Of a stretch of 64,000 nucleotides of DNA, positions 1 through 64,000 are shown piece after piece. The notes under the pieces are model-generated. The model saw nothing but the letters and a program-made list of their open reading frames with translations, was not told where the DNA came from and ran no database searches. Source of the stretch: a virus. Lineage: Duplodnaviria > Caudoviricetes. Made by a program: the position numbers and the translations under genes. Position 1 is the first letter of the stretch. The number at the start of each line of letters is the position of its first letter. Where the stretch lies: positions 45,016 to 109,015 of IMG/VR virus record IMGVR_UViG_3300031867_000018; one strand, given 5' to 3'.

Positions 1-73
1 AAATGATTATTGTAATGCACTTCTTTATAAACTTATTGCACCTTTATATATATACAAAACGGCTTCGGGCAAT

Positions 74-2422
74 GTGCCTTATCGTTCTTTGCAACTTGAT
101 GGAACACTTGTTGACGTATTTGAAAAGTTGCAAGATTCTTTCTTATGTGTATTCGGATTTGATAACATAAATAAAACAATTCAAATCTACAGTAGAGATA
201 ATGAAGTAGTAAATCCTAATAGTTCGCTTATAATTAGTCCTGATAATTATATGACGGATATCTCGTATCAGGCAGATACTGATCAAATAATAACAAGGCT
301 GTATGCTACAGGTAAAGATGACCTGTGGTTAAGTGGAGCAAATATAACGGGACAGCGATTTGTAGATAATTTTGGTTATTTCACAAGTCAACCAAGTAAA
401 TACTTTACGGCGGATTCTGACGGTAACTATCCTCTTGTTACCGCACTTGAAACTTATGCAAGTATACTTGAACATTACTCAGATAAAAGCAATCAAGCAA
501 TAACAAGAAATGATATATTATATGTTTCCGGTAATGTGTATGAATATACGACAGAAACATATAATCTCGAACAGTTGCGAAACAAAATAAGTGAGTTGAG
601 CGACAGAGTATCAGTATGCCAAAGTCTTGCTAAGCAATGGTCATATGTTTATTACAGTGATACGGCTTCAAGTGGTGCAACGCAACAGGTGTCTGCTGGG
701 GCTGTTATTGCTGCAAATAATGAATTATCAGAGATAGAGCAGGATATATCGCAGTATATAGACTTTGAATTGAATGCAACAACAGTAAGAGCTATCTACG
801 ACATTGATAGTGACAGCTTTAACACAAGCGTAGGTATGCCGGGAGAACCAATTGGAACACAAAGTGGTTTCTACTTATACGCAAATTTATATCGGCTGCA
901 GGAGGCACTTGTTAATTGGCAAACACAGTTTACTTATGAAAATGTAAGAGACTTGAATGATAATATTATATTCACAACCGAATTGTTGAATCAGCTTCGT
1001 GTGTACATATACGAAGAAGATGTGTCTTTTGATAATATCTCGGACGACAACGTGCTGTATCAATACGCTAAAGACTATCTGGAATATATCAATCAGATAC
1101 CTATTACTGTAAACATAGGTATGGTGGACATATTAAGTAATTATCAATATCAGAGAGAATGGTCATTGATTACTGATGTGGGTGCAAAAATAAGAGTAGA
1201 TTTTAGAGATTTCGACTTGAATATGCACGATACTAAATTAAAATTGATGGAATATACCCATTCTGTTTCTAATGGTCAGCAGGATTTAAAAATTACATTA
1301 TCTAACGCTTATGAGTTGAGAAATGTTTATAATCAAATGTTGCAGAATGTGTGGTATAATTCGTATAAAAACACGAAAGATATACAGAGTTATAAAAAGT
1401 ATTGGGAAGATTTTATCAAGAAACAAGATGATTTATTGTTGCAAGGGCAAACAATAAGTGCTGATGTTAACAATATTGTTGATGGTTTAGGGAGACCAGT
1501 TGTTAACGCAAACGGCTTAGTATTGAGTAAATTCGGTAATAATGCAATAAAATCTAATGCAGACGGTTATTATGTTCATGACCGGGGTTTCTCCAGTACA
1601 AAAAATGGTACGGGGTATACGGCTAATACGGTGTTGCGTCCTAATCAAATCGTTTTTGATAATGCCGATGTTGTCTATGATACAAGCCCAACAGGATATA
1701 CTACATTTACGGTTAAGAACGTAGGCAGCAATAGTGGTAATGCAACTGGATTGCCTCGCTATTATACTGCTCCTTTTTGCAGTCAAAAATTACAAGCACT
1801 TGATATTCGGAATGGTACAAATTACATAACAACCAATTCAAATGGCGATCCTTGTATTTATTATGCAGAAATGACAATGGACTCTTCATCAGGTAATTTA
1901 AACGGTGGAGAATATTTTTATTATATGGCTAAATTAGTGCCTGATACTACAGAATCTGCTGTAAATGGATATGCGGTTCAGCAATTTACAGACAACACAG
2001 GTAGATTAATGTATTACAATGTAAATGATGACGGTACAATAGATTATAACACTTTGGTATACACTGCCCCCGAAAATGCAGAATTACTTGAACAGTCAAA
2101 AGTTAAGATATATCAAGCTATATTATATCCAACTATTCAGGTTAAAAGAACAACAAAAGCATCTGATGATCACGTTCCCGATGTTGTTTTCGGTATAGGA
2201 GATTCTAACGGATATGGCAAATTTACCGTAAGAAAATTGACCGATTCTGCTCAACTATTATATACAAGCCGAACGGAAAATGGTAGGATACGAGGCTTGG
2301 AGATAAAAGACAATGGCATATATCAAATACGAGGTAATGAAAGTAATATTATTCCATTTACACATCTTTCTTCAACAGAGCCAACAACGGCTGAAGAAGG
2401 CGATTTATGGATAAAAACATGA
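74..2422 (+). CDS. Phage minor tail / baseplate hub-like protein (probably 5'-truncated by the window edge)
   Basis: Long ORF with a 'ITRLYATGKD' segment typical of siphophage tail endopeptidase/anti-receptor proteins; C-terminal 'STEPTTAEEGDLWIK' is typical of tail proteins; lies at the end of the + strand structural block. Confidence 0.65.
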   Translation: MPYRSLQLDGTLVDVFEKLQDSFLCVFGFDNINKTIQIYSRDNEVVNPNSSLIISPDNYMTDISYQADTDQIITRLYATGKDDLWLSGANITGQRFVDNFGYFTSQPSKYFTADSDGNYPLVTALETYASILEHYSDKSNQAITRNDILYVSGNVYEYTTETYNLEQLRNKISELSDRVSVCQSLAKQWSYVYYSDTASSGATQQVSAGAVIAANNELSEIEQDISQYIDFELNATTVRAIYDIDSDSFNTSVGMPGEPIGTQSGFYLYANLYRLQEALVNWQTQFTYENVRDLNDNIIFTTELLNQLRVYIYEEDVSFDNISDDNVLYQYAKDYLEYINQIPITVNIGMVDILSNYQYQREWSLITDVGAKIRVDFRDFDLNMHDTKLKLMEYTHSVSNGQQDLKITLSNAYELRNVYNQMLQNVWYNSYKNTKDIQSYKKYWEDFIKKQDDLLLQGQTISADVNNIVDGLGRPVVNANGLVLSKFGNNAIKSNADGYYVHDRGFSSTKNGTGYTANTVLRPNQIVFDNADVVYDTSPTGYTTFTVKNVGSNSGNATGLPRYYTAPFCSQKLQALDIRNGTNYITTNSNGDPCIYYAEMTMDSSSGNLNGGEYFYYMAKLVPDTTESAVNGYAVQQFTDNTGRLMYYNVNDDGTIDYNTLVYTAPENAELLEQSKVKIYQAILYPTIQVKRTTKASDDHVPDVVFGIGDSNGYGKFTVRKLTDSAQLLYTSRTENGRIRGLEIKDNGIYQIRGNESNIIPFTHLSSTEPTTAEEGDLWIKT

Positions 2423-2440
2423 TATGAGAGGTGATTTATA

Positions 2441-3388
2441 ATGGCTTTAACGCCCGAATCGATAGCGGAGACATGGACACATGGTGACACAGTAGAAATA
2501 GCAACAACAGACGATTGGAATGTGTTTGCAACTTATCTAAACGCAAATCCTACAGCAGGAAGCGTTAGAAGTGCAAGGCTTATAGACAATCTGGATTTTA
2601 CAAACAAAAATTGTATTTTTATTACAGCCACGGGATATACGTCACCAATCACACATCTGTCATTTGACGGAGGGGGTTTTGAAATTAGTAATATAGTAGC
2701 AACTCTTTCGGGTAATTTCAACGGTTTGGTGTGGTTTCGTGAGACTACTAATACTACTTCCATTAGCGATGTTACGGTAAGGAATTGTTATGTTACGACT
2801 AACACCGCAACATCAGGATTATTCTGCGTTATGTCTGGGTATGTGGCTGCGAATTGCCATATTACGAATAGTCGATTTAATATGGGGGCAGAATTTCGTG
2901 GCATACATGGAGGAACTGGCGGTGTTGAATCATGCTCAGAAAATATCACAGTTTCTCTTTCGTCAGCAATAACAGGTGGTAGTTATGTTGGTATCTATGG
3001 TCATCCTATAAACAAATGTGTTGTAATCAACGACATATCTGTAGAGCATAACAATGTCCTTATTACAGATTTTGATGGTTCTTCTTCCGCAACAACAATA
3101 GGTTCATCATTTTCGAGGAGTAGAGTAACAACAAATAACACAGGCGTTACATTCCGACCATTTGCTATACCATATCCAACTGAGTGCTATTGTGCCAATC
3201 CTTTGATAGGAGTTGCTACATACACTCCGTTTTATAATATTAGAACAAATACAAGATCATATTACGATAATTCAATCGAAGGCAATCCAACAGCTTCGGC
3301 GGGTACAGAGTACGGATTAACTACAGCGGAACTGCAATCAGTTGCGACTATGCAAAGTTTAGGTTGGTATGTAAAGGCGGTGGAATAA
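2441..3388 (+). CDS. Putative tail fibre / receptor-binding protein (beta-helix, GLUG-like)
   Basis: GAGGTG RBS; T/S/N/G-rich; 'FDGGGFEISNI' and 'YYD...GLTTAELQS' segments resemble GLUG-type surface proteins. Confidence 0.5.
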   Translation: MALTPESIAETWTHGDTVEIATTDDWNVFATYLNANPTAGSVRSARLIDNLDFTNKNCIFITATGYTSPITHLSFDGGGFEISNIVATLSGNFNGLVWFRETTNTTSISDVTVRNCYVTTNTATSGLFCVMSGYVAANCHITNSRFNMGAEFRGIHGGTGGVESCSENITVSLSSAITGGSYVGIYGHPINKCVVINDISVEHNNVLITDFDGSSSATTIGSSFSRSRVTTNNTGVTFRPFAIPYPTECYCANPLIGVATYTPFYNIRTNTRSYYDNSIEGNPTASAGTEYGLTTAELQSVATMQSLGWYVKAVE

Positions 3389-3391
3389 ATT

Positions 3392-4117
3392 ATGTCTGAA
3401 ATATCAAATCTTATTACAGCAACACATGATACAAAGCTGGTACATGAGGAGTATACAGGGAAGAGAAATGTATCTATCGCAATAAGGACATTACGAGACA
3501 TACGATTACATTCGATTACATTCAAAGGAGTCAAATCTTCATATGTATCGGGTGGCGAAATACAAGACATATCTGTTGCCTGTAATATAAGTTCTTATGC
3601 AATGACAGCTAATGCAACATATCAAGATATTACGTTTCCACTCAATAATTATGCTGTTGCATATAGGACAACACAAACAATAACTATGCAAACAAACCGT
3701 ACATTTGAGTTGGAAGACGGCATTGATTCTTCGATTGACGATAGTGCGTTAGGTATGGGTATCTTTTTTAATACTATTACTAATGTGCCATCTTTTGAGA
3801 TAAATTATTATATTGTTGGCGAACCGTATCTTAGAACTAACAATATAAACGATAATTACCTTTATTTATCAGGTTTCCCGACAGATTATGGAGATTACTC
3901 AGGTAATAGTAATTGGTGGATAGATACAGACAAAGTAATTAATATCGGTTATCCTTTTATGTACGGTTTCCCGACAGATTACGGAGATTATAATTTCGGA
4001 AGGATTTATGTTAAAACTGCAAGTGGTTTTATTCTTTGTCCGATTTATCAAAAAACATCAAATGGGTTTCAGCCGTCAATTCTCAAAAAATACGATGGTA
4101 ATAGATTTGTATTATGA
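3392..4117 (+). CDS. Hypothetical virion protein with duplicated GFPTDYGDY motif
   Basis: Coupled to the previous ORF; GGTTTCCCGACAGATTAYGGAGATTA occurs twice (about 3872 and 3965). Confidence 0.5.
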   Translation: MSEISNLITATHDTKLVHEEYTGKRNVSIAIRTLRDIRLHSITFKGVKSSYVSGGEIQDISVACNISSYAMTANATYQDITFPLNNYAVAYRTTQTITMQTNRTFELEDGIDSSIDDSALGMGIFFNTITNVPSFEINYYIVGEPYLRTNNINDNYLYLSGFPTDYGDYSGNSNWWIDTDKVINIGYPFMYGFPTDYGDYNFGRIYVKTASGFILCPIYQKTSNGFQPSILKKYDGNRFVL

Positions 4118-4121
4118 TATG

Positions 4122-4152
4122 AAATGGGCGGTTTCGACTGCCCTATTTTTTT
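4122..4152 (+). terminator. Rho-independent terminator of the tail operon
   Basis: GGGCGGT-TTCG-ACTGCCC hairpin followed by a T run. Confidence 0.8.
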
Positions 4153-4224
4153 ACGATTGGATTAGAAATGTTTATGATTTGAATTGGTAATATTTGGTAT
4201 CTAAACATAGCTGCAAAATAAATT

Positions 4225-4483
4225 GTGTGTAAAGAGTGTGTAAAATGTATTTTTTATGTATTGAAAGTGGCTTGTTTGCAAGGGTTTAAAATATTTTAAT
4301 ACTAATTCACTTTCTTTACAATGTGTTTTTATTTTTTTTAAGATAATAACATAATAAATGTGATAAATAAGCCATTTATGAGCATCAATAAATCAATTTG
4401 TAAACATTAAAAACATTATCATTTGGTATATGATTGCATAATTTAGCACCGTTTATTTAAAAAAGTGTGTAAAAGTGTGTAAA
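4225..4483. other. Putative attP region with integrase arm-type sites
   Basis: Paired GTGTGTAAA direct repeats at 4225-4233/4236-4244 and 4465-4473/4475-4483 flank an AT-rich core immediately downstream of the integrase. Confidence 0.65.
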
Positions 4484-4493
4484 ACAAATTGGA

Positions 4494-5675
4494 TTATTTT
4501 ACCAATTTCATCAACTCATTTTCTTTTACATCTTCTTCGATTTCGGTATAAATATTCATTGTTAATTTAATATCTGAATGCCCCATAATTTCTTGCATAG
4601 CTTTAGAATTAACCCCTTTGGCATACATCATCGAACAAAACGTATGTCTTAATGTGTGCGGAGCTAAAAAGTGTATTTTTAAAGATTCATTGCTTTGATG
4701 TTTGTTGTAAGTTTGTTGAACCACTTTCAGACTTGTATAAATTTGTCTTTGATTGGTTACATTTCCGTTTTTTGTGCAAAAAACAAATCCAATCCATTCG
4801 TTTTTGTATACAACTATATTTTGATTTTGTTTTATTTCAAATAATGTTTTTCTAACAATAGGAAGCATAGGAATGTCTCTCATAGAACTCTCCGTTTTTG
4901 GGGTTTGCAGATAATATCGATAACCTCCGTCTGGAGCTGACGCATATATCAAGTTGTGTCTTATGTGTATGATATTTTCTTCAAAATCAACATCTTCCCA
5001 TAAAAGACCACAAAGTTCAGAGGCTCTCATTCCTGTATACAGTAAAACAATAACTTTGGCATAAATTAGTTTTCGCTGAGGCGTATTCAAAAAAATTAAA
5101 AAAGCTTCAACTTGCTTTTCTGTTAAGCAATTCCCATTTTTTGTGGTTTCTTTACATTTTTTAACGATTTTATTTATGCTTTCTAAGGTATAAGTGTTTG
5201 GATTGTGTATTATAATTCTGTTTCTTATCGCAAATTTTATAATAGAGTTGACTATGCTATAGATTCCTTTAATTGTTTTTAAAGCCAATTTTTTATTTAT
5301 GGCTAAGTCTTGGTAGAAATTTGTTAATAAAGCATAATTAATGTCGTTGATTCTCACTTGTGCAAGTTTTGGTTGGATATGACGGCTATAATCTCCCATA
5401 TAACGCACAAGAGTTGTTGGTTTTATGTTTACCTTTTGGATGTTCATCCAAGCTTCATACAATTCATAAAAAAACGGATTAATACTACTGCAGGGATTTA
5501 AATATTTTTGTTTAACAATTTCTTCCTCTTTTTCTCTTAGTTCTGCAAGATCATGAGCATAAATATACATCCACTTATTTGCCAATTTGTCTTTATACCT
5601 ATATTGATAAGTTCCATCTTTACGTTGACTTTCTCCTGTTTTTAAAACTCTACCTTTATTATCTTTCCTGCTCAT
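4494..5675 (-). CDS. int: Tyrosine integrase (Tn916 Int-like, N-terminal arm-binding domain)
   Basis: 'RKDNKGRVLKTGESQRKDGTYQYRY' N-terminus; catalytic R (TGMRASE), HTLRH, MGHS and Y (TMNIYT). Confidence 0.95.
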   Translation of the reverse strand: MSRKDNKGRVLKTGESQRKDGTYQYRYKDKLANKWMYIYAHDLAELREKEEEIVKQKYLNPCSSINPFFYELYEAWMNIQKVNIKPTTLVRYMGDYSRHIQPKLAQVRINDINYALLTNFYQDLAINKKLALKTIKGIYSIVNSIIKFAIRNRIIIHNPNTYTLESINKIVKKCKETTKNGNCLTEKQVEAFLIFLNTPQRKLIYAKVIVLLYTGMRASELCGLLWEDVDFEENIIHIRHNLIYASAPDGGYRYYLQTPKTESSMRDIPMLPIVRKTLFEIKQNQNIVVYKNEWIGFVFCTKNGNVTNQRQIYTSLKVVQQTYNKHQSNESLKIHFLAPHTLRHTFCSMMYAKGVNSKAMQEIMGHSDIKLTMNIYTEIEEDVKENELMKLVK

Positions 5676-5767
5676 ATTCAGTTCCTCCTTTTCTTAAAAG
5701 TAAAAAGAGCAACTATGTTTAGATATTTTTGATTATATCACACGATTGCTCTTTTTACAACAATTAT

Positions 5768-6004
5768 TTATACACTATATTGATTTAGTAACCATTTCTC
5801 AAACTCTTTTCTTTTTATTAAGTATTTACTCTTCACCCTCAAAACAAACACACATCTTTCATCTCTGACCCATTCATATAACTGTTTCGTGCCGATATTA
5901 GACAACTTAGATGCTTCTACTATTGTTAGTAATATCTTGTCTTTAATTTCAACTTCCGTTGGTGCTTCCAAACCCTCCACTCCTTTTCTTGCCCGTAAAA
6001 TCAT
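5768..6004 (-). CDS. xis: Excisionase (true start uncertain, overlaps dUTPase end)
   Basis: 'LLTIVEASKLSNIG..QLYEW...YLIKRKEFEKWL' winged-helix pattern directly upstream of int. Confidence 0.8.
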   Translation of the reverse strand: MILRARKGVEGLEAPTEVEIKDKILLTIVEASKLSNIGTKQLYEWVRDERCVFVLRVKSKYLIKRKEFEKWLLNQYSV

Positions 6005-6539
6005 CGTCTTTTACAAGTAAAAAATTAGCAAATTGGAATTGGCAGAACGCTGTTCCTTTCTTGATTTCCATAGGTTTATTCCCGTTATTTTTTATGCCGA
6101 CCCAAATATGCCCTTCATTTTCTTTATTATCAACATAATCCTTGTCAATTATACCCACAGTATTCAATAATTGACAATTATATTTAAAACCAAGAGAACT
6201 TCTTGGGTATGCCTGTAATACTTCCCCGCTATTCATATATGCTTTTAAATAGGTGGGAACTTTTTTTGTTTCTTTTGGGTCGAGTATAAAATCGTATGGT
6301 GCATACACATCGTAGCAAGCTGAATCTGCCGTTGCTCTTTTAGGTAATGGCGGTTGGAAATTATGCAATTCTTTACATTCTTTCACAGCTTTTACATACT
6401 TGAAATACCTATTTTTCTGCTTTTCTTTTTCTATTTTTGCAAGTTCCTGTTTCACATCTGTTTTCGTAATACTGACAGTGAGAACGATATCTGTAACAAT
6501 AAGTGTTAATAATATTATAAATAATAATGCTGGTTCCAA
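5949..6539 (-). CDS. dut: Trimeric dUTPase with N-terminal hydrophobic segment
   Basis: Motifs PKRATADSACYD, PRSSLG, GIIDKDY and RSGGFGST. Confidence 0.9.
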   Translation of the reverse strand: MEPALLFIILLTLIVTDIVLTVSITKTDVKQELAKIEKEKQKNRYFKYVKAVKECKELHNFQPPLPKRATADSACYDVYAPYDFILDPKETKKVPTYLKAYMNSGEVLQAYPRSSLGFKYNCQLLNTVGIIDKDYVDNKENEGHIWVGIKNNGNKPMEIKKGTAFCQFQFANFLLVKDDDFTGKKRSGGFGSTNGS

Positions 6540-6540
6540 T

Positions 6541-6750
6541 TCATCTACCTTCTTTCTTTTGAATATACCTTTCTAATTTTATAGGATTATCCGCAGTTTT
6601 CTTTGTTTTTATAGCTTTGTTGTTTTCTATTTTGTATAAGAAATAATCACTACGATTTTTGTCGCTTGTAATTAAGTATCTATTTCCTGATCTCGTTTCG
6701 TAATCAAGGAAGATACGTTCATTTTTATCTATTACAAATTCATTTTTCAT
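6541..6750 (-). CDS. Hypothetical protein
   Basis: Coupled ORF within the operon. Confidence 0.55.
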   Translation of the reverse strand: MKNEFVIDKNERIFLDYETRSGNRYLITSDKNRSDYFLYKIENNKAIKTKKTADNPIKLERYIQKKEGR

Positions 6751-7259
6751 CTTGATTCTCCAATACTAAAAATACCTCGGCATAACTAATACCTCTTTTA
6801 AGAGCTTCTTCGTGTGTTGAAACACAAAAATCAATTCGATTGCCTTGAATGGCACTTCCCGTTCCTTCAGCTACATAAGCTTCTCCGTCAATCATTATTT
6901 TGCTTCCTAAAGGAATAACATTAGGGTCAACAGCCATAGAGTGATAAGAAATGATAGGAGTTCCCATCGCCGTAAAATTATATCCGCCATTACATATTTC
7001 ACAAGGACAATAATAAGTTTTGAAATGTACCTAAACTAATTATCTGAGTATTTGAATTAGTTGCTGTTTCATTTTCTGTAGTTAATTCTGTTGTTGATTC
7101 TGTACTTGCTATTTCTGTAGTTGATATGATAATGCTTGATTTTGATATATCGTCATTGATATTTACCGAAACAGTTTTGTAAGCAACAATAATAATTAAT
7201 GTTGTTAGTACGAATATAGCAACTTTGTTGATTAGAATGACGAATTGCTTATTAGACAT
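6740..7259 (-). pseudogene. Frameshifted 3D-domain (cell-wall/lytic transglycosylase-like) protein
   Basis: Signal/TM plus Thr-rich linker in 6999-7259; a frame change near 7020 gives 'KTYYCPCEICNGGYNFTAMG' leading into 'AVDPNVIPLGS...AEGTGSAIQGNRID'; the usual AEDTG Asp reads Gly. Confidence 0.7.
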
Positions 7260-7324
7260 GGAATCTCCTTTGTGTTTCAATTATTTTGATGTATGTGCTT
7301 GCAGAATGATACTTTTTGTGGCAC

Positions 7325-7522
7325 TTAGTCCATTATAAGTTTATATAGCCCACAGTGGCACTCTCCTTCGATTTGATTGTCCATCATGTTTCTAAAATCT
7401 TTGCACATACATTTAGTGTCTGGACTTTTTTCAATTTGGCAAGGACAATAATTATCATTATCTTTTAATTTTTGCCGAATCTCATTAACATATTCAGCGT
7501 TTGAGTTTAATATTACTCTCAT
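7325..7522 (-). CDS. Ferredoxin-thioredoxin reductase catalytic-chain-like protein
   Basis: YCPC...CMC...CHCGLY cysteine pattern. Confidence 0.8.
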   Translation of the reverse strand: MRVILNSNAEYVNEIRQKLKDNDNYCPCQIEKSPDTKCMCKDFRNMMDNQIEGECHCGLYKLIMD

Positions 7523-7530
7523 ATTTCCTC

Positions 7531-8022
7531 CTAAGATATTTTTTTAGCATATTGATTGTCACTGGCAAGATTTACTCCAAGTACATAGTCGTAATGAGAC
7601 TGTTGGTCGGGAATAAATCTACCAAATTTAATAATTATATTAGATAATTTTTTAAACTGCTCTAAGTAGTCTTTGTATTTTTGATTTACTTCTTCCTCTG
7701 TGTAACCTGTGTATATGACGATATCGTCTTTAATATTATTTATATTTCTTAATTGTATAATAAATAGCAACACATTATCTATGTCATCGAAAGGCTCTAA
7801 CCCTCCAAATATTACAGATTTGGAAATATCGTTGTTTAAATATCTATTTATTATGTTTCGTATCGGAATCTCAATATCCGGAGAATTAGCAAGTGCGCCG
7901 TTTTGACACACTTGCTTTCTGCACTCTTTGTCACATTTAAAAGTACAAGAATGACAACCGATAAACATTGAAGGAAGTTTATAGTTGACAAAATCTTCAT
8001 CTATGACATATTTAACTTTCAT
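7531..8022 (-). CDS. nrdG: Anaerobic RNR activase-like radical SAM protein
   Basis: GCHSCTFKC cluster, GGLEPFD, YTGY and LASDNQ motifs; adjacent to nrdD. Confidence 0.85.
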   Translation of the reverse strand: MKVKYVIDEDFVNYKLPSMFIGCHSCTFKCDKECRKQVCQNGALANSPDIEIPIRNIINRYLNNDISKSVIFGGLEPFDDIDNVLLFIIQLRNINNIKDDIVIYTGYTEEEVNQKYKDYLEQFKKLSNIIIKFGRFIPDQQSHYDYVLGVNLASDNQYAKKIS

Positions 8023-11000
8023 CCTATAACCCCGTCATTTCGTAAAACATTCATCCATTGACGCTTATCAAATTCTCTTTTACGAATATTTTGATAGCTG
8101 CTTGTGGGTGTATAGAATCCGACTACCCTTGAATATGTATCTGCGATTGCTTCTCCGCAAACAGGGCACATCTTTTCTGAGATGAATGCGTGTTTATGCA
8201 CACATGTGCTAATTTTTGTCGTGAAAGCAAAATATATAACTCCTTGAGACGCAACATAATTAAGCATATCCCATGCAGTTTCTTCATTTGGAAACCTGTT
8301 TTCAATATTGATATGAGCTATGCAACCACCACCACATTTTTTATCAAATAAAGAGCCTACTCTACACTTCTCCTGAATAGTGCATTTCTCCATTAAAGGA
8401 ATCCACTGATTCGAGTAGATAAAGTATTTGTTTTGTTCAAATAACAGATTATCCGCCTTACACATAACACCAGCACAGTTTTCAGCAGGTATCATTTCAA
8501 TGTTAAAAGTAAAATCACACTCAAAATTGTCTTTTACCTCGTTCATAATATCAAGAATTTTAGTTGTAAATGCGATAGCTTCATCAGAATAACTTTTACA
8601 ACCTATCTCATCTGTATTTATTAAACCAAACAAATCCATTACTTCGTATATTCCAATACCACCGATTGTACAGAATTGCTTGTCTAATTCTACTGCGCCG
8701 TCACAATAATTAGGAAGCAAACCCTTTTCAATATTACGCTTAATAATATGGCGCATAGAAGACAATGCTTTACAATCAAGTAAAACTCTTTTCTTTAATA
8801 TCTGTAAGTATTTTGATTGATTAAATTCGCTTTCATAAGCAATGCGCACAAGGTTAATTGTACTTACTCTGCACGATCCAACCGAAAGAGCAGTTCCACC
8901 TATTGAATTAATAAAAGCGTCAAGTTTCTGAGTATCGCTTAATAAACGACAACAATTGGATAATACACCAACATTATCACTTACAAAGAAGTTACTATCT
9001 GACCATTTGATATTATGGTTTGAACACCAACGAGCAAAATCTTCGTCTGCAAACTTGCCGTCTTTGTAAAGTAGTGAATATGTTAATACGGGGTATGTAA
9101 ACATATTAATTTCCCTTGTTTCACTTACAACTTCCATGAAGATTTTTTGACATTCTATCAAATCTTCAATGTGGTCGATAGCAAGGGTGTTATCAGGAAA
9201 CTCTACTCCACCGAAAAGAGATTCAAGGTAAGGTCTATCAAATATAGACACATTTGTAACCTTTGTATTCGCAACGGTTCGCTACGCCGTTACCGCCCAT
9301 TAAGGGCTGCTCTATGTCACCATAGAGAGTAGACTATATCACAAACTGTTAAAAACAGTTTCCTTGCACTTCCACCGTCAATCGCTTACGGTGTACTCCC
9401 TTGCGGGATAGTCGTTGAACCTTCCTCATTAGAAGCTTGGCTGCTAATTGTCTTATGTCTTTTATAATTATGTATTTTAAATAAGTGGCAATCTTTACAA
9501 TAAGTAATCAAGTTATTATCGTCAAGGAATCTGCTATCTTGAACGATAATTTTATATAAAGCTATCCGTTCATCTATTGTATTTATATCATGCTCAGGAT
9601 GTTCTTTAATTATTTCCTTAATAATATCAGAAAAATGCTTAATATGATGAATGTGTAAGATGGTGTGGGTAGCTCCGCATAATTGACAAGTATAATTATC
9701 TCTTTTAGCTATTTTAGGCACTTGATTTACTGTAAAATATTCTCTCAATAACAAATATAATGGAGTAATCCCACCTTGCCAATTAGGATGATTTTCTCCT
9801 GTCATTAGCCCTATTTTTGATTCGGAATTATTCATCGTTTCAAGACCCAATCTGTGCATTTGTCTTCGTACTGTACCTGCGTCTATTCCGTACATATCTC
9901 CTATAGCTTTGCAAGTTAAATGTTGATTCCAGTGCAAGTCGTTCATTTTGTCAATGTTTAACAAATCGGGATGTATTTCTTTGCCATTATAATTAAATTG
10001 AGCTTCCGACATTCCTCTTGTTTTAATACCTGACTTGGTTAAATATCTGCGGATTGTTCCATTATCGGTATTAAAAAGTAAGCCTATTTTATAAGCAGAT
10101 AACCCTTCGTCACAGTATAACTCAATTATTTTTTGTATTTCATCATCTGTAAATTTATAATGTCGATTTTGCTTAATGATTTGAATGCCGTTCTTTTTAA
10201 GATTATTATGAATAGCGTCATAAGATACTTTATTTTCTTTGGCTATCTGAGAAACAGACTTGCCTAATTCAACATGATTGTGATATAAATATTCATATAA
10301 TTCATGCTGTTTCTTTTTTCTAACGTGTTTGGTTATAGGTTTGGAAATTTTATGTTTTAACAACCACTGTTGAATTGTATTTTGTTTACATCCATATTCC
10401 TCTGCAATATCTTTAGTACGGCGATCTTTGACTACATACTCTTCATATAACCAATCTTTATCCATCCACGGTTTTTCTCCAGTATAACGATTTTTAGGAT
10501 AATTCATTTAAACACCTCCTTTATTTTATATTCTATTTTTTTATAAGACATAAGATTTTTCAGCAATTCACAAGGTTTGCTATGGCGGTCGCCCACCATA
10601 GGCGCAAACATTTACGCACTTTGGTCAATTCTTAAAAACGGTTGATTTAAACGGAATATCAGCTTTTGAAACTGCTGCCTTAAATAATAGTCGGGATTTT
10701 TCATATAATATCCGTCTTCACAGTCTTTCTTCCAAAAATACCACGCCCAAATAAGGATATTCGGCATACCCACAGCTCCCGATTGGCGGTTAGATAAGAA
10801 AGAAACAAACTCTATCACATCGTCAAAATATGTTGTTAAATGCTTGGGCGGCTGATTATTGTAGTTTTCAAGAAAAAACAAACCTTCCGTTGCCAATCTT
10901 GTAAAATCATTTGCCCAACAATAAGGGAAATAACTTGCAGTTGTGCTGTCATTCAAATAAAAGCCACGACTAAATTCTTGTTCCAACCACTGCTTTGCGG

Positions 11001-11298
11001 TTCTTAGCCCCCACATCTTCTTGATTTCGGTAAAAATCTTATTTAACCCAAACAGTTTATCTTCACTTTTGCCTTTTTCACTCATAAAACTACGAATGTC
11101 TTTGTGATTTGCGTTAGCGTTTGGGTCAACGGAAGCGTCAGCAACGGTATCTTTGTCTATAAAGTTTTCAATAAACTCAGAGAAGTCAAGTTGATTTGGG
11201 TGAACCCCATTAATATACTCAAAATCTTCTCCATATTTCTTTTTTAGGTCTTCAAGACAACGCTCGAAGTCTTTCGATAATTTTAATTGTATTTCCAT
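8019..11298 (-). CDS. nrdD: Anaerobic ribonucleotide reductase, two exons (11298-10614 and 9259-8019; 641 aa spliced)
   Basis: Splicing restores 'LRIDQSAFTNVSIFD'; NCCRL, PAEN and glycyl-radical loop RVVGF present; exon lengths 685+1241 are in frame. Confidence 0.9.
9260..10613 (-). mobile_element. Group I intron in nrdD
   Basis: Exon ends in U with P1 pairing (GCGU|AAAUGUUUGCGC); intron ends in G; core elements UCAACGACUA (about 9409-9418) and GAUAUAGUCU (about 9331-9340). Confidence 0.9.
9386..10507 (-). CDS. Intron-encoded HNH homing endonuclease with multiple HTH repeats
   Basis: 'GENHPNWQGG', 'RDNYTCQLCG...LHIHH...NLITYCKDCH'. Confidence 0.9.
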   Translation of the reverse strand: MNYPKNRYTGEKPWMDKDWLYEEYVVKDRRTKDIAEEYGCKQNTIQQWLLKHKISKPITKHVRKKKQHELYEYLYHNHVELGKSVSQIAKENKVSYDAIHNNLKKNGIQIIKQNRHYKFTDDEIQKIIELYCDEGLSAYKIGLLFNTDNGTIRRYLTKSGIKTRGMSEAQFNYNGKEIHPDLLNIDKMNDLHWNQHLTCKAIGDMYGIDAGTVRRQMHRLGLETMNNSESKIGLMTGENHPNWQGGITPLYLLLREYFTVNQVPKIAKRDNYTCQLCGATHTILHIHHIKHFSDIIKEIIKEHPEHDINTIDERIALYKIIVQDSRFLDDNNLITYCKDCHLFKIHNYKRHKTISSQASNEEGSTTIPQGSTP

Positions 11299-11307
11299 AT
11301 GTGCCTC

Positions 11308-11511
11308 CTACTGTTCGTTTATCCATTTTGTTGCTGTTGAAAAATCCATTAATTCGCCGTTGACCGCCAGCATAGGAACCGAGGAGATACCCAAATCAAG
11401 CATTGTTTCAACATTGTCATTTTCGGTGTAAGTTATCTGTTTGTTATTCAGCTTCTTCTTTAGCACCTCACATCTTGAACATCCCGTTGAATACAATATA
11501 ATTTCTGACAT
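11308..11511 (-). CDS. Glutaredoxin / NrdH-like redoxin
   Basis: CSRC motif and SVP cis-Pro loop; upstream of nrdD. Confidence 0.85.
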   Translation of the reverse strand: MSEIILYSTGCSRCEVLKKKLNNKQITYTENDNVETMLDLGISSVPMLAVNGELMDFSTATKWINEQ

Positions 11512-11620
11512 AAACTCACCTCTTTGAAATATAGTATCTATATAAACGCTATTGCGGAATTGAAAGGAATTTATGGGCAGATTGTTATTCTCTGCCGTTG
11601 AGCCATTTCAGGCATTGTAT

Positions 11621-12187
11621 TTAATGGAATAAAAGTTGAAATATTTGCATAGATTTATTTATGTTTTTATATGTTTCTGGGAAGTCATTCCAACTATCTA
11701 TTGTAGATAACATTTTGCCCCATTTATTATTTTGATTCCAAGGTTTTGAAAATAGTACAGTATATCTACAAGATGATTTGTTTAAATGTTCTATACAATC
11801 ATCAATAAGAATATCTCCTGCGACCATACCTTTATCATGACAGATTATCAGCTTGTCCGAATGATAGAACGGAAAATGTTTTTGTAACCACTTATGTTTA
11901 GGTAAAACTGATTTTGGGTGTGCCGCTGTTAAGAAATAAACATCGTTATCTTGTGATAACTCCGTTAGAACTTCGACTGCACCATTATTAACCTGTAAAT
12001 TTTCAATCAAATCGTCCGACATAAATTCCTTAAAAATATCGGAACATTCGGGTTTTAAAAATTTATGAATATTATATTCAGTGATATCATCTGTAGTAAT
12101 GTCATCTTGATATTTAGCATTATAAATTGGAAGTATAGTTTCAATGAGATTGTTAAGTGTTTCGTCTATATCAACCAGAATTTTCAT
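11621..12187 (-). CDS. 5'(3')-deoxyribonucleotidase (HAD, NT5C family)
   Basis: DIDET motif I, LIDD motif IV, 'PWN'. Confidence 0.85.
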   Translation of the reverse strand: MKILVDIDETLNNLIETILPIYNAKYQDDITTDDITEYNIHKFLKPECSDIFKEFMSDDLIENLQVNNGAVEVLTELSQDNDVYFLTAAHPKSVLPKHKWLQKHFPFYHSDKLIICHDKGMVAGDILIDDCIEHLNKSSCRYTVLFSKPWNQNNKWGKMLSTIDSWNDFPETYKNINKSMQIFQLLFH

Positions 12188-12217
12188 ATTATCACCACCT
12201 ATTAATATCTTAATTTT

Positions 12218-12985
12218 TTAATTATCAAGATTGATATTCAGCCATCTTTTACCCTTCCAATATTTCCACTGCAAATTTCCCCCCGATATTCGTGTTTCAA
12301 TTTCTTCAATATTGCCTTGTGCTAATAAGAAGTTTCTGTATTTTTGCTTTAATTCATTAGTACACGGTAGTTGTGATAAAGTGTGTAGTATCTGTTCATA
12401 AGACCAATCAAAATCGGACAATTTGCTTTGTCTATATAATTCGTCTTCGTATTCCTTTACAGCAGCCTTCGCTTCTTCGTAAGTACCGTAAACATCCCAG
12501 TAATTAAGCGATGTATGTTCAGGTTTTCCTAAATCTGTAAATCTATCTACGATTCTCCAACCTTCCTTTTTGTCGATTTCTGTGTCTAAGGTTATGTGGC
12601 AATTATCTTGAACATTGACTAAAATACCCTTTTTATATAAATCAAGAATAAGATCGGGGGTTTTTATATAGTTGCTCGGTATAGATTTTAAGATTTCTCT
12701 ACCTTTTTTTACGCTTTCTTCATCGATAGACCATAGTACTGTATCATAAGACCATCCTTTGGGGAGTTTCTTCCAACGTGAAGGTATGTGATTATTTACA
12801 AAATCTTTATAGGGTATTCCGTCAATAGTTCTGACATCAATCAATTCTATTAATTGCAAACAAACTGTTTTGGGATAATGATCTTCGATAATGCCGTAAT
12901 TGATATATTTTTTATTGTCGCGTGTCTCAAGAAAATAAACAACACTGCCTATTGGGTAATTTCGAGGATTCCATATTGTGTTCAA
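12218..12985 (-). CDS. Hypothetical phage protein
   Basis: 255-aa ORF with GGAG RBS in the operon. Confidence 0.6.
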   Translation of the reverse strand: MNTIWNPRNYPIGSVVYFLETRDNKKYINYGIIEDHYPKTVCLQLIELIDVRTIDGIPYKDFVNNHIPSRWKKLPKGWSYDTVLWSIDEESVKKGREILKSIPSNYIKTPDLILDLYKKGILVNVQDNCHITLDTEIDKKEGWRIVDRFTDLGKPEHTSLNYWDVYGTYEEAKAAVKEYEDELYRQSKLSDFDWSYEQILHTLSQLPCTNELKQKYRNFLLAQGNIEEIETRISGGNLQWKYWKGKRWLNINLDN

Positions 12986-13002
12986 TTATTTACATCTCCC
13001 TT

Positions 13003-13491
13003 TTAGTCTATATAAGTTTCTTTTATTTCTTCTCCGAAAATTTCAAGAGCTTTTTCAGCAAGTTCTTCGCTTGAAAACCATATTTCATATGTATTGACAT
13101 ATGTATGTTCACCTATCACAAAATCATGAATTTCTTCGTCATAATAAATATGATATTTCTGCTGTTCCATATTAGTCCAATCAATCTTATCGTTATGCTC
13201 ATCAGCCCATCTTTGCATACGAAGCATAAGACTTACACGTTTTGCCATTTTTTCGCCAAGGTGAAAATCAGAAAAATAATTCCCGCTTTTATACGATTCC
13301 TCGTCTGTCGTATCGGAATTTTCGAAGTCTAATTTTAAACTACAATCATAGGCTATAAAGTAGTACTGATTACCCGGCTGAACCCTCTCCCAGCCTGTTT
13401 TTTTCTTTTCTTCTATTCCCAAAGTTTTAGCTTGTTCATCTGTCAATTCAATATCAACACTCTTGCCATTTGCTGTAATTGTTGCTTTCAT
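13003..13491 (-). CDS. Hypothetical phage protein (start at MKATI)
   Basis: GGAGG RBS before the internal ATG; 'GNYF' and 'WFSSEELAEKA' motifs common in phage hypotheticals. Confidence 0.55.
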   Translation of the reverse strand: MKATITANGKSVDIELTDEQAKTLGIEEKKKTGWERVQPGNQYYFIAYDCSLKLDFENSDTTDEESYKSGNYFSDFHLGEKMAKRVSLMLRMQRWADEHNDKIDWTNMEQQKYHIYYDEEIHDFVIGEHTYVNTYEIWFSSEELAEKALEIFGEEIKETYID

Positions 13492-13505
13492 ATTCCTACC
13501 TCCGT

Positions 13506-13802
13506 TATTCAGAATCAATCTCTTCAAATATCTGTTTTGCTACTTTTGTTTTTGATAGCCTAAATGCTAACTTTTCTGCTGCGGCGTTTATAATTTCATC
13601 TTTATGTGTTTCAAAAAAGTTATCAAAATTCTGACGAATCCAATTTTGAAAACCTCTTTCAGAATCAAAAATATGAGAACGGAAAGCTTGCTCTATATCT
13701 CTTGTTAATTTTTCAATAACACGGTTTTCTGCTGTCGCTTCAAGTTTTTTGTTTTACTGCATTGTCATCAAAGTTAAAAGCTACATTGATAATGTGTTCC
13801 AT
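13506..13802 (-). pseudogene. Small hypothetical gene broken by +1 A in an A6 run (or sequencing error)
   Basis: AGGAG RBS, MEHIINVAFNFDDNAVKQK, then a stop; the shifted frame continues LEATAENRVIEK...IDSE. Confidence 0.45.
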
Positions 13803-13815
13803 ACTTTATTCTCCT

Positions 13816-14349
13816 TTATATATTTTCTTCTATCGCTAAATTTCTTATTTCTTGTGCTGTTAATCTACTATCCTCGTTAATAATAGAATAACTCGCTATG
13901 TATTGAACATTTTCAAAAGCATCGGAATCGTACTGCTTGCGGCTTCTTATTGCCTCTATATTATCACCTCTACCTTTCATTCTTTCTTCTCTGACATTTT
14001 CAGGGACATATAAATACACTATTATATATTCTTTATTGCCTTTATAGTGATTTATAAAATATTGTATCCCTAATAGATCAATCACATACACATCCGATTG
14101 GTCTACTTGTTGACTTGTACCACAATACCTATAACCGTTGTATTTTGTATAAGCGACCATATCTTCGGGTTTTATATTGTCAAACTCTTCTTCGGTAATG
14201 AAGATATGTCCTGTTTCACCCTCAAATCTCGGTGGACGTGTTGTGTATGATTGCAGTTGTTTCATACCGTATATATCTTCAAGGAGTGTGGCAACGGTTG
14301 TTTTGCCGCTACCCGACTCTCCACAAAGTAGGATTATTTTGTTATTCAT
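13816..14349 (-). CDS. gmk: Guanylate kinase-like protein
   Basis: GESGSGKT P-loop, YTTRPPR, 'GHIFI', 'YNGYRY'. Confidence 0.85.
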   Translation of the reverse strand: MNNKIILLCGESGSGKTTVATLLEDIYGMKQLQSYTTRPPRFEGETGHIFITEEEFDNIKPEDMVAYTKYNGYRYCGTSQQVDQSDVYVIDLLGIQYFINHYKGNKEYIIVYLYVPENVREERMKGRGDNIEAIRSRKQYDSDAFENVQYIASYSIINEDSRLTAQEIRNLAIEENI

Positions 14350-14453
14350 TTCGTATCTCCATTTCTGCCTTATGTTTATTTATTCTGTCTTGTGCAAGTT
14401 CAAAGTGGGATTCGTCAAGCTCTATATCAACAAAGTTACGATTAGTGTTTTGG
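14343..14453 (-). pseudogene. C-terminal remnant of an N4/N6 DNA methyltransferase
   Basis: Reads QNTNRNFVDIELDESHFELAQDRI, matching the corrected C-terminus of the 15965-16745 MTase (NRRFIGIELDEHYFNIAKERI). Confidence 0.6.
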
Positions 14454-14466
14454 AATAAGATTTATG

Positions 14467-15051
14467 TTATACAACATAATTTTCATATACCATTTTCACC
14501 CATTCTTTAAATTCGTTTTGTGTCATTGTGTGTTTAGCAATATTACATTTACAACAACAAGTTACCACATTGTTATTTTCATATCCTTTACTGCTATCAA
14601 TTCTATCTATGCCATTAATTTTTACAACCGTATCACTTATCTTTCCTTTTGATTTCATCTCATTGTATCTATCTTCCAAAATTCTTGAGTATTCTATATC
14701 ACAATAATAGCATCTCATTTTTGATAGTTTACAAAACTCATCAAAAGAAATAATCTCTGAAAAGCCTTTGTTCTTATTTCTTCTTTTTAAGTGTGAGTAC
14801 TGAATTTTTAATATAGCAATTTCTCTATTTTCGTTTCTCTTGAATTTATTCTTCTCAACAAATTCTTTTTTAAAGCAACCACAACTTTTAGATTTTCCAG
14901 AACGTAACGATTCTCCTGTTACAATATGTTCGTTCCCGCAATCACATTTACATAAATATTTTAATTGTCCTTTATTCCCTTTTTCATCTAATAGTTTGAT
15001 AACTAACAATTTACCGTATCTATTTCCAATAATATCTTTTATTTTTGCGAT
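14467..15051 (-). CDS. Free-standing HNH homing-type endonuclease (probable ATC start)
   Basis: 'IIGNRYGKLLV', 'CKCDCGN...SCGC', 'CYYC...NGIDRIDSSKGY..NNVVTCC..CN..K'; AGGAG lies 8 nt before ATC at 15051. Confidence 0.75.
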   Translation of the reverse strand: MAKIKDIIGNRYGKLLVIKLLDEKGNKGQLKYLCKCDCGNEHIVTGESLRSGKSKSCGCFKKEFVEKNKFKRNENREIAILKIQYSHLKRRNKNKGFSEIISFDEFCKLSKMRCYYCDIEYSRILEDRYNEMKSKGKISDTVVKINGIDRIDSSKGYENNNVVTCCCKCNIAKHTMTQNEFKEWVKMVYENYVV

Positions 15052-15101
15052 TAAATCATCTCCTATGTATTCATGTATAATTAGTCATAGATAGTAAACC
15101 A

Positions 15102-15344
15102 TTATAAGTAAGTAGCTATAGTCTCAAATAAAGTCATATCCGCATTAGGTATATTCTCTGTTTCGGGAGCGGGATATACCTCAATAGGCTTTCCAAGGTC
15201 AAGGCTGAAAATACCCATGATAGATTTTGCGTCTATTGTGTATCTGCCGTTGCTCATAAGTACAGCAAATGGTACTTTCTGAATATCGTTGACAAAAGAT
15301 TTAACTTTGTCTATAGTGTTGATGTTAATTATATATTTTGTCAT
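15102..15344 (-). CDS. HPr-like protein (regulatory Ser motif present, His15 motif absent)
   Basis: 'IDAKSIMGIFSLDL'. Confidence 0.8.
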   Translation of the reverse strand: MTKYIININTIDKVKSFVNDIQKVPFAVLMSNGRYTIDAKSIMGIFSLDLGKPIEVYPAPETENIPNADMTLFETIATYL

Positions 15345-15345
15345 A

Positions 15346-15978
15346 TTAGTTCTCCTTTACTTCAATATCCGAAAACAGTACAGGTAATTTTTCTTTAAAC
15401 TCTTTCAAAATCATATTGGCAATCTCTCTCATAGATGGATGTGCTGCGGAAGATGTACGGAGTTTAAAGAAATGTCGCCACTCTCTGATATTCATTGTAA
15501 CAACGATTTCGGTTTTGGTGCTGTTAGGTAGAATCACTCTTGCTTCTTCGGGTTTAGCTCCCTTTTTTATCAAACCAAAATATACGCTTTCAAGAAGTTT
15601 CATCGTTGCAGACCAATCGTTATATTGGTCTGAATGCTCATTCCAAAAACAAGGTTTAATAAAAGTTAATTCATTGTCAAATTTATCGTTGGTGTAGTTG
15701 CAATATCTTTGAGATTCTTGACTATACGATGCTATCCTATGTCTTACAATTTCGTGACTTACTGCCCTATCGCAAATAATTCGTACCGTCACTTTCTCGT
15801 GTTCCAATACACTTTCGTGACCTCGTTTGATGATGCCTGCGATAAATTTTTCGGCAGAACCTTCACCGATTTTATCTTCGGATTTATAACAAGTGCGCCC
15901 TGCGGCTTCGATTGTTTTCATAATTGTTTCCGGGTTAAAATAACCCTCGATTTTAAAACTCGGTTTAACTATTTTCAT
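15346..15978 (-). CDS. thyX: FAD-dependent thymidylate synthase
   Basis: 'GHESVLEH', 'HEIVRHRIASYSQESQRY'. Confidence 0.95.
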   Translation of the reverse strand: MKIVKPSFKIEGYFNPETIMKTIEAAGRTCYKSEDKIGEGSAEKFIAGIIKRGHESVLEHEKVTVRIICDRAVSHEIVRHRIASYSQESQRYCNYTNDKFDNELTFIKPCFWNEHSDQYNDWSATMKLLESVYFGLIKKGAKPEEARVILPNSTKTEIVVTMNIREWRHFFKLRTSSAAHPSMREIANMILKEFKEKLPVLFSDIEVKEN

Positions 15979-16745
15979 TGTTACCTCCTACTTGTATATT
16001 CTCTATTCTTTCTTTGGCTATGTTGAAATAATGCTCGTCCAATTCGATACCGATGAAACGGCGGTTGAGCTTTTTGGCAGCTACACCTGTACTGCCAGCC
16101 CCCCATATAATTATCAAGAACGATATTATTTTCTTTTGTATAGGTCTTGATTAAATATTCAAGTAATGACATAGGCTTTTCTGTCGGATGTAGTTTCTTT
16201 GCGGGTGTGCTGAATTGTAAAATAGATATAGGCATCTTATCTTCATATAATTTATAGTTGTTAGCTGTTTTGTATGTATGTAATAAGTTATTACTGCCAT
16301 ATATTTTCACATTTGCCTTGCGTGGAGTTTCTCTTTTCTCTTTGATTGGAAAATAATTTATTTTTACGCCGTTTTTTGTATAACAGGCTTTAGCTTTGCT
16401 GAACACCATTATATTTTCTTGAACTCTACCCGGCTGATAATTCATTAACTGAAAATTGCTTGGTTTTTGTTTTTGCCATACCCAATCATACCTATACATT
16501 TCAAGGTTTGATGTTCTTAGTAAACTGCTGAATGGTTCTTGCCCGAAAAGTACGATACACGCATTATCTTTTATAATACGTTTGTACTGATTCCACAATT
16601 GGTCAAAAGATATATTGCAATCCCACTTGCAAGCAGTTATTCCGTAAGGCGGATCGCATAGCACCAAATCAATCGACTTATCAGGTATCTTCTTCATCAG
16701 TTCAAGGCAATCGCCTTGCCATAATTCAATATTATTAATAAACAA
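15965..16745 (-). pseudogene. Beta-class N4/N6 DNA methyltransferase, frameshifted at a G6 tract (16099-16104)
   Basis: DPPY and HPTEKP present; removing one G restores 'DNYMGAGSTGVAAKKLNRRFIGIELD'. Confidence 0.8.
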
Positions 16746-16796
16746 CGCCTCTCAATAATTTGTTATCAACACCTCAACATCTTTGCTGCGGTCTAT

Positions 16797-17612
16797 TTAT
16801 TCTTCATTCTGTATCAACATCTTTTCGCTTGCTTGTTTGTAAAATTCCTTTGACACTTCAAATCCATAACAATCTCTACCTAATTCCTGACAAGCTCTCA
16901 ATGTTGTACCTGAACCTGCTACGGGGTCAATTACAACATCTCCTTCGTCTGTAAAAATTTCAATCAGTTTCTTTAAAGTATTGACAGGTTTCTGTGCAGG
17001 ATGTATCTTTGGAATATCTTTGCCGTCTTTCTCCCAATTAAACCAGTTAAAAATCATTTTACCTGTACCTCTAATCGTTTTACCGTTTTCATCGGTCTGC
17101 GCACCGTTTCTGAATTTCGGCAGCTTATCACGGTACAGAATCAAAGCGTATTCTGTTGCTCCTACGACACGCATATTTGCTTTAAGCACCTGTGGACTGT
17201 AGTTTTTGATAAACACAAGTGGGATATTATGTTTAAATCCGTGTTTTTCGGCATATTTAATTACCATTGGCATTTGCTCAAAGGAACAAAAAACTATCAT
17301 ACACGGTGCGTCACTGCTTCGACCTCTCGCACCTGCTTTTTTTGGTTCTTTCTTTAAAAGCCTGTTGCAGAAATGGAAGTATTCAGCGATATTGAAGTTA
17401 AAATCGGTGTTAAATGCTGCTTTGCCTGCTAATTTACTTTCACCATTCTTATTGTCTCCGCCGTTATACCACATAGGGTTACTGCCATAGAAGTTAGTTC
17501 CGACATTATAGGGAATGTCGGCGATTACAAGCTGCGCTCTTGGAATACCATATCTTTTGTAGTTCTGAAAATTATCGTTATAAAGTTTACATTTTGACAT
17601 TTTGTTTTTCAC
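16797..17612 (-). CDS. Beta-class N4/N6 DNA methyltransferase
   Basis: DIPY catalytic motif, HPAQKP, DPVAGSGTT. Confidence 0.9.
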   Translation of the reverse strand: MKNKMSKCKLYNDNFQNYKRYGIPRAQLVIADIPYNVGTNFYGSNPMWYNGGDNKNGESKLAGKAAFNTDFNFNIAEYFHFCNRLLKKEPKKAGARGRSSDAPCMIVFCSFEQMPMVIKYAEKHGFKHNIPLVFIKNYSPQVLKANMRVVGATEYALILYRDKLPKFRNGAQTDENGKTIRGTGKMIFNWFNWEKDGKDIPKIHPAQKPVNTLKKLIEIFTDEGDVVIDPVAGSGTTLRACQELGRDCYGFEVSKEFYKQASEKMLIQNEE

Positions 17613-17660
17613 TAGAAAGGCAGAAATTTCTCTTAGGTCGCGACACCTTTGTCCTTTCTT
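17613..17660 (-). promoter_or_regulatory. 5'-leader hairpin sequestering an SD-like sequence upstream of an MTase gene
   Basis: AGAAAGG/CCTTTCT stem enclosing palindrome GTCGCGAC; a similar element sits at 35262-35317. Confidence 0.5.
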
Positions 17661-17806
17661 TAGAATTTATAAAATGAGATTTCTATTCGGTCAATTATCA
17701 AACCGGAATTCTTTTGCAAATATCTCCAGTTGTTTCGTCAGGAAGTTTGGGTATTAACTTAATTTTGCCTGTATAAGAAACTATCTCACTCATTTTATGT
17801 ACTCCT

Positions 17807-18562
17807 TTACTTTAAATTTGGGAATTGTGATTTCAACACATCTATAATATGAAATTGCTGAATTTTTCTCATAGCAATACAATTCAAATAACCTCGCCAA
17901 TCAAAATTTGATAAATATTCTATTATTTCAGACTTCATATCTTCGTTATGTATCTTAATTTTATATTCTGCGGAATAATTCTCTCCGTCTTTTAATATCT
18001 TTCCTGCTGTTCCGTCACCCCAGTGACACATACGAATATCAAACTCTTTGTCAGCATATCCTTTACTATCTTGCCGATATATAGATATGTCTTTGAGTTT
18101 TGCGGTTGGTTTCTTGTTTAATTCTCCCTGTACAGGTCTTCGATAAATATTAAAGCAACAATGTAATTCTCTGTCGGTGTAGGTATGCTTGTCCAAATCT
18201 TCGCTATAAATCAAGTCAAACTCATACATTGAATGAGTATTGTTTAGTTGACTGATAGGAAGTATAAAAGCTATATAAATTGAAAACGGCGGGTTTGTTA
18301 CAATAATATCCCATTTGTCTGGCTGGTATGTAAAGAAATCTTGCCCTTCCTCTATACAACTTCTGACTACTTGATACCCCCCCATTTTTAAACTGCGGTA
18401 AAAAGCCGACCACTCTGCATCACAAGGGCTCCAAATTATCTTGTCTTTTGGCAAATATTTTAAAATTGGTTCTACCGCATAATATGGAGTGTACGATTCA
18501 TCGGCTTTTGCAGATTTATCGCTGGTTAAATAGCCTATATTTAATGCCAATTTATCACTCAC
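17807..18562 (-). CDS. N6-adenine DNA methyltransferase-like protein (possibly a deletion fusion)
   Basis: 'DESYTP', 'WSPCD', 'GQDFF', 'TNPPFS'; in-frame G7 tract at 18377-18383. Confidence 0.7.
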   Translation of the reverse strand: MSDKLALNIGYLTSDKSAKADESYTPYYAVEPILKYLPKDKIIWSPCDAEWSAFYRSLKMGGYQVVRSCIEEGQDFFTYQPDKWDIIVTNPPFSIYIAFILPISQLNNTHSMYEFDLIYSEDLDKHTYTDRELHCCFNIYRRPVQGELNKKPTAKLKDISIYRQDSKGYADKEFDIRMCHWGDGTAGKILKDGENYSAEYKIKIHNEDMKSEIIEYLSNFDWRGYLNCIAMRKIQQFHIIDVLKSQFPNLK

Positions 18563-18579
18563 CTTACTTTTATCAGCAT

Positions 18580-19713
18580 TTATGATATATGTTTATATTC
18601 TTCCTTTGTTTCAAAATCAGAATATTTCAAATCAAAATACTGCACTGCTAATTCTGGCATATCATTTTCGATCTGATTTACATATCGTAAATAAGCACAT
18701 TCTTTAATCGTTCTCTGCTGTAATACATCCACAAATTGTCTTAATGACTTTTTCTTAAAGAAACTCGGACTATTACACCAATTTGCCAAAAGAATATACA
18801 TACCTCGATATGGTGATTCTTCATACCTGTTAAATCTCATTATGTACGGCAAACACTGATACTTCATAAGAAGCGCAATTCTTTTAAATAAATCCCACAA
18901 ATCTTGTCTCCAAAAATCTAAGTCCCATTTATCGCTTCTATCAAAGCCACAAAACGTATAAAATTTAGGAACTTTATTGGTATATTTACGGAGCATTATT
19001 AACTTCTTTTCTATAATTTTATAATCTGCAACATTATCAAAAGCGAAAATATAATCCCCGTCATATTTACTTTTGAATAGCAATTCACATTTTTCGTCTG
19101 TTAAAATCCTCTCGTCAAGACCTTGCTTGAATTGAAACGACTTACCTGTTGACTGTAACTCTAACAACATTTCTTTCCAATTATGACAGCCTAAAAAATT
19201 ATCATCCAGTAAACAAATCTTCTTTCTTGTTGGGTCAAGAAATTCAGATAATGAGCTGTGTTGCTCTACCCTTTTATAATTCCTGTTTACACAGAATTGG
19301 CATTGACGAAAACAGCCTCTTGTCATAAAACCTATTGAATAATCAAGATAGTATTTGAAGTCGATTCTTTTGCCGCCGTTGTCAAGTTTGGATTGTACCC
19401 ACTCATCGTACAAATGATAATCGGGGAAATGATGTTCAATCTCATATGGAAGTTTCGGAGCTTTATCGTAATAAAACCCCGTTCCTCCATATTCAACATT
19501 TGGCAGAGTCAAGATATTTTCACCTATCGGTGTGTCGGTGAAAACTTTGGAGATAAAAACCTTATCATAGTCTTCGAGATTTTCGTAATCTGTTTTTAAT
19601 TCGACTGAATGACCTTTTTCTTTATAGTAGCCCGAAAGTTTCAGGCACACTAAATTAGGAAATCTGTGTTTATTTCTGCCGATTAAATCAGCGTCTATTA
19701 TTGCAATTCTCAT
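18580..19713 (-). CDS. Radical SAM protein (phage type)
   Basis: RGCFRQCQFC CxxxCxxC motif, LDDNFL, QGLD; N-terminal 'FPNLVCLKLS'. Confidence 0.8.
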   Translation of the reverse strand: MRIAIIDADLIGRNKHRFPNLVCLKLSGYYKEKGHSVELKTDYENLEDYDKVFISKVFTDTPIGENILTLPNVEYGGTGFYYDKAPKLPYEIEHHFPDYHLYDEWVQSKLDNGGKRIDFKYYLDYSIGFMTRGCFRQCQFCVNRNYKRVEQHSSLSEFLDPTRKKICLLDDNFLGCHNWKEMLLELQSTGKSFQFKQGLDERILTDEKCELLFKSKYDGDYIFAFDNVADYKIIEKKLIMLRKYTNKVPKFYTFCGFDRSDKWDLDFWRQDLWDLFKRIALLMKYQCLPYIMRFNRYEESPYRGMYILLANWCNSPSFFKKKSLRQFVDVLQQRTIKECAYLRYVNQIENDMPELAVQYFDLKYSDFETKEEYKHIS

Positions 19714-19810
19714 TCGCACCTGCCTTTTCTGCATTCCGATAAAATTCGCCTTTTATTTACTTTTTTAGGTCTTGAAACCCACTGTTTAAGCCACTTTCAG
19801 GTTTTGCATT

Positions 19811-20419
19811 TTAGCAATTCGCAATACTTTCAGTCTCTTTTCTCAAAATTTCTATTATTAGTCCAATTTCATTCTTTGAAAAGTATGTAATGCCATGTTT
19901 TTCTTTAAATTTGTCAGCACGCTTGGCAGGGTTCCTTACCTCTGGAAAGTGACTTAATAAATCAATCATTTGTTTTCGGGTAAAGATTGAATCTTTAAAT
20001 CTCAATAAAAACATAGTTAAGTTTAAATAATTTCGTTCTTTTGCGGGTTTCTGAATATCGTTCTTATAAAGTAGTTCAAGGTGCTTGTTCTGCTCTATCT
20101 GCATATCATCAAAACACGCTTTTGCTCTATCGAGTCGTTTCACCCACTGTTTTAATATGCCAGTATTTAAGGGCATTACATTTTTAGAATTGTATTGTAA
20201 AGGCATATCACACCAAGCGGCTTTGGCAACAATATTAGTTAGTTTATGCTCTTTGGCTAAACAAAGCTGAAACATTCTGTTTAGTTTGAGAATATCATCA
20301 GGATTTATTAAATCGTGTTTTACTAATATATCATTTGTTTGATTTGCAAATTTTGAATATCCCAAAATAGTATTGCTACGTTTATACATTTGAATACTTC
20401 TCCCTGTTTGTAGTGTCAA
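19811..20419 (-). CDS. Hypothetical protein
   Basis: Coupled ORF within the operon. Confidence 0.5.
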   Translation of the reverse strand: MTLQTGRSIQMYKRSNTILGYSKFANQTNDILVKHDLINPDDILKLNRMFQLCLAKEHKLTNIVAKAAWCDMPLQYNSKNVMPLNTGILKQWVKRLDRAKACFDDMQIEQNKHLELLYKNDIQKPAKERNYLNLTMFLLRFKDSIFTRKQMIDLLSHFPEVRNPAKRADKFKEKHGITYFSKNEIGLIIEILRKETESIANC

Positions 20420-20856
20420 TCTTCGTACTCAACAAAGTGATTTTTGAATACACAACGACCAACTGAATCAGTTTCTCCATTGGTAAAAGCAGATGTCAAT
20501 AGCTTAATCATATTGGCAACTTCTAACTGGCTAAATACTGCAATCCTCACTTCGTCTAATGGAAAATTGTCAAAAAAGGAATCTTGATATGTGTGATAAG
20601 TTGTTCTTTCTTTTTCTCTGTTAAGACTATGCCCGTATTTAGTTCTTACGTCTGGAAAAATATTCATCGCACAAAATCCGCCCATTTCAGTAGGGTCTTC
20701 AACTCTGATATATAACCCCCCTTCAAATTCAGGTCGATATTCAACCTCTTCTTTTATGTGTTCATCATATTCAAGATAGTCGCTATCTTCGGCAATCTTA
20801 CAGAATACTGTTCCCATTGGTACGTTTCTTAATTCATCTCTTGTTATTATTTTCAT
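20416..20856 (-). CDS. Hypothetical protein (start at MKIIT)
   Basis: GGAGG RBS before ATG 20856; the longer track ORF overlaps the MTase. Confidence 0.55.
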   Translation of the reverse strand: MKIITRDELRNVPMGTVFCKIAEDSDYLEYDEHIKEEVEYRPEFEGGLYIRVEDPTEMGGFCAMNIFPDVRTKYGHSLNREKERTTYHTYQDSFFDNFPLDEVRIAVFSQLEVANMIKLLTSAFTNGETDSVGRCVFKNHFVEYED

Positions 20857-20857
20857 T

Positions 20858-21589
20858 TTATACCTCCGTTTTATAATTGCATTTATGTACAAAAAGTTTC
20901 TCAACAACCTTAAATTGATTATTTTTGTTTCTGTCAAGCGTTCTTGTAAATGGTTTTTCCCAAATTGCAACAAAATCATCGGGAGCTTCAAGCTCGGAAA
21001 TAAACATTTGATGTTTTTGACTTGTCTGTCTTGCGTACTCCCAAAATTCTTCGCTGTTAAATTTGGCTGTTGTATAACCTGTCGTGTTGTTGTATGGTGG
21101 GTCTGCATATATCACGCAATTTTCGGGTAATCCTACATCTCTATAGTCTTTACAGATAAATTCAGCATGCGACATTTTAGATAGTATCTTTAAGGTGCTG
21201 TTTTTGCTTTCTTGATAATGACTTCTTTCACTGCCGTCATATTTTTTGCTATGTCCATACCCGCCAAACCATTTACCTCCAAAAGAACAAGCAAATCCAA
21301 CAAAACCTGTCAATACTGGATCGTCATCTTTATGGTTTTTAATATACTTATATTCTTCTTCTGAAAAATCAGTAGGGAGTTTATATCCGTGCTGTATTCC
21401 GTTTAATGCTTGTATTAAATAATAGTGATTATCATTACATATAACCCTATCAAATTTTGGGGCTAATTCACTTTCGACTGAGCAAGCCCCACAGAACAAA
21501 CTTACGAAAGTCGTATTACTCTCTCTCTCTCTCTCGATTGCTTGCGCAATCGACTTCGCTATTCTGCTCTTTCCTCCTTGGAATCGGAT
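20858..21589 (-). CDS. Dam/D12-class N6-adenine methyltransferase with an (AG)8 repeat; probable ATC start
   Basis: The frame extends upstream of the track ORF as 'RFQGGKSRIAK...ERERES..FVSLFCGA'; YADPPY; GAGGTG lies 7 nt before ATC. Confidence 0.85.
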   Translation of the reverse strand: MRFQGGKSRIAKSIAQAIERERESNTTFVSLFCGACSVESELAPKFDRVICNDNHYYLIQALNGIQHGYKLPTDFSEEEYKYIKNHKDDDPVLTGFVGFACSFGGKWFGGYGHSKKYDGSERSHYQESKNSTLKILSKMSHAEFICKDYRDVGLPENCVIYADPPYNNTTGYTTAKFNSEEFWEYARQTSQKHQMFISELEAPDDFVAIWEKPFTRTLDRNKNNQFKVVEKLFVHKCNYKTEV

Positions 21590-21641
21590 AAGACATCACC
21601 TCTTATTTATATTGTGTATATGATTTCATTGTGTACCTCCG

Positions 21642-24600
21642 TTATCCTATAATGGTATAATCCCACAAATACCAATAACCTTTGTTGTTTTTATTAAGCT
21701 GTGCTGCATAAATAATATCAAGTTTATTTATTGGTTTTGCGTTGTAAATAAATGATTTGACGGTGAGTGCAGCAGTCTTTCCTGACCCAACGGATTTGGT
21801 TTGTATTCGATATGCCCACGGTTCCGATGAATCTTTGCTTTTCAGCGGGAAAACATTAATTATTATCAGCTTACGAATATCTTCTTTTTTATTGGTTGTG
21901 AGATTTATAAAACCCAACATTTCCTGCTGATATTTTATTCTCTCTTTGAATGGGATTGCAGGATATTCTTTTGCTTTTACATTTGATTCAAGTGCTTTTA
22001 TCAAGCCGTCCATATCGGCTATTTTATAGTTTGTTCCTTCGCTGCCGTCTTTGTTTTTGTCGGTGGCGTAAAGTTTTAATATCGGTTCAATCTTCAATTT
22101 TTGAGCTTTATCTTTTTTTATTTGTTTAGCTTTACCAAACTTTACAATTTCGTAAGCGTTAAGCATATGAATCAATTCGTTGGAGTTTCCAAAATCCGAG
22201 AAAAAGTCAAATTTAGTAAGTATTTCGGTTTGCTTTTTACTGACACCTTGATCTAAGAGACTTGTTACAAGTTTGTAGAAATTATCAAAATGGCGGTTTC
22301 TTATGTTATATAAAACATCTCCCATTTGCCTGTTACAATCCTTAATTAACGGTATTCCATATAATATTGCGCCGTTATCTACCGTACATTTTCTATGGTC
22401 TTGCTTGTAATCAAACGCTTTTATCGGTATATTGTGATTATCTGCATCACCAAGTATTTCTGCGGCGTGTTCTGCCACAAAATCACTTTTACCCAAAAAC
22501 GAATTACATAGTCCCGCATAAAATTCGGCAGGATAATATGCTTTTTGTTTAGCAGTCATATAAGAAATGATGCCGTAAGCAGAAGAGTGAGAATTAGATA
22601 CGACTATTCCGTTATTAGCAAGAAAATTATGTGCAGGATCGGACATTGCAATGTCGTATGTCATTTCTTCCCGCATAGGTGTAATAGACTTGATTGTATC
22701 TATTTCAGTCGGAATACCGTTTTCATACGCTTTTGTTCTGCCTGCAATATACACTTGGTCTCCCACGTTTAAATCCGAAAGCATTTTATACCCCTTTGGA
22801 GTGGGAAATTTATGATTATCCGTACATTCGATCCACTTGCCTGTCGCTGTAACAAGTTTATATACAGTTCTTATACCCGCTTGCTGAATATCGACAATGT
22901 AGTTTTTACGAATACAACCATCCGAAAACATTGATAAGGCGTTACCGTAACCGTTTCTTAAAAATTTAGACCGTAAAGGAACATAGTTGTTTTTCTTAGC
23001 GTACTCTACATCGTTCATTATCAAGTACATTTCTTCTACTGTGGGATGTCTCTTATTTTTTGTTTGCCCTACTCGCATAAGTTTTGTTGAACCAGCAACA
23101 CATTTATTGAAACTATAGGAAGCAAAAGCTATCATATCGCTCCATAGTTTTGAAAACTGTTCATCAGTCCAGCCTCTTTTTTTGAGTTTTTCTTCAAGTT
23201 CGGGTTTGACTTGATTAAGCAGCTTAGGATTTTTCTTGCCTGTCGCTTTTCTTAAAAGGTCGGGATTATGTAGCCCTGCAAGCCTGCCAATTTCTATAAG
23301 CTGTTCCTGAAAGACAATAATGCCGTATGTTGCTTTTAATATCGGCTCTAAATCGGGATGCAGATATTCAAATTGTTCTTCGCCATTTCTTCGTTTGCAA
23401 AAGTTATCTATATACGCCAATGCACCGGGTCGGAAAAGAGCATTTGCGATAGATATATCTTCAATACCCGATACATTCATTTTTTTAAGAGTCTGCTTCA
23501 TACCGCTTGAAGCCATCTGAAATATACCCACTGTATCACCGTTTCTAAAAACATCAAGAACTTTTGGGTCTGTATAGTCTTGTTTTGGGTTTAAAAAATC
23601 CTTGGATTCGTGTGACATTTGAAGAGTATCAAACTCTTGGTCTATGGTTCTGAGTCCAAGTAAGTCGATTTTTACAAGTCCGACATCTTCAACATCGTGC
23701 ATATCGCCCTGTAAATATCTGATTCCAGATTCGTCATAATTTGAGGGTAAAAATTCATCTAATTCTCTTGTTGATATGATTTTGCCGCAACTATGAAGTC
23801 CAAAAGATTTAGGCAATCCGTTTAATTTGCGGACATAATCAAACAACTCTTCATAGGTTTGGACATAATATATCGCTTCGTCTGCTGCTTTTTCTCGTGG
23901 TATATCACCGTTAAGCATATTATCAATATCGGATAATTCATACTCACCAAATGATTTTGCGATTCTGTCTGCGGTTTGCAAGTCTATATCCAATACCTTG
24001 CACATATCACGAATAGTACCTTTAGTTTGGTTTGTGCCGAATTTACCGATAGACGCAACCTTGTCTTCTCCGTACTTATTGTAAAGATATTGCAAGACTT
24101 GTTCACAGCAATCTCCACTGAAGTCAAGATCAATATCCGGAACTTTAAGTTCTTTTGCGGTAATTTCTCCCGATTTTAACAAGTCAAGTGCCGCCACATC
24201 AATAAATCGTTCAAAATACAAACCGTGTTCTATGGGGTCAATGTCGGTAATATTTGTGACATAGTTGATAATGGAACCACCGCCCGAGCCTCTTGCTATG
24301 CCTCGCCTATCTGCTACATTTGCATAAGAATATACAAGCAGGATATAGTCTATAAAGCCCATTTCATCAAGAGCATTTAATTCGTATAGGTATCTGTCTA
24401 TATAAGTATTTATTGTTTCGGGAGAAAGAAAACTCTCTTCATACCCCAAAAATTCTCCTGTTTCGGGGTTGGTTATTTTACTGAATATCTTACGTTCAGG
24501 GTCTTGTAAAGTTCTATCTTTTACATTAATGTTTAGTTTTGTTTTAAACCCTTCTTCACAAAGATATTCAAGCCATTCTCTGTTTGTTTTAAACTGTGGC

Positions 24601-25454
24601 GGAGTATCTACCTTTGGCATAATCGGAGCAGACAGTGGCATTTCAACATTACATTTATCTGCGATGATATGAGTATTATTTATGACTGTATTGATAAAAG
24701 TATCGTCAAAATAGTCAAGATTTTCTCTGACCTCCTGTTCAGACTGCACATAACAATCCTTATAGGATTCGCCTTGTTCTTTATAAGCTCCGTTAAATGC
24801 GTATTTACTTTGATATTTAGCATCGTTTTTATAAAGATAATGCGCATCCGTAGTAACTACGCACGGAATACCAAGTTTTTCAGCTATCTGTTTGATTTTC
24901 TTATTGACCTCTATTTGAGTTTCTTCACGTCTTGCTTGAATTTCAAGGTAATAATCTTCTCCGAAACGATATTTGTATTTGTTGGCTATTGCCATTGCTT
25001 TTTCAGCGTCCTGCTGCATTATTGCCCTGCTGACTTCTCCCGCAAGACAAGCACTTGTTATAATCAGTCCGTCTCCGTATGTTGAAAGCATATCAAAGTC
25101 GATCCTTGGTTTTTTATATTTGTTTTCGGGTCTGCCCGACAGGGATATAAGTTTATTTAAGTTAAGCCTGCCGGTTTCGTTTTTGCATAAGGCTATAAGA
25201 TGATAATATTTATTGTCCTTATCTTTTATTTTTACATCATCACAAATATAAAATTCGCAGCCGTGGATATATTTAATATTATTGTTTTTTAGCAGTTTGT
25301 AGATACTGACACCACCGAGGGAATTGCCGTGGTCAGTAATAGCCACGGCATTCTGATTTAATTCCTTTAAGCGTTCAGCAAGTTCTTCAGGACGAATAAT
25401 ACTGTCCCTTAATGAAAACATAGAGTGTAAATGTAAATGTATTATTTGGATCAC
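21642..25454 (-). CDS. dnaE: DNA polymerase III alpha subunit, intein-containing
   Basis: PHP motifs (HLHLHS, AITDHG, TTDAHY), RGSGGGS, PDIDLD, KIDLLGL, FNK/SH. Confidence 0.95.
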   Translation of the reverse strand: MIQIIHLHLHSMFSLRDSIIRPEELAERLKELNQNAVAITDHGNSLGGVSIYKLLKNNNIKYIHGCEFYICDDVKIKDKDNKYYHLIALCKNETGRLNLNKLISLSGRPENKYKKPRIDFDMLSTYGDGLIITSACLAGEVSRAIMQQDAEKAMAIANKYKYRFGEDYYLEIQARREETQIEVNKKIKQIAEKLGIPCVVTTDAHYLYKNDAKYQSKYAFNGAYKEQGESYKDCYVQSEQEVRENLDYFDDTFINTVINNTHIIADKCNVEMPLSAPIMPKVDTPPQFKTNREWLEYLCEEGFKTKLNINVKDRTLQDPERKIFSKITNPETGEFLGYEESFLSPETINTYIDRYLYELNALDEMGFIDYILLVYSYANVADRRGIARGSGGGSIINYVTNITDIDPIEHGLYFERFIDVAALDLLKSGEITAKELKVPDIDLDFSGDCCEQVLQYLYNKYGEDKVASIGKFGTNQTKGTIRDMCKVLDIDLQTADRIAKSFGEYELSDIDNMLNGDIPREKAADEAIYYVQTYEELFDYVRKLNGLPKSFGLHSCGKIISTRELDEFLPSNYDESGIRYLQGDMHDVEDVGLVKIDLLGLRTIDQEFDTLQMSHESKDFLNPKQDYTDPKVLDVFRNGDTVGIFQMASSGMKQTLKKMNVSGIEDISIANALFRPGALAYIDNFCKRRNGEEQFEYLHPDLEPILKATYGIIVFQEQLIEIGRLAGLHNPDLLRKATGKKNPKLLNQVKPELEEKLKKRGWTDEQFSKLWSDMIAFASYSFNKCVAGSTKLMRVGQTKNKRHPTVEEMYLIMNDVEYAKKNNYVPLRSKFLRNGYGNALSMFSDGCIRKNYIVDIQQAGIRTVYKLVTATGKWIECTDNHKFPTPKGYKMLSDLNVGDQVYIAGRTKAYENGIPTEIDTIKSITPMREEMTYDIAMSDPAHNFLANNGIVVSNSHSSAYGIISYMTAKQKAYYPAEFYAGLCNSFLGKSDFVAEHAAEILGDADNHNIPIKAFDYKQDHRKCTVDNGAILYGIPLIKDCNRQMGDVLYNIRNRHFDNFYKLVTSLLDQGVSKKQTEILTKFDFFSDFGNSNELIHMLNAYEIVKFGKAKQIKKDKAQKLKIEPILKLYATDKNKDGSEGTNYKIADMDGLIKALESNVKAKEYPAIPFKERIKYQQEMLGFINLTTNKKEDIRKLIIINVFPLKSKDSSEPWAYRIQTKSVGSGKTAALTVKSFIYNAKPINKLDIIYAAQLNKNNKGYWYLWDYTIIG
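22593..23102 (-). mobile_element. Mini-intein (170 aa, no endonuclease) in DnaE
   Basis: YSFNK|CVAGST...TDNHKF...TYDIAM...HNFLANNGIVVSN|SHS; removal restores FNKSH. Confidence 0.9.
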
Positions 25455-27424
25455 CCGCTTACTTTTCCGAAAATTTCTTCTGTCTCTTTTGAATTTGAGT
25501 TATCTGTATATCCGTATTCTTGCGGATAAGGTAATTCATTAGTATATTCTCCGTTATCCCATTTATATTGGAAGTTGTATTCCTCTTTATTGGTGTAGAA
25601 ACGCCTTGACGGAACATCATAGTAAAGACCGATAGATAAGTTTTCCCGACCTCTCATTCGGTCTTTCAAAACATCAAGAATAACGTCATATTTTATAGGT
25701 TCTTGCAGCCATCCGTTACCTTTTTGTTTGGGAATACCTTTCTTTTCTTTGGGTGTTACTCTGTAAAGACTAAAAAGACGGTGAGCCAAGTCAACAATAC
25801 TACCAAGTCCTGCAACATCGAATTTCTGTAATCTGCGCATTGTCTCAATTTTTTTTGGATGAATAACCAATACGACCACAACATTATATTTTTTTGCAAA
25901 TTCTATCAGATAGTTGACAAAATCGACCTGAACGCCCCACTTATCATTGTCATTACACTTGAAATTGATAGCAGTAAGGTTATCTATGATAAATAATTTG
26001 CTGCCGTATTTGCGGACACTTGCCTCCATTGATTTTTCTATGTCCTCAATAGTATTTGGGTAGCCGTCCTTATAAATGTAGATATGTCCGTTATAGTATT
26101 CGTCAATCTTTGATTTAGCGTCATTAGTGACTTTATAATAGACTGCACCTCTGTCTGTGGTATATTCCTTGACGTGTCTGCGCCCCGCAAAAATGTAGTT
26201 TATCCAGTTTTTTGTCATAAAGTTAGGTAATTCTTTGCTGTATTCCCAGACGTCCTTGCCCTGCTCTACAGCTTGGCATATTAGTTGCGACAAAAAAGAA
26301 GATTTGCCCGATCCGTTTACACCCGTAAGAATATTGAAAGTTCCATTATAAAGACGCATAATTTCACGGTCAAATTCTTTAATGCCTGTATAGATACCGT
26401 CAATTTCGGACAAGTCAACTTCTTTTATATCCGAAAAATTTACTACACTATCCACGGGACTATCCTTTGCATGAACTATAATTTCAAGTACCTTTTCTTT
26501 CCCATAAAAGTAAAGCGTTTCGTTTAGGTCGCTTATTTTTCGTTTTGTACCATCGGGCTTTTCGTGAAATTCGGGGACTTGTACTACCTTGGTGCGCCAA
26601 CTGCCTAAACGATAAATACATTCCTTTTGCATTTTAAGCCCGGCTTCGTCATTATCGGAACAGATGATTATACTTTCAAACTGCTCAAGCCAGTCCCAGT
26701 TTTCCTTTATCCAATGAAAATTACCTGCGCCGAGAGGAACACTAACTGTATTTGTATACCCCGATTCTATTGCGGATAGGCAGTCGATTTCACCTTCACA
26801 TATTAAAAGTGGCTGCGCTGTGTTTATCCTATTCATATTAAACAGTAGCGGAAATGTGTCGGCATCCTTCTGGCACCAACACTTAATCTCGTGCTTTGAT
26901 TTGTCAATTTTTCTTGCAGGTCTGTACTTAACCATTGTTAAGACATCATTTGTGTCGTAGAAATTAAAAACACAGTTGCCGTTTTTATCTTCTCGCACAT
27001 CGGCATAATCTACTGTTTCTTTGGAAATTTTTCTTGCCGACAAATAATTGTAAACTTTTGTCTTGTCCGTTACGGGTTCTTCTTTTGGGTATCGGTATTC
27101 CGATTTGGTTTTTACATTATGTTCTCCGAAACTGTACGGAGTTTTTGTATGTTCAAACAGCTTTGCGACAGCCTGTATATATGTAAGACCCGACTGCATA
27201 TACACATCTATGATGTCTACTGTTTTTTGACAGCCAAAACAGTGGAAATTATGTTTCTTTTTGTTATATATAAAACTCGGAGTATCTTCTTCGTGGTAGG
27301 GACAAAGAGCCTTTAGGTTGCTTTCGTCAAAACCGTCAAGATTTAGTAAATCAGCCATTATATGAGCATTTTCGTCTCCGAGTTTTTCTTTGGCTGATTG
27401 AATTATTTCTTTTTCTATTAGCAA
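25451..27424 (-). CDS. Primase-helicase (CHC2 zinc finger, TOPRIM, SF4 helicase)
   Basis: CPYH..CFGC, EGEID, DNDEAG, GVNGSGKS, IIDNL, VIHP. Confidence 0.9.
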   Translation of the reverse strand: MLIEKEIIQSAKEKLGDENAHIMADLLNLDGFDESNLKALCPYHEEDTPSFIYNKKKHNFHCFGCQKTVDIIDVYMQSGLTYIQAVAKLFEHTKTPYSFGEHNVKTKSEYRYPKEEPVTDKTKVYNYLSARKISKETVDYADVREDKNGNCVFNFYDTNDVLTMVKYRPARKIDKSKHEIKCWCQKDADTFPLLFNMNRINTAQPLLICEGEIDCLSAIESGYTNTVSVPLGAGNFHWIKENWDWLEQFESIIICSDNDEAGLKMQKECIYRLGSWRTKVVQVPEFHEKPDGTKRKISDLNETLYFYGKEKVLEIIVHAKDSPVDSVVNFSDIKEVDLSEIDGIYTGIKEFDREIMRLYNGTFNILTGVNGSGKSSFLSQLICQAVEQGKDVWEYSKELPNFMTKNWINYIFAGRRHVKEYTTDRGAVYYKVTNDAKSKIDEYYNGHIYIYKDGYPNTIEDIEKSMEASVRKYGSKLFIIDNLTAINFKCNDNDKWGVQVDFVNYLIEFAKKYNVVVVLVIHPKKIETMRRLQKFDVAGLGSIVDLAHRLFSLYRVTPKEKKGIPKQKGNGWLQEPIKYDVILDVLKDRMRGRENLSIGLYYDVPSRRFYTNKEEYNFQYKWDNGEYTNELPYPQEYGYTDNSNSKETEEIFGKVSG

Positions 27425-27442
27425 TTTGTCACCCTCTCTGTT

Positions 27443-28228
27443 TTATGGTTTAAATTCACAGCAGTTATTTCGCTGACTGCACAAATAATGACAATAGTAG
27501 AAGTCGGGGTTAGGGCTGAATTTTTCTTCGGTACTGATTAAAAACAATGTCTTTTCAGCCCATTTAACAGCTTCTTCGTACTCTTTTTTATTCCACGGAA
27601 TTTGATACTCTGTATGGTCTTTAAACAAGTTCCATTTAAGATAATCAACTTGTCCGTATTCTTCGATTATCGGGATAGAGTAAAGATATAGCTGTCGTTT
27701 GAACTCTAATAGGTGTGCTTCATCAGACTTGCTTACAGAACCGTCTTTTTTAAACTTTAATGAACCACTCTTATGGTCGAGAATTGTAATTTCGCCTGTT
27801 TGTTTGTTACGCAGAAGTAAATCTATATATCCAACAAAATCTTTATCTGCAATCTTGAAATTTATCTTTTTCTCAATACCTAAAATCTCATATTGGTCGA
27901 GTTTCATATTAAGATTATCAAAATATTCAAGACCTTTATCAAAATATGATTGTCTTATATCGACACTTTTGTTTGGGGGTGCATCGTGAGGAATTGATGA
28001 ATTAAACTCTTCTTCATATTTTTGACTGATTTCAAAAATAGATATTTCATTTTTCAAATACCTTTCAAGCAAAGAGTGACATAAACTGCCATACTCCGCA
28101 AAAAATCCACTCTCTTTTGTTTCGCAGTCAATATAAATTTTCTTCCACTCTCTCGGACAATTATAAAATGAGTTTAGTCTACTAAAACTCCACTGCATAG
28201 TTGAAATAATAAAGTCGTTTTCTGTCAT
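27443..28228 (-). CDS. PD-(D/E)XK nuclease (RecB/Cas4-like)
   Basis: WSFSRL..CP, GYIDLL...DHKS, QLYLY, C-terminal cysteines. Confidence 0.85.
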   Translation of the reverse strand: MTENDFIISTMQWSFSRLNSFYNCPREWKKIYIDCETKESGFFAEYGSLCHSLLERYLKNEISIFEISQKYEEEFNSSIPHDAPPNKSVDIRQSYFDKGLEYFDNLNMKLDQYEILGIEKKINFKIADKDFVGYIDLLLRNKQTGEITILDHKSGSLKFKKDGSVSKSDEAHLLEFKRQLYLYSIPIIEEYGQVDYLKWNLFKDHTEYQIPWNKKEYEEAVKWAEKTLFLISTEEKFSPNPDFYYCHYLCSQRNNCCEFKP

Positions 28229-28286
28229 TTTTATCTCCTCTATGTTATTAAAGGGCTTGACCGATAAGCCAAGCCCGACAAATCAT

Positions 28287-28706
28287 TTAAAATGGAAAGT
28301 CTTCTTCGTCAATGTCTTCGGCAGGAGCTGAATAACCGCCCTGATTTTCTGTTGGTTTTACAGCAGCTGTTGTGCCATTTCCTTCGGATTTCTTGTCACA
28401 AAAATCAAAACTGTCAACAATAACATCGGTGCTGTAACGCTTCTGACCGTTATTATCTTCCCAAGTGCTGACCTGTAATTTGCCCGACACAGCTATTTTT
28501 CTACCCTTAGTAAAGAATTTACCAATGTTTTCACCTGTCTTGCCGAATGCTATGCAATTTATAAAATCAGCTTCAGGCTGTCCTTCTCTTTTATAATCAC
28601 GCTGAACCGCAATAGAAAAACGCGCAATAGCCATAGCATTTTCGCCTGTTGTATATTTAATTTCGGGATCTCTTGTTAAATTACCCAGTAAAATCACTTT
28701 ATTCAT
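28287..28706 (-). CDS. ssb: Single-stranded DNA-binding protein
   Basis: MNKVILLGNLTRDPE; acidic tail ending DFPF. Confidence 0.95.
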   Translation of the reverse strand: MNKVILLGNLTRDPEIKYTTGENAMAIARFSIAVQRDYKREGQPEADFINCIAFGKTGENIGKFFTKGRKIAVSGKLQVSTWEDNNGQKRYSTDVIVDSFDFCDKKSEGNGTTAAVKPTENQGGYSAPAEDIDEEDFPF

Positions 28707-28722
28707 ATTTTAATATCCTTTC

Positions 28723-29655
28723 TTATTTCATTGCTTCAATTTTTGACAACAGCTCTTTCGCTTTCTCTAAATCCTTAATCTTCTTAGGGTTACCGTTAGA
28801 GGTATATTCTTTTAAAGTTGCCATAAGAGTTTCGTTATCCTGACCGCCTAATTCTCCGCAAAGAGCTATTATTTTACTGTGAATTTCAGCTAATTCGTCA
28901 ATAGATTCTGTTTCTTCTTTTCTTACTACAGGAGTATAACCCTCACCTGAATTAGCCCACTGAATTATTTTTTTACCGTGACCTTCGGTGAGCAATGTTG
29001 CGCCTTCGCCCTCAAAAAGATGTGTATTATCTTTCTGCACTTCCGCACAACTCGTCTTCTGGTCGATGAGGAATGTGCAGGTAAATTCATATTCAAAACC
29101 ATCACGCTGCTTTGCGCCTACGCCAAGTTTCTGAACGCTTGCTTTACCAGTCTTATCGTCCTTAACCATTTCGTACTGGTCTTTGCCTCTCATTGTGGCA
29201 ATAATATGTATCTGACTATCAGCAATAGCATTGATAAACTTATTGTGACGAGGAGTAACCTTACCCCAAGCCTGATATGTGCCGCCTGCCTGCTGCTGTA
29301 ATTCAAGACAACCGCCTTTGCCTTCCCATTCATGAGATGAACTATCAAGAATAAGAATGTCATAGCCTTCCGAAACTGCAAAATTGATAAGATCAACATA
29401 CTTTTCGGGGTTATGCGGAGCGTCAATATCAACTATGTCATAATTAAACTCATTGGCATAGTAATAACCTCTCTTCTGCTCGGTATTAGCCATAAGGATT
29501 TTAGCATCCTTACCTGTTTCCTTTTTGATTTCCTCTGCCATACCCGTTGCAAGACGGAGAGAACTATAAGTCTTACCGCCACCACTCGGTGCCATTAAAG
29601 CAATCTTTGTGTAAATTTTTTCTCTTGTAGCCTTTTTTACCTGAAATCCTGCCAT
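28723..29655 (-). CDS. AAA ATPase / Sak4-like recombination protein (start at MAGFQ)
   Basis: APSGGGKT, ILDSSSHEW, FEYEF; GGAGG RBS before ATG 29655. Confidence 0.8.
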   Translation of the reverse strand: MAGFQVKKATREKIYTKIALMAPSGGGKTYSSLRLATGMAEEIKKETGKDAKILMANTEQKRGYYYANEFNYDIVDIDAPHNPEKYVDLINFAVSEGYDILILDSSSHEWEGKGGCLELQQQAGGTYQAWGKVTPRHNKFINAIADSQIHIIATMRGKDQYEMVKDDKTGKASVQKLGVGAKQRDGFEYEFTCTFLIDQKTSCAEVQKDNTHLFEGEGATLLTEGHGKKIIQWANSGEGYTPVVRKEETESIDELAEIHSKIIALCGELGGQDNETLMATLKEYTSNGNPKKIKDLEKAKELLSKIEAMK

Positions 29656-29721
29656 TCGTTGTCCTCCTTGAATAAAAATAGTAGTAAATAAAAGTTGATC
29701 TATCGGACTTATCCGTTTACT

Positions 29722-29929
29722 AAAAAAATAGCTGGCTGTAGATCTCAACCTCTATCCGATTGAATTTTCTCTCGGAATACTTAGTATAATTTTTAGGGTC
29801 GTGCAGAGCTTTTCACTCACCGCAAACACCGATAATTCTAATCAGATGATGTTCCGACCGATTACTTCCGTGGAATACTTACGAATGTGTAAGCGTAACC
29901 TGTGTGGTTTATCTTAACCTAACGACCTA
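29722..29929 (-). ncRNA. Candidate structured RNA / long leader
   Basis: Closing stem UAGGUCGU...ACGACCCUA; duplicated UAAGUAUUCC...AAUCGG motif; ends in a U run; preceded by a TATAAT-containing element. Confidence 0.4.
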
Positions 29930-30068
29930 TTATTATATTCTCCATAATTTGTTAGCCAAACTAAAAGAGTGCTGCTAAATTATTTATCAAAAAAATTAAT
30001 CACCGTCCCATACTCCATCGGGTCTTGTTTTAGCCATTGTTAAATTTATTGGGTTGTAACAAACCCAT

Positions 30069-31334
30069 TTATACGAGATTAACCCGTAACGGGTGTAAAC
30101 CTACACCCTCTATCCCGTCCGCAAACGCATTCGGGAATACTTTTTTCATTATCTGATAACTGCCGTTTACATCGGCATTTATTTCTGTTCCATTATTAGA
30201 TACGAACAAACCTCTATGTACTCTCCTTGACTTATTATAGTTTGCTTCTATTGGCAATTCTTCATCAAGAAAACTTGTACCGCTGGTGTAACTTTCTTCG
30301 GTTTGTTTAAATATAATGCCTGCATTTTCACATTTATAAGCTAACCGAGATACAATACTTAAATATGGTATTTGTGTAAACTTTTGATTGTTTTGTTTAC
30401 CTATATCGGAATTTTGTTTCCAGCCTATGTTATATCCGCAAACCAAAGTATCAATATTATGTTCTATGCAGAAGTCAATAACTTGTTTTGTTGCTTTGTG
30501 AATATAGTTGTCTACTTTGCGATTACGCTTTGCCGTAAAATTCTTCATACGATTAGACCAATCTTTGCCGTTGTTTTTCTTTAATTCGGAACGCATTTGA
30601 GCGATCTGTTTATTATAATATTGGTTTATTGACTTCAAAGGTCTGCCGTTTATTACAAAAGGGTCTGTACCGCAGTTCGTTGTTATGGTCATTAAGTTAT
30701 CTACTCCTAAATCAATAGAAGCTATGCGGCTTGATGTATTGTTTGTTTCGGGTATACCTATTTCGTAAACCACTTCCATTTTATATTCTCCGTTTTGCGG
30801 GACAAAGCGTATTTGCATGAGCTTTGCGGTGTTTGGGATTTTGGTTTTAAAAATATTATTCATCACTTTCAGCGGTTTCCACGAAAAATAAATGTAATTA
30901 TCTTTGACTTTAAATTGATTATTGGCTAAAATCAAAATATAACGTCCGTTTTCCTTGTTGAGGTATTTTGGCATTTTAGGTCTTCCCGAATATTTTGAGG
31001 GATTTTTGCCGTAATCTTTAATGGAAGTGAAAAACGCTTTCCAATTTCTGTCCAAAACACGCAAAGTTTGTTGCCCACATGTTGACCCAATGTCTTTATA
31101 TGGTTCTGAATCTTTTACAATTTTACATAGTTCATAGTATTTTATCCAAACCGCATTTTCTCTTAACCCGTTTTCTTTTTCTTTCGAGGTTTTTATAAAT
31201 TCTTGTCGGATAATATAGTTACCATAGTTATATATGTTTTTTGATTTCCAACTAAATTTATCAATTAAAGAAAAATATGGGTTTGATGATTTTATGCGAT
31301 GAGATTCTATTCTATTGGCTTTCAAATTTATCAC
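30069..31334 (-). CDS. tnpB: TnpB-family RuvC nuclease (IS200/IS605 OrfB-like; likely TTG start at 31325)
   Basis: RuvC-I SIDLGVDNL; canonical RuvC-II Glu absent (VCGYNIGWKQ) with an alternative EESYTS; RuvC-III NADVNG; no Zn-finger cysteines; no tnpA nearby. Confidence 0.9.
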   Translation of the reverse strand: MINLKANRIESHRIKSSNPYFSLIDKFSWKSKNIYNYGNYIIRQEFIKTSKEKENGLRENAVWIKYYELCKIVKDSEPYKDIGSTCGQQTLRVLDRNWKAFFTSIKDYGKNPSKYSGRPKMPKYLNKENGRYILILANNQFKVKDNYIYFSWKPLKVMNNIFKTKIPNTAKLMQIRFVPQNGEYKMEVVYEIGIPETNNTSSRIASIDLGVDNLMTITTNCGTDPFVINGRPLKSINQYYNKQIAQMRSELKKNNGKDWSNRMKNFTAKRNRKVDNYIHKATKQVIDFCIEHNIDTLVCGYNIGWKQNSDIGKQNNQKFTQIPYLSIVSRLAYKCENAGIIFKQTEESYTSGTSFLDEELPIEANYNKSRRVHRGLFVSNNGTEINADVNGSYQIMKKVFPNAFADGIEGVGLHPLRVNLV

Positions 31335-31396
31335 CTTTATCTTTATTCACCTTTGCAAGTTTACTGCTTTGTAATTTTATACAGTTAATTTAATGA

Positions 31397-31696
31397 GTTT
31401 TACTGCTATGCAATTTTATACAGTAGTAAACCCCGAAAATAAAATATGCTAAAATAGCCACAGGTTTATTACTATGTAATTTTACGCAGTAGTAAAACAT
31501 ATATAAGGAGATCTCTTTAACTTTGTCAGGGTTACTACTATGTAATTTTACACGGCAGTAAAACACCTCGACAAATATGCCACTATCATGTTAAGGGTTA
31601 CTACTATGTAATTTTACACGGCAGTAAAACACCTCGACAAATATGCCACTATCATGTTAAGGGTTACTACTATGTAATTTTACACGGCAGTAAAAC
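31397..31696 (-). CRISPR. CRISPR mini-array: 5 x 36-nt repeats, 4 x 30-nt spacers (two identical)
   Basis: Repeats at 31397, 31463, 31529, 31595 and 31661 (period 66); minus-strand consensus GTTTTACTGCCGTGTAAAATTACATAGTAGTAACCC; ATTTGAG abuts the rightmost repeat (31697-31703); repeats degenerate leftward. Confidence 0.9.
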
Positions 31697-32073
31697 CTCA
31701 AATTTCTTCGATTTTACTACTGTTCAAATTAAAGTATTTATGAGTTTTACTTCATTGGACGAACCCCACGCCCACTATCTTGTCGATTTCTCTTCAAGAA
31801 TACTTTTATTCATATTTATTTATTCTGCATTTTGTTGTACACTTCGAGCATTCTTCGCCAATTTTCTTTTATTTGTCTTTCGTCATCCCAATACGACATT
31901 TCATCTTTATAACAATAGTCGTGTTCCGCGTAAAGAGTGGTTGATTAGCCAACTTTCACATTTCTCGTTTTTGACAAATTCGCACAGTGGGCAATTTTCA
32001 CCGTTTCTATCTTGACAATCATCAAAACTATAACACATACGGTTATATTGTTTTACAAATTCTTGAAATTCCA

Positions 32074-32475
32074 TTAAATCACCTCTTGTATTTTTTGCGA
32101 CAATTCTTTTACAACATTATCGTGCATTTCATTAGCTGCATTATCTGGTAACTTGTATCTTTCTTTTACTTCTTCCCAAGTGTCACCAAAAATCCCCCAT
32201 TCGCTATCAAAATCAACACTTTGAGAAACATCTGCATCAATATATCTGCCTTTGTTTTCTCCTACAAAAGCCATTGTTTCATACCAACGGTATGCCCCTA
32301 TAGTTTTAATTTCGTACTTATTTGTTGTACGATTCCATGTCCTCATACAACCAACAGTTGACACTATCCATTTTCTGTCTTTATATTCGAGTAGTGTATT
32401 TCTGCGGAATGCACAATTGTCAGAACATATAAAATGTCCTGCCCAACCTCTTTCAGTCACTTTTACTTCGTTCAT
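32074..32475 (-). CDS. Hypothetical phage protein
   Basis: AGGAG RBS; 'ERGWAGHFIC..C.FRRNTLL' and 'YETMAF'. Confidence 0.65.
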   Translation of the reverse strand: MNEVKVTERGWAGHFICSDNCAFRRNTLLEYKDRKWIVSTVGCMRTWNRTTNKYEIKTIGAYRWYETMAFVGENKGRYIDADVSQSVDFDSEWGIFGDTWEEVKERYKLPDNAANEMHDNVVKELSQKIQEVI

Positions 32476-32588
32476 ATATTGTCTCCTATACTTTTAAAAT
32501 GCGGATTCTATCAAGTTCAAATAACTTGTTCTTCATAGTTCAAATTGAAAGTATGAAAGGCGTTAGAAACACCTCTATCTCCTATCAG

Positions 32589-33012
32589 TTAAGCATTGGA
32601 GATTACCTTTTTATTAACTGTTAATTCCAATAACAAATTATCTTTTGTGACCGAGGTTAGTGTGTTGCAATAACCATCTAACCTCGGTTCAAGTTGCTGC
32701 TTGGTTTTATTTTTTTCTGTATATCGTCCTCGCATTGCGACACAAATAGTATCACAGGAGTGTAACCGCCTCCCATTCCCATTGCGGCAGTTAGACAAGG
32801 ACAGATCCCGGTTGTTATCCATTTTTGATGTTCTTGATACCCGTTTCTTATAGCTATGATTTCTTTCATTTAATCACCTTTGGTAGGTTCCCGTGAAATT
32901 CCGATACGATTGTCGGAGAATAACCTACCGTTATTTGCGGAGATTTATTTTTTTTGCCTTTATCGTTTATGCAGACATTCTGATATTTACTTAGTCTGCC
33001 TGCGGCTGAGTA
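32589..33012 (-). CDS. Three further C5-MTase TRD-like mini-ORFs downstream of the C-terminal subunit
   Basis: 'YSPTIVSEFHGNLPKVIK' (ends 32866), 'ICPCLTAAMGMGGGYTPVI' (32678-32869), 'AMRGRY..QQLEPRLDGYCNTLTSVTKDNLL' (ends 32589). Confidence 0.65.
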
Positions 33013-33501
33013 AAATTTTCGGCTTCAATATCTCCCGATTCTATATATTCAAAAATTCGGTCTAACCCCGATTCAAAAGCACCGATACCCGAAAAATAGC
33101 TGCCGACTTTTAAATCGTCAAAAAGATATGGCATAGCTTTATAGAGTTCTTTAAATATGTAGTAAAGTACGTCTACCACGATAGAATTTCCTGCTTGCTT
33201 ATACAACTGCGTTGAAGATACGCCTGCCGACTGTGCGGCTTCAAAATCCTCATCATCAAACCCCATAAGCCGCCAACATTCTTTTGGTGTGAGTTTGCGG
33301 ATGCGGTAGTTTTCGGCTACATTCTCCGATTCTTCAATACGGCAAAGACCGTTGCTCTCTGCGGTTATTGTCGGGCAAGTATCTCCGTTATCCTGTACTC
33401 TACCTCGTCTTGTTTTGCTGTTTGGATATGACAAATCTGCCACCCCCCCCTATTTTACATTCAATATATCCTTTTTTGGTTGCTTGTTTAATTTTTGCCA
33501 T
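32991..33501 (-). CDS. C5-cytosine MTase subunit with motifs IX, X and then I; frameshifted at G8 (33443-33450)
   Basis: MAKIKQATKKGYIECKIGG / VADLSYPNSKTRRGRVQ; RKLTPKECWRLMGF; YKQAGNSIVV; C-terminal KVGSYFSGIGAFE. Confidence 0.85.
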
Positions 33502-34374
33502 CTTTGTCAACTACCAACAACCCCGTCCTTTCAGCTCTTAGAGAAGGAGCGTATTCATCATAAATCCTTATCGGTCTATGATTATATATTGCGTCTATAA
33601 TTACTATAGATTTACTTTGTTTTGTTTGCATATTGTACCACCACAAAAGGCTGTCTATTGCCGCCTTGCATTGTACCGAGAGTGGGCGATACCCCCCCTA
33701 TTTCATAAACTCTGCCTTGATTTGGATTATCTCTTGTTTTAGATTTGAAGAGATTACCTATCTGTTTTACTTGATTCATATATCCACCGTTCGATTATAA
33801 AAGGCTGCAAATTCCCACCAGCCGCCATATTTGTGAGAGTGGGCGATACCCCCCCCCGACCGAATATATACTGCGACTTTGGGATTTTACTCCTTGTTTT
33901 GTATTGCCTAATTTTACTACTTTGCTTTCTGTCATTTTGTTACCATAACCTTTGGTGGGTCTTTATAACAGGTAGAAGATATACATTGTACGATACCTTC
34001 TACTGAATATACCCTGCTTTTTTGATCTGAGCCGATTTCACCTAATTGTATCAATTTGTTATTTGTCATTTTTTCACCACGATTTTTGGTGGGTCTTTAT
34101 ACTGTGAAGACGGCAAGGTTGCCATGATTCCTTCCGTAGAATAAATCCAGCCTTGCTGCCCCCCTGTTCCTCGATGTATCAAGCGTATTACTTTATTCTC
34201 CATTTTGTTTTACCTTTACGATTATCATAGGTTTATTACCCCCCCCCCACTCATAGTTACGATGGTCGGGGAATATCCATTTATTGAATATATTGCTCCC
34301 CGACCATTGCCACCTATATTTTTGGGGTTGAAGTACGCATCGCCTAATTTTACTGCTTTGTTGTATTCTTGCAC
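33488..34374 (-). CDS. Array of six overlapping 45-55 aa TRD-like mini-ORFs (34374-34225, 34203-34066, 34069-33932, 33935-33795, 33779-33612, 33631-33488)
   Basis: Hand translation: shared pattern '(R/W)(V/I)YS..G(I/V)(S/A)PTL....GG..P.I'; each has its own start overlapping the previous stop; all are below the ORF-track length cut-off. Confidence 0.8.
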
Positions 34375-35261
34375 TCTACCACTCCATTCATCGGTTGATT
34401 TCCGAAACCTTTGTAGTCTCTTGCTAACAAAGTATTTGCAAACTCTGTTTGATTTTCAAATTGACTGCCTTGCTTGGAGATCAGTCCTGTGATTTGGTCT
34501 GTACCATATCCCACTGATGACGGTCTAAGCTTCCTCTCCCCCCTACGGACGGAATTGGAATATTCTTTATCCAGCTTTCCGCTGTCGAGCAGGTCTTGGA
34601 TAAGCTGTTTTGCTTTGTCGGTGTTGACATAAAATTTCTCGTCAACTTCATCTTCCAACATATCTCTCAAACGGAGACCGTTGTCGAAAGGTTCGGGAAA
34701 TTTGAATTTGCCGTTGTCAAGTTCTTTTTTGATAAAGATAAGATAAACACGTTCTCTGTTTTGAGGTACACCGTAATCTTTAGCGTTCAATACTTTGTAA
34801 TGACAGTTATAGCCGTACTCCGTCAATTCATCTATGAACATTTGGAATGTATCTTTGAATTTTTTCCCGACAAGGTTTTTGACGTTTTCATATATGCCCC
34901 AAGACGGTTTATTGTATCTTATAATTCGCAATGCTTCAACCAAGAGAGAACTTCTTGTTTTTGATATGTTCTCACTGCTACATTTCGGACATTTATCTCT
35001 TTTATCGAAATGTACGGTAAGAGGATTCCATTCGGATTTACAGTCTTCGCAAGTCCATACTGAGCCGTTTTGACCTCCTGCTATGCTGAAATCCTGACAA
35101 GGACTGCCAAAACACATAAAGTTGAACGGTTCTAACTTTGTTTCGTCAACATCGTTAATATCGCCTAAATTTTTACTCTCGTCTACATTGTGAACCGCAC
35201 AATAGCTTTTTACGGCATATTTATCAAATTCACAAAAATTTACTAATTCGTATTTTTTCAT
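34350..35261 (-). CDS. C5-cytosine MTase catalytic subunit (motifs II-VIII, lacks motif I)
   Basis: Starts at FCEFDKYA; GSPCQDFS, ENVKNL, LNAKDYGVPQNRERVY; ends in a TRD-like 'ANTLLARDYKGFGNQ'. Confidence 0.9.
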   Translation of the reverse strand: MKKYELVNFCEFDKYAVKSYCAVHNVDESKNLGDINDVDETKLEPFNFMCFGSPCQDFSIAGGQNGSVWTCEDCKSEWNPLTVHFDKRDKCPKCSSENISKTRSSLLVEALRIIRYNKPSWGIYENVKNLVGKKFKDTFQMFIDELTEYGYNCHYKVLNAKDYGVPQNRERVYLIFIKKELDNGKFKFPEPFDNGLRLRDMLEDEVDEKFYVNTDKAKQLIQDLLDSGKLDKEYSNSVRRGERKLRPSSVGYGTDQITGLISKQGSQFENQTEFANTLLARDYKGFGNQPMNGVVECKNTTKQ

Positions 35262-35317
35262 AACATAAGGAGTAAACCCGGATTTTCTGTGCGCACAAAC
35301 CTCGCTACTCCTTTCTT
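35262..35317 (-). promoter_or_regulatory. 5'-leader hairpin sequestering an SD-like sequence upstream of the C5 MTase
   Basis: AAGGAGTA/TACTCCTT stem enclosing palindrome TGTGCGCACA. Confidence 0.5.
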
Positions 35318-35321
35318 AGAT

Positions 35322-36058
35322 TTAATGTATTTCTAAATATTTACTCCACTGTTCACCCATTGCCTTAGCAATACCGGGAAATGTTTTGCTTCTTGCTTTA
35401 CCTCTATTTCCATCAAAATCTCTAACCATAAATTCATCAAAGGTAACAGTTTTGCCATTTTTGCATTTGTATTGAATCAAAGTTGGTTCAACTACATCAG
35501 TTGGCACAAGTAATGGCAAACCTTTTAACCACAAACATGTTGTTTTTTTGTGTGGATCGCCAAACATATATGGTTGAATAATCTGTTCAGGTTTTCTTAC
35601 AAATTTAGAATATGCAGGAAAATATTTTTCAAGATACGCACCACCCGACATTATGCCGATAGGGTTTTCGACTGCAATGTGTTCGCAATTTGCATTTAAA
35701 AAATTGAGAAAGAATTTAATAGATTCTTCTTGGTTGCCGTTATTTCTCTTGTTTTCAAAATGCCTTGCACCAGATACAGCTAAATCTGTGCAAGGTGGGT
35801 GTGCAATAATCAAATCCCATTTGCCGTCTATCCTATGTGCTTCTCCGTCCATTGTTTTAAAGACGATACCATAAAACATACTGCTGATTTGGTGCGGATT
35901 TAAAACTTCAAGGACATCGCCAAGTATATGCCATTCAGGATGCCCCCGCTGGGTTTTTGAATATCACAACTGTACGCTTCGTGTCCTAATTCACGAAAAG
36001 CTGCACACACTCGCTGGCTTTCTTCGCAAGCTACTAAAACTTTTAACGATTTTGTCAT
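35322..36058 (-). pseudogene. Divergent cytosine-methyltransferase-like gene, frameshifted at G5 (35943-35947)
   Basis: MTKSLKVLVACEESQRV..AYSCD; adding one G gives SGGHPEWHILGD and joins AHPPCT, VENP, RSKTFPGIAKAM. Confidence 0.75.
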
Positions 36059-36168
36059 AGATCTTAACCTCCTGAATAAATTTTTGACTAATTACGTTGT
36101 CAATTATTTATTCTCTGTTTAGATTAAGACCGATGTGTTTAGCAGAATTGATAAAATTCATTTTTTAT

Positions 36169-37755
36169 TTACCAGCGAATAATCATATAGTCTGAGCCGA
36201 AAACGCCATCTTCCCAACCATATTCAACGGAATATCCTGCACTTCTCAGATAATTGATGACTTTACCGCTGTAGATTTCGTTGAATCTGCAATAAGATCT
36301 TGCATGTTTAATGCTAAACATGATGTAAGATTGTATTGCCGTTAATTCTTTCTGTATATCTGTATCTTCTATAACTTTTCTTGTAGTTTTTCTTGCCTCT
36401 TTTGCTGTAATCATTCTTTTGACCCCTTTAAAAATCCGTCTACCAACATTTTAAATTTAGCGTAACATTCTTCGATACTGTCTGCCCGAAATGTCTTTGA
36501 GAAAACTTCGTTATAAGACAAATCGTAATCCGTATTATAACCTTGCGATAACATCCATTCAGTAAACTTGCCCAAAATATTTTGCAAATATTTCTTTTGA
36601 GCGTCTTTATCCATATAGAAAATCGTTTCTACACTGAATACATATTCTCCGCTTTCTTTATCTTTGACTATATCAAAATCGTTCATAGTGTAGTTATTTG
36701 CAATTTCTGAACCTGTAAGATCATCTGCCGATTTTATGCCCCAAATAAATTCAAAAGGATTATCTTCGGAAACTTCGTCTTCTTCTCGCACCCAAAGAAC
36801 CTCTCTTTCATTATCGTTCATGCCTGTATCAAATATTGAATATGGAGTTAAAGGTAATTCGACAATTATAATATCAAGTTCCTCTTCTTTTTCTTCTCTA
36901 TTGTAAGCTATCATTAAATCATCATCGTATTCATCGAATTGACTATAAGTTGTTAAGGTTAAACTTGCTCTGTCAAAGTGTACAAAAATATCTTTTGTAA
37001 AAGATTTGCTTTTTTGACATTCAACATCTCGCAGTACAACATATTCTTCACCGTTCCTGCAAGTTACAATCATACCTGTTTTCAGATCAGACTTTTTCAT
37101 ATTATACCTCCTCAAATAGTTCAGGTAACGCTCTCGGTCTATATTTTTGTTCTTTAATGGCTTTTATTTCGCTAATAATAATATCTATATCTAAACTGCC
37201 CTGAACTTTTTCAATAAACCGTAAAGCATTTTTAACCTGTCTTCTTTTTTCTCTGACAGTTTTTATTTGTTTTGCCAACTTGTAACCCTCGCAGGCATTA
37301 AAATGGGAATCTTCTATTTTGTGAAGTAAATCACACTGTTGTCTATTATACAATTCTAATAAATCAGCATATCGAGCGTGATTGTTATAAACATACTCAA
37401 TCTGCTCTTTTAACTTTTGTATATCATCTAGTTTCGTATCTATATTAAGAAATTCAAAGAAAACTAACCGATCTGTATTTTTTTCTTCAAGAATATTATT
37501 ATCAGAAATATATTCTATAGAATTTTCTCGTATCGCTCTATAACACGATTTTACTTCCCACCCTGACGATAATTTCTTTAGTTTTTTAGGCATAGTAACC
37601 AATATCTTACTTGCTTCCGTTTGTGTTTTAAAGAAATTAGCCTCTTCAAATATCTCTGTTGTTTCAAGTTTCCCTGAATAGCTGAATTTAATATATAAAC
37701 CTTTGTAGGACGAAGTTATGTAGTAAGATATATCGTAATTTTTGTTAGCATCCAC
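36169..37755 (-). CDS. Three hypothetical proteins (36169-36414, 36411-37100, 37102-37755)
   Basis: Tightly packed co-oriented ORFs with RBSs. Confidence 0.55.
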
Positions 37756-37760
37756 TTATA

Positions 37761-38177
37761 TCACTTCTTTTCTCTCCTTTTAACGATCACTATAGGTACT
37801 TGACCTTTATCCATTTTTTCTTTGATGACAAGATACGAGCAATATCCGTCAACGAGATAATTGTTGCCATCTATTTTTATAGGGTTGATTTCAAGCAATC
37901 CTTTGTTACATTTATGTTGAAGCTGTCTGTATAACTCTAATTTTTCGGGTTTAGGACTTGTACTTTTGAACCATTTACTAATTTTTATCTCCGATATGTC
38001 AATCATGTTGGTCGTTATTGTTTCAAACCTATTATCATTTATGACTGTGAGTATATCTGTGCGAAATCCGCCTCTTTCACCTAACAATTTTATAAGTTCC
38101 ACTTCACCAACCTTCCAAGATTCAGAGATAATTTTATATATCTTATTGTCCATTTTAACTTTATCGCCTATATTCAT
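37761..38177 (-). CDS. Small ParB-like fold protein
   Basis: 'PIKID...LVDGYCSYLV'. Confidence 0.45.
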   Translation of the reverse strand: MNIGDKVKMDNKIYKIISESWKVGEVELIKLLGERGGFRTDILTVINDNRFETITTNMIDISEIKISKWFKSTSPKPEKLELYRQLQHKCNKGLLEINPIKIDGNNYLVDGYCSYLVIKEKMDKGQVPIVIVKRREKK

Positions 38178-38202
38178 ATGTTCTCTCCTTTGATTATCCT
38201 GC

Positions 38203-39678
38203 TCACCGTATATTTTCTCTTATAGTTTTCATGTTCCCGTTATAGTAGTCTATATAGAAGCAATACAGCCGTTCAGCCATTTTTGTGTAATGTTCTTCAT
38301 CGTCTACAAAATTATCTATAAGCTCAATGTATTGCTCATCCCACGTTTCACTCCATGCTTCAAGCCAATCGACAAACTGGCTTGTCCGTTTTTCTTTCTT
38401 TAACTGGTTATAAAATTTTAAGTATGCTGGTAGTTCTATATCCGATGCCCCTATTTCTGTAACATAGAATACAACTTCCTCATCAGATAACGGTACTTCT
38501 GTAGCATCGTCTATATAACTTTCTTCTGCATTGATATTCTCTTTGGCTTCATCAAAGTAAGACAACCCTAAATCTCCCGTTGAGATAAAATTATCAAGAG
38601 CATTATCCATCATATCAATTCTTGCTTCAATATTTTTCTTTGATGATATATTCTTACTATCGTCCTCAACTAACGCCTTAAACTCTTTTGAATGGACACC
38701 TTTGGTAAACCATTCACACATAAACGATTTGTATTCTTCTTCTGTGATCACCTCATTTTCTAACATACTCAAATATTTATCTACATTCATGATCAGCACA
38801 GGAAAATGTTTTTTATTTACATAATCTGTATATAATTCTTTTTCGGGAAGAACATTGTGTAACGCAGTACATATTACCTCTAACCCCTCAAATGTACTTT
38901 CATTCCACCTATTTGAATATTTCTTGACCAATTTTTCTAATTCGGCAGGTGTTAATTTTGAGTATGAAAAATCATCGTATTCTTGACCAGTCAAAAGAAC
39001 TAAAGCACGAAGAATGAGTTCTTCATAAGCACTTTTCTTCTCTTGGGATGGAGCAAAATAAATACTTCCCGATGTAAATAAAGGATTGTTATTAATAAGC
39101 GATAATATCCTGTTCATCACAGGAATACTTGCAGCGATTTTTGATTTATCAATACTGCTCATTGCAACCCCATTATTCAGGTTGCTCATTATTCTTTCTA
39201 TGTCTTCTTTTGTGTAATCGGAAATATTTTTACTATCGAATTTATACTCAAGAATAATATCTTGCACATCTTCTGGTAAGTCATTAAATGTTTTTCCTGC
39301 AAGTTGAACTTCGGACATAACAGGCTCTACTATTTCTCCGTCTTCACTTTTCTTGTACAATGGAACAAAAACAGACGGGATATCTTTATGCAATTTCATT
39401 TTTTTTGTCACAAACTTCACAACGGTAGAAACTCTTTGTTTTCCGTCTATTAACAATTGAGGAACAGTAAAGTTATTATCCGCACAAGCTATAAACAACG
39501 GAGGAATTGGATCTCCCATTATGATCGATCTTATCAAATTAGATTCTTTGTGACTGTCCCACTGCCCTGCATATCTCTGAATTGAGAAATCCATTTCAAA
39601 ACTTCCGGGAGAGCCTTTAGGTTTGCTCATTTTTTTAATCAATCTTTCAACAACTTCCACACTTGGTTTTATTACCAT
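38203..39678 (-). CDS. DUF262 (ParB/GmrS-like) domain protein
   Basis: 'IQR...QW...LIRSII...PIPPLF', 'LIDGKQR', 'LNNG'. Confidence 0.8.
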   Translation of the reverse strand: MVIKPSVEVVERLIKKMSKPKGSPGSFEMDFSIQRYAGQWDSHKESNLIRSIIMGDPIPPLFIACADNNFTVPQLLIDGKQRVSTVVKFVTKKMKLHKDIPSVFVPLYKKSEDGEIVEPVMSEVQLAGKTFNDLPEDVQDIILEYKFDSKNISDYTKEDIERIMSNLNNGVAMSSIDKSKIAASIPVMNRILSLINNNPLFTSGSIYFAPSQEKKSAYEELILRALVLLTGQEYDDFSYSKLTPAELEKLVKKYSNRWNESTFEGLEVICTALHNVLPEKELYTDYVNKKHFPVLIMNVDKYLSMLENEVITEEEYKSFMCEWFTKGVHSKEFKALVEDDSKNISSKKNIEARIDMMDNALDNFISTGDLGLSYFDEAKENINAEESYIDDATEVPLSDEEVVFYVTEIGASDIELPAYLKFYNQLKKEKRTSQFVDWLEAWSETWDEQYIELIDNFVDDEEHYTKMAERLYCFYIDYYNGNMKTIRENIR

Positions 39679-40277
39679 TCTGACTTCCTCCTTGCCATAA
39701 TTGCAGAGATTATATTACTATCTTCCGATATTGTTAAAATATCTCCTTTAACGATACATACGGGGATATTTATTTGTTTACTAATTTCTTCGGAGTTATA
39801 TCCTTTGATTAAATATTCTACAATTTTCTTTTTTCTTAAAGGTAAAAATTGAATTATATCTTTTATATATTTTACATAATCATCATTTGTTATCTTAGAC
39901 TCTACTTCTGGTGAATCTGACTGTATTAAATCAATTAGTTCTATTTCACTTTCGTCACTTATTGATTGATTAAGACTTTGAGCATAAGTATTAATTTTAC
40001 GCTTTTCTCTGTTTAAACTTGTAGCATAGGTTTTCATTTTATTATTAATAATTACGCTGCAAAACGTAAGCAGTTTTGCTCCTTTGTCGCAATCATATTT
40101 TGGTATATTTAAACTTATCTCTAATAAAGCCTGTCCTTCAAAATCATCATAAGTCACATTTAACGGAATAAAAAGTTTTTCAAATTTCTTTTTCCATAAA
40201 ACACGAATTTGATTTAGTATCTGATCGTAGTTTTCGGTTATTAAATCTTTACACTTTTGTTCCATCGTCATCTTCAC
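39672..40277 (-). CDS. Phage sigma-70 family factor
   Basis: Region 2-like 'DDFE..A....YD..KGAKLLTF', 'SLNQSI', C-terminal HTH. Confidence 0.75.
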   Translation of the reverse strand: MKMTMEQKCKDLITENYDQILNQIRVLWKKKFEKLFIPLNVTYDDFEGQALLEISLNIPKYDCDKGAKLLTFCSVIINNKMKTYATSLNREKRKINTYAQSLNQSISDESEIELIDLIQSDSPEVESKITNDDYVKYIKDIIQFLPLRKKKIVEYLIKGYNSEEISKQINIPVCIVKGDILTISEDSNIISAIMARRKSEW

Positions 40278-40382
40278 CTCTTTTAGCCGAAAACAATAAT
40301 GCGGTTATGAATAAGCCAAACCAACTGCCTAATATGAAACAAATTATATTTGACATTATAATCCCCTCTTTCGTTTTTGATT

Positions 40383-40493
40383 TTCAAACCCTTTGAGGAA
40401 CTCCTGAATACCGATTCGTTAGTACTCAGAAGCTCCATGCAGAAAGGAGATATAACACATGAAATTGGAGCATAGCTCCTCAAAGGGTTTGAA
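40383..40493 (-). ncRNA. Structured RNA unit 1 with anti-SD/anti-AUG loop
   Basis: Perfect 17-bp closing inverted repeat, inner GCTCCA/TGGAGC stem; loop is complementary to AGAAAGGAGATATAACACATG. Confidence 0.6.
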
Positions 40494-40518
40494 TCTCTTT
40501 TGTTGTGCAAATTCTCAC

Positions 40519-40624
40519 TCAAACCCACCGAGGAATCCCTCGACCACAAAGCCGAGAAACTCACATTAATGAAAGGAGAAATTAATGAATAATAAATGGA
40601 GTATGAACTCCTCGTTAGGTTTGA
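40519..40624 (-). ncRNA. Structured RNA unit 2 with anti-SD/anti-AUG loop
   Basis: Same TCAAACC..GAGGA / TCCTC..GGTTTGA closing stem; loop is complementary to GAAAGGAGAAATTAATG. Confidence 0.6.
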
Positions 40625-41284
40625 AACTGCTTTTTTTGATTATCACAGAAAGCATAAACTGTGTAGAGTGTTTCATATCAACGCTCTGTTTGTGCATTAC
40701 GATTCCAGTTTCGGCATCGCTTTACTCAGTCCTGCAAGTACACAGTCGGTTTTGTCTTTATTATTTAGTGCCGATATTTTTGTCAAAATGTCCGCAAGTG
40801 ATGGCACAGAATAATCGTTTTCTTTCACTTCAATAGTCATATAAATGCCTCCTTTATGTTTATAAGAGTTGTCCTTACCTACAGCATTGGTGTACCTTAC
40901 TGCATACGGTATTGACCTTGCTCAATCAAACAACTAAACTTATTTCCCGCTTTAATCGGCGGGATTTTTTATAATTTTATATTCCTGCATAATTATTTCA
41001 CATAATTGCTCGATTTTCTCCTGAACTTCTTTTTTAATGTGAAAAGCAGAACCTATCGTAATCACAGCTGAAATTTTGCCAAGATCGTCTTCATACGGAA
41101 AAGAAAACTTACTTGATTTTTCTTGATTTACAATATCCCACGGCATATATCCTTCAATATCTATTTTTACTGGATATTCTGAGCCGTTACGGAATGTTTT
41201 ATTTATAAGGAATTTTTTGAGTCTATCATTTTATCTCTCTTTTTATATTGTATATTTTTTTGTTTTGTTGTATAATTAAGAAAA

Positions 41285-41527
41285 TCAAAAATACGGATCA
41301 ACGTGATTTATAATCTCAACAATTTCATCGTCCGCAGATTGCGATCTAACAAGAGATTTGTTGTCTGGGTTATATTTAATTTCAATCGAATCACGCATCT
41401 CTCTATAATGATTTTGCATTAAAGAAATCAATTCGTCTGTTTCTTTATAAGTAAATCCTAATCTGTGTAACATCTGAGAAATTTCAACTAACGCATACAT
41501 AATTTTATTTTTAAGCATTACAACCAC
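41285..41527 (-). CDS. Hypothetical protein
   Basis: ORF with GAGG RBS. Confidence 0.45.
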   Translation of the reverse strand: MVVMLKNKIMYALVEISQMLHRLGFTYKETDELISLMQNHYREMRDSIEIKYNPDNKSLVRSQSADDEIVEIINHVDPYF

Positions 41528-41551
41528 CTCTTTTCGGAAAGGAATGATTTT

Positions 41552-41971
41552 ATGAAACTTACACCTGATTGTGTTAGAGATATACTTTTATATCTTGAAA
41601 ATAATTTAGTAATAGTGAATAGCAATGAATTTTCAGAAATTTCATTAAACCAAATACAAGAAGCTTTGTCTGAAAAATACACAGAAGAAGATGTGATGTA
41701 TAATGTTTACCAACTACATCAAGCACACTTTATTAGCGGTAAAATATATAACCATGGTTCATATATTCTTTCTTTATGTATTATCAATGAAATAACCTTT
41801 GCTGGACATCAATTCTTAGAGACGATACGCCCTGAAACTATTTGGCAAAAGACCAAAACAAGTCTTGGGAAAACAGGGTCATACGCTTTTAATGTTCTTA
41901 CGCAAGTTGCTCAAAATATTGCTATCGAAACGAGTAAAGAAATTGCTTTGAATGCTTTAGGAGTAAAATAA
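41552..41971 (+). CDS. DUF2513-like winged-helix protein
   Basis: 'MKLTPDCVRDILLYLE', 'ITFAGHQFLETIR...W..TK'; AAAGGA RBS. Confidence 0.75.
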   Translation: MKLTPDCVRDILLYLENNLVIVNSNEFSEISLNQIQEALSEKYTEEDVMYNVYQLHQAHFISGKIYNHGSYILSLCIINEITFAGHQFLETIRPETIWQKTKTSLGKTGSYAFNVLTQVAQNIAIETSKEIALNALGVK

Positions 41972-42007
41972 TCTCTTTCCTATCTATCATAGAGAATTGA
42001 ATATTAC

Positions 42008-42241
42008 TCAATTACCAAACCCAAGTAATTCGTTAGGAGTAATCTGCAAGGCTTTGCATAATTTAATAATATCGCTGTCGCTGTTCATATCTAACCCTTT
42101 ATCTAATTCCTTTAAATGAGCTTCCAGTTGATTTATTTTTTCTGTAAGCTCTTTTTGTTTGTGTTGCAGTTGATTTATTTTATACTGAGTGTCCATTACT
42201 TCTTTGAGGTTATATATTTTGTTATTTTGTATAAGTATCAC
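42008..42241 (-). CDS. Cro-like / partial XRE regulator
   Basis: Divergent from the repressor; C-terminus 'IIKLCKALQITPNELLG'. Confidence 0.5.
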   Translation of the reverse strand: MILIQNNKIYNLKEVMDTQYKINQLQHKQKELTEKINQLEAHLKELDKGLDMNSDSDIIKLCKALQITPNELLGFGN

Positions 42242-42446
42242 CTTCTTTGTTTAGTATCGTATGTATTTTTCAATTTTATATTTTGATTTGTGCGATTTAT
42301 GTATTTATAATAGCACGTTATGAAATGTTTGTCAACATATTTTTTCAATTTGAAACATTTTTTTGATTTTTTCTAAATAATTACATATTTACTATTGATT
42401 TTCGTTTCATTTTGTGCTATTCTATAATAGAAGGAGGTGAGACATA

Positions 42447-43238
42447 ATGTTTCAGGACATTATAGAAAAATTAAGAAAAAAAAGAGAGCTAAAAAAAGTA
42501 GATGTAGCAAAAGCTATTGGCGTCGAAGATAGCACTTATAGAAATTATGCGGCAGGTAGACGAGAACCAAGCTATGAAATTCTATGTAAACTTGCAGACT
42601 TCTACAATGTTACTACTGATTACCTTCTCGGTCGTGAACAACAGCCACCGCCAGACCCAATTGAACAGTTTGTTCAGGGAATGGGACTAAGCGAAAACGA
42701 AGCAATACTTGTTAAGACTTTCTTTTCTATAAAGAAAGAAAAAAGAAGGGAATTTATCGAAGCATTTTGCATAGGTGCAAGCGAGGAATTAGAAAAGAAA
42801 AAACAGAAATTAGATGCTATCACCGAAGAACAAACTGCTGCAACAGAAGAAAATAGTGATAATATCGTAGAAATACCACTAATGGTATCACGAGTGTCCG
42901 CAGGAACGGGATGTATGCTCTCGGAAGACGAGATTGACGAGATGTTTGAAATTGACAGAAGTATCTACCCTAAAGCCGATTTTGCTACTAAAGTCCGGGG
43001 AGATAGTATGATTCCCCGATTTAATGACGGAGATGTCGTACTTGTACATAAACAAGAAACGATTGAAAGCGGACAAATTGGGGTATTTATGCTGAATGGC
43101 GACGGATACATAAAGAAATTAGTCGCTGAGAACGGAAAAACAATATTGAGATCTCTTAATTCGGAATATAAAGACATAGAAGTGTCTGAAAATGATAATC
43201 TTATATGTAGGGGGCTTGTATTGTATAGGTTGGAATAA
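42447..43238 (+). CDS. CI/LexA-type repressor (XRE HTH plus S24 peptidase)
   Basis: XRE N-terminus; VSAG cleavage site; GDSM Ser and YIKK Lys. Confidence 0.9.
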   Translation: MFQDIIEKLRKKRELKKVDVAKAIGVEDSTYRNYAAGRREPSYEILCKLADFYNVTTDYLLGREQQPPPDPIEQFVQGMGLSENEAILVKTFFSIKKEKRREFIEAFCIGASEELEKKKQKLDAITEEQTAATEENSDNIVEIPLMVSRVSAGTGCMLSEDEIDEMFEIDRSIYPKADFATKVRGDSMIPRFNDGDVVLVHKQETIESGQIGVFMLNGDGYIKKLVAENGKTILRSLNSEYKDIEVSENDNLICRGLVLYRLE

Positions 43239-43242
43239 AATC

Positions 43243-43275
43243 AAAGCCGTCTCATGTCCGAGACGGCTTGTTTTT
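43243..43275 (+). terminator. Terminator after the repressor gene
   Basis: AAGCCGTCTC/GAGACGGCTT stem followed by T run. Confidence 0.75.
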
Positions 43276-43422
43276 CATCAATCTAATATGATTTTAGTTC
43301 CTTTCAAAAAGCTTGTCAATATATTTTTTAGTTTTTCTGAACTTTTTTATTGTTATTTTATTATGGGTGTAATATAATAATTATAACGAGGTGATTTATA
43401 TGAATAATACATTTTCAAAAAG

Positions 43423-43464
43423 AGTGACATACTCCCACCTCTTAGGTGGTGGGAGTATGTCACT
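43423..43464. repeat. 17-bp perfect inverted repeat resembling an IS200/IS605 end
   Basis: AGTGACATACTCCCACC-N8-GGTGGGAGTATGTCACT. Confidence 0.6.
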
Positions 43465-43481
43465 TTGTTGATTATGTAAAT

Positions 43482-44174
43482 TTATAAACTATTTTCTTTT
43501 GTAACTGCTGCGTTATGTATACACGAAACCAAATTGTAAACTTCATTTATGCAGTTATCAACATAGTTCTCGTTTATATCTTCCTGAATAGCTGTTTCGT
43601 GCTTTCTGTCTATTTGGTGGGCAATTTGGTTCCTTCTTTGAAATAAATTTACAACAAATTGCTTTCCTGTTTCGTAAGAAGAAAACGCAGACGATAAAAC
43701 ATCTTTGAAAGAAATTCCCATTAAATTTACTTGATCTTTCATTTGTTCAAAACCTAAGTAAACTTCTTTACTGAATCTTTCATTTAAGTATTCTGTCAAC
43801 CATTGTACTGATTCGGGTGCAGCAATACCTTTTTCGATATACTTCATCGAAACCATAAGATTTTGATATTTTAAAGATTTTTCCCAACGACCGACAAACA
43901 TGCTACTTATTGCATATTTGCTTAGTTCATGAAGATAAAAGTCGAGTATGGATTCGATAAATACTATTTGCGAACGTAAAACATTCTTTCCTTCGGTTTC
44001 CTTTGATTGATTTATTAATTCTCTTGCTATAGGAGTTTGGTTTTTTATATACTCAAGACTTTCGTCAAAATGCTGTTTTATCTCATCTAAGCTAAAATTA
44101 ACTACTGTTTTAGTTGGTATAGGATCACGGGTATTCTCAGGACGCTGAGATAAAGAAAGACTAATATTGTCCAT
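43482..44174 (-). CDS. HEPN-domain protein
   Basis: All-helical pattern with N-terminal 'ESILDFYLHE' and RxxxxH motif 'RNQIAH'. Confidence 0.7.
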   Translation of the reverse strand: MDNISLSLSQRPENTRDPIPTKTVVNFSLDEIKQHFDESLEYIKNQTPIARELINQSKETEGKNVLRSQIVFIESILDFYLHELSKYAISSMFVGRWEKSLKYQNLMVSMKYIEKGIAAPESVQWLTEYLNERFSKEVYLGFEQMKDQVNLMGISFKDVLSSAFSSYETGKQFVVNLFQRRNQIAHQIDRKHETAIQEDINENYVDNCINEVYNLVSCIHNAAVTKENSL

Positions 44175-44175
44175 T

Positions 44176-45432
44176 CTATTCCTTCTTTCTCTCGGTGAAT
44201 AATTTGGCAAGATTATTATTTAACATGGGTATTGCTCCGTATTTGCCGTTAATGTAGCCTCTGTGAATGTTATCGTCTTTCCGGACATTTTTTATTTCCG
44301 CAAGAGAATATAAATCTGTTGACCTATCTTCCTCTTTTAATTCTGTAAACCATATTTGATCCCTTCTGAAAAGAGACAAATCAAGTATGCTTGTATTATG
44401 AGTTGTAAAAAACAATTGAGCCGGAAAAGTATCTTCTAAATCGGCAAAAGTCTTTATTATGTTATATATCAATGCTTCATGGAAATTTATTTCAAGTTCA
44501 TCGCAAAACAAGATTCTATGATTTTCTATAATGTCCATCAAAGGACAAGCAAACTCGAATATTTTTTTTACTCCATCAGATTCTTCGGACAATAAGTTTG
44601 TCTCAAATGTATCATATACTATATATGCATCTAATCGCTCCGAATATGAGTCAATGATACGGGTTTTAAGTTCTTCACTTAAAATAGATAAAAAATTATC
44701 ATTTTTCAAATCCTGTTTTTTTATTTCTATTCTTATGTCCTGTATGTTAACTCCCAAAGCGTTGGCAAAATTAATCACCTGTTTTTTTACAGCAGGATTC
44801 TTTTTGATTGATGTAAGAGATTTTTCCAGCCAATTTTCATTTGTTTTTTTTCCATAAAAAATCATATCGTCTTTAAAGAAGGAAAATACATCTTTAACAA
44901 CATCTACTTGACTAAAATTAGCAGCACATGATAAAAAAAGGCGATTTGGGGCAATAACATCTTTACAAGTATCAAACTTTCTCTTAAATTTGTCACCTGA
45001 TGCATAAGAATTATTTTCTCTTTCAAATATTTTTACGGCTCTGCCGTTTGGAAAATAATATAAATACTCCCCGGAAACCTCATTTTTGCACAACGAAAAA
45101 CTATATACATATCTTATATTATTTTTGATAAACTGCATATAATACTCGCTTTTTTCATTCTCTCCCAATAATTTATGTGGCAACTGGTGGATCATCGTAC
45201 CGGGTTGATGACTGATACTGTTTAGAACTAATCTTTTTACATACATGATGGCATCTATGAAATTACTTTTCCCGGAACCATTAGCACCATATATAACAGC
45301 ACTTTTAAGTATTTTATATTTTCCAAAAGAAAACAATCGTTCTTGAAATGTATCATCTGTACCTGCGAGTGCAGAAAAAGTTACTTTATCTTTTATGGAT
45401 TTATGATTAGAGCATGAAAATTCCAACAGCAT
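44176..45432 (-). CDS. ABC-type AAA ATPase (RloA/AAA_21-like)
   Basis: YGANGSGKSN, ESDG, LFCDELE, FTTH, RRDQIWF, GKYGAIP. Confidence 0.85.
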   Translation of the reverse strand: MLLEFSCSNHKSIKDKVTFSALAGTDDTFQERLFSFGKYKILKSAVIYGANGSGKSNFIDAIMYVKRLVLNSISHQPGTMIHQLPHKLLGENEKSEYYMQFIKNNIRYVYSFSLCKNEVSGEYLYYFPNGRAVKIFERENNSYASGDKFKRKFDTCKDVIAPNRLFLSCAANFSQVDVVKDVFSFFKDDMIFYGKKTNENWLEKSLTSIKKNPAVKKQVINFANALGVNIQDIRIEIKKQDLKNDNFLSILSEELKTRIIDSYSERLDAYIVYDTFETNLLSEESDGVKKIFEFACPLMDIIENHRILFCDELEINFHEALIYNIIKTFADLEDTFPAQLFFTTHNTSILDLSLFRRDQIWFTELKEEDRSTDLYSLAEIKNVRKDDNIHRGYINGKYGAIPMLNNNLAKLFTERKKE

Positions 45433-45579
45433 AGTAAAACCTCCTCGATTGCACATATTATACCACCTTTCTTATGATTTGACAAGTATTTTTGTTATTA
45501 TTTCTCAAATTTCTTGATATATTCATTAACATGCAGACACAAACAATATATTCTTCATTTTATGATTTGCAATGAAACA

Positions 45580-45609
45580 AAATACCGCCTCATAATTGAG
45601 GCGGTATTT
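45580..45609. terminator. Bidirectional terminator-like hairpin
   Basis: AAATACCGCCTCA/TGAGGCGGTATTT. Confidence 0.7.
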
Positions 45610-46008
45610 TTATATCTGATATGATTTTAATTCCTTTTTTAATATATCTAAGAATTTTTTAACATCACCAAAATAATTTGGGTACGCTTTCTTTAATTGC
45701 TGAAAAGAATCCGCAGAAACAAGCACTATATCTGTGTTTGCTATCTTCTGTTCTTCAAGTTGATTATATTTTGCGTTTGCTTTATCTACCTGCGAAGCAT
45801 TATAAGCAGTAACAGTTAATTGTTTTTCTTTAAGGTCAAGCATAAGCAAGAAATATTTCCCTTTTATACTCTTCTGATGTATCACCGTATTTAATATACT
45901 TCTAATTTCTTCTATTAGCTGATTTTTTCTTAATAGTCTGAGTTCTATAATATCATAATCACTATGTATTTTTAAGTTTTCGGCTATTGCTTTTTCATCG
46001 TGTGGCAA
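45610..46008 (-). CDS. Stand-alone C-terminal domain of RelA/SpoT-like (CapRel-type) proteins
   Basis: 'YFLLMLD...A..Y..LE...DIVLVSA....LKKAYPNYFGD'; no synthetase domain upstream; start uncertain. Confidence 0.55.
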   Translation of the reverse strand: MPHDEKAIAENLKIHSDYDIIELRLLRKNQLIEEIRSILNTVIHQKSIKGKYFLLMLDLKEKQLTVTAYNASQVDKANAKYNQLEEQKIANTDIVLVSADSFQQLKKAYPNYFGDVKKFLDILKKELKSYQI

Positions 46009-46107
46009 TAATTTACAAAAAATCTATAATAGGATATATTCAATTCATTTATAAAATAATTTTATCTATACATTTTATTTACAAAATAATTTTTATTTAT
46101 TTTTAAA

Positions 46108-46554
46108 TTATAAATTATATTTGTCTTTTACTTCTTCTATTGTTAAACCTTTTTCAAGGTCTTTACATATTTTTCCCATTTGTTTATAACTAAATTTAGG
46201 GTCGGCATAAAGTTTAACCTGTTCCATTGTTAAACCATCATCAAAACCATAACGGATTTCACGCATTTGGTCATCATCAAATTTAGGGTTTGCATAAAAT
46301 TTAACTTGTTCCATTGTTAAATCATTCATAAAACCCCAACAGATTTCAAGCATTTGTTCATAATCAAAATCAGGATTAGCATAAACTTTAACTTGTTCTA
46401 TAGTTAAACCACTTTCAAAACCATAACGAATTATGTCCAGTTGCTTATCATCAAACTTACCGCTATTTTCACATTCCTGTATAAAGTTATCTTTATCATT
46501 AGCTATTCTTTTAAAACTTGCTTTTTTATTTAATCTTTTTAATATCCTATTCAT
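46108..46554 (-). CDS. Tandem-repeat protein (about 3.5 x 28-aa repeats)
   Basis: Repeated 'LTxEQVKxYAxPxFxxxQMxxIxxG'. Confidence 0.7.
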   Translation of the reverse strand: MNRILKRLNKKASFKRIANDKDNFIQECENSGKFDDKQLDIIRYGFESGLTIEQVKVYANPDFDYEQMLEICWGFMNDLTMEQVKFYANPKFDDDQMREIRYGFDDGLTMEQVKLYADPKFSYKQMGKICKDLEKGLTIEEVKDKYNL

Positions 46555-46576
46555 ATAAACATCTCCTTTTCAAAAT

Positions 46577-48686
46577 TTATATTTGTATAGATAAAATACT
46601 CGTTTTATTGGTATCTTTTAATTTTTTACAATTTATTTTATTATGTTGTATTGCACTTTGTAAATAATCTTCACATTCCCAGATATTTATTTCGTCATAA
46701 TTACTATTAAATGCGAAATCTTCAATCTCGTTTCGGTATTCGCCCTTCGCAATATTAATAGCTGTACTTTCGTCATCAGCATCTACTATGTAACTAAAAT
46801 GTTTTGTAAACCATACATTATATCTCATATTTCTGTGCCACCTTTCATTTATAATTCCCTCATCAATATTTCCGAAATCGTTATCTGATGAAATTCATTT
46901 ATTTTTAGAGTCATAAAAATATTCCCAATACATCTCATCGTAATCACCGTATTTCGTCAAAAATTTTTCATGCGCTTCATTCATGGCTTCTTTTAATGAT
47001 TCTGTTTCAATTATATATTCTTCTTCTACTAGTTTCCTTACTTTAACTATGTATTTTGTCATTTATAATCATCTCTTTCCTTATTGTTTTTTCTTATTGT
47101 TTAAATAGTCGCAAAACTTTTGACATTCTTCTTTATCAAAGAAAATTATTCCGTCGTATACACTTATATCTTCATATTTTTGCCATTGATATATTTCCGA
47201 TGTTTCACAAAATGTATATTGATCGGTCTCATCTCCATCACAATTTTTATTTCGGCTATACCTAAAATAAAGATATACATCGCTATTTTTCCTGTGTTTG
47301 GGTATAAATTGAGATATTTCAAAACGCTCTGCTTCAACAGGATAATAAATACATTTTTGTTCTCTGCATTCGCACTTTTCTGTTTGGTCACGTCCTCTCG
47401 GTGATTTGTAGTGAATATACCCATCTTTATCACATTTTTCACACTTATCATGAATATATTCGTACTTATACTGAACTGCCCAAGCCGTTTCTGTAAATGG
47501 TTTTATTATTTCATAAAGTCTTGCTTTTTTCACTTCATTCTCTGCCTGAGATATTTTAATATTCAATTCGGATTTAAGATTTTCCAATTCTCTGATTTTT
47601 GCTTCCCAATTCTCTTTTATATCTGTTAATTCTGCGTTGTCTTTTTCGAGTTGTGATATTTTATCCAAAATTTCTTGCTTTACAGATTTCCTCAAAGAAT
47701 TTTTCAACTCTTCGATTTGCATATCAAATTCCGATGGCTCGTAAAAATCTTCTTCGTCATACCACATATCTATTCCTCGCTTTCTATAATTGTTTCTGCA
47801 CTTATAATCTCATTTAATGCTGCTTCTGCACCATCAGCTTTATAAGAGTATGCTCTATACCTTCCGAAACTTTTATCCGTATCAAAATAAACATCTGGGT
47901 GATAGCACTTCCCCGATGTTGTTTCAAATTTTTCAATAAGATTATTTATTTTCGTTGTTACTTTGTCTTTGTTTATTAATTCACCATGCTTTTTAGGTAT
48001 CTCTACAAGTGGGCATTCTTTATCTCTTATCAATTCATTTTCCAAACGATGAAAATTAACTAAACAAAAATAATTGTCTACTACTTTATTTCCAACTATT
48101 TCATTTTCAAATTCAAGAAAATTACAAGTTCCACAGCATTTCGGCATTTCCATACCTTTAATCAAAACACTCATTTATTTCCCTCCCAATCCAACTTCTG
48201 ACCGCAATTACCACAATAATTTGTTTTACCTGTTCCTTCGATAAATGCAACATTACAATTAGGACAACGATACTTCCCAACAGGTGTTCTTTCTTTTTTG
48301 AGAATTTTGGGGATTTGTTTTCTAAGAATTTCTATTGCACTATCTAATGCTGCAATCATCTTATTCCAATTTTCATTTTGCATACCCGTTCTCAATTCAT
48401 GGTGTTTGCGGACAATTCCAAGATATTTAATAATATCACCTATGTTTATATCATTTTCTTTCTCATACATTCGATTATCCTCCTTTACGTTTTAAGCTAA
48501 ATAATATCCTCTACTTTTGACATTTTTCCATTCGTCTGCGAAGAAAATTTTCTCTGCTTCCGATAAATTCCCATAACAATTAACTATCATCTTAACCTTG
48601 ATGATGCTTCTTCCACCTATGCAATTTACTATTTCTTCAGAATATATTTCTTTTATATAATTTTCCAGTAGATTAATTCTTTTCAC
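46577..48686 (-). CDS. Run of small hypothetical phage proteins (46577-46828, 47081-47767, 47770-48174, 48171-48470 Zn-ribbon, 48492-48686)
   Basis: Co-oriented coupled ORFs; CxxC pairs in 48171-48470. Confidence 0.55.
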
Positions 48687-48709
48687 CTCGTTCAGTCAAT
48701 ATTTGTTTA

Positions 48710-50265
48710 TTATCCTTTTTTACTTCCAATAGCATCTTTGATTCCTTCTGCAATTTTAGTTGCTAATTTTACAGGGACAGCATTACCGATCTGAGTGTAC
48801 ATTTTATTCAGACTTCCGGTAAATTCGTATGATAAAGGAAATGATTGCAGTATAGCACATTCTCTGACACTTAATCTTCTCAGCTTATTAACATGGATCT
48901 CAGGGCTGGTCGCAGTGATCGTATCGCTTGGTCGATCCCAGTTAGTGATCCTTAAAGATTGCTCGAATTGTATTTCCTTTTCGACCATGGTAGTTACGAC
49001 TTTATCGTATTTATCATCGAAACCAAGTATTCTTTTTAGTTCCCACCAATCACTCGGCTTGGGTATACTTCCGGAATTATTATCCTTTCTGAACCAATGA
49101 CCTGCTGTATATGAATATCCGAAGTGTTCATCGATTTTTTTTGTAGTCCATTGAGTACCGTCACGCCATTTTTTTAAATAATCGCAGATATCATGCTGAT
49201 CAACTTCATATTTCCTTCCCCAGAAGGTATCAGCGACATTTTCGGAAGCGATATGATTTTTAATTATTATTTCATCACAGTCTTTATCGACTCCAAGTAT
49301 TGAATAAAATCCATCTATATCACAAAGTCCTGTCTTTTTGATATGTTCTTTGATCTCATTATTACTGATACAGATATCTTTTTTTGTAAGCATTTTATCT
49401 GCCAAAAAACCTATAGCCTGTTCGGTAGTTATAGCAGGGAGCAATTCATCGGAAGGCTTGGAAATTCCTTCTACAAAATGTGTTTTTACGGGATAGGGGT
49501 TTTCGACACCGATCCTGTTGCCGATTATAACAACTCTTTCTCTTGTCTGAGGTACACCGTATTCAGCGGCATTAAGAATAGCTGCATCTACTTTATAACC
49601 TATAGTATTACCGTCTTTATCCTTTAAATTTTCAAAATCGGATTTGATCATTTCAAAAACTTTGCCGTTTTCAATGGATAGTAAACCTTTGACGTTTTCT
49701 GCAACGAAAAATTTTGGCTTTTTATCCGAAATAACACGAAGCATTTCTTTATATAAGAAATTTCTTTTATCTTTCATAGATCTTTTGGTATTTGCAACCG
49801 AAAAACCCTGACAGGGGAAACCGCCGATTATAACATCGGCATCATCGGGTATATCACTATCAGATATTTTAGTTATATCCCCGTGTATTATGTGCTTGCC
49901 GATATTTTTTCTGTAGGAATCCACTGCTTCTTCAAAAAAATCATTAGCCCAGATTATTTCAAATCCGGCATTGACAAATCCCATATCCATGCCGCCGGCT
50001 CCTGAAAATAATGAAACTACCTTTAATTTGTCGGGATCATTCTGAATAACATATTCTTCATTTTCGTCCCTGACTAATTCAAAAATATCACTTATATCAC
50101 AATTAAGAACATTACATATTTTAACTAATACATCGGAGCTGACGATCTCCTGCTTTCCTATTTTAGCAAGGGTGTTGCTGCTGATCTTTGCCTGTTTACG
50201 AAGATCTGTTTTAGACATGTTTTTATCTATCAATAATTTAAGTAATTTATTATAACATGCTTTCA
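48710..50265 (-). CDS. XRE-HTH fused C5-cytosine methyltransferase
   Basis: N-terminal HTH; FSGAGG, GGFPCQGFS, ENVKG, PQTRER, RRLSVRECAILQSFP, QIGNAVP in canonical order. Confidence 0.9.
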
Positions 50266-51152
50266 TCTTTGTATTCCTCTCCATACACAGATATTTATTG
50301 TGTTTTCGGTCGGCACAATATCCTCAACATACAAATTCAAGAATGACCTTATAAATGGTTTGATTTCCAGTAATTCTCCTCTGAAAGATGTTCTAACTCC
50401 ACTATCGTCCTCTACGAATATGCAAAAATGTATTTTATATACTTTCAAAATTTCCAATATATCTATTACTTCTGACAGGGTTTTCTTTTCCAATTTTACC
50501 ACCTCTTTTAATTACTCTTGTTTGCTTCTATGGCTTCTTCCTCACTCACATATTCTATATTGTCAGATTTTCCAATGTAACTGTATGCAGTAAACATATA
50601 TTCTTCTTCGTTGTCAAAATTGTCACATAACGGCATATTACTCCCTCTCCTTTCTCTTTCTGTTATTTTTCCACAATTAATTCGCCTATTTCCCCGTCGA
50701 AACTTTCTCTGTCGATTTCCCATATTAATCCGATATATGCACACCTGAAAACATGCGAATTATTCTTAATCAAATTCTTTTTAGCACAATTCGGGATTAG
50801 AACATCGGGAGTGTTTATTTCATTTACGCAATAATGTATCTCACTTTCAACAAACTTGTCCCAATTTTCCTCAAAATCCTTATCAGTCGATGTTGTATGC
50901 TCAAAATAGTGCATCTGCTCGTTGAAAAAATCATACTGTGTGATAAATTCCCAAGATGTGTCATATCCAACATCGCTAAGAATACTAAGAATATCAACAG
51001 TTTCGGATTGAAGCAAGTCTATGGGTATGACGACAATTTTCATAAGACCGCTATCTTGTAATCCTAAAGATTTCGCTCCGGCTCTAACCAAATACTGTTT
51101 CACCTTATTTTTCCGCCTTTCCCTATATTTTCACATAAAATTCTCCGTTATT

Positions 51153-52154
51153 CTACCCGTCATCACCATAAAAATCATGTCGTACTTCTGCACTATAATA
51201 ATTGTTCATCGTAGTTGTTGCGTTAAATATAACCGCAATCAAATAACTGCGGATATTATTTATTTTCTCCACATTTTTATCAAGGCAATCCAAAATATAT
51301 TGAATGTGCCAATAATTTATTTCCAAAAATCTTTTCTTGATAATTTCCGCAGGTATCAAATTTCCGTTTATCTTTATCGGCTTTGTATTTGTCGCTACAA
51401 TTTCCGTCATCAATTCAACAATTTCCTCGGCTTCTGAAAGGGCAGACTCCGACAAGGAGATTTTGAGATCGTCAAAACCAATGTTATCTTCGATGATTTC
51501 TCTGTATTGCGTGATATTGTCAATCAATCTATCATTCTCTATATTCGATTGATTGATAGATTGATTATTATTTACTTGATTATTTAGTATTTTATTATTA
51601 TATATTTTATTATTGTTTCGCTTTTCGGTATCCAGTATTTCGGTGTCCCGTGTTACCGTGTCCCGTACTATAGGACACGGTGCAAACATAGTGCTACTGC
51701 GACTTTGAGCATTTTTATCTTTATTATTTTCTGCTTTATCTTTTCTCTTTGTTTTTGGTGTATTTTTCTTAATATATTTTCCCGCAAAGTTGTTATCTGT
51801 ATTTTCACACTTTTCCGATTTGGATTCTTCTTCAGTTTCTTCTGATATTTCTTCTTTAAAAATAGGCGTTGCGGAAATATAATATGCCGTATCTGCAATC
51901 CTACCTCTCTCGTCTCGTATTTCTTCCCTTTTTAAATATCCTGCCGTTTCCAACTCTTTGAGTATACGAAAGACTTTAGATTTTCCGCACGGCAAAATGG
52001 AAGACAACCCTCTGCCTGAAAAATCCCAATTATCTGGCAAAGACAACATTGTTATAAGTAATCCTCTACAGTCAAGGTCAAGATTGCGATCTCGCAGACA
52101 AGTATTATCAACAACAGTATAATCTTGTTTCGTCATATGTTTAATTACTGGCAC
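51153..52154 (-). CDS. Phage replication initiator (HTH plus DUF6017-like C-terminus)
   Basis: 'YTVVDN..RD..L....GLL..MLSLPDNW', 'HIQYILDCL..N...I.NIRSYL...FNA'. Confidence 0.8.
   Translation of the reverse strand: MPVIKHMTKQDYTVVDNTCLRDRNLDLDCRGLLITMLSLPDNWDFSGRGLSSILPCGKSKVFRILKELETAGYLKREEIRDERGRIADTAYYISATPIFKEEISEETEEESKSEKCENTDNNFAGKYIKKNTPKTKRKDKAENNKDKNAQSRSSTMFAPCPIVRDTVTRDTEILDTEKRNNNKIYNNKILNNQVNNNQSINQSNIENDRLIDNITQYREIIEDNIGFDDLKISLSESALSEAEEIVELMTEIVATNTKPIKINGNLIPAEIIKKRFLEINYWHIQYILDCLDKNVEKINNIRSYLIAVIFNATTTMNNYYSAEVRHDFYGDDG
51626..51680. repeat. Iteron-like 15-bp periodic repeats within the initiator gene (candidate origin)
   Basis: CGGTATCCAGTATTT / CGGTGTCCCGTGTTA / CCGTGTCCCGTACTA plus inverted GGACACGG; AT-rich tract at about 51540-51620. 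Confidence 0.5.
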
Positions 52155-52373
52155 TTTATCACCTTCTTACATTTCTGTTAATTTTTCCTCATTAAATATG
52201 TATATGGGATATCTGCAAAATCCTGAATTAATATAACTTCCTGTTGGTTGAGCAATATCGTTTGTTTTTAAAAATCCCTCGATATTTTCCAAATTGTTTA
52301 TATCGACACAAGCTAAATCACCTCCATAAATTACCAGTATTAACAGTTACTTTTGCAAATATTTCTCAATTAA

Positions 52374-53522
52374 TTAATTATCCGCATAGATACATATACA
52401 TTTCACCCAATATGGATCGTATTTTTCTATTTCAGACCTCAAAAGGTTGTCAAAGTCTTTTTCGGAGAGTTTATTATTGTCGTTCTGACTATACAGCCAG
52501 TCTCCAATAAATATCTCAAAATCTTCACGATTGTTAAACACCCTATTCGAATCCGACAAAAATGGTGTATCGGCATTTAAAATTTCCTCAATTGAATATG
52601 TTATTTTACTTGCAAAATTCCAGTAAAAATCTCCAGCGAAGGCATTCTCGCCCACCAATACCGCAATTGGCAGGTCGGGATTTTCAAGAATGATTTTCCG
52701 TAATTCTTCACCTTCCGTTGTTAATCCTAATTTTGTTATTTTATTTGTTATATTCATTATTCTACCTCTATGCAAATTTCCTGCACATATCTCACATATT
52801 TTCCGTTTTCCGATATAAAAGCATTTCCTGATGGGTAATACACTATCCTTGTATATTTATCATACGTCAAAAATTCTTCACCTCTCTGCCATTTTCCGAG
52901 AATTTCTTTGTCTCCCATCTCGTACATTGGGATTTCCGAAATTGTTGTATATACTTCCTTTTCTGCCGTATGAGTTACTTTTTCGCTTGCATATACAACA
53001 AAAATGAAACTAATAACAATACAAACTGTTGCTACCACAAGGTTTCTTATATTATTTTTCTTTTTACTATTTTTAGATTTTTCCGCATTCATAATGTTTA
53101 TTCTCCCTCTTCTTTTACAAATTTATTTCCACATTCGTATTGGTCAATATTTTTATAACCCACTAAAAGAGCAAAATTTCCTTTTAACACGGCTTTTTCA
53201 AGTAAATATTTATTCCTTTTAGAAATGTTTTCCGCTTGCATTTCGTTAATTTCCAGTCCGTAATCGATGAAATTACGAGTATACATAGTTTTCCCTCCTT
53301 TCATGCAACATCTTTCATATCTTCCGAATCTTTAATTTCTTTTCCGCAATTTCCGTGCGGATGATATCCTGTAATAACATTTTCTCTTTCCGCTAACAAC
53401 ATTCCAACAAACGGCAACATGAACACTAATATACTTGCATTGTTTTCGATGAAAATAGTTCCGATTGAAACAATAAACAATATCAGCGCAACAACTTTAT
53501 TTGCTAAAAGTTCTTTGTTCAT
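52374..53522 (-). CDS. Four small hypothetical proteins (two with TM segments)
   Basis: Coupled ORFs 52374-52757, 52757-53092, 53098-53286 and 53301-53522. Confidence 0.5.
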
Positions 53523-53535
53523 TTATATTTCCTCC

Positions 53536-54555
53536 TTAGATATCAATAATAATTTCCGTTAAATTAGCAAGGGCATTAACATAATGTCCCATTGTTGTCC
53601 CTACAGAAACATGTCCACACTGTTGTTGAGCCACAGATATTCCATACTTCTGAGATAATGCTGTGGCACAATAGTGACGGCACATATGCGGCGTTATTCC
53701 GTTTCCATATCGAGTAAATATTCCTCTGATATTATCTTCGTTGAGTCTTTTTCCTTTTGTATTTATAAATAACGACTTATCATCTTTTATATTCTCCATT
53801 TTTGCACGAATAACAAGCCATTCTTTTATAGCTTGTACAGCATCTGTACTCAGTAAAACTTTCCTCTGCTCTGTTTCAGGATTATAATGCCTTTTCCCCA
53901 ACACTTTTATAAAGGGTCTTTCTTCCTCGTTTTTTCCACTTAAATACACATCACATATATCTAATCCTGCAAGCTCACTTTCTCGGATGCCTGAGCCTAT
54001 AAGCACCCTAACAACATACTCATTACGTTTACTCAGCAATGGTGCTTCTGTTTTTTGATATCTACCTTTAGATTTTCCTGATTCTCTGATTCTATCTATC
54101 ATTTGATTGATTTGCTCTTTTGTTGGTAATTTTTTAGATAAATTTTCCTCAGAGTTTTCCTTGTGCAGCTCTTTTGTTTTAACTATATTTCTTTTAGTGT
54201 ATTCGCAATCAACTAAATATTCCCAAAAACTTTTTAACACACAAGCATTATGAAACATTGTTGCGTTGGAAATATTTTCTTCTCTCTCTGCTAAATATTG
54301 TTGAATCTGTATAGGTATAATTTCGTTCAAATCAGATGGTATTATTTCCGAAAAATTAGATTTCTTGATATATTCTTTTTTTATACACCATTCTAAGAAA
54401 TTTTTAATTACAGGATAGTAGATCAAAGTTGATGCTTGACTTTTTCTTGCAAATTTTACAAAATATAACCTTATAAAATCCGGAGTATTATCTTCTAAAA
54501 ATTTCTTCTCTAATTTTTCTTTGTTTTTTCTTTGTTTCTCTTCTTTATAACACAT
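53536..54555 (-). CDS. Second tyrosine recombinase (XerC/D-like)
   Basis: SGIRESE, PHMCRH, CGH, TTMGHY. Confidence 0.9.
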   Translation of the reverse strand: MCYKEEKQRKNKEKLEKKFLEDNTPDFIRLYFVKFARKSQASTLIYYPVIKNFLEWCIKKEYIKKSNFSEIIPSDLNEIIPIQIQQYLAEREENISNATMFHNACVLKSFWEYLVDCEYTKRNIVKTKELHKENSEENLSKKLPTKEQINQMIDRIRESGKSKGRYQKTEAPLLSKRNEYVVRVLIGSGIRESELAGLDICDVYLSGKNEEERPFIKVLGKRHYNPETEQRKVLLSTDAVQAIKEWLVIRAKMENIKDDKSLFINTKGKRLNEDNIRGIFTRYGNGITPHMCRHYCATALSQKYGISVAQQQCGHVSVGTTMGHYVNALANLTEIIIDI

Positions 54556-54661
54556 CTTATTTCTCTCCTTTCAAATTTTCCGCAAAATAAAAGCACCTGT
54601 AGTTATATTCTACAAGTGCCTCTGTGATATTATTTAATTTTTCATTAAAAGAAATGTTTTA

Positions 54662-55009
54662 TCAAGTCAATTCGTCAATCTTTTTCCAATCTATCTGATT
54701 GAAAATTTCCGTTGAGAAGTTTTCCAACTCTGCCGCTTTACTGCACGATTCACAATAGTCATCTACATTGTCAAAATATTCCTCGTCTGTTTCATAATAC
54801 CAGTCATTCCATTCACCTGTCTCGGGATCATATTCCTCTAATCCGCCTGTGTTGCAATAATCGGGTTTGATACGATTTTCCAGTTGGAAAGCATCATAAG
54901 CCCCTAAAATATCCATAACTTTCTTTGCTTCTTCCGGTGAGGTCACGGGAATATAAAACGATTTTCCCATACCAAACTGCGGAACCCACCATACTCTTAA
55001 TTTTTTCAT
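54662..55009 (-). CDS. Superinfection-exclusion-related protein (P22 gp17-like)
   Basis: 'LRVWWVPQ..FYIPV.SPEE....L..YD.FQ.EN.IKPDYCN.GGL', recognised from memory. Confidence 0.55.
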   Translation of the reverse strand: MKKLRVWWVPQFGMGKSFYIPVTSPEEAKKVMDILGAYDAFQLENRIKPDYCNTGGLEEYDPETGEWNDWYYETDEEYFDNVDDYCESCSKAAELENFSTEIFNQIDWKKIDELT

Positions 55010-55322
55010 AAAAAATTTCCTCCTTCATAGAATTGTAGTTTTATTCCTTATACATATCAAAATAATATTCTCCGTCTGGAGCTGTGGGAATATCGTTGAT
55101 TGAAATTTCCGTGCCTGAGAAATAGTCTGATGCTATTACTTCCGCAGACTTACTATCATAAATTTAATCGTAGTCTGTTTCGATCTCCGAAAGGTCAGTG
55201 TAGTCGGGATTGGATAATGTGTTTAATAAATTTTCCTGTGTCATAATTTTAGTCCTCCTCTGTAATTTATTCTATAAATTTTCCGCAAACAAAAAGAGCA
55301 GATGTTTAGTCTGCTCTCTGTG

Positions 55323-58300
55323 TTATTTGTTATAAGTTTCCGTAACGATACCGCTTGAATAGTAGCAGTTTGTTCTTAGCCAGCCGTTTTGTTGTGCTGC
55401 CGTCACTCTAAAATAGTGATCGCCGTCAGAATTTCCCTGTTCTATGATTATATTTTCCCCACTGTCGTTGGTTGCCGAAAGTGGGAAGGATTTATTTCCC
55501 GTTATTGCTTTTAAGTATTCGTATGTCATAGACTTATTCATCTATATAGATTGTGTCCTCTGTTGAGTTTGCTTTTAAATATTCCTTAATTTGCTCTGCT
55601 ATATCGTCTATATCTTCCATACCAATTTCCTGTCCCACATTCCACATTTTTGAATATTCTGTACCGTATGCACCTATAATCAGAACTCCATTAGGCTCAT
55701 CAAAGATTGATGTACGTTTTATTCCGTAAACAGTATTCGGATCGTCTGCGGCCTTAAAATTGATATAAGTTCCTATTCTCATGTTTTGTATATGTTCCGC
55801 TAAAGTTGTTATATTTTCCATAATTAAGCCTCCTCTATTAAACGATTAAATCTCTATTGCTTCAATACGTTTGATTTCTTCTCGCAACTCTTCTATCCAA
55901 TTTTGTTTTATTTTTCTGCCAAATTCTAATAGTGTCTTTCGAGATGTAGAAAAATAATAATATTCATTATATCTTACAATTTCCCCTTTATTTTCTTGGG
56001 CTTTTTGCAAAGACTCTTTTGTGAAATAGTTATCCATACTTTTTAAAAGCCGTTTCACTTGTATTTTAGTCTTATCTCTATCTATATAAATTTGATACAT
56101 TTTTACCTCCTTAGTAGTATAACATATTTTCCGCATAATAGTGATAATCAAATCACGATTTTATTCGGGTTTATATTCCGTTTCAAGCCCTAAAATGTAC
56201 GCGTCTTTTTCCCCGTTCCAGAAGTACGGGCGAAGGTCGGCAAGCTGTTTTCTGCCTGTTTTAAGGGCGTTATAGTCGGCTTTGACATTTTCCTCTGTAT
56301 AATTTAAAGTTGTATTTTCCGAAATTGACAAGCGAAAAGTTTTCCCATTGTGTATAAAACCGAGTTCTCTCTGTGCTATGGGATATGTGCCTATTGTATA
56401 ATGATCATATCTATCCCAATATTCAAGCTGAATTGCTATGCTGTCAGGTGTTTTTGATTTTTCCAAGATTTTCATTATGTATCACTCCTATTTCATTTTT
56501 TTGATTAAGTTAAATAACATTTGATGTTCTTTAAAGGTGATTTTTCCGCTTTGGTATGCTATATCTATACCGTCCTTTCCGTAAAACACATTCTGTATTG
56601 CCGAATCTTTGTTGCCTGCTTCTATTATCCTCTGTATGAATTTCTTAAACATATTGTATCTCCTTTCAATTTTTCCATTGCCCTGCCTCATCAGCGTAAT
56701 GCGGGCGGTCATTACGGACGGGAGAAAGTCTCCCGTTTCGGCTTATTTTTCCGTTGGAATAAGTCTCATTATAAGTTCAAATATTTTCTCTCGTGTTTTA
56801 TAGTCGTATTTTTGCTGTACTGCTTCAACAAGTAAATCTCTGTTGGGAAAGTCGGGCGGCAAAATTTCCACTGCAAAATTTATAAGCTGATTTTTTATTT
56901 CCCTTAACTGATTTTCCGTATTGCCCTCCTCTGTATATGTACTGTCGGGATAAGTCAGCCCTGCTTTGGTTGTTTCTATGGTACAAAGTTTCAAGTATTT
57001 TTCCATGTCAGATTCACTCATTGTAAAGTCGTTTCTTTGATCTGTTATTCTATCACCTGCGGACAAGCCGATTCGTTCATAAGTTTTTGCAGCGCAAAAG
57101 ATATTTTCCGATAACACTTTGTTTTCCAGTTTCTTAAATTGTTCTTGTACCATGTCATTTTGTATTTTCTTTAAATTGTAGAGTGTTTGAAGGTCATGAA
57201 GCTCCTCTGCTCTGCTGTTTAAAATTTCCGTGAATTGCTGTAATAAGTTATCGGTCATAATTTTTTCCTCCGTTCTGTTAAAATCCTGATTTAATTTATT
57301 CCCACAAAATCTATATTTATTTCCAATTAATATGCTTCTCTTCATTTCAATTTTATTCATTACTTTTTCCACATTCGCAATAATATTGTCCCTCTGCTGT
57401 ATTCTGATTTATTTCATCAAAATGTAATCTATAAAATGACGTACTACCAAAATATTTCCGGGAGACTTCCTCTGCTGATTTTCCCGTCAGCCAATTTTCC
57501 GCAAAAATATAATCAGCTAAACAATCATATATTTTAGTGTTTGTAAGTTCTGAAAGTACACCCGGCTTAACAAATGCTTTTTCGTATATAGTGTGAATAT
57601 AACTTGTGGGATTTTCCTTATATATATTCCCATATAAATGAAAAAAGCAGCCCGAAAATTTCCGAGACTGCTTCTCTTTTACTCTTCTATTATTTTTTCA
57701 TTTTTTTAAATGTGAATATTTCATGCTTTTAATCTTTTCCGCATCTATGATTTTTATTTTTTCCACATCAAGCCGATATAAAAAATCTGCCGATTTTATT
57801 AAACACAAATCTCTCACCTTCTGTATAGGTACTTGTTTTAATCTTTTGATGATAGTGTTAGGAACATTTTGCGTTTTCAAAATTTGCAATATTTTTACTT
57901 TTGCCCATTTGTGACGAGGTAAATTTTCCGCATTTATTATATTCTCTCCTATTGGACGACTTCTCATAATCCTTTATATTCTCCGCTATAGAATTTTAAC
58001 AACTCGTGGGGTGTTAACCTTTTCCCATTTTTCACAAAATGATGTTTTCCGTCCGATCCGATATATACATCGTCTCCTACTGATTCTGCTCTTGATCTTG
58101 CTCCAGCGGAACTAACCGCATCTTTTACGATCTCACCAACAGCGAATAAGCTGCCGATAGAGGTTATTATATCAAATAACATTATAATCATTCCTTATTT
58201 TTAAATAATTATATGTCATACCTTCCCACCCCCAAAGATCTCCGCTGTGTTTTCGTTCTATCCCGTTTGTAACCTCTGCAAACCATTTCCCGTTTTCTTG

Positions 58301-60719
58301 TGTTATGTGGCCTATTTTCCAATTCTGTGTTTCAGTTATATTGTAGTTTTTCATTGCGTTATCTCCTCTTTTAAAAGCCCCGGTTATTTTTCCGGGCTGC
58401 CTCTGCTTTATAGCTTACGATTTTTTTTATTTATTTCGTGTGGCTCTCATACTTTTTTATTTTTTCAGCATCTATAATTTTTATATCATTTTAAATTTCT
58501 CCCTCCTGTGAATTTTCCCACTTTTTATGGCTTATATCTAACAAAAATGTCTTTTTGTTTTCTGAACACATAGAATTAATTCTATTATATACTTCTTCCG
58601 TAAGCCTTTGTAGTTTCCCGCAAATATATCCACCTTCACCTATTTTTATTTCGTCCCAATTACCCGATTGTGTGAGGATATATATTTTATTTTCCTCTAC
58701 AACAATAATATTATTTTTATCATGGTATATTTTCCCTTTAATTTTCATGTTAATTCGTCCTCCTTATAATAAAATGTCACTTTAATTTTATGATTATTAT
58801 AACATAAATTCCTCAAAATGACAATGTTTATTTTTTTATTTTATTACTTGAATAAAGTTCCCCGCAAATACAGAGACTCTATCAAGGAATAAAAATTTCA
58901 TTTTATTTAGTTTTTAATTTCCGAAAACCCTATCATTTCACAAGCTAAATCATCCGGGGTATTTGCGTATTTTTCCATCCATACGTCAAAATGGTTGCTT
59001 AAATAATTTTCAAAATTTTCAAGCGCAGATGGATTTTCCGCAAAATTCCTTATTGCTCTGCATAAAATTTCCGCATTTTCTTTGTTTGTCATTGTTAAAA
59101 CTCCCTTCTGTATTTTCCATATTTAAAATGGTACTGCTCCCCATGCTTCTATACTTTCCGATAACCACTCATCATCTTTAAATTCCTTTTGAAGGTCATC
59201 ACATATAGTTTGTAAATTGGAATCGTCAGAAAATTCCAATTGCCACATTAAATCGCTTATACTGCTTGCAAGGTCAAAATTTTCCTCATCACTTGCAAGG
59301 CGTAACATTGCCGATATAGTTTCTTTTATGCTGTTCATTTTTCCGTGCCTCCCTCTGTTATATTTCAAAATTCGCTCTAAATATATCTGATTATTTCCTC
59401 ATTAGTTTCCGTAAATCCGTATTTTTTAAGCTGTTTAACATAATCATCAATATCGGATTTTCTTTTTACTTCGATTTGCCCGGGCGCAAAAGAAGGATTC
59501 ATATAGTTTATTAAATATCTGTAAACCTTATTTGTATAGTCAATAATTAAATGAACATTATTAGCACATCCTCTGCCGCTTTTTATCCAGTTTTTATCTA
59601 TATAGTGTAATGATATTTCATAAAATCAAGCCTCCCCTATCGTAATATTTCGCCCGAAATGTCCGCTAAATTATAATTGCCCTCTATTATCTTCACAATT
59701 TCCCAAAATTTAACCCTTTTATTATATGCCCTTGTTGCTCCTGCTTTGGACTTGTATGTTTCTACAATTGCCGGCTTTTTATTTTTATCTCCGCTTACTA
59801 CATAAAACATATTAAAATTCTCCTTTTCTATGATTAAAAAATTTCTTTATCTTGTATGTTATTATTAATAAATTCCGTGCTGCTACATGCTGTGTATTTT
59901 TCCGCAAAATTGCCACGATAATATAATTCTATTACGTCATCAAAATGCTTGTTGCACACTTCAATGATTTTTCTTTTTATCCATGCAGGATGGCAACGAT
60001 CCGCAAAATATCCGCTTTTGGTTTGTTCATTATAAAAAAATGTGTCCTCATATCCAAAAGCGTTCTCGGGTGTATCAACGGTTATATATGGAGTTATTTC
60101 AATTCCGCAAATCCCCTTTTCGCCGTCGTACTCCGGAAGGTGCATATAAAATTTATATGTTTCGTCCTCAAATTTCCTTGTTTTAAATAAAATGTCAATC
60201 ATTTTTAAAATCTCCCTTCTTTTATATAGTTGTTTTTATTTCCTCAATAAAGCCCCAAATTTTGAATTTTTGGGGCTATGATTCAAGAAATAAATTCAAA
60301 TAGTTTCAAACGCTTCTTAAAATGTATCTTTTATTTGTTTATGCTAAACCAAAATATTTATACTCTTCTATGTGCTTTTTATAATAGTTGTTTGCGGCTT
60401 CTCTGCCGTTGTTGTGCATCTCCTGCCAAAATCCAGCTACTAATTTTTCGCACATTTTCCCTTTTTCCTCTGCCGTTTGCTTTGCTTCTTCCTCAAATAC
60501 TCGTATACAATAACAATAATGGTTATGGTTGAGGTTTATCCCTTTTTTACTTCTCAAATAAGACAATAAGCCCCAAAAAATTTCCGGCTCCAGATCTCCA
60601 AATTTTATAGCCTGTAAATCTCCTGTAAAATGTTCACGGCTTCCATTTATACCAAAATTTTTATATACTGCCGTTTGTATGCTGTTTAACTTCTTTTCTT
60701 GTTTTGTCATCTTATTCAA
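55323..60719 (-). CDS. Early region: about 13 small hypothetical genes
   Basis: Short co-oriented ORFs with strong GGAG(G) RBSs separated by hairpins. Confidence 0.5.
56680..56742 (-). ncRNA. Type II hammerhead ribozyme
   Basis: GCC-GAAA-CGGGAGA(CUU)UCUCCCG-UC^-CGUAAUG(ACCGCCCG)CAUUACG-CUGAUGA-GGC, with a 3' GGGC able to pair with loop I; predicted cut between 56717 and 56716. Confidence 0.92.
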
Positions 60720-60859
60720 CCCCTTTTTTTATATTCTTTTCCCGTTATACAGTCGGCATAATTCCGAGCCTATAATGTCACAATTTATAATGTCGGTTTA
60801 TTGCCTGAATAAAGCCCCTAAAGATTAGGGACTCTATCAAGTAATAAACTTATGATGAC

Positions 60860-61828
60860 TCAGATAATTTTTTCAATTTCTGCATAAGTGGCTTTGCCTT
60901 CCATCGGGGAGCCGTCTGCATATACCATATGAGGTACTAAAAATTCATAGGTAAAATTTTTTGTTCCGCCTTTTATAAATTTAACGGGTTCTGTCCACTT
61001 ATAAATTTTTACAAGATCGCCCGGTTTAAGGTCTGATTTTCCGATAATGCCGCCCAGATCATCAATAATAGCCGTATAATATGCTATTTTTCCGATTGCT
61101 TCTTCTCTGATGTCCTCGGCATTTTCGATCCATTTTTCAACCTGCTCCGCTGTTAAAATTTCACCTTCCCAATTTTTCACGGTTTCGCCGTTGTTGATTT
61201 TTTCAAGTGTTGCGTTGTAACTGTCAATATTTTTCGTTTGGGCTTTTACTGTTTTTGTCGCTTCATCAATACGCCTTTGACAAAATCCTTTATCTTTTGT
61301 TTTTTCCGCTGTCTGCCTTGCGGCTTCTGCTCTCTCTATGTAATACTCGGATTTTTTAAACTCTTCAAAGCCTTTTTTGTAACTCTCATACATGCGCTCA
61401 CGTCTGCGAGTAAAAGCGCGCCCCGCTGATGTATTAATATTAGGCTGTGTAAAAAAGGCTATGTCTCCGCGCATTGAGTCGATCGGGGCTTGTAGCTCTT
61501 TTCCTCTTTTTTTCGCTTGCGTTGCCTTAAAATCGTATTTTTCAGCGCGTGCTTCTGCTTTTCCCTGCTTGCGTTCCTGCTGTTCCTCAAAGGTGAGACG
61601 CTCACCCGTTGAGCCTGCATCGGTCAAGCCGATTTTTTCCGCTGTCTGTTTGGCAAAATACAAATTTGGGAACTTGCAGCGGCTAACCCACGCACCCGTA
61701 GAACGAGACCAAAGAAAGCTGCTTTTAATTGTTTTTTTCTGCTCTTCTGTTAATGCCGTATAGGTTTCTTTTTCAAAATGTAATTCAAGTTTTCCGGTTT
61801 TCTTGTTTTCGATAAAATAATTAGTCAT
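60860..61828 (-). CDS. DUF3560-like protein
   Basis: 'FLWSR...WVSR', 'RAEKY...A', 'AFFTQPNI..AGRAF.RRR.RM'. Confidence 0.6.
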   Translation of the reverse strand: MTNYFIENKKTGKLELHFEKETYTALTEEQKKTIKSSFLWSRSTGAWVSRCKFPNLYFAKQTAEKIGLTDAGSTGERLTFEEQQERKQGKAEARAEKYDFKATQAKKRGKELQAPIDSMRGDIAFFTQPNINTSAGRAFTRRRERMYESYKKGFEEFKKSEYYIERAEAARQTAEKTKDKGFCQRRIDEATKTVKAQTKNIDSYNATLEKINNGETVKNWEGEILTAEQVEKWIENAEDIREEAIGKIAYYTAIIDDLGGIIGKSDLKPGDLVKIYKWTEPVKFIKGGTKNFTYEFLVPHMVYADGSPMEGKATYAEIEKII

Positions 61829-61875
61829 AATTTTTTCCTCCTTAAAGATATATAATATATTTTCGTTTCCGTTTT

Positions 61876-61927
61876 CTCCACTCTGCATTTTGCGGGCTTG
61901 TGACCGCCTCCGGCTGCATTAAAGAAG
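61876..61927 (-). ncRNA. Twister ribozyme (P1 type)
   Basis: CUUCUU-U^AA-UGCA-GC-CGGAG-GCGG-UCACAAGC-CCGC-AAAA-UGCA-GAGU-GGAG fits the twister pattern; predicted cut between 61921 and 61920. Confidence 0.85.
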
Positions 61928-61936
61928 GGCTATTTT

Positions 61937-62440
61937 TCAAGCCCTTAAAAATGTATTTATCCATGTTTTACGATCTGAAACATCTACCATTTTGCAATAA
62001 TACTTATTTGATATTTTATCATGTGCATATTGTGTTGTATAACTTCCCGTGTACATCTCCGCCATACAGAACATTTCAACGCCGCCAATACTGCACCATG
62101 CCAGCGGAGGAAGAACATCGAGCTGTTCCTCAAATGTTTCTTCCGTTACTTCTTCAGGCTCTCCTGCAAGAAGTATTTCCCTTTCTCTTACTGCGAAATT
62201 GTCATAACTCATGATGCTTATATGCTCGGCGTTATATTCTGCCTCGTCTGCCCGATCGCTCCAGTACTGCTTCTGCTCTGGATAATCAAACATATGTTGC
62301 ATACAGTCAAGATATTCGTTCCAGTAACTCATCTCTGCTCTGTCGTGTGCTTCCTTTTCTGCTTCGCCTTGATCTATAAAATCATAGATAAAAATTCTGT
62401 TTTTACCCTCAACCGCGATTACTACATCATAATTTTTCAT
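61937..62440 (-). CDS. Hypothetical protein
   Basis: GGAG RBS; 'EEVTEE.F...LDVLPPL.W', 'F.MAE.Y.G..T..YA'. Confidence 0.6.
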   Translation of the reverse strand: MKNYDVVIAVEGKNRIFIYDFIDQGEAEKEAHDRAEMSYWNEYLDCMQHMFDYPEQKQYWSDRADEAEYNAEHISIMSYDNFAVREREILLAGEPEEVTEETFEEQLDVLPPLAWCSIGGVEMFCMAEMYTGSYTTQYAHDKISNKYYCKMVDVSDRKTWINTFLRA

Positions 62441-62607
62441 AATAAAATCTCCCTTCATATATGTTTTAAAAGTTTTGTTTTATAAAGTCAAATTTTGACT
62501 TAATAAAAGGCTTGTACAAGTTTTTATACAAGCCCTATATAAACCAAAATTTCAAGCTATTTGTACTCTTACAGATGCTTTTACTTTCTTCGGTCAGTTT
62601 AGTAAAA

Positions 62608-62988
62608 TCAATAGATCATATACATAGTATCATAATCTTCGCCATCCAACTCCGATGGGATCTGGGATCCTTCTACAACTTCTCCAATGCGCTGGTAAAG
62701 TCTTTCCGCCTCGGAGTTATCAGCATATAAATATATTTTTCTGTTTTCTTCTGCAAGTTGCATTAAAATTGCCGTCCCTATGCCTTGTCTTCTGTAGTCT
62801 GGTATGATCTCAATACTTTTTACATATCCATAACTGATACCCCAGTCTTTACCATATGGGGAAAAAAAGGAGTATAACTCTATAAAGCCGATTTTTTTGG
62901 CACCGAGGCAGATGCTGAGTTCTTTATATATGCCGCCTTCTATAGTCTCATCGATCGACTTTACCTTTAAAGATACTTTACTTTTCAT
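62608..62988 (-). CDS. GNAT acetyltransferase
   Basis: 'IEIIPDYRRQGIGTAIL', 'N..AERLYQRIG'. Confidence 0.85.
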   Translation of the reverse strand: MKSKVSLKVKSIDETIEGGIYKELSICLGAKKIGFIELYSFFSPYGKDWGISYGYVKSIEIIPDYRRQGIGTAILMQLAEENRKIYLYADNSEAERLYQRIGEVVEGSQIPSELDGEDYDTMYMIY

Positions 62989-63681
62989 GCTAACACCTCT
63001 TTTTTTTTGTTTTTTTATTTTTTTTATTGCCTTATCTCAACCTTTAAATCGTTAAAAGCTGAGTAAAGAAATAAATTTTTGACGTTTAGCCCGTCAACTG
63101 TTTTTTGCTCAAACTTGCGGTTTCTTTTCGGATCTGCCCCGTTGGCGTCCTGCCGATCTCCCCGATGTTTGCTTCTACCTCTGCCCGGATAGTATCGCCA
63201 TAAGGTCTGGGATCGCCTCGTTTTTGGTATCGTGGTTGATCTCCACGTCCAGCCGTTAGGCTGAAACACATATTAAATTTTTAAGGTACGATTGACTATA
63301 TCAACTTTTTATGATATAATCTTTGTGTTATGATCAAACAACCAACCTTGCAACCCCCCGCCGCAGCTTTTTTTTAAAAGCCCGTATAAAATCTTTCGAC
63401 TTCTGCCCGATGCCTATTTGCCTTGCTTGATTTTGTAAGTTAAGTATAGCACAGTATACAGCGCAAATCTATATGTAAGTTGCACAATGTATAGTTTGTT
63501 ATTGCGCTATGTATTGTGCATATTTTAGAATTTAAAAATTTATTGTTTATGTTGCACAATATACAGTGTTAAATTTAATAATTATATAATATTTGGTTGT
63601 ATAGTTTGTATACAATGTCAAAAAACAGAAATTATAAATAATGAATATTAGATAAATTACACAATAAAAAGAGGTGATCAA

Positions 63682-63909
63682 GTGATTAGATTTAAAAGAG
63701 GTTTGTTAGATATGCTTAAAGATAAAGGTTATAATACCAATTATTTAAGACAAAATCACCTATTAGGTCAAGCAACTATACAAAAATTGCGTACTTGTGC
63801 AGATGGTGACAACATCACCACGCAAACAATTAATACGATTTGTAATTTATTAAAATGTGACATATCAGATGTTCTTGAGTATGTGCCGGACTATGACGAG
63901 GATCGCTGA
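63682..63909 (+). CDS. Cro/C1-type HTH regulator
   Basis: GAGG RBS; 'TINTICNLLKCDISDVLEYVPD'. Confidence 0.8.
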   Translation: MIRFKRGLLDMLKDKGYNTNYLRQNHLLGQATIQKLRTCADGDNITTQTINTICNLLKCDISDVLEYVPDYDEDR

Positions 63910-64000
63910 CGGCATCGTGAAAGCATAGATATACATATGATATATCTTATGTGCCGGACTATGACGAGGATCGCTGACGGCATCGTGAAAGCATAGATAT
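63880..64000. repeat. Direct repeat with 68-bp period (53 bp identical up to the window edge)
   Basis: 63880-63932 is identical to 63948-64000. Confidence 0.85.

What the first reader, a model, noticed from the sequence alone, without database searches (positions are those of the whole stretch)
30069..31760. TnpB-like nuclease directly downstream of a type II-A-style CRISPR mini-array: candidate nascent phage type V system
Seen: five 36-nt repeats and four 30-nt spacers end about 60 bp upstream of an intact 421-aa TnpB on the same strand. There is no tnpA, cas1, cas2 or cas9 in the window. ATTTGAG abuts the first repeat and repeats decay toward tnpB. Known: the 36/30 geometry with GTTTT start and the ATTTGAG leader end are type II-A features (type VI-D also uses 36/30 with an AAAAC end); Cas12 arose repeatedly from TnpB-array associations; this TnpB has the rearranged RuvC-II Glu and lacks the Zn finger. 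Inference: either TnpB uses these crRNAs with spacers acquired in trans by host Cas1-Cas2, or the array hijacks or decoys host Cas9/Cas13 and TnpB is only a neighbour.
Basis: partly seen in the sequence, partly recalled or inferred. Interest (0 to 1): 0.85.

Follow-up and report, generated by a model that had tools for sequence, protein, structure and literature searches.

The report
Phage TnpB with captured CRISPR mini-array
A 109-kb cattle-gut phage carries one copy of a small cassette, shared by many gut phages, in which a transposon-type RNA-guided nuclease (TnpB) sits behind a spare copy of its own guide-RNA scaffold and a tiny Cas9-style CRISPR array, so it looks like a virus-owned mini CRISPR weapon midway between a transposon gene and a Cas12 system.

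Summary
Five 36-nt repeats and four 30-nt spacers (two of them identical), an ATTTGAG leader end and an intact 418/421-aa TnpB lie on the minus strand. The whole phage has no cas1, cas2, cas9 or tnpA.

It is not a chance neighbourhood. In 26 of 26 members of one TnpB clade (25 phage or prophage loci plus this window) the same order recurs: a structured 'leader' that is a paralog of the tnpB 3' end and omegaRNA scaffold, then a type II-A-like array, then tnpB with its own 3' omegaRNA. The 25 homologs outside the clade have no array.

Sister arrays gain and lose spacers at the leader end. Six of their spacers match rival phages. All six targets carry 5'-RAA before a pyrimidine, and 35 of 36 spacers start with a pyrimidine. 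A weaker G at +3 on the 3' side also appears.

In Eubacterium segne the host tracrRNA pairs with the host repeat but not with the prophage repeat.

Best reading (about 0.55): TnpB uses these crRNAs, and spacers are inserted by host type II-A adaptation proteins.

This window's copy is divergent and partly eroded, and I found no targets for its spacers.

Earlier notes of this scan describe what appears to be the same cassette on other DNA. It is a new variant of a known kind (V-U/TranC-like).

The parts
30069..31325 (-). tnpB, 418 aa from TTG 31325 (421 aa if GTG 31334). RuvC-I D205, Gly297 at the canonical RuvC-II position, alternative E344, RuvC-III D385 (NADVN). No zinc finger.
   Evidence: AlphaFold model with pLDDT 88.5. 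Best solved folds are AsCas12f (TM 0.63) and ISDra2 TnpB (TMt 0.70).
31397..31696 (-). CRISPR mini-array. R1 31696-31661, S1 31660-31631, R2 31630-31595, S2 31594-31565 (identical to S1), R3 31564-31529, S3 31528-31499, R4 31498-31463, S4 31462-31433, R5 31432-31397.
   Evidence: The R1-R3 repeat folds as a hairpin of -10.9 kcal/mol, z -4.3.
31357..31382 (-). Partial sixth repeat that corresponds to the 3' two-thirds of a repeat, with no spacer before it. Sister loci instead end with the first ~21 nt of a repeat fused to the tnpB ribosome site.
   Evidence: (family D2).
31697..31703 (-). ATTTGAG leader end abutting repeat 1. The same heptamer ends the leader of the type II-A array of Eubacterium segne.
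31697..31812 (-). Scaffold A ('leader'): a non-coding paralog of the tnpB 3' end and omegaRNA scaffold. It has three hairpins and a tail (about 31740-31711) that is complementary to the repeat. It lacks the extra 5' hairpins that most sister loci have.
   Evidence: In one search, 8 of 18 pairs keep pairing through changes on both sides. Searches give the tail-repeat duplex at -15.9 kcal/mol, z -3.5.
30044..30140 (-). Scaffold B: the predicted native omegaRNA, overlapping the last 72 nt of the ORF and running 25 nt beyond the stop codon. It folds into four hairpins and ends in AATAAAT.
30020..30043 (-). Predicted guide of omegaRNA B (the sequence directly after the scaffold). No second copy in the phage.
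29660..29780 (-). Copy C: a third, A-like scaffold fragment. Its hairpin plus T-run reads as an intrinsic terminator (29750-29734). A repeat-like stretch and the ribosome site of the next gene (phrog_1366, 28723-29658) follow it.

Best explanation
The window holds one member of a conserved, roughly 2-kb phage cassette. A duplicated omegaRNA scaffold (A) and a mini-array of type II-A ancestry are transcribed together with tnpB. CRISPR RNAs made of a repeat hairpin, a short linker and a spacer then guide the catalytically rearranged TnpB to rival-phage DNA that carries a 5' RAA(Y) motif. Scaffold A probably supplies in trans the part of the omegaRNA that the repeat lacks. TnpB also keeps its ancestral 3' omegaRNA (B). 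New spacers are put in at the leader end by the host's type II-A Cas1-Cas2-Csn2(-Cas9), which recognise the ATTTGAG leader end and the repeat.

What is shown: the architecture, its conservation, a single origin within one TnpB clade, spacer turnover, rival-phage targets and the flank motifs. What is inferred: that TnpB binds these RNAs, that scaffold A acts as a tracrRNA, and that the host performs adaptation.

This window's copy has an intact nuclease. However, its array is eroded (duplicated spacer, decayed distal repeats, remodelled end), its scaffold A is shortened, and its spacers have no identifiable targets. It may therefore be less active than its sisters.
For: (1) Linkage. Twenty-five loci plus the window share the order scaffold A, array, tnpB, scaffold B. 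In the tree all 26 array-linked TnpBs form one clade (support 95/94; 0 of 500 label shuffles as clustered), and the 25 array-less homologs fall outside it.

(2) Scaffold A is homologous to the last 100-165 nt of tnpB plus the downstream scaffold. It is better conserved than the coding DNA (about 80% against 70%). It keeps three hairpins through compensatory changes.

(3) B has a fourth hairpin plus a 7-nt linker before its guide. A lacks that hairpin, and each repeat offers a hairpin plus a linker before its spacer. The L020 lineage has no B scaffold beyond the ORF, which leaves A plus the array as the only visible guide source there.

(4) Near-identical cassettes differ in their leader-proximal spacers and share distal ones. 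This is the pattern of polarised acquisition.

(5) Six sister spacers match other phages, five of them over their full 29-31 nt (the sixth 24 of 30). One target contig encodes terminase, portal and capsid proteins.

(6) All six targets have AA at positions -2 and -1, a purine at -3 and a pyrimidine at +1. Thirty-five of 36 unique cassette spacers start with a pyrimidine, against 13 of 26 in a true type II-A host array.

(7) In E. segne the host tracrRNA candidate pairs with the host repeat (-21.6 kcal/mol, z -5.9) but not with the prophage repeat (-6.2, z 0). The two repeats are only 24/36 identical.

(8) The catalytic D, alternative E and D are invariant, and the fold is TnpB/Cas12f.

(9) The host array's leader ends in the same ATTTGAG, and the phage has no adaptation genes.
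Against: No RNA or binding data exist. No target was found for any of the window's three spacers.

Targets also show G at +3 on the 3' side in 5 of 6 cases. That fits a Cas9-type PAM, so Cas9 use is not excluded.

A doubtful seventh match (26/29) has CA rather than AA on the 5' side and AGG on the 3' side.

Complementarity between the leader tail and the repeat is clear in only two lineages, borderline in four and absent in three. Because the repeats are palindromic, it could instead reflect a decayed repeat copy in the leader.

Sister arrays keep the 5' 21 nt of the terminal repeat. A spacer-then-repeat (type II) crRNA would need that part; a repeat-then-spacer RNA would not obviously need it.

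The array lies upstream of the gene, unlike almost all known Cas12-array pairs (PMC10691335).

Only one host-prophage pair was tested for tracrRNA pairing.
Confidence: 0.55

Rival explanations
1. The mini-array works with the host's Cas9. Host tracrRNA and Cas9 load the phage crRNAs to attack rival phages or to occupy Cas9. TnpB is a separate omegaRNA-guided element that merely travels in the same cassette.
For: The repeats and the ATTTGAG leader end are of type II-A kind. Sister arrays keep exactly the 5' ~21 nt of the terminal repeat, the part a type II crRNA needs. G at +3 on the 3' flank occurs in 5 of 6 targets. TnpB has its own omegaRNA B. Phages that exploit or subvert host Cas9 through RNAs are known (bioRxiv 10.64898/2026.06.01.729453).
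Against: The array is strictly co-inherited with one TnpB clade and with a duplicated TnpB scaffold. A 5' AA plus pyrimidine motif is not expected for Cas9, and the true host array lacks it. In E. segne the host tracrRNA does not pair with the prophage repeat, and the repeats are only 24/36 identical. The window's exact repeat was found in none of the representative genomes or viral contigs.
Confidence: 0.17
2. In this window the array is a decaying relic with no present function. The tnpB-only IS-like element, with its ordinary omegaRNA, is the only working part, and the cassette spreads selfishly.
For: S1 and S2 are identical. R4 to R6 are decayed. The terminal element differs from that of all sister loci. 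Scaffold A lacks the 5' hairpins seen elsewhere. No targets were found for the three spacers. Some sister cassettes have a truncated tnpB (L040 and L042). The cassette sits in different flanking contexts in related phages.
Against: Three repeats are still identical, and the core of scaffold A with its hairpins is intact and conserved. tnpB is intact with all invariant residues. The family as a whole shows spacer turnover and real targets. Failure to find targets is expected for a cattle-gut phage, because the collections searched are dominated by other habitats.
Confidence: 0.18
3. The repeat-spacer units are not made by Cas1-Cas2. They are omegaRNA-end segments plus captured flanks, formed by transposition or recombination of the element (an 'omegaRNA array').
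For: Scaffold A derives from the omegaRNA. The leader tail resembles a decayed repeat. The left edge of the cassette in several loci follows an RAAC-like motif similar to the target motif. That edge is defined only loosely.
Against: The repeats are clearly homologous to type II-A repeats, with up to 14 identical leading bases, the 36/30 geometry and the ATTTGAG leader end. Spacer sizes are tightly 29-31 nt, and gain is polarised at the leader end. The repeats do not resemble the 3' end of scaffold B.
Confidence: 0.07

Closest known systems
TranC (transposon-CRISPR intermediate) systems: Jin et al., Cell 2025, as summarised in PMC13565253 and bioRxiv 10.1101/2025.09.28.678669
   Same: A TnpB-sized effector is linked to a CRISPR array. 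The idea is that the omegaRNA splits into a tracr-like scaffold and a crRNA, and a transposon-type guide RNA co-exists with CRISPR guides.
   Different: Here the array has type II-A ancestry with a type II-A leader end and lies upstream of the gene. The scaffold copy is a separate duplicated element. The protein is a zinc-finger-less, RuvC-II-rearranged TnpB. The solved LaTranC structure is a weaker fold match (TMq 0.49) than AsCas12f (0.63). Membership in a named TranC family was not testable here.
Candidate type V-U* branches (V-U6 to V-U45) of the TnpB/Cas12 tree, PMC10691335
   Same: A TnpB clade is stably associated with a CRISPR array and has no adaptation genes. The paper allows origin by insertion of tnpB next to a pre-existing array.
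   Different: That survey reports that conserved arrays are almost always downstream of the gene; here the array is upstream. It set aside arrays linked to other CRISPR types. The supplementary lists are not held, so I could not check whether this clade is one of the listed branches.
Type V-F Cas12f (AsCas12f, 422 aa)
   Same: Best structural match, similar size, tracrRNA-dependent, and a miniature effector with arrays but no adaptation module.
   Different: Sequence identity is about 15%. The NCBIfam Cas12f2 model scores 28.6 bits against a cut-off of 450. Cas12f has a zinc finger and the canonical RuvC-II Glu.
Type II-A CRISPR arrays (for example the Eubacterium segne BX4 locus, L071)
   Same: 36-nt repeats beginning GTTT, 30-nt spacers, the ATTTGAG leader end and leader-end spacer gain.
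   Different: No cas9, cas1, cas2, csn2 or tracrRNA in the phage. The repeat does not pair with the co-resident host tracrRNA. Spacers show a 5' motif that the host array lacks.
Virus-borne orphan mini-arrays that use host Cas proteins in inter-virus conflict, and phage RNA mimics of Cas9 guides (bioRxiv 10.64898/2026.06.01.729453)
   Same: A short phage-borne array without cas genes, with spacers aimed at other phages.
   Different: Those rely on repeats or scaffolds that match the host system. Here the repeat has diverged from the host's, and the array is hard-wired to a phage-encoded nuclease and its scaffold.
Phage-encoded compact type V systems (Cas12p 'hacker', bioRxiv 10.1101/2025.01.20.633832; Cas12r of Thermus phages, bioRxiv 10.64898/2026.04.20.719267)
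   Same: A phage-encoded miniature RuvC effector with its own array and no adaptation genes, thought to target rival nucleic acids.
   Different: Those effectors are larger (500-700 aa for Cas12p) and belong to distinct families. Neither the section of the Cas12p preprint read nor the abstract of the Cas12r preprint mentions a type II-A-like array or a duplicated omegaRNA scaffold.

Membership tests
TnpB (OMEGA, IS200/IS605-type RNA-guided nuclease) | Sequence and fold of TnpB with RuvC motifs | tested here: met
   Pfam PF01385 and PF07282. NCBIfam guided_TnpB at 178 bits against a cut-off of 100. Fold match to ISDra2 TnpB. D205, E344 and D385 are invariant, with Gly at the canonical Glu position (RIIr-type of PMC10691335).
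TnpB (OMEGA, IS200/IS605-type RNA-guided nuclease) | omegaRNA scaffold overlapping the 3' end of the gene, followed by a guide | tested here: met
   The conserved four-hairpin region has a sharp end (ATGAAT or ATAAAT) after which loci diverge. This is a prediction only; there are no RNA data.
TnpB (OMEGA, IS200/IS605-type RNA-guided nuclease) | Mobile IS context: tnpA nearby or in the genome, several copies, defined ends | tested here: not met
   The phage has a single copy and no Y1 TnpA. The cassette does occur in different flanks in related phages, so past mobility is likely.
Type V CRISPR-Cas (V-U / TranC-like) | TnpB/Cas12-family effector stably linked to a CRISPR array across evolution | tested here: met
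   26 of 26 clade members have the array and 0 of 25 outside do; one origin.
Type V CRISPR-Cas (V-U / TranC-like) | 5' PAM/TAM next to protospacers | tested here: inconclusive
   Met for sister cassettes (5'-RAA before Y in 6 of 6). No protospacer was found for the window's own spacers. One doubtful extra match does not fit.
Type V CRISPR-Cas (V-U / TranC-like) | tracrRNA or scaffold with an anti-repeat, or a self-sufficient repeat hairpin | tested here: inconclusive
   Scaffold A is present and structured. Tail-repeat complementarity is significant in the window and in L020 only. The repeat hairpin has 77% of cells paired, against 33-48% in slid controls.
Type V CRISPR-Cas (V-U / TranC-like) | crRNA-guided DNA cleavage by the effector | not testable with these tools
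   Needs RNA-protein and interference experiments.
Type II-A CRISPR-Cas | cas9, cas1, cas2, csn2 and tracrRNA in the locus | tested here: not met
   None in the 109-kb phage. The window has no ORF of Cas9 size other than the DNA polymerase.
Type II-A CRISPR-Cas | Array features: 36-nt GTTT repeat, 30-nt spacers, ATTTGAG leader end | tested here: met
   Sister repeats match Listeria type II-A arrays at 73%.
Orphan phage mini-array using host Cas | Repeat (near-)identical to a host array and able to pair with the host tracrRNA | tested here: not met
   In E. segne the repeats are 24/36 identical and the duplex with the host tracrRNA is -6.2 kcal/mol (z 0), against -21.6 for the host repeat. The window's repeat is absent from 185,579 representative genomes as an exact pattern. 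The host of this particular phage is unknown.

The most novel reading that the evidence does not exclude
This would be a natural hybrid CRISPR system. A phage-encoded TnpB reads guides from an array that the host's type II-A adaptation machinery writes. The omegaRNA is split into a duplicated scaffold (acting as a tracrRNA) and repeat-borne hairpins, so usable spacers must satisfy both a 3' Cas9-type PAM (for capture) and a 5' TnpB TAM (for use). It would be a living example of a type V system arising by capture of another type's array rather than by duplication of omegaRNA segments.
Probability: 0.35. Interest if true: 0.85.

Novelty: new variant of a known kind. Interest (0 to 1): 0.62.

Why it matters
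How Cas12 systems arose from TnpB is an open question. Two routes have been proposed: arrays built from omegaRNA segments, or tnpB landing next to an existing array.

This cassette appears to show the second route in a still-living form. It has a TnpB with its ancestral omegaRNA, a spare scaffold and an array taken from a different CRISPR type, and it is carried by phages and aimed at rival phages.

It would also be among the smallest array-linked effectors (418 aa, no zinc finger, rearranged active site), which interests genome-editing work.

E. segne BX4 and Lachnospiraceae bacterium A4, both named strains with deposited genome assemblies, carry sister cassettes as prophages. If those strains are available, the model can be tested directly.

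Tried and rejected
**Targets of the window's spacers.** Nothing was found in any of these searches:
- The phage's own genome and all fetched loci.
- INPHARED phages.
- 37 related phage records. The partial hits examined were chance matches of 18-20 of 30.
- 401 Lachnospiraceae genomes. The best was 24/30 for S3, which is not convincing.
- Exact 22-mers of S1 and S3 in IMG/VR, and of S1 in metagenomes.

**Repeat searches.**
- The window's exact repeat pattern gave no hit in IMG/VR or in representative genomes.
- Rfam gave no family in 28500-33000.
- Sister arrays against INPHARED gave only repeat-level hits to Listeria arrays.

**Other attempts at targets.**
- Sister arrays against 401 genomes gave one doubtful 26/29 hit.
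- The host E. segne array, searched locally and then against 43 phage records to learn the host PAM, gave only a weak 24/26 hit that I could not place in a parsed spacer.

**Sequence and literature checks.**
- phmmer against PDB sequences found only an AI-designed nuclease. The fold search was needed.
- The supplements of PMC10691335 are not held.

**Ideas rejected.**
- Type VI-D/Cas13 link: no Cas13, and the repeat family is type II-A-like.
- The two targets T1 and T2 being homologous sites: they lie in unrelated genes on opposite coding strands.
Full report
**What is in the window.**

The window is the last 64 kb of a 109-kb IMG/VR virus record with direct terminal repeats. The only run that holds all of the stretch, and possibly its source, is a bovine gut metagenome.

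On the minus strand, reading from 31812 down to 29660, lie the following parts:
- A structured non-coding stretch ending in ATTTGAG.
- Five 36-nt repeats with four 30-nt spacers.
- A partial sixth repeat.
- A ribosome site and a 418-aa TnpB gene.
- A conserved RNA-like region that overlaps the end of that gene.
- A third fragment of the same RNA-like sequence just before the next gene.

The three leader-proximal repeats are identical, with none expected by chance. The distal ones decay. Spacers 1 and 2 are identical.

The neighbours are phage replication genes on the same strand: SSB, exonuclease, primase-helicase and DNA polymerase downstream, and methyltransferase pieces upstream.

The phage has no Cas1, Cas2, Cas9 or Y1 transposase, and only one tnpB.

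**The protein.**

It is a TnpB by Pfam and NCBIfam, and far below the cut-off of the only Cas12 model it touches.

A confident model (pLDDT 88.5) matches AsCas12f and ISDra2 TnpB.

Across 51 homologs the following hold:
- The RuvC-I Asp (D205) and the RuvC-III Asp (D385, motif NADVN) are invariant.
- The canonical RuvC-II Glu position holds an invariant Gly.
- An invariant Glu (E344) lies just before the YTS motif.
- No cysteine remains where the zinc finger should be.

This is the 'RuvC-II rearranged' pattern that PMC10691335 predicts to be active.

**The association is conserved and has one origin.**

Searches with the protein returned 45 phage loci and 21 genome loci.

Twenty-five of them, including prophages in Eubacterium segne BX4 and Lachnospiraceae bacterium A4, show the same order as the window. 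A conserved 'leader' ending in ATTTGA(G/T) comes first. Then come one to five 36-nt repeats that begin like type II-A repeats. Most of the arrays end in the first ~21 nt of a repeat fused to the ribosome site of tnpB.

In a maximum-likelihood tree all 26 array-linked proteins form one clade (support 95/94). The 25 array-less homologs lie outside it.

The window branches early in that clade. Its closest examined relatives are 69% identical.

**The 'leader' is a copy of the guide-RNA scaffold.**

The stretch before the array aligns with the last 100-165 nt of tnpB and the region just after it.

Both copies share a short motif followed by a hairpin whose stem changes by compensatory substitutions. 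In the leader copy, 8 of 18 predicted pairs keep pairing through changes on both sides.

The copy at the gene's end (B) folds into four hairpins, then a 7-nt linker, then sequence that differs between loci. That is what an omegaRNA with its guide looks like.

The leader copy (A) has the first three hairpins but not the fourth. Each CRISPR repeat can form a hairpin followed by a short linker and the spacer.

This fits a split guide RNA, with A as the scaffold and repeat plus spacer as the rest.

Direct complementarity between the tail of A and the repeat is strong in the window (z -3.5) and in the L020 lineage (z -4.9). It is borderline in four lineages and absent in three. Because the repeats are palindromic, a decayed repeat copy in the leader would look the same. 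I treat this point as open.

In the L020 lineage nothing like B remains beyond the ORF, so A plus the array is the only visible guide source there.

**The arrays are live and aimed at other phages.**

Cassettes with nearly identical TnpB differ in their leader-proximal spacers and share distal ones.

Six spacers from sister cassettes match other phage contigs, five of them over their full 29-31 nt (the sixth 24 of 30):
- One matches 12 small viral contigs; the one examined carries terminase, portal and capsid genes.
- Two match sites 74 nt apart on one 28-kb contig.
- Three, from three different cassettes, match one family of 35-60-kb contigs.

Read in spacer sense, all six targets have AA just 5' of the match, a purine before that, and a pyrimidine as the first matched base. 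Thirty-five of 36 unique cassette spacers begin with a pyrimidine.

The genuine type II-A array of E. segne shows no such bias (13 of 26).

Given the base composition of the targets, six out of six AA has a chance of about 1e-6 before correction for multiple testing.

The 3' flanks share a weaker feature, G at +3 in five of six. A seventh, doubtful match (26/29) has CA on the 5' side and AGG on the 3' side.

A 5' motif is what TnpB and Cas12 read. A 3' motif is what Cas9 reads, and what Cas9-dependent type II-A adaptation would leave behind. Seeing both fits capture by host type II-A proteins followed by use by TnpB. It does not prove that.

**The host Cas9 route is less likely.**

E. segne BX4 carries both the prophage cassette and its own type II-A locus: cas9, cas1, cas2, csn2 and 26 repeats, with a leader that also ends in ATTTGAG.

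A tracrRNA candidate next to cas9 pairs with the host repeat at -21.6 kcal/mol (z -5.9). It pairs with the prophage repeat at only -6.2 kcal/mol (z 0). The two repeats share 24 of 36 bases.

The array therefore looks able to receive spacers from the host integrase, because the leader ends match. It looks ill-suited to load host Cas9. This rests on a single host-phage pair.

**This window's copy.**

Its repeat is the most divergent and the most palindromic of the family (hairpin of -10.9 kcal/mol).

Several features differ from the sister loci:
- Scaffold A lacks the two extra 5' hairpins that most sisters have.
- One spacer is duplicated.
- The distal repeats are decayed.
- The array ends in a 3' repeat fragment rather than the usual 5' half-repeat.

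None of its three spacers has a detectable target in any collection I could search. The collections appear thin in cattle-gut viruses, so this is weak evidence.

The nuclease is intact with all invariant residues. I cannot tell whether this copy is fully active or slowly eroding.

**Comparison with what is known.**

Independent captures of arrays by TnpB are a recognised kind: about 50 inferred events, the V-U* branches and the TranC systems.

This cassette differs in several respects:
- The array comes from a type II-A system and keeps its leader end.
- The array lies upstream of the gene, whereas conserved arrays are almost always downstream.
- A duplicated scaffold sits before the array.
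- The ancestral omegaRNA is retained.
- The carriers are phages.

I could not check whether the clade is already listed among the V-U* or TranC families, because the supplements are not held.

Earlier notes of this scan describe what appears to be the same cassette on other DNA. I found the scaffold duplication myself before opening those notes. I tested their lead about a 5' target motif on my own set of spacers, and it held. These notes are not independent evidence.

**Verdict.**

The finding is real and non-trivial. The most likely mechanism is a TnpB-read array written by type II-A proteins (confidence about 0.55). The main rivals are host Cas9 use and, for this copy, decay. It is a new variant of a known kind.

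Noticed in passing
window 29660-29780 (minus strand): There is a third, leader-like copy of the TnpB scaffold motif about 290 nt after tnpB. Its hairpin plus T-run reads as an intrinsic terminator. A repeat-like stretch and the ribosome site of the next gene (phrog_1366) follow it. It may be the remnant of a second cassette or of a tandem duplication.
   Followed up: partly
window 32991-33443, 34350-35261, 35322-35879 (minus strand): Three ORFs match DNA methyltransferase families, two of them successive parts of one (phrog_116), with about 900 nt of small ORFs between two of them. The gene looks split or interrupted. An earlier scan note on another genome also places a sister cassette between methyltransferases.
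   Followed up: no
L104-L119 and L127-L148 (rival-phage contigs): Among otherwise near-identical target copies, the two bases just 5' of the protospacer vary: AA to CA or AG in 2 of 12 contigs, and AA to CA or GA in 4 of 22. At least one of these is a synonymous third-codon change. This could be escape at the motif or plain drift.
   Followed up: partly
L071 about 2703-2749 (minus strand), Eubacterium segne BX4: A candidate tracrRNA lies next to cas9 of the host type II-A locus. It has an anti-repeat with a bulge and a nexus-like hairpin.
   Followed up: partly
L040 and L042 (IMG/VR loci): In these two sister cassettes tnpB is cut short at 317-318 aa while the array is kept, so some copies are pseudogenes.
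   Followed up: no
L012:2740-2796 and L020:2907-2964: These are 'spacers' of double length (57-58 nt), as if a repeat had been lost between two spacers.
   Followed up: no
L004:4290-4420 and L062:5290-5420: A roughly 70-nt unit is repeated in tandem just downstream of the cassette's omegaRNA end. Its nature is unknown.
   Followed up: no
window 31640-31611 and 31574-31545 (minus strand): Each of the two copies of spacer 1, together with the next repeat, creates a sigma-70-like promoter match (TTGTCG, 18 nt, TAAAAT) inside the array. It is probably fortuitous.
   Followed up: no

Follow-up and report, generated by a model that had tools for sequence, protein, structure and literature searches.

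The question raised by this locus is how a DNA (cytosine-5) methyltransferase whose target-recognition modules (TRDs) are for the most part encoded as tiny separate genes could act as one enzyme, and what the runs of G within these genes might do. The window analysed is a stretch of 64,000 nucleotides (positions 45,016 to 109,015 of IMG/VR record IMGVR_UViG_3300031867_000018) from the 109-kb genome of a cattle-gut phage, in which a rearranged C5 methyltransferase is encoded as two core chains together with about ten tiny recognition-module genes. The minus strand of 32589-35261 contains an N-core ORF, a C-core ORF, six TRD mini-ORFs of 45-55 aa lying between these two, and, downstream of the C-core, three further TRD-like modules (Table 1). 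The reading that we consider best, and slightly better than an even bet, is that of a multi-subunit multispecific C5 methyltransferase in which each specificity module is phase-variable independently of the others; individual methylation specificities can probably be turned on and off within the phage population.

Table 1. Features of the methyltransferase locus, in window coordinates and in order of the minus strand
Feature	Position	Strand	Description
N-core chain	34350..35261	(-)	303 aa; motifs II-VIII without motif I (II NFCEFDKYA, IV GSPCQDFS, VI ENV (YENV), VIII QNRER); CxxC..CxxC zinc-ribbon insert; TRD0 fused at end
TRD0			Module fused to the N-core end, after motif VIII; ANTLLARDYKGFGNQ
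G6 tract in N-core	34538..34543	(-)	
Module M1	34193..34374	(-)	GTG start; tail GNKPMIIVKVKQNGE in a different frame from the head
M1 head ORF	34225-34374	(-)	49 aa, GTG start
G10 tract in M1	34239-34248	(-)	Breaks the module frame
Module M2	34066..34203	(-)	Whole, 45 aa; in-frame G6 tract 34159-34164; stop overlaps M3 start (ATGA)
Module M3	33932..34069	(-)	Whole, 45 aa; no G tract; ATGA overlap at both ends
Module M4	33754..33935	(-)	ATG start; broken by G9 tract 33849-33857; whole form GGVSPTLTNMAAGGNLQPFIIE
M4 ORF as assembled	33795-33935	(-)	46 aa
Module M5	33612..33779	(-)	Whole, 55 aa; in-frame G7 tract 33692-33698
Module M6	33488..33631	(-)	Whole, ATG at 33631; core YDEYAPSL; no tract
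M7 head and C-core	32991..33501	(-)	Head MAKIKQATKKGYIECKIGG, G8 tract 33443-33450, rest of TRD, motifs IX (RIRKLTPKE), X (QAGNS), then I
Motif I (SAM-binding FxGxG)	33054..33113	(-)	LKVGSYFSGIGAFESGLDRI; placed after motif X
Module M8	32866..33024	(-)	Core GYSPTIV; open frame without start codon; stop overlaps M9 start (ATGA)
Module M9	32678..32869	(-)	ATG start, 63-aa ORF, core GICPCLTAAMGMGGGYTPVIL
Module M10	32589..32822	(-)	VAMRGRY...QQLEPRLDGYCNTLTSVTKDNLLLE; third frame, overlapping M9

Pfam family PF00145 matches both long ORFs, the N-core with an E value of 8e-46 (profile positions 81-236) and the C-core with 5.5e-16 (positions 262-323 of 324), with catalytic motifs IV (PC), VI (ENV) and VIII (QxRxR) in the former and IX and X in the latter; the best solved match is M.HhaI. 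By BLASTP, N-core residues 4-298 align with M.SPRI residues 27-332, the N-core beginning at motif II, while C-core residues 15-100 align with M.SPRI 348-429 and C-core residues 111-130 with M.SPRI 4-23, which is motif I. The canonical I-to-X order in one chain with an N-terminal motif I is absent from this locus. As in two-chain enzymes of the M.AquI type, the catalytic motifs are shared between two ORFs and the chain is cut within the variable region, and to this extent the plain two-chain split proposed in a preliminary description of the locus stands; motif I, however, is the last motif of the second chain, and the enzyme is therefore circularly permuted rather than simply divided. The permutation break falls between motifs I and II, so that the parts run II-VIII, TRDs, IX, X, I; this is not the type H permutation of M.BssHII, in which the termini lie in the variable region (IX-X-I...VIII). 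A frame table reveals no G-tract length that fuses the N-core to the downstream ORFs, and the two chains would have to associate to rebuild the catalytic domain.

The mini-ORFs described previously are all present on the minus strand, and the three peptides quoted are reproduced exactly. Six had been described as overlapping ORFs, but only M2, M3, M5 and M6 are whole, M1 and M4 being frame-broken by their G10 and G9 tracts; as assembled, TRD0 is in frame together with the four whole modules, and the C-core head, like M1 and M4, is out of frame. Similarly, the ORF proposed to carry motifs IX and X does contain them but is closed as assembled, with the ATG at 33501 in another frame; the assembled C-core ORF extends over 32991-33443, its GTG start lying at the 3' edge of the G8 tract, and the head ends after 33 aa. 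The ORF containing M6 is listed as 33488-33646 (52 aa), although the real ATG is the one given in Table 1. A start overlapping the previous stop, claimed for every module, is found at most junctions (N-core/M1, 25 nt; M2/M3 and M3/M4, ATGA; M5/M6, 20 nt; M6/M7, 14 nt; M8/M9, ATGA), whereas the M1/M2 (11 nt) and M4/M5 (26 nt) overlaps exist solely at an in-frame tract length, and M8 has no start at all. Some units may be dead, M8 being startless, M1 having only a GTG, and several relatives carrying modules truncated at G5 runs. Two other explanations of the interrupted frames were considered and rejected. An alternative genetic code does not account for them, as both TAA and TGA serve as inter-module stops, the modules are in different frames and reassigning any one codon would not open the region; neither does an invertible-DNA switch, as all modules are on one strand and only two inverted repeats were found, both of them weak (73% and 87% complementary).

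The module array is thus real, but its earlier reading missed the poly-G tracts within the modules and the three units that they leave out of frame. Four of the five G/C runs of at least 7 in the 109,015-bp genome fall in 33443-34248, within modules, where 1.2 are expected genome-wide, and this clustering is far beyond chance. The consequences of tract length differ from unit to unit. In the N-core, G6 yields the 303-aa product with TRD0, G5 or G8 a product of 259-260 aa, and G4 or G7 one of 244-245 aa ending in GEEA or GGEEA; the homologous tract in relatives is G6, G7 or G8, with the same three tails. M1 is whole at G8 or G11 (G10 as assembled) and M4 at G7 or G10, while at G8 or G11 the M4 stop makes an ATGA overlap with the M5 start. 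The M7 head and C-core form a single ORF of 169-170 aa at G7 or G10; the assembled length is G8 and that of the homologous tract in relatives G7, G8 or G9. The C-core head being out of frame as assembled, the majority genotype may have no working enzyme at all. Relatives from two other sequencing runs, compared as contigs whose uncovered parts carry no information, have G8 (in frame) in place of G10 at 34239 (run X3) and G7 in place of G6 at 34538 (run X2). The locus therefore resembles known contingency loci in that repeat tracts within coding sequence set the frame and are enriched beyond chance, and in that tract length varies at homologous sites among close relatives.

The locus was compared with 80 related phage loci. 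Sixty-two contain continuous, permuted multi-TRD ORFs and 18, the closest relatives, share the split layout; a quick IQ-TREE search groups the split loci in a single clade (SH-aLRT 97), which is nested among those with continuous ORFs and in which the window branches first. A coding-strand run of G6 or longer is present in all 18 split relatives and in none of the 62 continuous ones, an association that rests on a single clade and represents one evolutionary origin. Within the split relatives there are 34 G/C runs of at least 7 in 46 kb of methyltransferase region as against 2 in 136 kb of flanking sequence, and at homologous Gly-Gly sites the continuous loci encode the pair as GGT GGT or GGT GGC and have G runs no longer than 2-3, whereas the split loci mostly have G5-G9. 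Homologous tracts differ in length (G6/G7/G9/G12 and G7/G8/G9) among loci that are approximately 90-97% identical, and several of the small indels between these pairs are in or beside G tracts. A Met no more than nine codons upstream of the module start occurs in 11 of 13 split-clade sequences and in none of 10 continuous ones; the start/stop overlaps, proposed earlier as a thing to compare, recur in the split clade, whose modules have their own ATG overlapping the previous stop. Several TRDs in tandem in one polypeptide are a feature of the 62 more distant relatives and not of the window. When the continuous relatives were aligned to the window by tblastn the coding frames were confirmed, although the HSPs merged across stops and did not give a clean module map; a megablast search of the locus against cultured phages gave no match.

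In view of these comparisons it is highly improbable that a once-continuous multispecific methyltransferase gene is decaying here into a pseudogene, or only looks broken because homopolymers were misassembled. The preliminary description held that continuous ORFs in relatives, with breaks at unrelated positions, would point to decay or misassembly, and continuous ORFs do occur in the more distant relatives; three units in the window are out of frame, and homopolymers are error-prone in sequencing. The closest relatives are split, however, and the breaks fall at module boundaries throughout their clade, exactly so even where there is no homopolymer and the break is an ATGA overlap. The layout is common to 18 independently assembled loci of one old clade, no locus is broken within the catalytic part of about 240 aa, dN/dS values are 0.05-0.23, and Logan's separate assembly of a possible source run has identical lengths at all tracts.

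Nor does it seem probable that the modules are joined in expression, whether by ribosomes shifting frame at the overlaps or by RNA polymerase slipping on the G runs, such that the gene is effectively continuous; we would give this a small chance only. The M2/M3 and M3/M4 junctions read A-AAA-TGA, at which a -1 slip would produce an in-frame fusion, and long G runs can cause transcriptional slippage. Frameshift joining, which had been raised as a possibility for these TRDs, nevertheless lacks a consistent basis, because three junctions would need a -1 shift and four a +1 shift, and no slippery motif is shared; the overlaps vary from 4 to 26 nt, with no conserved position among relatives. All three frames are stopped between the M1 tract and the M2 start, and the ATG gained by each module would be needless in a fused product.

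A more substantial alternative, although still rather unlikely in our view, accepts the switching as real but confines activity to TRDs tethered to a core, TRD0 on the N-core and M7 on the C-core, the free mini-ORFs being either off-states or a silent cassette store that is restored by recombination and slippage. The G tracts can indeed fuse or detach TRD0 and M7, and in relatives a second module joins the C-core at one tract length. Module sets differ between near-identical loci, L004 has a 93-nt deletion that spans one G tract to the next, and repeats of 61 nt and 21 nt at the junctions, the longer of which (D1) links the M2/M3 and M3/M4 junctions, could drive recombination. The startless M8 is also more easily accommodated by this alternative. 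Against it stands the derived ATG at nearly every free module, as well as the selection acting on them: NG86 estimates of dN/dS, from pairs that are phylogenetically non-independent and in many cases saturated in dS, are 0.13 (N-core), 0.085 (C-core), 0.23 (free TRD0) and 0.16 (free Q-type module). Free modules and cores are thus under purifying selection (dN/dS 0.09-0.23), and the neutral values that would have spoken against functional modules in the preliminary description are not seen. In L014, L020 and L038 neither core has a fused TRD, yet the cores of their subclade are constrained (dN/dS 0.05-0.11), and in L015 and L020 TRD0 is stably detached, at a site with no tract, yet conserved. 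Free homologues of other modules were also found, those of M2 as free ORFs in L020 and L021, that of M4 as a whole, free protein of 58 aa (P0003), and those of M5 as P0002 and P0003, although only three small proteins came back when M5 was used in a word-indexed protein search, which has little bearing on the prevalence of free modules. M6 is homologous to the in-frame tail module of locus L032.

Whether a free module could occupy the position of a TRD was addressed with a three-chain model of N-core residues 1-240, C-core residues 40-150 and free M5, using small alignments of our own making as input. M5 was placed in the canonical TRD site, with a docking score of 0.88 as compared with 0.01 for the best of three controls, a pass that may reflect likeness to the solved one-chain C5 methyltransferases (M.HhaI, M.HaeIII), whose TRD is in cis; the mark is reached by 58 of 80 solved complexes and by 2 of 110 mismatched pairs. 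The model runs agree in at least 84% of contacts with a partner pLDDT of at least 80, and the modelled contacts are between M5 residues 24-38 and motif VIII (166-170), and between the M5 C-terminal strand and C-core residues 44-51. The N-core and C-core fold together in the model with a pLDDT of 85-86.

We therefore return to phase-variable specificity modules as the favoured reading. The locus would encode a phage anti-restriction C5 methyltransferase of the Bacillus-phage multispecific type, altered in three ways: it is circularly permuted; it is divided into two core chains, with most recognition modules as separate, overlapping and presumably translationally coupled mini-ORFs of 45-60 aa; and G6-G10 homopolymers spell the Gly-Gly codons in several modules, in the tail of the N-core and in the head of the C-core. 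Such homopolymers are expected to slip in replication, each tract moving its own unit in or out of frame, and, with every module in an ORF of its own, a slip would toggle one specificity and spare motifs IX-X-I downstream. Slippage in separate ORFs would therefore leave a population carrying many combinations of methylation specificities, if, as we infer, switching is heritable within it. The further proposal that the free peptides are exchangeable subunits of the two-chain permuted core, docking between motifs VIII and IX and acting in trans, each under its own poly-G switch and therefore giving combinatorial (about 2^n) methylation patterns from one lineage, we put at a little short of even. 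The ecological benefit could be a hedge between hosts with restriction enzymes that methylation blocks and hosts with enzymes that attack methylated DNA.

We know of no free TRD that has been shown to work in trans, and multispecific methyltransferases, a classic case of modular DNA recognition, are to our knowledge known as single chains only. In the literature covered, which was incomplete, no C5 methyltransferase with poly-G switches or free TRDs is described. If the proposal of exchangeable free subunits is true, no earlier C5 enzyme would have had its specificity subunits as separate chains, and the locus would also be a phage-borne contingency system; repeat-tract contingency loci would then be used by phages too, as a means of varying the epigenetic coat of the phage in the face of restriction and of defences that depend on methylation. 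Should free modules work as subunits, C5 specificity would be reprogrammable by supplying a peptide of 50 residues, with possible use in targeted methylation tools.

The M.SPRI/M.Phi3TI group of multispecific C5 methyltransferases from Bacillus phages (SPbeta group) is among the best matches from cultured phages, with a homologous core (29% identity in the N-core, 54% across motifs IX-X), the same types of short TRD module with a (S)PT(L/I) core, and a presumed common role in self-protection against several host restriction systems. Those enzymes carry tandem TRDs in one polypeptide in the order I-X, whereas the locus here has motif I after X, two cores, mostly separate TRD mini-ORFs and interrupting G tracts, as well as a zinc-ribbon insert in the N-core that M.SPRI lacks. 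M.AquI and M.EcoHK31I also divide their catalytic motifs between two polypeptides, and the M.AquI cut falls in the variable region (PMC3404938), but they have one specificity, the M.AquI chains each keeping half of the TRD and M.EcoHK31I separating motif IX only, and have none of the free-TRD array, permutation and repeat tracts that are all present here. Phasevarions (Type III mod, Type I hsdS/hsdM) likewise switch methylation through homopolymer length in coding sequence; they are found in cells, methylate adenine at N6 and usually have a single tract that turns a whole gene on or off, in contrast to up to six tracts, one per specificity unit, in a phage C5 enzyme. The HsdS subunits of Type I restriction-modification systems would, if our inference holds, be similar in supplying a core with exchangeable, separately encoded and sometimes phase-variable specificity, but this is an analogy only, as they are unrelated proteins of unrelated fold that are large, have two TRDs and serve adenine methylation. 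Permuted C5 methyltransferases such as M.BssHII, M.Alw26I, M2.Eco31I, M.Esp3I and M2.BsaI share the placement of motif X before motif I, whereas the family described here is permuted between motifs I and II, a break unlisted in a 2018 survey of the known natural set (PMC5944983), and so adds a circular-permutation topology to natural C5 enzymes.

The methyltransferase locus lies on the minus strand throughout and encodes the two catalytic chains of a C5 enzyme (an N-core with motifs II-VIII, and a C-core with motifs IX and X followed by motif I) together with target-recognition modules (TRDs), of which TRD0 is fused to the N-core and M1-M10 are mostly separate mini-ORFs. The reading frame changes at each of the seven successive modules that follow the N-core (M1-M7), with overlaps of 4-26 nt between units and shifts of +1 at four junctions and -1 at three. 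A 61-nt repeat makes up the M2/M3 and M3/M4 junctions, and a stretch of 21 bases that includes the poly-G tract is identical in M4 and M5.

Features of the split methyltransferase locus (window coordinates)
Feature	Position	Strand	Remarks
N-core ORF	34350-35261	-	start MKKYELVNFCEFDKYA; motif IV (GSPCQDFS), CxxC..CxxC insert, ENV, QNRER; fused TRD0 ANTLLARDYKGFGNQ at end
M1	GTG start at 34374	-	interrupted by G10
M2	34066-34203	-	
M3	33932-34069	-	
M4	ATG start at 33935	-	interrupted by G9
M5	33612-33779	-	
M6	ATG start at 33631	-	
M7	ATG start at 33501	-	head split from C-core by G8 tract
C-core	32991-33443	-	remainder of M7 TRD, motifs IX and X, then LKVGSYFSGIGAFESGL
M8-M10	after C-core, as far as 32589	-	three TRD-like modules

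In BLASTP comparisons with M.SPRI (K02124), the one-chain multispecific enzyme of Bacillus phage SPR, N-core residues 4-298 align to SPR 27-332, and C-core residues 15-100 and 111-130 to SPR 348-429 and 4-23 respectively, the last being motif I. Judged from the order of these alignments, the enzyme is an exact circular permutant whose break lies between motifs I and II, whereas every natural permuted C5 enzyme in a 2018 survey was permuted in the variable region (PMC5944983). A zinc-ribbon-like CxxC...CxxC insert after catalytic motif IV (N-core residues about 68-98; window 34970-35060) is invariant across all relatives and absent from M.SPRI.

A search of viral contigs with the N-core gave 192 relatives, of which 80 were retained for comparison. 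The layout is continuous in 62 of these, with a single ORF of 460-733 aa, likewise permuted in order and carrying two to five tandem TRDs, and none of the 62 has a run of six or more G on the coding strand. The split layout is found in 18 loci, which include the closest relatives; all 18 contain G tracts, and runs of at least 7 number 34 in 46 kb of methyltransferase region versus 2 in 136 kb of flanks. At homologous sites, Gly-Gly codons are GGT GGT or GGT GGC in the continuous group and mostly G5-G9 in the split group. A quick maximum-likelihood tree places the split loci as one clade (SH-aLRT 97) inside the continuous group, with the window as its first branch. The continuous relatives (L009-L013, L023-L032, L034-L082) are single-chain multispecific C5 methyltransferases permuted between motifs I and II, in which TRD number and order vary; L032 has extra TRDs fused beyond motif I.

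The preliminary description took the mini-ORFs for separate genes, each with a start overlapping the previous stop, and the same junction types do recur throughout the split clade. Of 13 distinct split-clade sequences, 11 have a Met shortly before the point where the module begins, and of 10 continuous ones none does (Fisher p about 6e-5). In several loci, namely L014-L017 and L019-L021, TRD0 is a free ORF with the start MG(Y/C)GS. The GTG start of the C-core has the same conserved context in five loci, overlapping the upstream stop (GTGA) in L014 and L038. The two cores have dN/dS values of 0.13 (N-core) and 0.085 (C-core), and those of free TRD0 and of a free module of the Q type are 0.23 and 0.16. 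Both cores are present without a TRD in L014, L020 and L038, and the cores of this subclade have dN/dS of 0.05-0.11, at saturated dS; a working enzyme in these loci would need TRDs supplied in trans.

Across the whole genome, five G/C runs of at least 7 are observed versus 1.2 expected, and four of them (G8, G7, G9 and G10) fall within 33443-34248; there are two more G6 tracts, one in M2 and one in the N-core. At G6 the N-core product is 303 aa long and includes TRD0; with other tract lengths it lacks TRD0 and measures 244-260 aa. M1 is intact when its tract is G8 or G11, M4 when it is G7 or G10, and the head is joined to the C-core at G7 or G10. As assembled, TRD0, M2, M3, M5 and M6 are in frame but M1, M4 and the C-core head are out of frame, although a shortened C-core could initiate even then at a GTG on the 3' edge of the G8 tract. 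When frame consequences were tabulated, no tract length fused the N-core to any downstream unit, and the enzyme is thus genuinely in at least two chains. At G6 or G9 in the M5 tract the M5 head would read into the M6 frame (window 33488-33779) to give a 96-97-aa product, so that a slip there may swap modules and not merely silence one.

Tract lengths and module sets vary among seven aligned loci that are roughly 90-97% identical. Homologous tracts are G6/G7/G9/G12, G5/G6/G7 and G7/G8/G9, several of the small indels separating pairs of these loci fall within G tracts or next to them, and loci with near-identical flanks differ in their modules. Relative to L003 and L019, L004 (6400-6530) has a 93-nt deletion that extends between two successive G tracts and merges two modules. 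Contigs of two other samples have G8, the in-frame length, where the window has G10 (34239), and G7 where it has G6 (34538); in Logan's separate assembly of a possible source run all tract lengths are identical to those of the window.

The association of both cores with a free module, also envisaged at the outset, was modelled with N-core residues 1-240, C-core residues 40-150 and free M5, using one alignment per chain, and the prediction passes its controls. The docking score was 0.88 versus 0.01 for the best of three controls (a mark that 58 of 80 solved complexes reach, as do 2 of 110 mismatched pairs), with at least 84% agreement in contacts between runs and a partner pLDDT of at least 80. 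Modelled M5 occupies the cis-TRD site: the SPTL region abuts motif VIII, and the last strand is next to the strand preceding motif IX. Since one-chain C5 enzymes are already solved, the result may only mirror likeness to them.

The separate ORFs and G tracts make sense jointly: were all units in one polypeptide, slippage within any TRD would cost the enzyme motifs IX-X-I, whereas slippage within a module that has its own ORF would change a single specificity and nothing else. The tract at the C-core head may act as a switch for the whole enzyme. From this logic we infer that the locus encodes a multispecific methyltransferase of several subunits, whose modules are phase-variable independently of one another and would switch within the population and act in trans. 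Phase-variable bacterial methyltransferases, permuted enzymes and two-chain enzymes, such as M.AquI and M.EcoHK31I (PMC3404938), are described in the literature; a phage C5 enzyme that has free TRDs or poly-G switches did not turn up in our search.

The window is taken from an IMG/VR virus record of 109,015 bp that has direct terminal repeats and of which it covers bases 45016-109015; the public runs containing it are bovine gut metagenomes. The phage codes for a DNA polymerase, primase-helicase, anaerobic ribonucleotide reductase, integrase and tail proteins, and has at least six DNA methyltransferase genes (window 15981-17612, 17807-18562, 32589-36058 and 48710-50284), that at 48710-50284 being a canonical C5 enzyme, intact and with an HTH domain at its N-terminus. 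The sole remaining genomic G/C run of at least 7 (18377-18383) is in frame within an EcoRI-type adenine methylase-like ORF (17807-18562), and a G6 run (16099-16104) lies within an N6_N4 methylase ORF (15981-16745); the G tracts of this phage thus cluster in methyltransferase genes. A second methyltransferase (phrog_757; 35322-36058, minus strand) adjoins the locus and is cut into ORFs of 52 and 185 aa exactly at a G5 run (35943-35947), where G6 would give an uninterrupted frame through PSGGHPEWHILGDV. Immediately downstream of the locus is an intact 421-aa TnpB (OrfB_IS605 and Cas12f-like TNB domain; 30069-31334, minus strand). Near the methyltransferase cluster, a 491-aa ORF (38203-39678, minus strand) has a weak GmrSD_N (DUF262) match, slightly under the Pfam cut-off (32.3 versus 33.2 bits), and is a possible candidate for a modification-dependent nuclease.

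Follow-up and report, generated by a model that had tools for sequence, protein, structure and literature searches.

Two tandem units of about 110 nt in the early region of a phage raise the question of whether they act as RNA, which strand is read and what such an RNA would do there. The source is an IMG/VR virus record of 109 kb whose ends are direct repeats, and the stretch of DNA analysed, called the window here, comprises its bases 45016-109015 (64,000 nt). The phage is temperate, rare and large, and belongs to the bovine gut or rumen; among public runs, a single one, a bovine gut metagenome, holds the full DNA. The only lead to a host is JAZRAE010000037.1, a 49.5-kb contig in a MAG of a Eubacteriales bacterium, whose terminase is 89% identical to that of the phage. 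The early region (by DNA search), the 491-aa protein and a match to the two-unit RNA model R2 were all absent from this MAG, indicating that the structural and early modules are mosaic.

The two units, U1 and U2, fall within the lysogeny-switch region (Table 1). The order on the minus strand is the 77-aa, 80-aa, 64-aa and 47-aa ORFs, the RNA units, the 35-aa ORF, the sigma-like gene and the DUF262/GmrSD_N gene. The DUF2513 gene opposes this leftward early region, with 24 nt between it and the 80-aa ORF start, and has the look of an inserted moron. A HEPN (RiboL-PSP) protein and a 426-aa ORF (43482-45456, minus strand) adjoin the repressor gene and, together with the DUF262/GmrSD_N gene, suggest that defence genes surround the switch region. 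Elsewhere in the window, at 31380-31700 (minus strand), five 36-nt direct repeats starting GTTTTACTGCCGTG were observed beside a 421-aa ORF (30069-31334). Their spacers are 30 nt long, two of them are mutually identical, and the repeats decay towards the adjoining ORF.

Table 1. Coordinates of U1, U2 and neighbouring features in the window
Feature	Position	Strand	Remarks
LexA/CI-type repressor gene	42447-43238	+	
DUF2513 gene	41552-41971	+	
77-aa ORF		-	Coiled-coil/HTH; preceded by a good TTGACA-17-TATTAT promoter
80-aa ORF		-	Leftward of the 77-aa ORF
64-aa ORF		-	Leftward of the 77-aa ORF, after the 80-aa ORF
47-aa ORF	40697-40840	-	Strong SD; coding-like codon usage; directly precedes U2/U1
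Promoter-like site	40639-40667	-	Extended -10 (TG-n-GATAAT); 9/12 matches in consensus scan, with TG
U2	40518-40626	-	Upstream module: closing helix, large hairpin (27-31-nt loop), 7-bp side hairpin
U2 large loop	40566-40596	-	CUCCUUUC at 40571-40578, flanked by direct repeat UUCAUUAAU
U1	40383-40494	-	Downstream module: 19-bp closing helix, P2 and P3 side hairpin
U1 large loop	40438-40465	-	28 nt; CUCCUUUC at 40442-40449
35-aa membrane-peptide ORF	40249-40356	-	Directly downstream of U1; coding-like codon usage
Sigma-like gene	39672-40277	-	199/201 aa (ATG at 40271 gives 199 aa)
DUF262/GmrSD_N gene	38203-39678	-	Beyond the sigma-like gene
ORF1	40459-40569	+	36 aa; proposed driver is the promoter-like site 40334-40362
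ORF2	40585-40836	+	83 aa; same proposed driver

The folding of the two units was analysed on both strands. A preliminary description, made from the letters alone, had placed two units of about 110 nt here, and both were present (112 nt for U1, 109 nt for U2), each with the TCAAACC-N4-GAGGA / TCCTC-N4-GGTTTGA arms. In U1, the closing helix pairs 40475-40493 with 40383-40401, P2 pairs 40466-40471 with 40432-40437, and the P3 side hairpin pairs 40421-40431 with 40402-40412. The closing helices measure 19-20 bp and have A-rich single-stranded flanks on the minus strand. The minimum free energy (MFE) of the minus strand was -51.0 kcal/mol for U1 (z -7.55) and -40.2 kcal/mol for U2 (z -5.53), with 0/200 shuffles as stable; the plus strand folded more weakly (-39.6 and -26.3 kcal/mol). 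The MFE fold of U2 is a three-way junction, and the three-way junction of U1 evaluates at -49.0 kcal/mol. Each unit also has a near-isoenergetic alternative fold with a 5′ mini-hairpin and a lengthened side hairpin, which is the MFE fold of U1 and the RNAalifold consensus. In the alternative fold the 5′ GGAGC pairs with the adjacent GCUCC to form the mini-hairpin while the 3′ GGAGC extends P3, and the two folds thus swap repeated GGAG(C/U) and (G/A)(C/U)UCC elements. The four exchanging elements are co-changed in U2 (C>U, G>A, C>U, G>A), indicating that both folds are possible in both units. Inside a 371-nt context both modules kept their independent folds.

On the minus strand U1 and U2 have A-rich flanks and no U-tract follows either unit; they are therefore neither terminators nor stand-alone terminated genes. 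An intrinsic terminator or attenuator was rejected as well, the terminator-like calls on this strand being only 5-bp mini-hairpins inside the units. The extended -10 site upstream of U2 would place the start of an RNA a few bases ahead of U2; being a consensus match, the site is not evidence of function.

The strand on which the structure is kept was then read from the pairs themselves. The minus strand of U1 forms 32 Watson-Crick and 4 wobble pairs with no mismatch, and that of U2 forms 26 Watson-Crick pairs, 7 wobble pairs and 1 mismatch. The remark that several mismatches become G-U pairs on the minus strand was correct and understated the case: with 4 wobbles in U1 and 7 in U2, the plus strand has 0. 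All 11 minus-strand wobbles become A-C mismatches on the plus strand (36-pair consensus; binomial p ~0.001). A natural variant of U1 gave a second line of evidence. In run X3, another bovine gut run, a 348-nt contig covers 40199-40493 and differs at 16 positions, 8 of them in U1. At two positions (40405 T>C and 40423 T>C) a minus-strand A-U pair is replaced by G-U, whereas the plus strand loses the pair; at a third (40421 A>G) a minus-strand G-U is replaced by G-C. All three stem substitutions thus keep minus-strand pairing, and the variant folds as a three-way junction at -52.2 kcal/mol. The other changes in U1 lie in the side-hairpin loop (2) and in the large loop (3), and the closing helix and P2 are unchanged.

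A covariance model built from U1 and its natural variant detected U2 at full length on the minus strand (42.8 bits, E = 1.5e-9); a search with the covariance model returned no further unit in the window or in the rest of the phage. In the U1/U2 alignment, 98.6% of the cells of 36 pairs are paired, and 8 pairs carry double compensatory changes, compared with 0-2 double changes when the partners were slid as a control. These changes were counted on a model-fitted alignment of two paralogues and one near-identical variant only. The covariation therefore supports the structure and does not prove it, as it comes from two sequences and a fitted alignment. In the side hairpin and in 4 middle pairs of the closing helix the letters differ wholly between U1 and U2 while the pairing is kept. 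The outer helix, GAGGAG/UUCCUC, CUCCA and CUCCUUUC are identical in the two units, indicating a sequence-specific constraint on those parts. The 47-aa and 35-aa ORFs that flank the units on the minus strand have codon-usage scores within the range of true genes. Folding, wobble asymmetry, the X3 variant, the flanking ORFs and covariation all agree with the proposal of structured RNAs encoded by the minus strand. On this evidence U1 and U2 are paralogous copies of one minus-strand RNA structure that is under selection and exposes a conserved anti-Shine-Dalgarno (anti-SD) motif.

The motif lies in the large loops, which are AU-rich. CUCCUUUC is invariant, common to both large loops and unpaired in either alternative fold. 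The same letters make up the anti-Shine-Dalgarno tail at the 3′ end of 16S rRNA in Firmicutes; a search of three candidate host MAGs for this 16S end showed that they lack it. The X3 variant retains the CUCCUU of the U1 loop and the 22 nt 5′ of it, and the 3 loop changes lie on the 3′ side. The loops had been described as exact complements of a strong SD, a spacer and a start codon. They do read as quoted, with complements of the form AAAGGAG-N9-ATG and AAAGGAG-N6-ATG, but the match to the start codon carries little statistical weight: CAU is frequent in AU-rich loops and is present on either side of the anti-SD motif.

Given that the loops mirror start regions, we searched for possible targets. 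The claim that the RNAs silence specific host or phage mRNAs found no backing, as searches of the phage, the MAG and 401 genomes gave generic start regions at best. The 109-kb phage contained no site within 6 mismatches of either 27-nt loop complement. Its best-pairing start regions were those of a 138-aa gene at 38177 (-25.2 kcal/mol) and of a 2435-aa gene (-22.3 and -21.1 kcal/mol). Loops whose flanks had been shuffled around an unchanged core matched or beat the best phage pairings in 6/60 cases for L1 and 33/60 for L2, and phage start regions paired no better with the real loops than with the shuffled-flank loops. The adjacent start regions of the 35-aa, sigma-like and 47-aa genes paired weakly (-9.7 to -15.8 kcal/mol): the two loops gave -13.7 and -13.3 kcal/mol against the 35-aa ORF, which does not exceed what a generic SD yields, and -15.8 and -9.7 kcal/mol against the sigma-like gene. 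No loop-complement match within 3 mismatches was present in the MAG carrying the related phage. In 401 genomes of the family of this MAG, the 23-nt loop-1 complement had 25 sites, compared with 6 for the reversed control. All 25 were ordinary gene starts of the form AAAGGAGA-AT-rich-ATGAAA, the best of them with 2 mismatches, which means that the loop complement is essentially a consensus start region.

Such a consensus-like complement is compatible with an RNA acting broadly on start regions, with a target in a host not sampled so far, or with real starts on the plus strand, the last being disfavoured because of the strand evidence. The targets may therefore be a class of strong starts or a gene of an unsampled host. 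Because the phage genes themselves carry the same SD, they too would be affected by a generic anti-SD RNA. A 183-nt contig from a goat-gut run (X2) contains a 36-nt stretch 83% like the U2 loop complement (40565-40600), with unrelated flanks; this stretch may be a plain gene start or else a possible target.

The genes downstream of the units were also characterized. The 35-aa ORF encodes a peptide with a hydrophobic N-terminus and an acidic tail, and overlaps the sigma-like gene by 23 nt. Four X3 substitutions in it (40315, 40324, 40327 and 40330) fall at third codon positions, and a fifth (40252) at the third position of the stop codon; another, at 40276, falls at a first codon position of the 35-aa ORF, overlapping the listed GTG start of the sigma-like gene. 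The peptide had no Pfam match, and its look-alikes in the atlas include DUF3789 small proteins, with scores below 0.9 only. The downstream gene had been called a sigma factor gene, and its sigma-like character held up: the protein matched phrog_1740 (6.4e-8), has a GerE/LuxR-like, sigma-region-4-like C-terminus, and gave weak matches to sigma-sized ORFs in 217/401 Eubacteriales genomes. The top Foldseek PDB matches of its low-confidence model (pLDDT 61) were all ECF or sigma-28-type, at E ~3e-3 and weaker. One homologue, 47% identical and encoded on a 1039-bp contig, was found among 5.8 billion proteins. The assignment as a sigma factor is thus moderately supported.

Relatives of the units were sought widely. 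As anticipated, no known family fits: Rfam gave nothing at the gathering threshold in the window and noise only at E up to 10 in 40200-41000. The blastn search of the region against phages and plasmids returned no match, and the arms pattern had 0 matches in IMG/VR, GTDB genomes (596 Gb) and JGI metagenomes. Two looser motif patterns gave 4 matches in IMG/VR, all rejected on inspection as chance. Neighbour-gene searches in IMG/VR revealed no relative of the sigma-like and 491-aa proteins, and one locus for the repressor, at 28% identity; an alignment of the sigma-like protein and its only homologue found nothing in JGI metagenomes. The two-unit model R2 had no match in 151 genomes of the MAG's family, and literature searches turned up no description of this RNA. 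The only relatives of U1 and U2 were near-identical strains in ruminant gut runs. Of these, the X3 contig matches the window through U1 (to 40493) and continues with 55 nt unlike the window, indicating that the second unit or the spacer differs between strains. That U1 and U2 form a new RNA structure, seen in a single rare lineage, is well supported.

U1 and U2 probably control translation. Our tentative first choice, on this analysis, is that they are cut out of the early transcript and repress translation as antisense RNAs, in the manner of P1 C4 or Listeria LhrC. Blocking ribosome binding by loop pairing is the mode of P1 C4, Listeria LhrC and the RNAIII hairpins of S. aureus. C4 is released from its operon transcript by RNase P, and helices of 19-20 bp are typical substrates of RNase III. 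The transcription, processing, base-pairing activity and target that we infer for U1 and U2 would run as follows. Both would be made within the leftward early (cro-side) transcript of the temperate phage, perhaps with additional transcription from the extended -10 promoter just upstream of U2. Each copy would form a long closing helix, a sequence-variable side hairpin and a hairpin displaying an unpaired 27-28-nt AU-rich loop. Host RNases would cut the modules from the polycistronic RNA, and the stable products would pair via their loops with Shine-Dalgarno/start regions and block ribosome binding. We rank this reading first because the motif sits in the large loop of a stable scaffold, because conservation goes beyond the needs of pairing, and because the layout resembles c4-icd-ant. 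That layout in P1, as presented in PMC8198154, consists of an RNA, a small ORF and an overlapping regulator gene, and the U1/U2 locus recalls it.

Features of the plus strand speak against the repressor reading, namely the promoter-like site at 40334-40362 and the T-runs after each unit. A strong intrinsic terminator on the plus strand (40945-40964; 7-bp GC-rich stem, T6) was also observed, with a minus-strand ORF on either side and no convincing plus-strand gene upstream; it may stop antisense transcription across the RNA units. Together, the promoter-like site, the T-runs and the terminator suggest that the plus strand may also be transcribed.

A role in cis is a serious possibility, nearly as likely as the repressor reading, and requires no unseen target. 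The units would then be a leader or intercistronic element, serving as processing or stability sites, or as a bistable switch for translation of the 35-aa ORF and sigma-like gene or for read-through; such a switch would time the move to later gene expression. RNase III hairpins separate the early genes of T7 and of Bacillus phage SP82. The position of U1 and U2 inside an operon, where no minus-strand terminator follows either, and the closing helices of 19-20 bp with A-rich flanks are in line with this, as are the two near-isoenergetic folds, both kept in both units through four coordinated changes. The failure to find a trans target also favours a cis role, and the promoter-like site upstream of U2 would make the units a 5′ leader. 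However, the loops pair weakly with both downstream starts, as given above, and neither loop captures the SD of the 35-aa ORF when the context is folded. Moreover, a plain processing site could do without a three-way junction and without a 28-nt loop that conserves an anti-SD motif.

We consider it improbable that the locus is a sense/antisense pair in which small plus-strand ORFs have real starts and the minus-strand RNA is a cis-antisense, as in P22 sar/ant or type I toxin-antitoxin-like systems. On the plus strand the loops do read as near-ideal starts, with AAAGGAG, a 6-9-nt AT-rich spacer and ATG followed by AAA or AAT, and starts of this type match real gene starts in related genomes four times as often as the reversed control. 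The stop of ORF1 just precedes the SD of ORF2, and promoter-like and terminator-like sites exist on this strand. However, the plus-strand fold is much weaker, with 12 pairs mismatched, and natural X3 changes break plus-strand pairs. Translation of the plus-strand ORFs, which the preliminary description had named as a refuting outcome, is not favoured: the codon-usage minima of ORF1 and ORF2 (-0.12 and -0.11 per codon) are below the 5th percentile of real genes (0.087). ORF2 is antisense to the coding-like 47-aa ORF, the similarity to X3 ends after U1, that is from codon 12 of ORF1 on, and the plus-strand ORFs had no Pfam match.

We would give similarly little weight to a bolder version of the repressor reading, in which the scaffold would be a reusable, bistable three-way-junction display cassette, with phages of the lineage loading different anti-start-region loops and exchanging units. 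The X3 phage, which keeps U1 yet diverges right after it, is the observation that bears on this. If true, the units would be a small programmable array of translational silencers against chosen host or rival-phage genes, an RNA-only guide-like system needing no dedicated protein.

A DNA-level or selfish element (miniature inverted repeat, recombination or inversion site, or protein-binding palindrome) with an incidental RNA fold is very improbable, since the 16-20-bp terminal inverted repeats of each unit and an 8-nt outer arm identical in 4/4 copies are set against an 11:0 wobble asymmetry that is unexpected for double-stranded DNA sites, no other copy of the arms in the phage, IMG/VR, 596 Gb of genomes or JGI metagenomes, no visible target-site duplication and no recombinase gene adjoining the units. 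A MITE or repeated palindromic element was rejected on the same grounds, with two units only in the phage and no arms match in three large collections. Several other candidates were dropped: a riboswitch (variable AU-rich loops, no Rfam match), an integron attC site (no integrase, and core sites that depart from GTTRRRY), a CsrA sponge (workable only on the plus strand) and promoters for an ECF-like sigma factor (no consistent -35/-10 pair). The phi29 pRNA and put-type antitermination RNA were considered and dropped as well.

If U1 and U2 do repress as processed antisense RNAs, they would represent the equivalent of P1 C4 in a Firmicute phage. Placed at the step to the phage sigma-like factor, they would make RNA control part of the lysis-lysogeny circuit. 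A conserved scaffold with free loops could also become a compact gene-silencing tool for anaerobic Firmicutes.

Comparison with known systems places the units between several classes. Like the RNase III hairpins of T7 and SP82, they are repeated conserved helices of ~20 bp (about two turns) between early ORFs of the same strand, but those sites are simple hairpins with internal loops, and have neither a three-way junction nor a conserved anti-SD loop. Structured 5′ leaders with anti-SD elements are known in type I toxin mRNAs (fst RNA I, aapA1). U1 and U2 resemble them in carrying an anti-SD directly upstream of a 35-aa hydrophobic peptide with an acidic tail. On the other hand, the peptide has no toxin-family match and overlaps the sigma-like gene, the locus is not a self-contained cassette, and pairing between the anti-SD loops and the SD of this ORF is poor. 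The plus-strand site at 40334-40362, a consensus match only, is a candidate promoter for an antisense RNA.

C4 of P1 and P7 is a phage immunity-region antisense RNA made from the operon that it controls (Citron & Schuster 1990, as cited in PMC8198154). According to the account in PMC8198154, C4 precedes the small ORF icd and the regulator gene ant, and its exposed loops pair with the ribosome-binding region. Like C4, U1 and U2 lie upstream of a small ORF and a regulator gene in a phage immunity region. Unlike C4, they gave no match even at E up to 10 to the Rfam C4 covariance model, whose family includes P1/P7 C4 and P4 CI, form a three-way junction in two tandem copies, and have loops that do not match the start region of the next gene. 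Moreover, the host of C4 is a proteobacterium, whereas the candidate host of the present phage is a low-GC Firmicute.

In Firmicutes, CU-rich hairpin loops pair with Shine-Dalgarno regions in LhrC1-5 of Listeria monocytogenes, RNAIII and RsaE/RoxS. U1 and U2 are unlike LhrC, RsaE and RoxS in giving no Rfam match to those models. LhrC, RsaE and RoxS have their own promoters and terminators, whereas U1 and U2 lie in an operon without terminators and with one promoter-like site, upstream of U2. Like LhrC, U1 and U2 are multicopy, tandem and ~100 nt long, with an exposed CU-rich anti-SD motif in hairpin loops. However, LhrC-type RNAs use a short UCCC seed, whereas the 27-28-nt loops of U1 and U2 mirror a whole start region.
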